A stretch of 33,153 nucleotides of DNA from Lama guanicoe. Taxonomy: Eukaryota. The translations under genes and the position numbers were made by a program. Positions 1 to 33,153 of this stretch are shown one piece after another. Under the pieces are notes generated by a model. It worked only from the letters and a program-made list of their open reading frames with translations. It was not told where the DNA came from and made no database searches. Numbering within the stretch: the stretch's first letter is position 1; each line of letters opens with the position of its first letter. The DNA lies in NCBI GenBank assembly GCA_013239625.1, contig PNXV01000010.1, positions 1 through 33,153 on the forward strand. Reading direction: 5' to 3'.

Positions 1-9
1 GGTATAATG

Positions 10-190
10 GGGTTATGGATGTGGATTTGGTTCCTGGCTCTGCCGTTTGACCTATGGGTGATCTTAACCACTCCAACCCTACATTTCTCATTTTTTGAGC
101 AAGGATGATTCCTCCCTCTAGAGCCATTCTGTGGGTCACACCATGTAACATTTGTGAAGATCCAGCCGTGGTGCTGGCACGTGGTGAGGA
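10..190 (+). mobile_element. Degenerate MIR SINE
   Basis: ggttcctggctctgcc...gtgatctt...tttctcattt...ttgtgaagat...ctggcacgtggtgag resembles the MIR core and tail; boundaries approximate. Confidence 0.55.
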
Positions 191-206
191 TTCTAGTGAC
201 TTGTAT

Positions 207-239
207 GCCATGGTCACGCCGTGGTCACGCCATGGTCAT
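207..239. repeat. 11-bp tandem repeat x3 (GCCRTGGTCAY)
   Basis: gccatggtcac gccgtggtcac gccatggtcat. Confidence 0.9.
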
Positions 240-2086
240 GGCTCATCAATGTGGAGTTATCCTCGTGCCTGCAGGACACTGTCCCGGCGTCCACGTGGCC
301 CTGGCCTGGTGTACAACTTGATCTTTGTGACATTCCTCTCTGTCCTGTTTTCTTTCACTCCACTCACTCCCATTAATTTGGAAGAAGCCTGAGAAGCCTG
401 CAAAAGTATCATCAGGCAGTTTATCTATTTTAATTTGTGTCTGACCGAATATATGATGGGGAGGGAGATCGACTGAAAGATACTTTGGGAATTTGGCTTT
501 CCATGTCTCCTGTTAGCACAGAAAATTGAGAACCAGTGAGTCTCAGGACATTCTCCAAAATGAAAATGCTGTTTCGTGAATTGCCACCTGTGGTTGTTGC
601 TGCCATAAACTGGGAGTGAGAAATCACAGGTCTCTTGGAAAGAACAATCAAATCTGTGTGGTTTGCCCTGAAATAAAATAGGGAATACACAGGCTTTAAA
701 GCCTAGGATTTGGCATAATGCAAATGAAGCAAGTCATGAATCTGTAATCCTTTCACCCGCAGCTTTGAAGTCTTTATGGTTATTGCTGCTGAAGATGCTG
801 CTTTTTGGTTGATACAGGCAGGCTGCATCAACACCATTTAGAATAGCTGGAGGCTGACGTTTTAGAAGAAAAAGGGCAACCAGAGCAATTTCCCTGAGGG
901 TCCATGAATCCGAATTCTGTTGAATGTGACAGTTCCTCGATAACCCTGGGTTCTTCACAGAAACACGTGTGGGAGGTGCTGGAGCCTCGCTGTCCAGAGT
1001 GAGTCTAAGAATGAACTAGTCTTCAGTGTTTCTGGACCGAGAAAATACATCTCTGGGGTTTTAAAAAATATGTGGGTGTTCACGTGGGAAGGTAGGGATA
1101 AACTGCCAGCTTTGTTCTGCTCCTTCATTATTTCTTTGGATTTAAGTACCTGCATAATCGTTTCCCACCCTTTTGTGTTGGCTTCTTCTCTCCCCACCCC
1201 TGCCCTGGCTGTTGCTCTTGGGTAAAAGTGCTCTTATTAATCAGTTGGACTGTGGGATGATATGTCAGGGTTTAGAGTCAGTCTTTCCTCTGTCTATACC
1301 CATCTTACTCATTCCTTGAGCCTATTCACCTGAAAAGTATCAAAGAGGGAAGAAGACTCTAGGAAAGGAAGAACAGTGGTCGGCTAAGTCAGCATGGTTT
1401 GACTTAGGAAATGTTACCATCATGTTAGGGCAGATGCCTTTTTGCTTACAAGTGAAATGATGTAACATGTATGGTTGACATTTCCTGTTGAATTCTTGGT
1501 TCAGCATTTCAGTAGGAGGTACCAGATGAAACTCTGCCAGCCTTCATGGTTGGCATGTGTCTCCAGTGACGTAAAAACGACAGAATCTATGGAGTGGCAC
1601 ACTTGGTGCAGGTCATGGCGTGGCCATCCCAGGGTCTCCGCTCTGACTTGGGGTACTTCACCCCACCTGCAACTTCCTATGCTCTTCTAAAATAGCCACA
1701 AAATCCTCCAAATCTCTGTGCTATTTTCAGACCTGCTTCCACTTAAAATAATTAGTTTCAATCATTACTCACAAGATTAGTGCCTAATTTGGGACGAAGT
1801 ATTTTATTTGGCCTTAAACTGTCTCTTTTTTCGAGCTTCAGAGAATCTGTGTTCCAAGAATTACCAGGCTGTGTGCATCTCTCCAGGTGCATGGTAACCC
1901 GTGTGGAAAGGAGGCTGGAATAAACCCCACCCAGAGGCGGCCTCCCTGCTCCCGAGCTCATCCCGGGCTCCGTGAGCAGCAGCCCGGCTTCACAGCTGTC
2001 TCCCTGAATAGCGCCTGGTGCTTGTCGAATGAAAAGAGTGGTTCCTCTGCTTTACCTTAAACCATCTCACCCTTTGCCCAAGTCAC

Positions 2087-2595
2087 TTTTAAAATTATTG
2101 ATGTGAATTCTATACCATAAAACTGACTATTTTAGAGTCCACCTTAAAGTGAGTAATTCAGTGGCATTTAGTACCTTCACCGTGTTGTGCAGCCATTGCC
2201 TCTTTCTAGTTTCTGGTACCTGTTACGCGGTCACGCCGCATCCGTCCCTCCCCTTGGTGCCTGGTGACCACCATGCTGCTTTTTGTCCCTGTGGACCTGC
2301 CCATTCTGGATGTTTTATGTAGATAGAATCATCCAATCTGTGGCCTTTTGTGTCTGGCTTTTCTGCTCAGCCTGATGTTTCCGAGGCCTGTCAGTGATGT
2401 CGTGGGTATGAGTTCGGCTTTCCTTTGTGGTTCGATACTGTTCTAGCGTCCGGATATAGCGCATTCTATTTATCCACTCATTAATCGACAGACATTTGAA
2501 TTGTTTCCATCTTTCAGCCCTTGGGAATAGTGCTGCTGTGAACGTTCATGTACTGGTATTTGAGTCTGTTTTCAATTCTTCTGAGCCACGGTGTG
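2087..2595 (-). mobile_element. Old L1 (L1MB-like) 3'-end fragment
   Basis: gtggcatttagtaccttcaccgtgttgtgcagccat...cccattctggatgttttatgtagatagaatcatccaatctgtggccttttgtgtctggc...gaatagtgctgctgtgaacgttcatgtac is the typical antisense L1M 3' UTR. Confidence 0.8.
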
Positions 2596-2639
2596 CTTAT
2601 TTCCTGATTGTCTCTCACACCTGTCCACCGCTCTCCCTT

Positions 2640-3180
2640 TAGTCGAGCCTCCCTCATCTCTGGTGCCCTGGCTGGCTGGTCTGGCCCTTCCCTAGTCTGC
2701 ACTCTATGCTGTAGCCCTGTAGCCTTTTCAAAATGCAGAGCTGGTGTTTATGCCCTTCATTGATTTTTGAGGTTGCTCACAGGATAAGGCACAAACTCCT
2801 TTCAGGCCCACAGGGCCCAGCATAGCCAGGTCTCTAACTGTTCCTTTAAGCTCATCTCACCATTCTGCCCCTCACTATCTCTGCCGGAGCCACACTGACC
2901 TTTCTGTCCTACAGACTCTCCATGCCGGGCTCCACCACGGGCCCTTTGCACATGCTCCCCTGTTGCCTGGAATGCTCCTCTCCTCTTTGCCTGATTAACA
3001 CCTTCTCACCCCAGAGTTCTAAACTCACACCTCAGCTCTTCAGGGAAGCCTTCCCTAAGTCAGACTCACCCAACCCCACCCGTACCATCTTGGATGCCCA
3101 CAGGCTCTTAACTGTTCCTTTGTAGCACAAATTGCAGTTGCAATTTTACATTTGGAAGATTATTTCATTAATAACTGTGA
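2640..3180 (+). mobile_element. L2 LINE fragment (interrupted by a MIR, resumes about 3490)
   Basis: aggataaggcacaaactcc...gccacactgacc...gggccctttgcacatgctcccctgttgcctggaatgctc...cagggaagccttccct are L2 3'-region motifs. Confidence 0.75.
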
Positions 3181-3189
3181 CTACAGAGA

Positions 3190-3437
3190 CAGAAGGCAGC
3201 TGTATGCAGAGCATGGGTTCTGGAGCCAGACTATCAGGGTTCAAATGCTGGCTCTGTCCCTTACTGGCTGTGTGATCTTGGGCAAGTTAATTAACCTCTC
3301 TGTGCCTCTGTTTCCTCATGCATCAAATGAAGATCATAATAACACTTACCTTAGATGAATGTTGTGGGAATGAAATAAATTCATATGTGTTAAGTACCTG
3401 GCACTAGAATGACCTCAATAAAAGTACTTTTGCTATA
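3190..3437 (+). mobile_element. Near full-length MIR SINE
   Basis: gagcatgggttctggagccagac...gggttcaaatgctggctctgtcccttactggctgtgtgatcttgggcaagttaattaacctctctgtgcctctgtttcctcat is the MIR core. Confidence 0.9.
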
Positions 3438-3489
3438 ATTAAAAACAAAACAGAACTATGCCTACACTGCCACCCCAACACCCTTCTTC

Positions 3490-3623
3490 CCCAGACTGTA
3501 AGCTCAGTGGGCAGGGAAGCTCAGGGGGCAAGTCTCTTTTGCTCATTGTTATAGCTCTAGAATTTAGTCCAGGATGACCATGTGGTCAGTGCTTATTAAG
3601 TTTTTATTGAATGATTGGATGAA
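3490..3623 (+). mobile_element. L2 3' terminus
   Basis: ccagactgtaagctc...ggcaggga...gtgcttattaagtttttattgaatgattggatgaa is the L2 tail. Confidence 0.7.
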
Positions 3624-4904
3624 CCCATTCCCTTCTTCACAGAGACCATTACACTACGGTGTCCCGTCTGTCTGTCCGTCTCTGCACTTTTAGGGGGCTC
3701 TCCCTTCCAGCACGCAACTTGATGGCGTTTGGCCGCAACCCTGCTCCTGCCCACTTCCTCATCTGGCGTGTTTGAGGAATTGTTGAAGGCGGGGAGCCTT
3801 TGTCCCTGGCTCTGTCCTGAGGGTGTGGCCCAGTCAATGGGACAACTGCAGGAACACAGAAGGCTTGCTGGGCGCCGGGCCATGTGCTCCCTGCTTCAGA
3901 CATACCAAACGAGAGAGGCGGGAGTGATTTCTGTCCCCGTGTTACAGACGAGGATTAAGAGTCTTAGCATCTGGAGACATTTGGAGAAGAGCCTCTGGAA
4001 GTGTCCCTGAAGGGCAGAAATAAGGGATGATGAGGACGGTGGCAGCACAGGAGTGTGGAACCCCCACGCGAGGGTCCTGGGCCCTGTGCCTCTCCCTCCC
4101 TGTTCTAACCTGGCTTCCAGCTCCACAAAACCTTCAACTCCTTACTCTCCATTTTATAATCGCCCTTGCAAAGAAATCTAATTGCCCTGACAAGGCCGCC
4201 CCCCCACCTCCGTCCTGGCCCTGCTTATGTTTAACTATCTCAGTCAGGAAACGTGTGCTGAGTAACTTCTGGGAGCACAGAGGAGAGGCCAGCAGAACCA
4301 GCAGCCGCTCTGTTGACAGGAGTGCATGTGGGTGTCACTTCCCTGGGCTCTGAGAAAGCTGCTAACGATCAGCTGGTTGTGGAGGCTGAGGAAATGCCTC
4401 CTTGTTTGCTTTGTATCTTCCTCAGCGTGGTAAGAATGTGTAAACAAGGACGAACAGTCCTCCAGAGTCCTTTCGGGTCCCTGTGAAAGAGCATGTACAT
4501 GGAGCTGACCTAGCGGGGCTCGCGGGCGGAGTGACAAAAGGGCCGTGAGTCCATTGCTTCTCCCGACAGACGGAGAGGGACGGCCATGAGCCATTAGAGC
4601 AGGGGCTGCCCTAGGAAGCTCTGAATGCTTGGCTGTGTGTCCTGCTGGTGCCTGACCCTACCAGAAGGAAGGCGGCAGCCTGATGTGCTGACCTCCCTGG
4701 GAGAGCAGTGTCCCCAGGCCATGCAGCCTGGCACATTGGGAAGCTGACATTAGCAGCATGGTGGCCGTGCAGCTTTTAGCTCCAGGGAACCCCAAATCTG
4801 GGATGCGTGGGTGTGCATTGTCACGTGGGGTGCGTTGGTTTAACATGCGTTTCCGGGGCCTTCTCTCCTACGTGCATTTGAGCATTAGGCTTGGCTACCC
4901 CAGG

Positions 4905-5082
4905 TTTCATCCTGCCCGGCCCACTGGCCGGCAGTGAGTGACCTTGCTGTGTTCCCTTTCTGAACTGTGCTTTCCCCACGTGTCAAATGAGAGAATTATT
5001 AACTGCCTCCCTTGGTTGGCATTAGGATTAAAGGTGATAATATGTGAAAAGTGCCAAATAGTTGGCACTTAGGAAACATTCG
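4905..5082 (+). mobile_element. MIR SINE fragment
   Basis: gtgaccttg...tttccccacgtgtcaaatgagagaatt...attaggattaaaggtgataatatgtgaaaagtgcc. Confidence 0.7.
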
Positions 5083-6112
5083 TCCCCTTTCCTCCCCTTC
5101 CTCCTGCTTCTGGGTCTCGGTTTTTCAGAGCATTCAGGAGCTAACCTGGTCATAGATTATTGGCCACCTATGTTTTCTTACTGTTGCTGGATTTACCCAA
5201 ACTGAACCTACTGGAATGACTACCTGTTAGTAAGTAAGTTATATTTTGGCAGTTTAGCAAAGGATCTTCCCATGGGGCGTAGGGCACGTTAAGGAAAACA
5301 ACTGATGCTATGTTTTGGCAGAGTGGACTGTCCTCTTCCTGTTTGGGAGAAAGCCTTTGGAACGTTAACCCAGTCATCGCAACCCACTTCTTCGTGGAGT
5401 TCACGTGGCGATTATCACAGAAAGAGGGAAGAAGGAGTTTTAATGCTTATGAGAATCCCGTGTTTTCTCTGCCATTTTTACACTTCTTTGCCCGCATGCT
5501 CCCACCTTTCCCTGTTCTCCACCCTCTCCTCCTCGTGTCCTAGCATCAGGCAGTTGCAGGACTCAGAAGAGCCTCTGGCGGGGTCCTCTCCTCGTATCCT
5601 TGCACTTTACACGTGGGGAGACTGAGACCCAGGATGTCAGATGACAGGCCCAGGGTCCCGAGCTCCTCCGTGCTCCTCTTCTTCCAGCCCCTGGAGGTGG
5701 CCCTCTGAGGAGACTACCAAGGCTCCAAAGAAACAAGCCCACCTCTTTCTTTCAATATGAGGAAATGATAGTTGCCCAGTGAGCCTCCAAGGGGCGGAGG
5801 AATCCCTGCCCCACCATCCCGCAGACCCCTGGGCCCTGGGAAAGGATCTTAGAGGCAGGGCTGCAGCAGGATCCTTTTGGCCATGGTGAGCCACTTTTAC
5901 TTACGAGTAATATGTCTTCCTTCTGGTATGTGGGCGAAGCAGACAATTTGAGAACGAGCTGTTCTGAAAAGAAAAGAAAAAAAAAGACCCGTGAGGCAGA
6001 ATTCAGATGTGGAGGGCTCTCGCAGGAAGCTTTTGTTTTCCTTTGAAATTTTGGGGAGAAAGGATCTAAGGATTCGCTAAAGGTGGGCTGGCCCCACCCC
6101 CTGCAGCCTGCC

Positions 6113-6152
6113 CCTGCCCCACCTGCCCCACCTGCCCGACCTGCCCCACCTG
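6113..6152. repeat. 9-bp tandem repeat (CCTGCCCCA) x4.4
   Basis: cctgcccca cctgcccca cctgcccga cctgcccca cctg. Confidence 0.85.
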
Positions 6153-6349
6153 TCCTGTCCGGGCCTGGAGGTGGAGCATCAGGAGACAGACCTCAGTTCA
6201 GACCCTACCTCTTAACTCTTTTATCAGCCATGTAATCTTGAATGTGAACTCATTTTGGGGCATAACCTTTCCAGGCTGTACTCGTGAAGAACTGGTAGAG
6301 TGAGCGCTGTGGGGGGCCAGGGGCGGTGTGTAAAACGGGAAGGCTCTGG

Positions 6350-6500
6350 AGCAGGCTTCTCAGAGCTGGCTGAGCTCATGAACCCTCCCCACCTCCGGGA
6401 GCTTGGGAAAATACAGATCCCAGTGCAGGAGGTCTGAGCTGGGCCTGAGAGCTTGCACTTCTAACATACTGGTCCACAGCCCACACTCTGAGTAGCAAGG
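6350..6500. mobile_element. MER5-type hAT-Charlie DNA transposon remnant
   Basis: ggagcttgggaaaatacagatccc...gggcctgagagcttgcacttctaaca...cccacactctgagtagcaagg. Confidence 0.65.
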
Positions 6501-6909
6501 ACCCAAAAGATGCTCCCATCCTTAGGTTTGCTGCGAACTGTAGGTGCAAACAGACAGCTATGTCAACAAGCTGGCAAGTCTTTTTTCAGCCCTAGAAATA
6601 GAAGAGAATACCTGCCCCTTACCTGACGCTGATCATGAAAGTTTAGGCATAGGGGGCTTTCGGCCATCAGCAGTCTTCTCCCTGGTCCCTTATATTGTTA
6701 ATTGTCCCCAATAACATGAGAAATACTGAAGAAGAGGGCAGGGAAAGGGACGATCTACTCTGTGGGCCCAGAGAGGTCATCAAGGACCTTACAAAATACC
6801 TTACATACCTCAGGGTTCAGGAGTTATGGTTCCTTATCTCCCAGAGTTTCCCTGTGTGGAGCGTCTTTCAGGTATAAAGCAAAGAAAAAGGAGAACGTCT
6901 TTCCTTCAT

Positions 6910-7045
6910 CAGTAACACCAACTTGCATCTCGAGTCAGAGTCGCCTGGAGGGGCTGTTAAAGCACAGATTTCCAGGCTCCTCGCTGGGGATTCTAATTCA
7001 ATAGCATGTTCAGATCCCAGGGGATACCGATGAGCACACTTGGAC
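6910..7045. mobile_element. MER5-type DNA transposon remnant
   Basis: tcagagtcgcctggaggggctgttaaagcacagatttccaggctcctcgctggggattctaattcaatag. Confidence 0.6.
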
Positions 7046-8357
7046 TAGCACCACGTGAGTCCCCAAAGCCTGTCTGTAGGAGTGGTGCACGTGGGAAACA
7101 TGCCAGCCTGTGCCCCCTCTTCCCGGTTCTCACCCTGCCGATCACAGTGGCTTTGCCAGGAGTGGGCATGTTTACGCTGCACTGGGGTTTGCGGCGTGAA
7201 CGAGAGGTTCATCTGTCTCCAGATGTCTGAAGGTCCTGCGAGGGTTAGGAGAGATGAGATTTCCGGCTGCCTGCAGATGGCTCTTCCTAGCACAGCGGGC
7301 CCCGAGAGGCTGAGGCTCTGTAATGTGGCTGGTTGGCTGATCACCTGGGGGGGATGTTTAAAAATAGAGCTTCCTGGGGTACATCCTAGGAGACTCGGGC
7401 CAGCAGCCAGGCTTGGGACCCCCTGCGTGGAGAGCAGCGAGGCACCAGATGGGCAGTGGAGAGCTGCTCTCACTTTTAACGATTCCTGGATTCAGCTCTA
7501 ATGATTACTCTGCTGAGCAAATGATTCCCCAGCAGGAAATTGGACCATTTGTAAGTACATTTCCTCGCTGGATCCCTAAAGTCAGAGTTGATAAATTCCT
7601 CTTGCATTTTCCAAAGTGGTTCATTTCTCTCCCAGGGATAGTTACCAGCCAGGACCATCTGGCCATGGGGGTTCATCTGGGGTGAAGCGTCCCTCGGGAA
7701 TAACACTGTCCACGGCCTCTGGGCAGTGTTGAAAGGGGAGTGGACAACAGTCACCGATGAGCAAATCCCAGAGAGAGCACTTCCCAGGCAAACTCAAAGT
7801 CAGGTTAAAATTGAGGCAATGTTAGATAATTAGCTTCAAGGAGCAGTCCCTCCTCTCATTTATCACACGTGGATTTGAGGACGGTGGTCTTCCCTGGAGT
7901 CTCCTGGTTCACCAGGAGATGCTTTCAGAGCGTCACTGGGCGCCATGCGCTGTGCCAGGTGGGCTGCATGAAGGTGACTCGGGTACAGTCCCTTCCCTTA
8001 TGGCAACCACTGTTGGCGAGAGGCAGGCACTTAACATCTAACTGTAAAGGCAGCTTAACTCCTAGAGCAGCGTGTATCTGGAGCAGCCTCCCAGCACGCT
8101 CCACCCTTGCCCGGTCTCATTTTCTCCATAGCAGTTGCCACAGAAATGACTGGCTGAGTACTTGCTTATGCCTCATCTTCCCTCTTACAGCATAAGCAAC
8201 AGGAGAGCAAAGAGCAGACCGTTAGATCCTGCCATCTCTCGGCCACTGGATGTGAGCGCCTCAGGAGGGGCACAAGTGCTGCTCTCTGCAGCTGAGGCCT
8301 TCCAGGAAGGGGCTGCCCCAAATCTGGGGCAGATGCTTTGGGAGGAGGTAGCAGCTA

Positions 8358-8535
8358 CAGTGGTTCTCAGACATTAGCAGGCATCAGGATTACCTGGAGG
8401 GCTTGTTAAAACACAGATCACTGGGCCTCACCCTAGAGTTTCTGATCCAGTAGGTCTAGGATGGGGCCAGAACTTTTCTAACAAGTTCCCAGGTGATGCT
8501 GATGCTCCTGGGCCCAGGACCACACTTCGAGGGGT
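8358..8535. mobile_element. MER5A hAT-Charlie DNA transposon, near full length
   Basis: cagtggttctcagac...gcatcaggattacctggagggcttgttaaaacacagat...tttctaacaagttcccaggtgatgctgatgct...ggaccacactt. Confidence 0.88.
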
Positions 8536-8559
8536 GGGGCATCAGTGCAGCCGTCACAA

Positions 8560-9280
8560 CTGACCCAGCGGACAGGTGGAAGGTGACCAGGTAACAGAGG
8601 CAGGGAGACTTCTTAAAAGTGACCCAGGTGAGAGGAGATGGGGCTCTGAAACAGGCCACAGCAGTGGGACTGGAAGAAGAAAGAGGGTGCTCCAGACACA
8701 CGTGATGATGGGCGGGGCTGGATGCAAGATGGGACACAGGAGGAGAGGCAAGAGTCAGAGCAGCCGGAAGGATGCAAATGCCAGGAACCAGGATGGGCAT
8801 GGGGTGGGGCAGAGGAATGGCATGTTCCTTTGGGACCTGCTGCTGGGTTTTCACTTCTATAGAGACCTCCAGATGGGAATGTTAAAAAGGAAGTTGAAAT
8901 GCAATTCACAACTCATGAGGGAAATCTGAGCTGCAGGTATAGATTTGAGGGCCTTTGGGGTAGAGGTGTAAGCTGAAGCCGTGGGGCTGAGTAAGATTAG
9001 GTAAGGCTGGCTCATTAAAGAAAGAGCAGTGATGCCCCAGAAGGAAGCCAAGAGACTCGCTTGGAGTGCCGGGCAGAGACAGAGAGGAGTGGGGTGCTCC
9101 GAGGTGCATGAAGCAAAGGGACAGGAGGGTGTCACTGGGAAGGGGCAGTACCAGATGTCAGGGCATCTCAAAAACTGAGCCCGTATCTGAAAAATTCGAG
9201 GACCCCTCAAAGTAGCCATCCCCAAGCGGCGGGGTTGCATGTGAGGCGTGAATTAGAGGAACTGGTCCACACACTTTCAA
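8560..9280 (-). mobile_element. Degenerate L2 LINE fragment
   Basis: Purine-rich antisense L2 motifs such as gcaagagtcagag...gaaatctgagctgcaggtatagatttgagggcctttggggtagaggtgtaagctgaagccgtgggg. Confidence 0.6.
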
Positions 9281-9509
9281 GCCCATAGTTTTTCAACTCC
9301 TCATTTTACTTTGCCTGTGCAGTTTTAGTTTTCCTTGACGATAAAGTCGCCTTCTGGTTCCATATTGGTGGAACACGCACAAGCAGAAAGAATCTCACCC
9401 TGTAGACACACGTGGGGCGTAGGAACCATCACGACAGGAGGCGTTTCTTCTCAGAGCAAAACCAAGGTGGACAGTATGATGGCTCATGGTGAAGCTAGGG
9501 GTCAGCTGG

Positions 9510-9658
9510 TTTTTCTTCAGTTGAGGCATAATTGACTTACAATATTGTATTTGTCGCAGATATACCACATAGTGGTTTGATATTTTTATACATTATGAAA
9601 TGATCACATTGTCTAGTTACCATTTTTCATCATGCAAGTTATTTCACTATTATCAACT
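9510..9658 (-). mobile_element. L1 (L1MA9-like) extreme 3'-end fragment
   Basis: ttgaggcataattgacttacaatattgtatttg...catagtggtttgatatttttatacattatgaaatgatcac...tctagttaccat. Confidence 0.75.
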
Positions 9659-10072
9659 AAATTCTGGGGGCAGTTTTTGCACCTCTAAGCTCCACGGTGG
9701 GAAGACAAGACACCATGTATTCATCTTTTTTCCTCTGCATCTGATACTGATGTAGACCCTCGTGGAACCTTGAAACCCCTAGTGTTGCAAGAATTAAACG
9801 TATTCTGACAACTTGTTTTGAACTATTTGCGGTAAAATGCTGCAAAGAGAGTCGATTGCTGTGAACTGAGTGTCCCCAGGTGATAATTGTGTATTTCATA
9901 GGTGGACAGTTTGTTTAATTTGTGGTACCTGTTTTGTCGTCTGGGTCTTTGCAGACCCTGGTTTTTGAGAACACGGGGATGGAATCTGATGAGTCTCTGA
10001 TGAGTCAGGATCGAGGTTTACTGGCTCTGCCTGCTGTGAGAACACACACCAACCTGTGCTCTGTCTTCACAG

Positions 10073-10183
10073 TTCTGTACGGAGCTCAACCAGCCAATCC
10101 TGCCCAACATCCGCAAGTGGAAGGGGCCCCGAGGATGCTGGAAGTTCATTGTTTCAGAGACGCCCTCGACTCAGCTCCAGAAG
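10073..10183 (+). CDS. EEPD1: EEPD1 exon (human exon 4 equivalent), 111 nt, phase 0-0, open
   Basis: ctgtcttcacag|TTCTGTACG...CTCCAGAAG|gtatcc; translates FCTELNQPILPNIRKWKGPRGCWKFIVSETPSTQLQK. Confidence 0.95.
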
Positions 10184-10973
10184 GTATCCTCATCTGCAGA
10201 ACTTGGATTTTCTTCCCATTTTCTTTTCCTCCCAACCCTAGACATTTAAATGTTTCCTTTGCCAACATCCTTGGTGTGATTTTGTATTTCTGCCCACTTT
10301 TTAGCTCTTTGCCATTCATTTCAAAATGCCCTGGTTCTCGTTTCCTGTTTGGATCGGGAAGGGACTGCCGCCCAGCGGAAATGGGAGTTTGGGTGTTGGG
10401 AGGAGAGGAGAAATCCTGTCTGGAACCAAGGCCACAAGTAGGGTATTTCTGTCCTTTGTGCTCATAATCCCTTCTCCACGGTTCCAGCCGCTGCCAAGTT
10501 TGTGGCGAGCCCATGTTCATTGACTGAAAACTTCAGACCCACTTAATTGCGTGTGCACTCTTGGCTTTCAGTGGGAGGAACTGTGCACGTGGAAATGGTC
10601 TGTGGGAATTTTCAGCCGATTTTAATTTTGCATGTTCTTTCAGTAGGATCACCCATCTGGGTTTGGGTAAATCTCTGTATATATAGATTTTCACTCTGGC
10701 ATATCATATTCAAGATCGGTTTTTATTCACTTGAAATGTTCAGTATCAGTGGAGTTGTAGATTTAAAAAAAAAAACCCGGCTAATTATGAGTGGAAAAAA
10801 TGTATCATCATATAATTTTTCTATAAATGCAGATGCTATATTTTTTTCTCTCTAGTATTCCTAGTATGCTGGTAAACACACATGAATGGTGCTTAGCTGA
10901 GTGATGTTGAGATTTGAGGCTTTTAACTGATAAATGTTTACTGGATTAAAAGTATCCAGTCATTTATTGACAG

Positions 10974-11410
10974 TAAGCTCTCTTTTTAGCTACACCTTAA
11001 AGTGTGACCTATGTTCTATTTCTCTGGCTTTTGGAGTGTGTAAATGGTTGCTGTAGGTGGGAGCCAGCGTGCATTCACAGGAGGCTGGAAATACTGTCAA
11101 ACTGGAATGTATCTGGTCTTTACCACTCAAGCCCACAGCTGTCCCTTCTCAGTCCACATGAAAATAACAATAATGCCCCTTTCCTTTTTTTATAAGCTTT
11201 CTTTTTAGCTACACCTTAAAGTGTGACCTATGTTGTATTTCTCTGGGTTTTGGAGTGTAAATGGTTGCTGTAGGTGGGAGCCAGCGTGCATTCACAGGAG
11301 GCTGGAAATACTGTCAAACTGGAATGTGTCTGGTCTTTACCACTCAAGCCCACAGCTGTCCCTTCTCAGCCCACATGAAAATAACAATAATACCCCTTTC
11401 CTTTTTTTTA
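10974..11410. repeat. Direct tandem duplication, period 219 bp (10974-11192 / 11193-11410), about 96-97% identical
   Basis: Both copies begin taagct(c/t)tctttttagctacaccttaaagtgtgacc; 6 substitutions and 2 small indels by manual alignment. Confidence 0.97.
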
Positions 11411-11689
11411 ATAGCACTTCTCACATAGGTAGGTTCACAAGGCTCTTAACAGCGCATTTAACGCTTTTTATTCATTCATATCCAACAAATCATTAGAAAG
11501 GTGACTGCATGCCAGGCACTGTGTTACAAGCCAGATCTATATGGTGACAAAAACAGACCCAGCCACCCAGCCCAGCCTGTTTTCATTCTTTGCGTGTCCG
11601 GGGATCCGAACCTGAGCCTGACGGAGCCTGTGGTGGGGACAGGCCGGGTAACCATACTGCAGGTAGGGTGTCAGGGCTGTTGGAGAACA

Positions 11690-11830
11690 GCAGGGAGGCC
11701 CAAGTTCAAGCCACTTAAACCTCTCAGCTTCAAGTCCTTCATCTGTAAAACGGGAGCAACTAGCCCTCTCTTCACTCACAGGACGGCTGTAGGATTTAGA
11801 AAGATAACGTGCATTGAATGCTTGATTAAC
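11690..11830 (+). mobile_element. MIR SINE fragment
   Basis: caagccacttaaacctctcagcttcaagtccttcatctgtaaaacgggag...ggctgtaggatttagaaagataacgtg. Confidence 0.75.
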
Positions 11831-11914
11831 AGGCACGGGCGGCAGACAGGCCCGGTGGTGCTGGGCGGGGAGCAGGTGCCTGTCTCAGGTTGCCATGGAG
11901 AGTTGTGGGCCAGT

Positions 11915-12070
11915 GGACAAATCTCCTGGTTTCTCAAAAGGTGCCAATATCTGGATTTTAATGTGAAACTTCCTGAATTTTAAATGTGGGTAGATCATTT
12001 TAAAATTATTTTAAACACTGTCTGGATGTAACAAACAGTGTGCAAGTCACAAATGTGCCACCTGGACCGC
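11915..12070. mobile_element. MER103-like hAT-Charlie DNA transposon fragment
   Basis: gccaatatctggattttaatgtgaaacttcctgaattttaaatgt...ttttaaacactgt resembles the MER103C internal sequence. Confidence 0.65.
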
Positions 12071-12822
12071 GGAGCAGCAGGAGAGAGTGTGGCAGCAGCT
12101 GCCGTTTCTCCAGTGTCTGAAGGGACGTCCAGGTGCCTCCTCCTTGGTCTCCAGCCTCACCCCCTGGTGGAGGGGCGGTCCACACATGAGAACACTGAGG
12201 TCTAGTGAGACAAAATGATTTGCCCAGAAGTCATCCAGCTGATGCGAGGTGGGGTTCAGGCCCCGACCCAGCTAGCGCTCTCTGACTCTAATGCCCCCTC
12301 TCCTCCCACCACGCCATGTTGAGGGCAGCTCTTCTGGATAAGGGCCCACCTGAGCTGGGGGCTTGGGAAAAGCTCCCAGAAGGATGTGAGGAACCAGTAG
12401 TGGAAGAAGCAGCAATACAAGGCAATGTAACAAACAATCTGCAAGTTGCAAATGTGCCACCTGGACCGTGGACCATCAGGAGAGAGTGTGGCAGCAGCTG
12501 CCGTTTCTCCAGTGTCTGAAGGGACGTCCAGGTGCCTCCTCCTTGGTCTCCAGCCTCACCCCCTGGTGGAGGGGCGGTCCACACATGAGAACACTGAGGT
12601 CTAGTGAGACAAAATGATTTGCCCAGAAGTCATCCAGCTGATGTGAGGTGGGGTTCAGGCCCCGACCCAGCTAGCGCTCTCTGACTCTAACGCCCCCTCT
12701 CCTCCCACCACCCCATGTTGAGGGCAGCTCTTCTGGGTAAGGGCCCACCTGAGCTGGGGGCTTGGGAAAGTCTCCCAGAAGGATGTGAGGAACCAGTAGT
12801 GGAAGAAGCAGCAATACAAGGC
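12026..12822. repeat. Direct tandem duplication, period 399 bp (12026-12423 / 12425-12822), about 97% identical
   Basis: Both copies run atgtaacaaaca...gcagcaatacaaggc; 13 substitutions by manual alignment; the ORF track shows duplicated peptides. Confidence 0.97.
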
Positions 12823-13704
12823 CAGGAAGGCCCAGTTGTGCTGGGACCACAGGCGAGCAGGCGTGCAAGGCAGTGATGAACAGGGAGGTGCCCACCCGGA
12901 GGGCCCCTGGGTTTTACAGCAGAGGGTGACCTTAGTGGTACTTAAGGTTACTCTGGCACCACCGCTTGGGAAACAGTAAATTGGGGGGAAGGGTGTATCA
13001 CCCTCTGATCCCAACAGGGCAAATCATGTTTCCTTCACTCTACACCTGAGAAAACAGGTTTAGAAAAACACAGCAGCTCCCCAGAGATCCCACCGCGAAG
13101 TGGCTTAGGCGGTTCTGAGACCCAGGTCTTCTCATTGTTAAACTAGTGCCCCCATGAGTGGGTGGGCAGGTCGATCATTTTAAAATAGAAAGGCGCACAG
13201 CAGGCAGAACGCTGTTCCTCCCTTCCCTCCTCTGCCACACACGTGCGGCCGGGACTAAGCTGAAGCTGGCGACTCGGCCAGAGCCCACTCAGGATATGCA
13301 GTCACTTCTCCTTTCGCAACGAGCATCGCTGCCCCCACCGGGTGACACTGCTGATACCCGACCCCTGCACAGAGCCCCCAGCAGCCGGACTGGCGGTAGG
13401 GGGAGACTTTCCTCTTTCCACAAGGCACCCGGTGGCAGCAGCAGGAAGCAGGCAGATTCAGAGTGGTCCCTCTGATGGCCAGAGACCTTGACCCTGCTCA
13501 CACCACCCTGTCTGTCTGCCCCACTCACTGGCCCTCGCAGCGCACTGCCCTGGGGCTTCAGACCCCCACGTGGGGCCCCATCCACCTGAAGAGGACCCTT
13601 GACCGGTTCCAAACCACTGAGACTGTTAATCTGTTCATCTAGCACTTGTTTATTGAATTTCTACTAGGTGCCAGATCCCAGCTGTTGTAAGCAAAACCAC
13701 CCTT

Positions 13705-13855
13705 TGGATTCTCGTGTTTGATCCTCAGAATTGCCGCTTACCAGCTATGGGGTTTTAAAGAAGTTACTTAATCTCTCTGAGCTGCTGTCTTCATCTGACA
13801 GATGGGAGTGTGAGCAGCTACTTCATGGGGTGTGATGATTAAAAAGATAACTCCA
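13705..13855 (+). mobile_element. MIR SINE fragment
   Basis: tgccgcttaccagctatgggg...aagttacttaatctctctgagctgctgtcttcatctgacagatggg...gtgatgattaaaaagataa. Confidence 0.75.
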
Positions 13856-14170
13856 TGCCTAATCTGGGTCCCCATTCCCGCCCCATCCCCTCAAAAAGAG
13901 AAGAGCCCAGGCACCCCTGGCAGTATGTGAAGCTCCCTGAAATTGCCAGTCTGGGAAATTGGGTGGGGGGACAAGGAGGAACACGCCGTGGCTTTGGGTG
14001 TGCTTTTGTCTCGGAAGCAGCCCCTGGGCATATAATCTCAGGACCCAGAGCAGAGCTTGCTGCTTCCCCATCGTCTCCTCCTGGGCTCACCTGCCTCTTC
14101 CCCCACTCAGGGCTGAGCCCTGCCACCAGACAGACCCCCTACACGCACTAACCCTCGTCTTCTCCCGCAG

Positions 14171-14305
14171 GGGCCCAGGTTTGCGGGATTCCTGTGGGAC
14201 ACGGTGGCCGGGGTGGAGCTGAGAGACGCCGCCTGGCAGGAGAGCTCGCCTGGCAATGAGCACGGGAAACCCGTGGGTCCCAGCCCGTACCTTGCAAGGT
14301 TCTAG
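14171..14305 (+). pseudogene. EEPD1: EEPD1 exon (human exon 5 equivalent), 135 nt, phase 0-0, last codon is TAG
   Basis: ttctcccgcag|GGGCCCAGG...GCAAGGTTCTAG|gtaccg; translates GPRFAGFLWDTVAGVELRDAAWQESSPGNEHGKPVGPSPYLARF*; the orthologous exon ends ...PYLGRFK. Confidence 0.93.
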
Positions 14306-14549
14306 GTACCGATCATGTCGCCGTGAAGAGCCACTCCGTCTGAAAAAGAAAAAAGGCCCTTTCTGAACTGTGAGCTGGAGAAGCTCATCTTTTGCCTTGG
14401 TTTTCTTCTCTCTGGGCTGGGGCTCAGCACACCACCCTGGGGCTCCCTTGGCTGGGGACCACATCCAAAGCAAGAATGAGAGGGATCTGGAGGATCTGTA
14501 GCTCTGGCCACGTTGACATGCGGGCGGGAAGGCGGTCAGGGGGCTGCTG

Positions 14550-14710
14550 TCCAAACCTGACCCACCTCGGAATCACCTGGAGAGATTCTTAAGATCAGGG
14601 GTTCCTGGACCCTGCCCCAGACACACAGAATGTCTGGGTTTCAAGCTTCAATGCTTCTTCAGTCTTCCCTGCACAGAGGTTAACGAGGCTGGGCATTTGG
14701 GACTCACTGA
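14550..14710. mobile_element. MER5-type DNA transposon remnant
   Basis: ccaaacctgacccacctcggaatcacctggagagattcttaag...gttcctggaccctgccccagac...agaatgtctggg. Confidence 0.55.
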
Positions 14711-15280
14711 ATTAGAGGGCAACTGGACTTCTCTGAGGACCCCCTCTCTTACCAGGGAGAGGGGGGACTCTGAAGGGGTCATTTGGGCTTGAAAGGGGCT
14801 CAGAAGGAGCTTCTGGGCAGTGGAGCCAGGGAAGCCCTATGACTGACACCCCCAGACAAGCCCTGTCTCACCAGAGTCCAGAGCAGCAAGCAGCCAGATC
14901 TGTGCTCTCTCTCTAATTTCCCCAGACATCCCTGGGAAATATTAATAAACAGCAAGCAGTCAGAAGCTGGGCAGCAGGAGCAAGAAGAAGCCAGCAGTCA
15001 AAACAGATCAGCAAGTCAGCAGTTGGCCTTATCCCTGTGAAGTCACAGGATCAGGCAGCGGTCCCTGGCCATAGCACTTAGCAAGCCACCTGCTGCCCAC
15101 CCCGCCCACCCACCACACGCTCCAGAGAGGTTCCGTAGCCTGCGAATTGCTGCAGACCCCAGCACAGTTTCTGGCAGCGCCGGGCTGGGGCAGCCAGTGC
15201 TGGGGCTGTGATGGCTTTGGTTGGGGTCCAGCCCAGGACTGTCCCCCTCAGGCCCATAGCTGTAGAGGCACTGGTGTTCC

Positions 15281-15311
15281 GTGTGCGCGTGCACACACAC
15301 ACACACGCACA
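15281..15311. repeat. Short (CA)n/(GC)n microsatellite
   Basis: gtgtgcgcgtgcacacacacacacacgcaca. Confidence 0.8.
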
Positions 15312-16462
15312 CCCCTGGGGTGTCTGTGGGTTGTGCTTATGGTGCTGATGTGGAATTCAGCCAGGTGTCACCGTTAATACCAGTCTTGCCTCCACACTGG
15401 ATCCCTTTTCTCTGTAAAGTGGCTGTAATGGTTTTGGCCAAGCAAGGCAACAGGCAGAACCAGCCAGTGACGCTAAGAGGCAGGCTGTTTTTAATGGCCA
15501 ATGAAAAATGCTGTCAGGTCACGAAATATTGGCCAAGGCGTCCAAGTGAAGCGATCGCCTCGACAGACGCGCAGCCTGCCGCACTTCATGGCATGTCGCG
15601 GGCCAGACAAGTGGTAGGAGCAGAGATGCGGCTCACCTCTCCACACTGGGTTTTCCTGCCCACAGCCTTGAGGTGGTTCCCCCACGGTCAGAGCCACAGC
15701 TGCAGAGAGAGCCCTCCACCCTCCAGGCTGGGCGGTGGTGCTGGCACATCTGTAAGACAGAACTGGCAGCCTCCACTTCCTGCACCCTGCTGCTTCTTGG
15801 CAGCGTTTACTCTTTGTTGCCATGTCAAACGGAAGGGCAGGTTGCTGAACTCTGAGCAGCTGAGCAACGCTGCAGTGCTCGAGGACCGCCCGCACTTCGC
15901 GCTTCCACACCTGTGCACCACGGCCACCCCTGGGGATGCGGAACAGGCATAGCCTGCGCTGCTAGGGTCCGGCCGGCTGTCGTTCTCGACATGTCTGAAA
16001 TCGGGTGACAGTGCGCATCAGGGCACAGTGGTCTCTGGTGGGAGAAGAACATGTAGGGGTGGGCAGTGGGGAAGGAGGAGGGTCCCAGCAGTGGGTCCTG
16101 GCAGGGGATGGAGGTCTGGCCCTTTGCCTAAGAGCCCCAGGTCTTTGGTAACAACCAGTCGCTAGACCCCCACTTCCCCCGTGTTAGTTGCTTAGAAGAG
16201 AAAAAGCAAAAAGCAAAAATTTGCCATTTCCAGATGTGCCCAATTTTCCAGGCCCAGGAGGAGCAGGTGCGATGTCGGGGTGCACTGATAGAACAAGATA
16301 GGTCTCTGTCCTGCAGGGGGTCGGAAAACCCTTCCGGTGCCCATCTCCCAGGGTGCGCCAGCCTCTGTGCTCAGCGCTGGGCGTGAAGCTGTGTGTGAGT
16401 CAGATAAAGCGGGAAGTAAGAGCATCGCGCCTGTCCTTGATGTGTCCTTTCCTCTTGCCCAG

Positions 16463-16601
16463 GTGGGAAGTAATGACTTGATCCTTGTGAACCTTCACCT
16501 GGCAGCCCTGACGTTCCCAGGGAGCGAGAACCCGAGCAGGAATCACAGCGACAACCACCGCTAGGCCAGCTTCGTGCAGACCTTGCAGGAAACCCTGAAA
16601 G
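16463..16601 (+). pseudogene. EEPD1: EEPD1 exon (human exon 6 equivalent), 139 nt, phase 0-1, internal TAG
   Basis: cctcttgcccag|GTGGGAAGT...CTGAAAG|gtagga; translates VGSNDLILVNLHLAALTFPGSENPSRNHSDNHR*ASFVQTLQETLK(G); TAG at 16562-16564 sits where the orthologue reads HRLASF. Confidence 0.93.
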
Positions 16602-17600
16602 GTAGGAGGCTGTCTTTCTCAGCTCCCACTTCTGCAGGGCAGGAGTTGTAGAAGGGGTTGCCTCTGTGTGCCCCTCCGTCCGATCCCTTCATCTGGCCAT
16701 CTGGCCAGAAGGCAGCAAAGCCCAGGAAACCACCACACTCCCTGCATCTCAGGGAGCCCAGCTGCCCTGGACATGCTGACAGCTTTTCTTCGTGAGTCTA
16801 GCACACGGGTTCCATGGTGTCAGCTTTGCGGCTCTTCAGCCTCTGTTTGATGGAACGGATTCAGTGATGACACCCTCCCCGGTGACAGCTCACTGTGGGT
16901 CAACTGCCCTGGGTGCGCTGCCTGCACATCTGCACGTGCTCTTCTTGTGAAGGAGGAAAAGTTGATGACAAGGGTGGGAAAGTCTGGTCGAGCAGTGAGT
17001 TGCATTTTTCTCTCCGGTGGGATGCAGACCTTACCGAAGGAGCCTTGAAGCTGACGGGAAAGCTGAATTTTAATCTCAGCTCTTTCTGTAGGACAGAAAA
17101 AGTTACCACCCCTTCAAGCTCCGTCTAGCGGGGGACGGACAGTGGTGACCTGATAGGGTGCTCAGGGGGCTTGGTGACCTTCTGAGGAAGTGCCCAGCAC
17201 ATAGTAGGCACTCAGCTAACATGAATTGACTCAAAAAAAAAAGCCACTGGGTTTACGAAAACATAGAAAAGAGCTGAACTTTAGAAGAAAGGTGGGCTGT
17301 CTGTTTTCTGGGTTCTGCCGCCAATAACACAGAAGGTTTTCTGTGCACGGTTTACCAGAAAGAAAACTTGACATGGCCGTAAAGATAGGGACGTGTGTGA
17401 CTGCGCTTGGTTTTTTCAAAGCTTCTCTAGATGAGGGTTCACAGCTGGAGGCTGGAATTCTCTTCCATAAACTAGAGTCTTAACCAGTGTTCTCTAGCTT
17501 GCTCAGCAATTTTTTCCTTGTTAAGTTGGCCCCTCACAATGGGCTTATGAAGATTTGGCTATAAAAATAATTCAGTCAGACTACAAAGTTACATTTTGAA

Positions 17601-18041
17601 AAGACTTCTTATTGTGGTAAAATACGTATAACATGAAACTTACCATCTTAACCATTTTTAAGCCTTCAGGTCAGTTATATTAAGCATATTTACATTGTTT
17701 TACAACCATCACCACCATCCATCTCTAGAATTTTTTCGTCTCCCCAAACTGAAACTGCACCCATTAAACATAAAGTCCCCATACCTCCTTCTCTGGGTCC
17801 CTGAGCATCTCCATTCAACTTGCTGTTTCTATGAATTTGACCACTCTGGGTATCTCCTGTGAGCGGAATCTTACAAAATTTGTCCTTTTGTTTCTGGCTT
17901 ATTTCACTTAATGTTACATCTTCATGGTTCATACTATGTGTCAGAATTTCCTTTCTTTTTAAGACCAAATACTATTCTGTTTATTGGTCAATGGACACTA
18001 GGGCTGTTTCCATCTTAGGGCTGCTGTAAACATTGATATGC
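17601..18041 (-). mobile_element. 5'-truncated L1 (L1MA/MB-like) with a perfect 15-bp flanking direct repeat (target-site duplication)
   Basis: attgtggtaaaatacgtataacatgaaacttaccatcttaaccatttttaag...caaccatcaccaccatccatctctagaa...; AAGTTACATTTTGAA at both 17586-17600 and 18042-18056. Confidence 0.9.
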
Positions 18042-19489
18042 AAGTTACATTTTGAACCAGGATGTGCTTAAATTATGCATTCTCCTTAAATTATGAGTCT
18101 TTGGGCTAAGATAGTATCAGAAAGATGTTTAAGCTGAGATATTTCATCCAAGGAGCAACTATGTGGGAATTGTTCACCTGCAGTCTCCAGCCTAAAAAGG
18201 CTGACTTGATAGCTTTTCAGATCCATGCATGTTTCTCTTATTTTCAGTCTCAAGGTTTTCCTTTTCGTGGAAGCAGAAAGGAAAGATGCCAGCCTCTAGC
18301 TTCTCTGATAACCTTAGTCTCTCTCTGTTTTGGTTTTTTTTTTCCCCTCCCTGATATCCAGGGACTGGTAAGGTTTTTGTTAGCAAACCTAGGCAGGTTA
18401 TGTTCCAAACTGCCAGGGGACTATCGATCGACCCACAGCCTGGCTTGGCCTTGACACACCCATGTATGGACAGTGACTCATGTTTCTGTGTCCCCCTGTG
18501 TGTAACTAAGGTCCAGTTCATTGTTAACTGGTGACGCGGCAGACCCAGGATTCAGGAAGTGCCGCAGCCTGCCCGGGGGGCAACACGGGTGCATCGATGA
18601 GCAGAGGCGTTTCAGCTAAAACAAAGACTAAGCCTATATTCCACGGGCTTCTTTCTATCAGAGCAAACAGAGCCGACTTGATTAGTAAACTCTGGGCTTT
18701 TCTGCCTTTGTCTGGAATGTGCACCCAGGTTGACGTCAGCTGGGGTGTGCCCATCCTCTGATGGAATTCTCTGCTTTCACACCCGCCAGGGGGCCTTCTC
18801 TGTGAACTCAGCAAAAGGGACACAGGGTGCAGTCATCCTTGACATCTGGGGGGGGACCTTCCTTCCCCCCGTGGGGACCGGCTTCTGCTGTTTTCACTGG
18901 CATTTTATAAATCCTGAGACTTGGAGCAAATCAGCCCCGAGCATTCTCCCCTCACTCCCAGCAACCAAGATGATTAAGGCACCCACCCCGGTGGACAGCC
19001 TTCTAGGAGAATTCCGGTCTCCGCACATCTGGGGACTCTCAGGCAAGGACTGTCGCCATGTTATCACCCAACTGATTTAACCGAAAGAAAAAGCCTAGAT
19101 GTGCCTGTTCAAAAAGAGCTGTTATTTTCATCCCTAAAGTTACACAGAGCTCGGCTCATTGACCCTCGACACCTGCATCTCCCCTGGCTTCAGAAGTGTC
19201 TCTTACGGCTCACACTTCTTCAGATCTGCACCCCAGTGAAAACCTCCCTGCCACATGGGAACCTCCTGCCTCGGACTTTCTTAACTTCAGTTTTCCTTGA
19301 TAGTCGATAAATGCAGCACCTTTTCCTTCTTTCCTTTCAAAATTACACTGCACCCTAATTTTGAGGTTTTCCCCTCACTTTTTTTCCCCCTCGCCTTGTT
19401 CACTGTTTCTTCCACACGTGTCTATCAAGCATCTGCCGGGCAGCAGGCACTGTTCCAGGCACACGGGGCTTTTCCATCCTTGCTCTTTC

Positions 19490-19650
19490 CTAAGAGCCCT
19501 GGATTTGAGTGCTGGCTCGGTGACCCTGGGCAAGCCTTTCCAACTCTCGGAGCCTCAGCCTCGTACCTGCACAGAGGGTCCAGTGCACAGTGAGGGCTCG
19601 GTGAATGGTCATTAACACTGGCCACGGATGAGATGTTATTAATGTTATTC
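19490..19650 (+). mobile_element. MIR SINE fragment
   Basis: gtgaccctgggcaagcctttccaactctcggagcctcagcctcgtacctgcac. Confidence 0.65.
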
Positions 19651-20235
19651 TCAAGTTAGTTTTGCTATTTGGAAGGAGGCACCAATTTCTCAAGACCACG
19701 TGATTGGGCTCACCCTGCTCTTGTTAGGATCTAGCATGAGGGGTTAAATCTCTGTGGGCCACACAAGTGGCTGCAGGGAAGGCTTCCCTCCACTTTCCTT
19801 CTGTTCCGCCCGCCCCTCGGTGGAGGGCGTCACGTGCAGTGAGCAAGAGCCCTCTGCTGGTGGCGTGTGTCCTTCCACTTTAGATTTCTTTCCCTCCAGC
19901 CATTGTTACTGAAGCATGTTCATGTCCAGGAAAAAGATTTGCTGAGTCTCAGATGCATTTGGCCTTCGTTTATGAACTGCTTTCCTTAAAGCTTCCCTTG
20001 CAAGATGAGACAGAAATGCCGCTCCCTGTGATAACGTGGCTCCCCTGAAGGGACCTTGGAGACAGGCCATGACGGTCAGGCCATCCATACGAATCCCAGG
20101 GAGGCTCGCTCGGGCCCACTGTCCTCTCTGCTCACTTTGGAAAGTACTTCATCACTATCCCACTCACTCTAGTAAATCAAACTATGAGAGAAATATTGAA
20201 GATACTTTAAAGGGAAAAGCTTTCCACTTTGGCCC

Positions 20236-20433
20236 TGTGTTAGTGTGCTCAGGCTGCAGTCACAAAATACCACGGTCCAGGTGGCTTAAACAAAAGGAGG
20301 TTACTTTCTCGCAGTTCTGGAGGCCGGAAAGTCCATGGTCAAGGTGTGGGCAGATTTGGTTTCTTCTGAGGCCTCTCTCCTTGCCTTGTGGATGGCTGTC
20401 TTCTCCCTGTGTTCCCAAGATCTTCCCTCTGTG
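20236..20433 (-). mobile_element. MLT1 (MaLR) LTR fragment
   Basis: tgtgttagtgtgctcaggctgcagtcacaaaataccac...gtggcttaaacaa...cagttctggaggccggaaagtccatggtcaaggtgtgggcag...tctgaggcctctctccttg. Confidence 0.85.
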
Positions 20434-20765
20434 CTCGATAAATGTTTGTTGAGCTTTTGTTAAATATCTGAGCAGGACCCTTAGGCCTTTTTGTGCTGTG
20501 AGATTTGGAGCCCATGGGTTGGAGCAGGGGTGATCTCTCCATCACACTGACCCCCATTTCCAGATGTGTCACTAATCTGTTCTTAAGTTTGGGAGGGGGT
20601 TGGCACAAGGAGTTTGGAAACACTGGGAGAATAAGAACCATGCTGTAGTCCTAACCTTAAGAGTCAAATCAGACAGCCACGATCCCACTTAAATGGGCTG
20701 TGGTCAGTGTTGGGTTCATTTCTCACCTCCTCTTAAACTCCTGATTTTCTTTCTTTCACTTCCAG

Positions 20766-20960
20766 GAGAAAAAGACGTGATCGTTTTAGGGGACTTCGGC
20801 CAGGGGCCAGACAGCACTGACTATGATATTCTGAGGAAAGAAGAATTCTGCCCCCTGATCCCCGCACGCAACTTCACCAACATCAGCACCAAGAATCCTC
20901 AAGGTTCAAAGACTCTGGACAACATCTGGATCAGTAAAACCTTGAAGAAGGTTTTCACAG
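20766..20960 (+). CDS. EEPD1: EEPD1 exon (human exon 7 equivalent), 195 nt, phase 1-1, open
   Basis: ttcacttccag|GAGAAAAAGAC...TTCACAG|gtaaac; EKDVIVLGDFGQGPDSTDYDILRKEEFCPLIPARNFTNISTKNPQGSKTLDNIWISKTLKKVFT, containing the EEP-family GDF and LDxIW motifs. Confidence 0.95.
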
Positions 20961-21264
20961 GTAAACACAAGTCACTCGTCCTTCCTCCTGCTCCGAAATG
21001 GAGTAGAATGCACCTGTCTGAGCTGACAGTTCCGGATCACTTGGTTTGAGCAAGAGCCAGGAGTTGCCTTCCCAGGCATTTACTGGGTTATCATTTAGGT
21101 GACTGTGTCATTATCATTCAAATAGAGTCACATTTAAGAGTGAAGGGGTGTGAAAAATAATTAAAAGGCATTCACTGATGTACCACAGGGGCAACGCCAG
21201 TGTATCCTGGGCAGCATCCCCAGATTCCAAGATGAGCTGATAATGTAGCCTAATTTTAAGGACA

Positions 21265-21420
21265 CTTAGTCATTCAGCAAACACCTCTCCAGACCTATCA
21301 TGTTCAGCCGCTGTGTTGTGGCCTGAGGTTTACTGACTCACCGTCCATGCCCTGAGGAGCAGTGGTTAGGGGTGAGCTGACAGGATGGGAGAAGTGCTTT
21401 AAACAGGACTCCTCCAGGAC
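21265..21420 (-). mobile_element. L2 3'-end fragment
   Basis: cacttagtcattcagcaaacacc...cctatcatgttcagccgctgtg...catgccctgaggagc. Confidence 0.5.
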
Positions 21421-22174
21421 CAGGGTGTGGTGGGTGATCTCAGTGCTGAAAAGCAGTCCCCCCCCATAGCAGTCACTTGCTGAGCAGACTTTGGATCAGA
21501 AAACAGAAATATAGTCGCAATGGTAGGGTCTTTTGATGAAAGACAAGAACAGTTGTTCTCAGTCCTGCCTGGAAGCTTCACTAATGCCAATGGATGCAGA
21601 GTATACTTCAGCGAGACATTTAAGAATGTTTTAAGTACTAATGCTGGGGTCCCACTGTGAGACCCCGACATGCAGCTGAGACTTAGATCCTCAAGACTAG
21701 AATTTCCCATCCTGGGCACCGGTTTCCTGTTGGACTGTGTCATGGGAGGATCCAGAGGATGAAGAAAGTGGGTCTCAAGAGGAGTGACAGTCATCAAACT
21801 AGGTGAGATGCAGTTTGTAAGAATGGCCTGCTGGCAAGACAGAGACTGGGGCTGCAAGGAGGCGCTAGCGGAAGGCAGTGCTCTCACCACGGGAGCTGGG
21901 GAGCCTGAGAACACTGGGCTGTAGGGAAGTTAGAAATCATTTCGTCTGCCCCCTTGCTGTTAAGCTTTTTAGGGGTAGTTTCAGTGCTTACCGTGGTAAA
22001 CCCTCACTTGCTGAGAAAATCAAATGGGCTGAGACAGCGCATTTGCACAGACAAGCCAGGCTGAGTCTCATCAGGGAGCCCAGGTGTGCAGCCACTTGCC
22101 AGCCTGCGACACCCCGCCCTCACATCCCCCATCCCCTATATCCTGACCTCTGGTTTCTTTTCCCTCTGCCTCAG

Positions 22175-22374
22175 GTCACTGGGCTGTCGTGAGAGAGGGC
22201 CTCACGAACCCTTGGATTCCAGATGACTGGTCCTGGGGCGGAGTGGCTTCCGAACACTGCCCCGTGCTGGCGGAGTTTTACACGGAGAAGGACTGGAACA
22301 GGAAGGAAGGCGCCCGGAACAGCAGCGGGGTCACCCTGGAGCGAAGTGAAGCCAACATTAAGCACGAGCAGTGA
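22175..22374 (+). CDS. EEPD1: EEPD1 terminal exon, coding part to the ancestral TGA stop
   Basis: tccctctgcctcag|GTCACTGG...GAGCAGTGA; HWAVVREGLTNPWIPDDWSWGGVASEHCPVLAEFYTEKDWNRKEGARNSSGVTLERSEANIKHEQ*, containing the SDH-type motif SEHCPV. Confidence 0.95.
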
Positions 22375-22875
22375 TGACAATGAACCGGGTTTCCACCCTT
22401 GGACCCCGGAGGCCAGGAGCTCCCCCTCCCCGGTGAAGATGCAGAGCGCCAGGAACTGTCTTTTCATCTTCATTCTGACCACGTCCGCGCCCGGGCCTGG
22501 ACCCGCTTGCCGTCTTGGCGGATGTGTTTGGACCTCTGGCAGGGGCGGGAGCACGCTGGGCCCTTGAAGTGCTGGATGGTCAGATCAGAAGCCCAGCAGA
22601 GAACGGAAATGTGTGCCATCTGCGGTTGCCGCCAATCTCAGCCCACCGGCTGGCCACGCCCGCTGCCTGGACCGCAGCCCGGAGAGGAGCAGCTGCGGCG
22701 GCCGAGCAGCAGGGAGTGGGAGATGCCGGGCCGCCGGGACCTGCCCGAGGGCTGCCGGGAGCTCTCCTCTCTGCCCACCAGTCTGCGATGTTCTGGCTGC
22801 AGATCACATAAAGCTTTTAACTTGAGCAGTCTTCTCAAACATTTTGAGTGGTGGCTTTTAGTTTTGTTTTGAAAA

Positions 22876-22881
22876 AATAAA
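22876..22881 (+). promoter_or_regulatory. Candidate polyadenylation signal AATAAA in the EEPD1 3' UTR (first copy)
   Basis: First AATAAA about 500 nt after the stop; U-rich upstream and GT-rich gtgtgtgttttgtg about 55 nt downstream. Confidence 0.45.
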
Positions 22882-23489
22882 CAGAGATGAACCAGCCTGG
22901 CTGCAGTGAGAGCCCGGGGACAGTTCCCCTGCCGTGTGTGTTTTGTGCTCCCTTTGGATGCCCCTGGTGGGCTGTGGCCTGAGGGGTCCCGAACACAGTG
23001 CAACCCCCCAACCTCAGTCCCCAGGAGCCTGCTTCCTTTTCATCCCCGCCTGAGACCTTGCACAGGTGTCTGTCACAGCCACGTAGACCCCCTGAGACCT
23101 CTGTGTAATCTCAAATCATCTCCTGCCTCCCAGAGCGCGCATCTTCTGACTTTTGGTCAGACCGTCTGTTATGTGTGTTATTACATTTGTGCCTCCAGAT
23201 CCAGTGCAGGTTCCCTTGTGCTGGGGGACAATTCCATCAGAACGATGTCCTTTACTCTTTCCCTCCCTCCGTCCCTCCCCACTCCACCCCCTTTCCGTGT
23301 CCCCGCCCTCCCAGCCTCTAGCCCAGAGCCTCCCTCTGCTGCTTCTGAGGAATAGCTGTTGATTCTGGACCCACAGGGAGCCTGGGAACACTGGGGGAGG
23401 GAGGGTCCTTCTTTGTCGGTGGGTGTTGGGGGCCGGGAGCACGTGTTAACTGCCACCAGGCACCCTTCCCTTCCTTGCGTTGGGTTCTC

Positions 23490-23640
23490 ACTGAGGTCCC
23501 TGTGAGACCAAGATGATGATGCCCATTTCACAGCCGAGGAAACTGAGGCTGAGGGAGCTTCACATGAAGGTCACTCAACTAGTAAGTAAATAGACAAGAT
23601 CCACGCTCAGTCCAAAGCGCATGCCTATGGGTCAACCCTG
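23490..23640 (-). mobile_element. MIR SINE fragment (duplicated at about 25710-25860)
   Basis: gatgcccatttcacagccgaggaaactgaggctgaggg...aaggtcactcaactagtaagt. Confidence 0.8.
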
Positions 23641-23746
23641 TGCTGCCAGAAGTAGTGTGTCAGAGAGAATCAACACAGAGAGTGAACATGTGAGCCGTGA
23701 CCCGGCTCCTTGCAGTTTACCACGGACTCTGAGGGCTTAGCCCTCC

Positions 23747-23981
23747 TCCAGCACTGAACACGGCATGGACCACCAGCATCACGCTGTGGGAACCCAGGGA
23801 CGTGATGGCCTGTTTTCCACCAAAGGCCACCTTTGGGGCCACCTGGCTCCAAGGAGCACCACTATCCAGCACTGAACACGGCATGGACCACCAGCATCAC
23901 GCTGTGGGAACCCAGGGACGTGATGGCCTGTTTTCCACCAAAGGCCACCTTTGGGGCCACCTGGCTCCAAGGAGCACCACT
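23747..23981. repeat. Nested perfect tandem duplication: 117-bp unit x2 separated by one A (23864)
   Basis: tccagcactgaacacggcatgg...aaggagcaccact at 23747-23863 and 23865-23981; single unit at 25967-26083 in copy B. Confidence 0.97.
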
Positions 23982-24544
23982 GGTCATTGGCATAAGAAGG
24001 AAGTCCTTTCTGGGGGCTCCAGGTGTACCTGGGTGTCAGCCACGCCCACTCTGAGGGAGTGTCTCTCCAGTGGGAGGGTGAGTGGCACCTGGAGGCACTG
24101 AACCTGTGAGGGCTGAGCCTTGACCCAAAGCAGCTGAGTTAGAGTGAAAAGTCATGGCAGGTTGGAAAGGGTGCTTCCCTGCTGAGCTGACTCATCTAAA
24201 GCTAAAACCTCCACCTGCATTCAGCAGCCAGCTGCCTCGAGTCCTTGCAGCCAGATTTCTGCCCCAAAACTGGGGGAAGAAAAGGCTCCTCAACTGTGAA
24301 GAGGTAAAAGAAATTCAGTTGAATGACCTCTGGCTCATTTGGTTTGAGCCAGAGGCTGGGGAGCTGCATTACAGTGGCCACACCTCACAGGCAGGGTGGG
24401 CTCGGCCTCTTTGCTTCTGACATCCAGGGCCGGCTCGGGGAGCCTGGCCACAAGGGGCCGCTGGTCTTGCTCTGGGCCCAGCCCTCTTGAGTTTTCTTTT
24501 TGGATCTTTTGTTTGTGTTTTGTTTTGTTTTGTTGTCATTGTCT

Positions 24545-24927
24545 TTAATTAATAGACTTTATTTTTAAGAGTAGTTTTAGGTTTATGGAAAACTTGAGCA
24601 GAAAGTAGCCCCCCAAGCCCTGTACAGTTTCCCCTATTACTAATGTCTTGCATTAATGTGATACATGTGTTAACCGTTGATGAATTAATATCGGTATATT
24701 ATTAACGAAGCCTGTAGTTTACACGAGGGCTCGCTCTTTGTACTCCATGTGGGTTCTGACAGAAGCATGTTGACATCCGTCCACCTTACAGAGCATGCAG
24801 AATAGTTTCTCTGATCTAAAAATCCCCTGTGTTCCACCTGTTCATCTCTCCCCCTCCCCCGGCAACCAGTGATCTTTCTACGTCTCCCTAATTTTGCCTT
24901 TTCCAGAATGTCATGTAGTTGGAAGCA
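24545..24927 (-). mobile_element. L1MC-like 3'-end fragment truncated by the duplication junction
   Basis: aatagactttatttttaagagtagttttaggtttatggaaaacttgagcagaaagta...ttttgccttttccagaatgtcatgtagttggaagca, then an abrupt switch to 3' UTR sequence. Confidence 0.85.
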
Positions 24928-25095
24928 AGCAGGGAGTGGGAGATGCCGGGCCGCCGGGACCTGCCCGAGGGCTGCCGGGAGCTCTCCTCTCTGCCCACCA
25001 GTCTGCGATGTTCTGGCTGCAGATCACATAAAGCTTTTAACTTGAGCAGTCTTCTCAAACATTTTGAGTGGTGGCTTTTAGTTTTGTTTTGAAAA

Positions 25096-25101
25096 AATAA
25101 A
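25096..25101 (+). promoter_or_regulatory. Duplicated candidate polyadenylation signal AATAAA (second copy)
   Basis: Same context as 22876-22881, offset 2220 nt, inside the large tandem duplication. Confidence 0.4.
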
Positions 25102-26646
25102 CAGAGATGAACCAGCCTGGCTGCAGTGAGAGCCCGGGGACAGTTCCCCTGCCGTGTGTGTTTTGTGCTCCCTTTGGATGCCCCTGGTGGGCTGTGGCCT
25201 GAGGGGTCCCGAACACAGTGCAACCCCCCAACCTCAGTCCCCAGGAGCCTGCTTCCTTTTCATCCCCGCCTGAGACCTTGCACAGGTGTCTGTCACAGCC
25301 ACGTAGACCCCCTGAGACCTCTGTGTAATCTCACATCATCTCCTGCCTCCCAGAGCGCGCATCTTCTGACTTTTGGTCAGACCGTCTGTTATGTGTGTTA
25401 TTACATTTGTGCCTCCAGATCCAGTGCAGGTTCCCTTGTGCTGGGGGACAATTCCATCAGAACGATGTCCTTTACTCTTTCCCTCCCTCCGTCCCTCCCC
25501 ACTCCACCCCCTTTCCGTGTCCCCGCCCTCCCAGCCTCTAGCCCAGAGCCTCCCTCTGCTGCTTCTGAGGAATAGCTGTTGATTCTGGACCCACAGGGAG
25601 CCTGGGAACACTGGGGGAGGGAGGGTCCTTCTTTGTCGGTGGGTGTTGGGGGCCGGGAGCACGTGTTAACTGCCACCAGGCACCCTTCCCTTCCTTGCGT
25701 TGGGTTCTCACTGAGGTCCCTGTGAGACCAAGATGATGATGCCCATTTCACAGCCGAGGAAACTGAGGCTGAGGGAGCTTCACATGAAGGTCACTCAACT
25801 AGTAAGTAAATAGACAAGATCCACGCTCAGTCCAAAGCGCATGCCTATGGGTCAACCCTGTGCTGCCAGAAGTAGTGTGTCAGAGAGAATCAACACAGAG
25901 AGTGAACATGTGAGCCGTGACCCGGCTCCTTGCAGTTTACCACGGACTCTGAGGGCTTAGCCCTCCTCCAGCACTGAACACGGCATGGACCACCAGCATC
26001 ACGCTGTGGGAACCCAGGGACGTGATGGCCTGTTTTCCACCAAAGGCCACCTTTGGGGCCACCTGGCTCCAAGGAGCACCACTGGTCATTGGCATAAGAA
26101 GGAAGTCCTTTCTGGGGGCTCCAGGTGTACCTGGGTGTCAGCCACGCCCACTCTGAGGGAGTGTCTCTCCAGTGGGAGGGTGAGTGGCACCTGGAGGCAC
26201 TGAACCTGTGAGGGCTGAGCCTTGACCCAAAGCAGCTGAGTTAGAGTGAAAAGTCATGGCAGGTTGGAAAGGGTGCTTCCCTGCTGAGCTGACTCATCTA
26301 AAGCTAAAACCTCCACCTGCATTCAGCAGCCAGCTGCCTCGAGTCCTTGCAGCCAGATTTCTGCCCCAAAACTGGGGGAAGAAAAGGCTCCTCAACTGTG
26401 AAGAGGTAAAAGAAATTCAGTTGAATGACCTCTGGCTCATTTGGTTTGAGCCAGAGGCTGGGGAGCTGCATTACAGTGGCCACACCTCACAGGCAGGGTG
26501 GGCTCGGCCTCTTTGCTTCTGACATCCAGGGCCGGCTCGGGGAGCCTGGCCACAAGGGGCCGCTGGTCTTGCTCTGGGCCCAGCCCTCTTGAGTTTTCTT
26601 TTTGGATCTTTTGTTTGTGTTTTGTTTTGTTTTGTTGTCATTGTCT

Positions 26647-27150
26647 TTAATTAATAGACTTTATTTTTAAGAGTAGTTTTAGGTTTATGGAAAACTTGAG
26701 CAGAAAGTAGCCCCCCAAGCCCTGTACAGTTTCCCCTATTACTAATGTCTTGCATTAATGTGATACATGTGTTAACCGTTGATGAATTAATATCGGTATA
26801 TTATTAACGAAGCCTGTAGTTTACACGAGGGCTCGCTCTTTGTACTCCATGTGGGTTCTGACAGAAGCATGTTGACATCCGTCCACCTTACAGAGCATGC
26901 AGAATAGTTTCTCTGATCTAAAAATCCCCTGTGTTCCACCTGTTCATCTCTCCCCCTCCCCCGGCAACCAGTGATCTTTCTACGTCTCCCTAATTTTGCC
27001 TTTTCCAGAATGTCATGTAGTTGGAAGCATACATACGTAGCCTTTTCAGACGCTTTTTCACGTAACAACCTCCCTTTAAGTTGCTTTTGTGTCTTTCCAG
27101 GACCTGAGAGCTCACTTCTTGTTATTGCTGAATAATGTTCCATTGTATGG
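26647..27150 (-). mobile_element. L1MC-like 3'-end fragment (uninterrupted copy)
   Basis: Same sequence as 24545-24927 but continues ...gttggaagcatacatacgtagccttttcagac...gctgaataatgttccattgtatgga. Confidence 0.85.
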
Positions 27151-28010
27151 AATTTTTCTGCTTGGCCTTCAGATTGTTTCTAAGCCCCTGCCCTTCTCCA
27201 GAGTTTTCTACCACTTCCTCTCCCCAAATACAGCATCTCTCTCCGATTCTCCCCTCCCCATTCTTTCCTTCCTTCTCCTGCTGTCAGGATTGTCCAGGAA
27301 GAGGCCCAACTGTGGAACCACTTTGTCAGAGAAGCCAAGGCGTGTCCCCTGATGCTGAGCTGGGTTTCTGGAAGGAGGTGGGGCATGGGGAATTAAGTGC
27401 TAGGGAAGCCTTGAGAGCCCCCAGCTGCCCCTTTCCCCCTGCCCCAATGGAACCTTTGTCTCCTGCGCGCTGCCCCGCAGGAGACCCTGTGATGGGAGAG
27501 CCCAGCCCTTTATGCAGGAGCCCATCAGAGGCCCGCAGCCATGTAGCTCAGTCCTGCTGCCCCAGCCCTGCCCTGTAACAGACTTAGCCCTCCTGAGCCT
27601 CAAATAACGGGGCCCATGCTGTGACTCCCTCACAGCTGCTCTGGGGATGTCAGGGGGAGCAAAACAAGTGGGGTCCTTGGTAGAGGGCTGCGTTCTGCCA
27701 AAGCCAGAGGGATGTCACTGTCTTCTTTGTGTTTCTCTGGGCCTGATGGTTGGAGTTCTCCTCCAGTGCAGATACCTCGTCCCACTCGAGAGCCCAGACA
27801 CCTGGGCTGTCAGAGTCTGTGTCGTCACCCAGCCTGGCTGACGTCCCCGCCACCTGTGGATGGGAGGTAAGTGCACCTCACCTGAGGCCACCACGGAGTT
27901 TGCTTTCGGAGCAAAGGAATTAATGGCTGCAACACCACTCACTCATCTTACACTGGCTCCCATTCTCACATGATCCTTGTCCTCTCTTCATAGCTCCTTT
28001 AAGCACTTTA

Positions 28011-28152
28011 CACTTTTTTTGCATTTGAACTATAGTTTATTTACAATGTTGTGTTAGTTTCAAGTGTATAGCAAAGTGATTCAGTTATGTGTATATATAC
28101 ATTTTTTTCAGATTCTTTTCCAGTATAGGTTATTACAAGCTATAGTTCCCTG
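28011..28152 (-). mobile_element. Short, younger L1 3'-end insertion (artiodactyl-type L1 tail) with target-site duplication
   Basis: T-run, then tatagtttatttacaatgttgtgttagtttcaagtgtatagcaaagtgattcagttat...ggttattacaagctatagttccctg; TAAGCACTTTA at 28000-28010 and 28153-28163. Confidence 0.85.
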
Positions 28153-28330
28153 TAAGCACTTTATATTTTGAAGTGCTTTATTCCTCAGAAGAGTCCAGTA
28201 AAGTTGGTACTGTTATCGGTCATGGATTCCTTTTACAGATGAGGAAACTGAGGCACGGAGGAGGTAAGAGTCGAGGGCCATCAACCAGGAGTGGCAAAGC
28301 TGATGGGAGCCAGGCCATCCAGTGCCCACA
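28153..28330 (-). mobile_element. MIR SINE fragment (host of the L1 insertion)
   Basis: ccttttacagatgaggaaactgaggcacggaggaggtaag. Confidence 0.8.
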
Positions 28331-28469
28331 TCCCACGATTGCCACCACGCTCGGTTTTGGAGTCTGCTCACTGCTTCCGCTAAGCCTGAGCTGGACGCAG
28401 ACAGTGCAGATGCAGAGTAGGGGCACAAATCACCCGAGGACCCCAGGAGTGAGGTCACTGCTCTGTGGC

Positions 28470-28665
28470 CACAAGCCCAGGGTTTGGAGCCAGCGGACCC
28501 GGCCACTGAGTCCCGGCTTTGCCATGTCCGAGCAGCTGGCCCTGCACATTCTGCTTGTCTGGCTGAGTCTCAGTTTTCTCCTCTGTTAAATAAAGATAGA
28601 AGCCCCCAGGGTTGTAAATAGTTAAAATCATCTATAAAGTTCTTAGCGCACTGTCTGAGCATAGG
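28470..28665 (+). mobile_element. MIR SINE
   Basis: gggtttggagccag...gagtcccggctttgcca...ctgagtctcagttttctcctctgttaaat...gggttgtaaatagttaaa...ttagcgcactgtctgagcatag. Confidence 0.7.
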
Positions 28666-29429
28666 GCGCAACTCCAGGGAGAGCTCTGGTCACATGGTGT
28701 GAACTCAATCAGCAGCAGAATTTTAAAATTATGTTAAATGATTTATTGTGGTTTATATTTTATTCCTAGATTCTGTCTGTTCTGCTCAACTGGAATATGA
28801 GCTTTGTGGCTTCCCAACAGTCTGTGATCCTCAACTGAACACTGGTCTAGCTGGGCCCTTGGAAATCAGGACCACCACCCAGGAAAGACTGTCACAAGGA
28901 CACATTTCACTGAAAAAGACCCGAAGTCTTGGTCAGGGTCCAAGACTGCCTGCCCCTCGCAGCTGCCCCTGGTGGAGAAACTAGGTAGCACACTCCGTGC
29001 ATCATCTCCCAGGGATGACACCTGGGACTTGTTTTGTTTGAGTTGACAGGTGGTAGCAGACGGACTCCAGGCTCTCGGAAGGAATGGACATAGCATCTTA
29101 CGTGGCATCACCGCTGGGCTAACGATGGGGACATTTAACCTTTGAAAGTCTCCCTTCCCAGCCGTGCGGAGTGATGGAGCCTTTCCCCAGCAAAGAGCCA
29201 GGCTAGGGAAGTAGCTGCCAGCTCCCGCCTCCGAGGCGCTTCCCCACCCGCCCGTGCGCCTTTAGCCCAGAGGCAGGATTTTCATCAAACTTACAGAATT
29301 AAAAGCTCAAGTTTTCTAGAAGCTTTAAGATGAATAATCGGATAGTCTACCTCTTCCCCTCCCCGCTGAGCAGTAAATATAAGAGGATTGAGTAGAGCTT
29401 AAAATCTAAAGGATACTTAAATTTACAAA

Positions 29430-29525
29430 TTGTGGATAGTTGTTGAAGCTGGGTGGTGGGAACACAGGGGTCCATTTACTCTTCTTTCTACTTTTGTGTG
29501 TTTGAAACTTTTGTGTGTAATCACA
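29430..29525 (+). mobile_element. Old L1 (L1ME/MD-like) 3'-end fragment
   Basis: gatagttgttgaagctgggtggtgggaacacaggggtccatttactcttctttctacttttgtgtgtttgaaacttt. Confidence 0.7.
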
Positions 29526-29649
29526 ATGAAATAAATGCATAAATAATCAAAAGCCCAAGCAAAATAAATAAATAAATAAAAGACATTACAACACTCAGCT
29601 GTCCGACTCCAAAGGCCTTCTTTTAAAAGTTCTTCAGGGGAGAGGTTCA

Positions 29650-30060
29650 TAATTGAGAGCAAACACAGAAAAACTTGTATGGCAGAGATATAAAGCGCTG
29701 TGTCATTAGAGGAAGAGAGTATGTTTTCACCTGGAGGCAAATCTGAGGTCTTCCTGGGGGCGGTGTCCCTAAGCTTAATCTTGAATGGGCAGGACTGGGG
29801 GTGCAGGGGGTGAGCAGGAGATGGCATTCAGGGCAGGGGGTACTGAGGGCAAGGGTGCGGAGGAGGGAAGGGTTCCGTATAGGTCACTCTGGCAAGAGTT
29901 TATGATGTGTTGAGAGAAGAAGACCAAACAGAGCCAGAGGCCAGATTTTAAAAGTCAGTGGGCTAAGGAGCTGGGAGGCTGTTCCGCAGGATTTGTGCAA
30001 AGCAGAGGCTGCAGCAGCAGTGCACAGGGAGTCTGGCGAGGAAAGTGCAGGTCATCACAC
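29650..30060 (-). mobile_element. Degenerate L2 LINE fragment
   Basis: ctaagcttaatcttgaatgg...gcattcagggcaggggg...gcaagggtgcggagg...ggccagatttt...gggctaaggagc. Confidence 0.5.
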
Positions 30061-30692
30061 TGGTCCTGGAGGAAGCAATGAAGCCAGGAGCGGAGCAGTG
30101 GTGGGCATGGAGGGGCGGGGACCAGAGGTGGGCTCTAGGGGGCAATGTTAAGTGGTAGGAGGGCATGAGTTCCAGTCCTGTCTTTGCCCTGACCAGCTGA
30201 GGGCAACCACTGGAGTACATGGCTGGACCCTAATGAGCTCCGTGGAGCTAGAGCCACATCTGTCTGGGGTAATCCTTGAGCTGACTTAACCATTTCAGGG
30301 ATATCGTGAGGCAGAACTGAGGTCGGGTTTTAAGGCACCACATGTGAAGCCTGGAGCACAGCAGTGCTGGCACAGAGCAGAGCCAGTGCCTGTGGGCAGA
30401 TTCAGTTGAGCTCCGGTGGCTGTAAGACAAGGTCTAGGTCATTGGAACTGCGCAGGGAAAGCTGCCCTTCCAGAGGCTTCTATGCCTGGGCTCCTGTGCT
30501 CCCATCAAGGCCAGGACACCCCTCCACGAGGACACACATTGTCTCAGGATGCCTTGGTTTCAGGCCTGACTACAAGGCCAGACTGTTCTCATCTAGAGAA
30601 GCTGGAGAATTCTGGCCCACTCTTGAAGATAATGATCATGATCATCACAATGACTCGGATGGTTTGTCGAGGGCAGGGGTCCTGTTACCCAG

Positions 30693-31128
30693 TATAATGG
30701 ATTGAATTATGTTCCCACCCAAAATGTGTTGAAGTCCTAACCCCTCTACCTCAGAATGTGACCCAATATGGAAATAGGGTCATTGCAGAGGTAATTGGTT
30801 AAGATGAGGTCACACTGGAGTAGAGTGGGCCCTTTGTCCAGTATGACTGGGGTCCTTATACGAAGAGAAGATAGAAACACGCAGGGAGGAACCCACATGA
30901 TGGTGGAGGCAGAGAATGGAGTGATGCATCTATAAGCCAAGAATTCCAACAGCAGAAGCAGGACAAGGCAAGAAAGGATGCTCCTTACAGGTTTCAGAGG
31001 GCACACGGCCCTGATGACTCCGTGATTTGGGACTTCTAGCCTCCAGAACTATGAGATGATACATTTCTGTTGCCTTAGGCCACCCAGTTTGTGGTACTTT
31101 GTGACAGCGTCCTCAGGAAAAAACTATA
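30693..31128 (+). mobile_element. Full-length solo MLT1 (MLT1B/C-like) MaLR LTR
   Basis: tataatggattgaattatgttccc...gttgaagtcctaacccc...cctcagaatgtgacc...ggacttctagcctccagaactatgaga...atttctgttg...ccacccagtttgtggtactttgtgacagc. Confidence 0.92.
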
Positions 31129-31659
31129 GTCATCTCTGCCTCTCCAGAACCTGGCACCTCACAGCATTTGAGGAGTGAGCGAATAAATGAAGCTTAGGGA
31201 GGGATGGCGGGGGGTGGCGTGAGCAGAAAGCAGCAGTGTGGGGTGAGACAAGAGAACGACTCAGCCCTGCGTGTCCAGTGGAACGGGTTGTGCTCACCTC
31301 TCGTAGGAAGGCTCTGTGGCCAAGAACGGCAGCAGATGGATGAAGGGAGGCACCAGGGCAGATCCTGAGGGGCAGGGAGAGGCCAGAGAGCCTAGAAGCC
31401 CCTGGAGGTGACCCGTGAAGCTGGCTTCTCACCTCAAGCATATCCCCTCTCCTCCCCTGCTCCAGCCCACACTCACTCCCACTCTGCAGTATCTGCATTC
31501 AAGCCAAGGCGCTATTCCCCCAACACTGGTCTGGCCCTGGGGAGCAGACCCCTGGAATGGTCCCAGGAGGAGCTGGAGCCCAGCAAGGCAGAGGGTACTG
31601 GTGAGATGAGAGGGAGGGAGGTGCTGAGAGGCACCAAGAGCTCAGCTGGAATACGTGTT

Positions 31660-31825
31660 ATAGGCCCAGGCTCCTGTTTAAATCCATCTAAAACTTACTA
31701 TTAATGTGACTTGGGGCAAGTTACTTGACCTTCCCTGAGCCTGTTTCCATATCTAAAAAATGGGGCTATGTCTACATACTCTGTAATATCATCCTAAAGG
31801 TGAAATGAAATATTAAATGTGTGTG
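31660..31825 (+). mobile_element. MIR SINE fragment
   Basis: acttactattaatgtgacttggggcaagttacttgaccttccctgagcctgtttccatatctaaaaaatgggg. Confidence 0.8.
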
Positions 31826-32152
31826 GTGCATCCTCCTTCTCCGCACCATCATCATCCTCTTCTGTGGTGGCCAAGCCTCTCTGGGAGAGGTAAGGGTTGG
31901 GGAGTTCCCCAACCATATCTCTGCCCAGATCTGGTGACAGCCCCCAGCTAAGCATGAGGAGACCCCTCGGGGTGAACCAACACTATAAAGATGGACATGA
32001 GGTCAGATGCCAGGGACTGACTGGGAGCTGGGTTTCAGGGAGACCTGACTGCCGCTGAGAAGCAGGCCATGTGCCTAAAACCAAAAGTGGGAGGACCCGT
32101 ATTGTGGAGGAGTTTGTTGGGCATAAAAGAGGCCACCTGTGGGGGTGGGGGA

Positions 32153-33128
32153 GGGTCAAATGGCACGAGGAGGCTTCACCTGGCACCTGTGGTTCTGAGG
32201 CACTTAATGGTGTCTGCTTACCAAGCTCAGCTCCCAACAGTAGCCAGTGATAAAAGTGCCCTGCCACCTCCACCATGATGAATTAACCAATTAAATGATT
32301 CTCATTGTGGGTGGGGAGCATTAAGGACTCAGGTGTTGCTGTGATAAGGAGTGCTGTTGGCCTGAAACACATCAAGCAGATAAAAGAGGCCTGTGGAAAA
32401 CAAGTGGCAGGTGGAGCTAAAGCAAAAGGGAAGTCCTGGGAGTATATCTGGTGGCCTCCTCCTCACTGGTAACTGCTTGGAGGCTGAGTAGCCCAGGCTG
32501 ACCCGGGAGTTGCTCCTGCAGCACACAGACTGAAGGAAAGCACGGAGCAGAGTGCTGGGGGGTGGCAGGCCCCCAGCCACTGTGGGCCAGGGTGCAGTGC
32601 AGCCCAGAGCAGCAAGGACGAGCTTCGGAGGCAGAGGTGAGGTGCCGTCTGGGTCCCCCTGGGGTCTCCGTTCCTCCCTTCACCCCTGGATGGGGGCTGG
32701 AGGGGGACACTCTTTCCATCTCAGATGGGGGTGGCTGGGAGGCCAGGTTGGGCTTGGTAATATGGGAAATCCCAGTTGGTGAGAGCAGGGATGTTCACAG
32801 GCTGAAAGCAGCAGGGAAAGAGGGCACAGCCTTGTCCTTGTGTGGAGGTGCTCCAGGTGGCCTGGGAGGAAGGGAGGGAGGGAGGAGCTTGGGGGAGAGG
32901 AAAGGTCCCAGAAGAGATAGATGCCCCACATGCTGGCATTCTCCTGCTTCTTGGGGGTCAAACCACACAAGGCAGCCTTCACTTGGTGCTTTTGGTTCTG
33001 GGGCGCCTAACAGTGTCTGCACAGTCAGCGATGGAAGATGGGCTCCCCTAAGTGCCCCGCAGCCTCCATTATGATAAATCATTTAATTAAATGAGTTTCC
33101 TCACGGGTGGGGAGCATTAGGGCTCAGG
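32153..33128. repeat. Old diverged direct repeat pair: 32153-32333 and 32955-33128 (about 70-77% identical in two blocks)
   Basis: gggtcaaa...cttcac(c/t)tgg...tggttctg...gtgtctgc and aagtgccc...cctcca..atgat...aattaaatga...gggtggggagcatta...ctcagg are colinear in both copies. Confidence 0.8.
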
Positions 33129-33153
33129 CCCCAGGCTGAGGACCATTATTAGC

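Follow-up and report, generated by a model that had tools for sequence, protein, structure and literature searches.

The locus described here raises the question of whether Lama guanicoe still possesses a working EEPD1 gene. We analysed a window of 33,153 nt (GCA_013239625.1, contig PNXV01000010.1, positions 1-33,153, forward strand) in which a preliminary description had recognised an EEPD1 gene interrupted by two premature stop codons. Previous work connects EEPD1 with fork protection, with cholesterol efflux and with lipolysis and thermogenesis of adipose tissue (PMC11733280, PMC4684289, PMC5321112), and PKA-driven lipolysis and thermogenesis in fat are reported to be tied to it (PMC11733280). 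According to a structural study from 2026, EEPD1 and its dimer interface are conserved across metazoans, and the beta11-beta12 loop with Trp522 is required for dimerisation and DNA binding (PMC12988330). The EEP motifs used in our study, including motif iv as D-x-G in mammals, were taken from the list reported there (PMC12988330). Residues are numbered throughout according to the human reference protein of 569 aa, and the human residues named in the preliminary description, K392 and L426 of 569 aa, agree with this numbering.

Five exons of EEPD1 were located in the window (Table 1). Each is preceded by AG; the first four are followed by GT and the final exon closes with TGA. When joined, the exons give 780 nt in a single frame without frameshifts, in which the two TAGs are the only internal stops. 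This is the structure that had been described, with canonical splice sites and an otherwise open frame. Moreover, the four introns, whose borders are AG/GT, are retained (3987, 2157, 4164 and 1214 nt), and a processed (retrotransposed) pseudogene was therefore rejected. The exons cover residues 311-569 only, with motifs i and ii and the 5' exons, to which the N-terminal tandem (HhH)2 domains and the Gly2 myristoylation site belong, falling outside the window, and no neighbouring gene was found inside the 33,153 nt.

Table 1. Exons of EEPD1 and premature stop codons in the window
Feature	Position	Strand	Length (nt)	Description
EEPD1 exon A	10073..10183	+	111	residues 311-347, open; AG/GT borders; translation FCTELNQ...QLQK
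EEPD1 exon B	14171..14305	+	135	residues 348-392; cassette exon, skipped in 524-aa isoforms of other species
Stop 1	14303-14305	+		TAG for Lys392, AAG>TAG, A>T at 14303; final codon of exon B
EEPD1 exon C	16463..16601	+	139	residues 393-439; contains His404 (EEP motif iii)
Stop 2	16562-16564	+		TAG for residue 426 (Trp in cetartiodactyls), TGG>TAG, G>A at 16563; inside exon C
EEPD1 exon D	20766..20960	+	195	residues 439-504; motifs iv (D448-F-G450) and v (D490); 3' of both stops
EEPD1 last coding exon	22175..22374	+		residues 504-569 and TGA (22372-22374); Trp522 dimer loop, motif vi (E530-H531)

The assignment to EEPD1 was borne out by several lines of evidence. In a tblastn comparison of 11 orthologues with the window, every orthologue gave at most five matches, which were confined to the five exon places. 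All five exons were matched by 8/11 orthologues, and the remaining three missed one each: the exon-B match was absent for Sus (P0004, the 524-aa form without exon B), the last-exon match for Pongo (P0034, an isoform whose C-terminus differs) and the exon-C match for Pteropus (P0016). Compared with Camelus EEPD1, 241/259 codons are identical (93%), and the reading of the window is therefore not a chance pattern of open reading frames. Among the 120 matches listed in a protein search, every named one was EEPD1. The Camelus sister sequence matched the EEPD1 chains in the PDB at E 4e-157 and reached 27.4 bits for Pfam PF03372 (cut-off 24.5); exon D of the window alone stayed below this cut-off with 16.7 bits, as expected for a fragment. 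The motif residues H404, D448, G450, D490, N515, W517, P519, W522, W524, E530 and H531 are all encoded in the frame of the window. Human EEPD1 (PDB 9YI2, 9YSF, 9YXY; PMC12988330) comprises the same domain as this frame, but 46/259 residues differ between the two, including N521D beside the handshake Trp, and the frame of the window is cut at 392 and 426.

The locus itself is real, as shown by the words it shares with 14 DNA runs from five studies: 0.87-0.89 of the sampled words of a 9.4-kb stretch were present, which is evidence at the level of words and not base-level evidence for the stops. In the RNA runs X15-X20, 0.10-0.15 of the sampled words were present, which gives no evidence of expression. 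Local duplications were also observed at the locus, comprising 2.2 kb at 99.8-100% identity and tandem pairs of 399 bp and 217 bp.

An uninterrupted reading frame is a mark of a functional EEPD1. In the window this frame is broken by two TAGs, and we confirmed that both are present in the assembly sequence exactly at the positions given in the preliminary description (Table 1). Stop 1 replaces a lysine that was found in 19/19 aligned orthologues having exon B; Camelus and the alpaca model discussed below have this lysine as well. Its proposed origin from AAG by a single base change held, and the same mutation also places a T at -3 of the exon-B donor site. For stop 2 an origin from TTG had been suggested. 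However, residue 426 is Trp in 9/9 other cetartiodactyl rows (two of Camelus and one each of Cervus, Bos, Moschus, Sus, Eschrichtius, Delphinapterus and Physeter). Since the residue is Trp in cetartiodactyls including Camelus, the ancestral codon was TGG and that part of the proposal was replaced.

With these stops, translation would end at codon 392; in transcripts that skip exon B or have Lys at its last codon, it would end at codon 426. The truncated product would be missing EEP motifs iv-vi as well as the beta11-beta12 loop that holds Trp522; as had been claimed, the stops precede the GDF, LDNIW and SEHCPV motifs. Stop 1 lies 334 nt and stop 2 lies 232 nt upstream of the last exon junction, well beyond the threshold of 55 nt, and the position typical of nonsense-mediated decay had been described correctly for stop 1. 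As both stops are more than 200 nt 5' of this junction, the mRNA would be an expected target of the decay pathway. Skipping of exon B eliminates stop 1, but no frame-keeping combination of exon skips eliminates stop 2. A rescue by an alternative donor 7 nt 5' of the end of exon B was rejected because the frame would shift.

By its placement in the tree, which lies inside the camelid EEPD1 clade, the window is a camelid sequence joined first by an alpaca RefSeq model and next by Camelus. Support was 97/93 for the window together with the alpaca model, 100/99 for camelids and 99/96 for cetartiodactyls. Camelus EEPD1 (EPY75839.1 and KAB1276286.1; 260 aa; P0136 and P0137) comprises the same five exons and has camelid-specific residues in common with the window. 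Both Camelus proteins are intact and retain Lys392 and Trp426, whereas the window has TAG at both sites. Because this sister lineage is intact, the inactivation appears to be lineage-specific, as the preliminary description had proposed. The nearest tree row to the window is the alpaca model XP_072821423.1, named 'EEPD1-like' (125 aa, P0145). The two sequences agree throughout exon A (which differs from Camelus at one position) and over the first 33 codons of exon C, and both carry the derived residues F335, F410 and N423. The alpaca model terminates with ...SDNHR, immediately before the stop-2 codon of the window, and thereby supports stop 2 independently. As stop 2 is common to both sequences, it would have arisen before they split. 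Unlike the window, the alpaca model retains Lys392. Of the two South American-type sequences compared, both thus carry stop 2 and the window alone carries stop 1, while Camelus is intact. The claim of two independent stops could therefore not be kept as worded, since outside support exists for stop 2 alone. In addition, no coding sequence for the 10 residues at the start of the alpaca model is present in the window within 10 kb upstream of exon A.

The differences between the window and the alpaca model are concentrated in exon B, where 6/45 codons differ compared with 0/70 in the flanking exons (Fisher p 0.0029). Four of these differences, stop 1 included, are unique to the window and two (D357V and V362M) are unique to the alpaca model; at the three other window-unique sites the alpaca model has Gly, Ala and Gly, the same as Camelus. 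No simple history accounts for this clustering.

Moreover, the protein sequence of the window lineage has changed about seven times faster than that of Camelus, an acceleration measured at the protein level only. In relative-rate comparisons with each of nine outgroups, the window showed 12-14 unique replacements and Camelus 0-2 (binomial p 0.00012-0.013), and path lengths from the camelid node were 0.059 and 0.005-0.009, respectively. At 123 columns which are invariant across 18 other mammals, the window differs at six and Camelus, Bos, Cervus and Ursus at none. As Onychomys, Heterocephalus and Rousettus show 9, 12 and 8 changes at invariant columns, the six of the window are not extreme. Changes specific to the window lineage include K465E, H473R, T474N and S497T in exon D and N521D, G553S and R569Q in the last exon, which retains W517, P519, W522, W524, E530 and H531. 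Catalytic and dimer residues 3' of the stops are thus all kept apart from N521D, beside Trp522. The excess of replacements points to a long period of relaxed constraint rather than to a recent loss, and the recent loss proposed in the preliminary description is doubtful given this excess and the occurrence of stop 2 in the alpaca model. Nevertheless, the lack of frameshifts, the intact splice sites and the kept motif residues amount to less decay than is usual for a very old pseudogene.

We propose that the window contains the last five exons of an alpaca-type, that is South American camelid, copy of EEPD1 which is now probably an unprocessed pseudogene. It is very likely that this copy is unable to make canonical EEPD1. 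Similar features characterise lineage-specific unitary pseudogenes of mammals, in which nonsense mutations affect a conserved multi-exon gene that retains its introns and evolves faster at the protein level, with an intact orthologue in the sister lineage. On this comparison the window would be a candidate unitary pseudogene, seen in the five 3' exons of one copy. The chances are about even that this copy is the only EEPD1 of the lineage, which would leave South American camelids without the protein, and the odds are likewise balanced on stop 1 being fixed in the species, the alternatives being allelic variation, a change confined to this copy and a fault of the assembly. In its fullest form, the proposal that South American camelids, the alpaca and llama with their wild relatives, are natural EEPD1 knockouts, the sole copy having been disabled on their stem after the split from camels and having drifted since, is one we put forward tentatively, as it falls slightly short of an even chance.

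Stop 1 and the surrounding cluster of changes may be a segregating allele, a haplotype of an individual or subspecies or a local assembly error, with stop 2 as the sole lineage-wide lesion; we regard this as a real possibility, if somewhat less probable than its opposite. Such a history is compatible with the pseudogene explanation. It would fit the agreement of the alpaca model with Camelus at codon 392 and at the three further sites in exon B, as well as the significant clustering itself, and the near-perfect 2.2-kb tandem duplication nearby could be an assembly artefact. On the other hand, errors in the window alone are insufficient for the pattern since the alpaca model has D357V and V362M of its own, and the window-unique changes, one A>T and three of the type G>A or C>T as inferred from the codons, resemble the usual spectrum of mutations. 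A dead gene would also be free to gain a second stop, and 93/2313 single-base changes (4.0%) in the EEPD1 frame create stops. A metagenome scan with a 32-base pattern across stop 1 yielded no matches, a scan with the Camelus protein yielded one locus (L001) at 65% identity from a distant vertebrate, which was left out of the comparisons, and a protein search with the antisense reading frame over exon B, which was aimed at camelid genomic reading frames, yielded three matches at 58-63% identity, none of them camelid. The divergence of exon B could also mean that a segmental duplication gave South American camelids two EEPD1-derived loci, of which the window is the decayed copy and the alpaca model perhaps another, so that an intact EEPD1 may remain. 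The six differing codons far exceed the expectation for alleles or sister species and include unique changes on both sides, the first 10 residues of the alpaca model are missing upstream of exon A, the duplications described above lie at the locus and the model is named '-like'. This name can presumably reflect naming practice for a partial model of 125 aa, which counts against a duplicate. The identity of exons A and C (0/70 codons) is a poor fit to two evenly diverging copies, and with stop 2 in both sequences neither is the intact copy. The representatives of 90% clusters that were searched did not include an intact protein from a South American camelid, which is a weak argument because cluster members are hidden. 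Likewise, a search with the alpaca model against longer proteins gave 85 matches, the best at 87% to a cattle-like Logan protein, with no South American camelid representative. We consider a duplicate pseudogene of this kind unlikely.

A different question is whether EEPD1 still works despite the stops, through recoding (A-to-I, UAG to UGG), through stop readthrough or as a functional truncated HhH protein, perhaps myristoylated. Editing of UAG to UGG at stop 2 would give back exactly the ancestral Trp426, exon B is a natural cassette whose skipping drops stop 1, and the frame, splice sites and motif residues 3' of the stops are intact. However, editing of stop 1 would yield Trp where Lys is invariant, and folding of the 301 nt surrounding stop 2 is not better than that of shuffled sequences (z +0.32; 65/100 shuffles fold as well). 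As only three imperfect inverted repeats of 20 nt occur in 4 kb, no editing duplex is apparent. The sevenfold acceleration of the protein, including N521D beside Trp522 and H473R, also argues against constraint downstream of the stops. In favour of a functional truncated product, mouse Eepd1 is reported to activate PKA by way of its N-terminal myristoylation, with no need for the HhH DNA-binding region (PMC11733280). A product of this kind would nevertheless be without the dimer loop reported as necessary for DNA binding (PMC12988330). We therefore hold continued function of the gene to be highly improbable, and the pseudogene remains our preferred explanation.

Global Eepd1 knockout mice are reported to survive to adulthood (PMC11659772), which makes a natural loss of EEPD1 plausible rather than shocking. 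If our proposal is correct, a large mammal lineage would be a natural EEPD1 knockout which could reveal the roles of the protein that are dispensable or compensated in vivo, and the cold- and altitude-adapted South American camelids would protect replication forks and mobilise fat in its absence. Our literature search found neither a published report of EEPD1 loss nor a loss list naming the gene. Lineage-specific gene losses are common, which tempers the significance of this case. For annotation, a gene bearing a stop codon would account for the alpaca having just an 'EEPD1-like' model of 125 aa.

The last five coding exons of EEPD1 (A to E) were located in the window by tblastn, in which 11 EEPD1 orthologues gave up to five matches in five places and nowhere else. 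All five places were matched by 8 of the 11 orthologues; the Sus protein P0004 (the 524-aa form) had no match in exon B, the Pongo protein P0034 (an isoform whose C-terminus differs) none in the last exon and the Pteropus protein P0016 none in exon C. The joined exons comprise 780 nt in a single frame ending with TGA and align without gaps to residues 311-569 of the 569-aa human protein. As stated in the preliminary description, the frame is kept and the splice sites are canonical, with AG before all five exons and GT after all four internal ones. The only internal stops are the two TAG codons claimed there, at 14303-14305 (stop 1) and 16562-16564 (stop 2), which align with human K392 and L426, the residues given there. 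Translation of exon B yielded 44 residues and then the stop as final codon, and translation of 16463-16600 yielded 33 residues, the stop and 12 further residues. Both TAGs were confirmed at the level of this assembly.

EEPD1 coding exons in the window
Exon	Position	Strand	Basis
Exon A	10073-10183	+	tblastn and border reading
Exon B	14171-14305	+	tblastn and border reading
Exon C	16463-16601	+	tblastn and border reading
Exon D	20766-20960	+	tblastn and border reading
Exon E	22175-22374	+	tblastn and border reading

In a protein search with exon D every named protein among the 120 matches listed was EEPD1 (195 matches, 443 candidates). The match table contains only representatives of 90% clusters, and members were obtained by listing the clusters. 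Among them were three camelid records: the Camelus models P0136 and P0137, each 260 aa long, and the alpaca RefSeq model P0145, which has 125 aa and the name 'EEPD1-like'. The Camelus models consist of Met plus exactly the five window exons, which are intact in Camelus, with Lys at the stop 1 site and Trp at the stop 2 site. The Camelus sequence matched the PDB EEPD1 chains 9yi2, 9ysf and 9yxy with E-values from 4e-157 to 3e-143 and Pfam PF03372 with 27.4 bits (cut-off 24.5). Since both models are partial and start at exon A, it appears that in Camelus, too, the gene is split or its annotation incomplete; the 5' half was in none of the camelid EEPD1 records found. In a maximum likelihood tree (20 rows, 259 columns) the window grouped with the alpaca model (support 97/93), this pair with Camelus (100/99) and the camelids inside the cetartiodactyls (99/96). 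Because of this grouping, together with the named NCBI proteins, the window is assigned to the camelids, and among them to the alpaca (South American) type; the sequencing runs played no part in this assignment.

Stop 2 had been attributed to a TTG>TAG change, and most other mammals indeed have Leu at this site. However, Trp was present in 9 of 9 other cetartiodactyl rows examined (two from Camelus, and Cervus, Bos, Moschus, Sus, Eschrichtius, Delphinapterus and Physeter). As Trp has one codon, the site instead went from TGG to TAG through a transition, G>A, at 16563. Moreover, the C-terminus of the alpaca model (...SDNHR) lies exactly at the stop 2 codon, and relative to Camelus this model and the window have the derived residues F335, F410 and N423 in common. 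Differences elsewhere indicate that the alpaca model stems from a different source sequence. Since this different sequence ends at the same codon, stop 2 is independently supported and old, common to both sequences and preceding their split.

The description of the two stops as independent lesions did not hold as given: the alpaca model backs stop 2 only, and stop 1 is specific to the window, confirmed in this assembly alone. Lys occupies its site in all 19 of 19 aligned orthologues having exon B and likewise in Camelus and the alpaca model. In exon B, 6 of 45 codons differ between the window and the alpaca model, G350R, A359V, G377E and K392* being unique to the window and D357V and V362M to the alpaca model, compared with 0 of 70 in exon A and the common part of exon C (Fisher p 0.0029). 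Each of them arises from one base substitution. Six changes within 135 nt exceed what divergence between alleles or sister species would produce, a pair of paralogues drifting evenly would be expected to differ in exons A and C as well, and errors in one assembly do not fit unique changes on both sides. The clustering is without explanation among those tried. The window contains one copy of exon B, and the first 10 residues of the alpaca model are not encoded in it.

The last exon junction lies downstream of both stops, 334 nt from stop 1 and 232 nt from stop 2. Nonsense-mediated decay usually follows a 50-55-nt rule, by which both stops should trigger it; the earlier designation of the first stop as a target fits this rule, and decay of the transcript itself is predicted from it. 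Exon B is naturally a cassette: pig and many other species have 524-aa isoforms that lack it, and its skipping would be in frame and take out stop 1. The A>T change of stop 1 places T at -3 of the exon-B donor, which is already weak (TAG/GTACCG), and may favour such skipping. An alternative GT that precedes the end of exon B by 7 nt was rejected as a rescue since it shifts the frame. Stop 2 is removed by none of the frame-keeping exon skips, which are only A, B, A+B or D. Because A-to-I editing of its UAG would recreate precisely the ancestral Trp426, we looked for an editing duplex. For the 301 nt surrounding stop 2 the folding energy is -101.6 kcal/mol; shuffled versions average -103.3 (z +0.32), and 65 of 100 are at least as stable. 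Inverted repeats in 13500-17500 amount to only three imperfect ones of 20 nt; we found no support for editing.

A protein made from this frame would end at residue 391 or 425, missing motifs iv to vi as well as the Trp522-bearing beta11-beta12 loop, in agreement with the proposed loss of the GDF, LDNIW and SEHCPV region. A recent study gives the EEPD1 motifs as Asn267, Glu301, His404, Asp-x-Gly450, Asp490 and Glu530-His531 and states that DNA binding requires the Trp522 'handshake' dimer as a unit (PMC12988330). The window change N521D adjoins this residue.

The preliminary description considered the loss recent, but the replacements point to long relaxed constraint. With each of nine outgroups the window had 12-14 unique replacements compared with 0-2 in Camelus (binomial p 0.00012-0.013); with Bos and both stops removed, a calculation by hand gave 12 versus 2 (p 0.013). 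In the tree, the path from the camelid node measured 0.034 + 0.025 changes per column to the window and 0.005 + 0 to 0.004 to Camelus. Of 123 columns without variation across 18 other mammals, 6 are changed in the window (G377E, K392*, K465E, H473R, N521D and R569Q), compared with 0 in Camelus, Bos, Cervus, Ursus and Eschrichtius and 2 in Delphinapterus; this is high for its clade but not for mammals at large, as Rousettus (8), Onychomys (9) and Heterocephalus (12) exceed it. Fourteen changes over ~590 non-synonymous sites correspond to ~0.024 per site. Set against an ordinary mammalian neutral rate and the split of the camel and llama lineages roughly 16-25 million years ago, these protein changes suggest that constraint was weak over much of the branch, which would make a recent loss unlikely. 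Two stops fit drift; 93 of 2313 possible single-base changes in the window frame (4.0%) create one. Decay is limited, since the 780 nt contain no frameshift, splice sites are intact and H404, D448, G450, D490, N515, W517, P519, W522, W524, E530 and H531 are kept.

We therefore regard the window as carrying a camelid EEPD1 copy that is real, unprocessed and disabled, a case of the well-known kind of lineage-specific pseudogene. Of the proposed lineage-specific gene loss, the disabled copy and the intact Camelus exons stood, while lineage-wide absence stays a candidate. A full-text literature search yielded no account of a camelid EEPD1 loss; supplementary gene-loss tables of comparative genomics studies, outside that search, may list one. 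Judged by titles and the beginnings of abstracts, EEPD1 papers with a pseudogene context described no loss in a species. Those with a gene-loss or premature-stop context were unrelated, one of the latter describing a horse missense variant, and the listed ones that mention camelids dealt with pigs, cattle, human cell lines or other unrelated subjects. Eepd1 global knockout mice were reportedly used as adults (PMC11659772), and deleting Eepd1 in fat is reported to compromise PKA activation as well as lipolysis and thermogenesis (PMC11733280). If the loss is truly lineage-wide, South American camelids would be a possible natural knockout of moderate interest.

Fourteen DNA runs with five organism labels from five studies contained 0.87-0.89 of 991 sampled words of 14100-23500. 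As it was found across these labels and studies, the locus as a whole is real and widespread in the group; these shares carry no weight for exon B or the TAGs, because the six-change cluster would cost only ~2% of words. The exon A-B intron holds two tandem pairs, at 10974-11411 (~217-222 nt twice, 96% identity) and 12026-12822 (399 nt twice, 96.7%), neither with EEPD1 exon-like sequence, and the exon B-C intron a short (CA)n microsatellite (15286-15310). In the presumed 3' UTR, 330 nt past the EEPD1 stop codon, begins a near-perfect tandem duplication of ~2.1-2.2 kb (22705-24927 and 24924-27029), with two blocks 99.8% (1160 nt) and 100% (1063 nt) identical, which points either to a duplication event of very recent date or to an artefact of the assembly. 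Only its first copy contains a 118-nt unit repeated twice with 100% identity (23747-23981).
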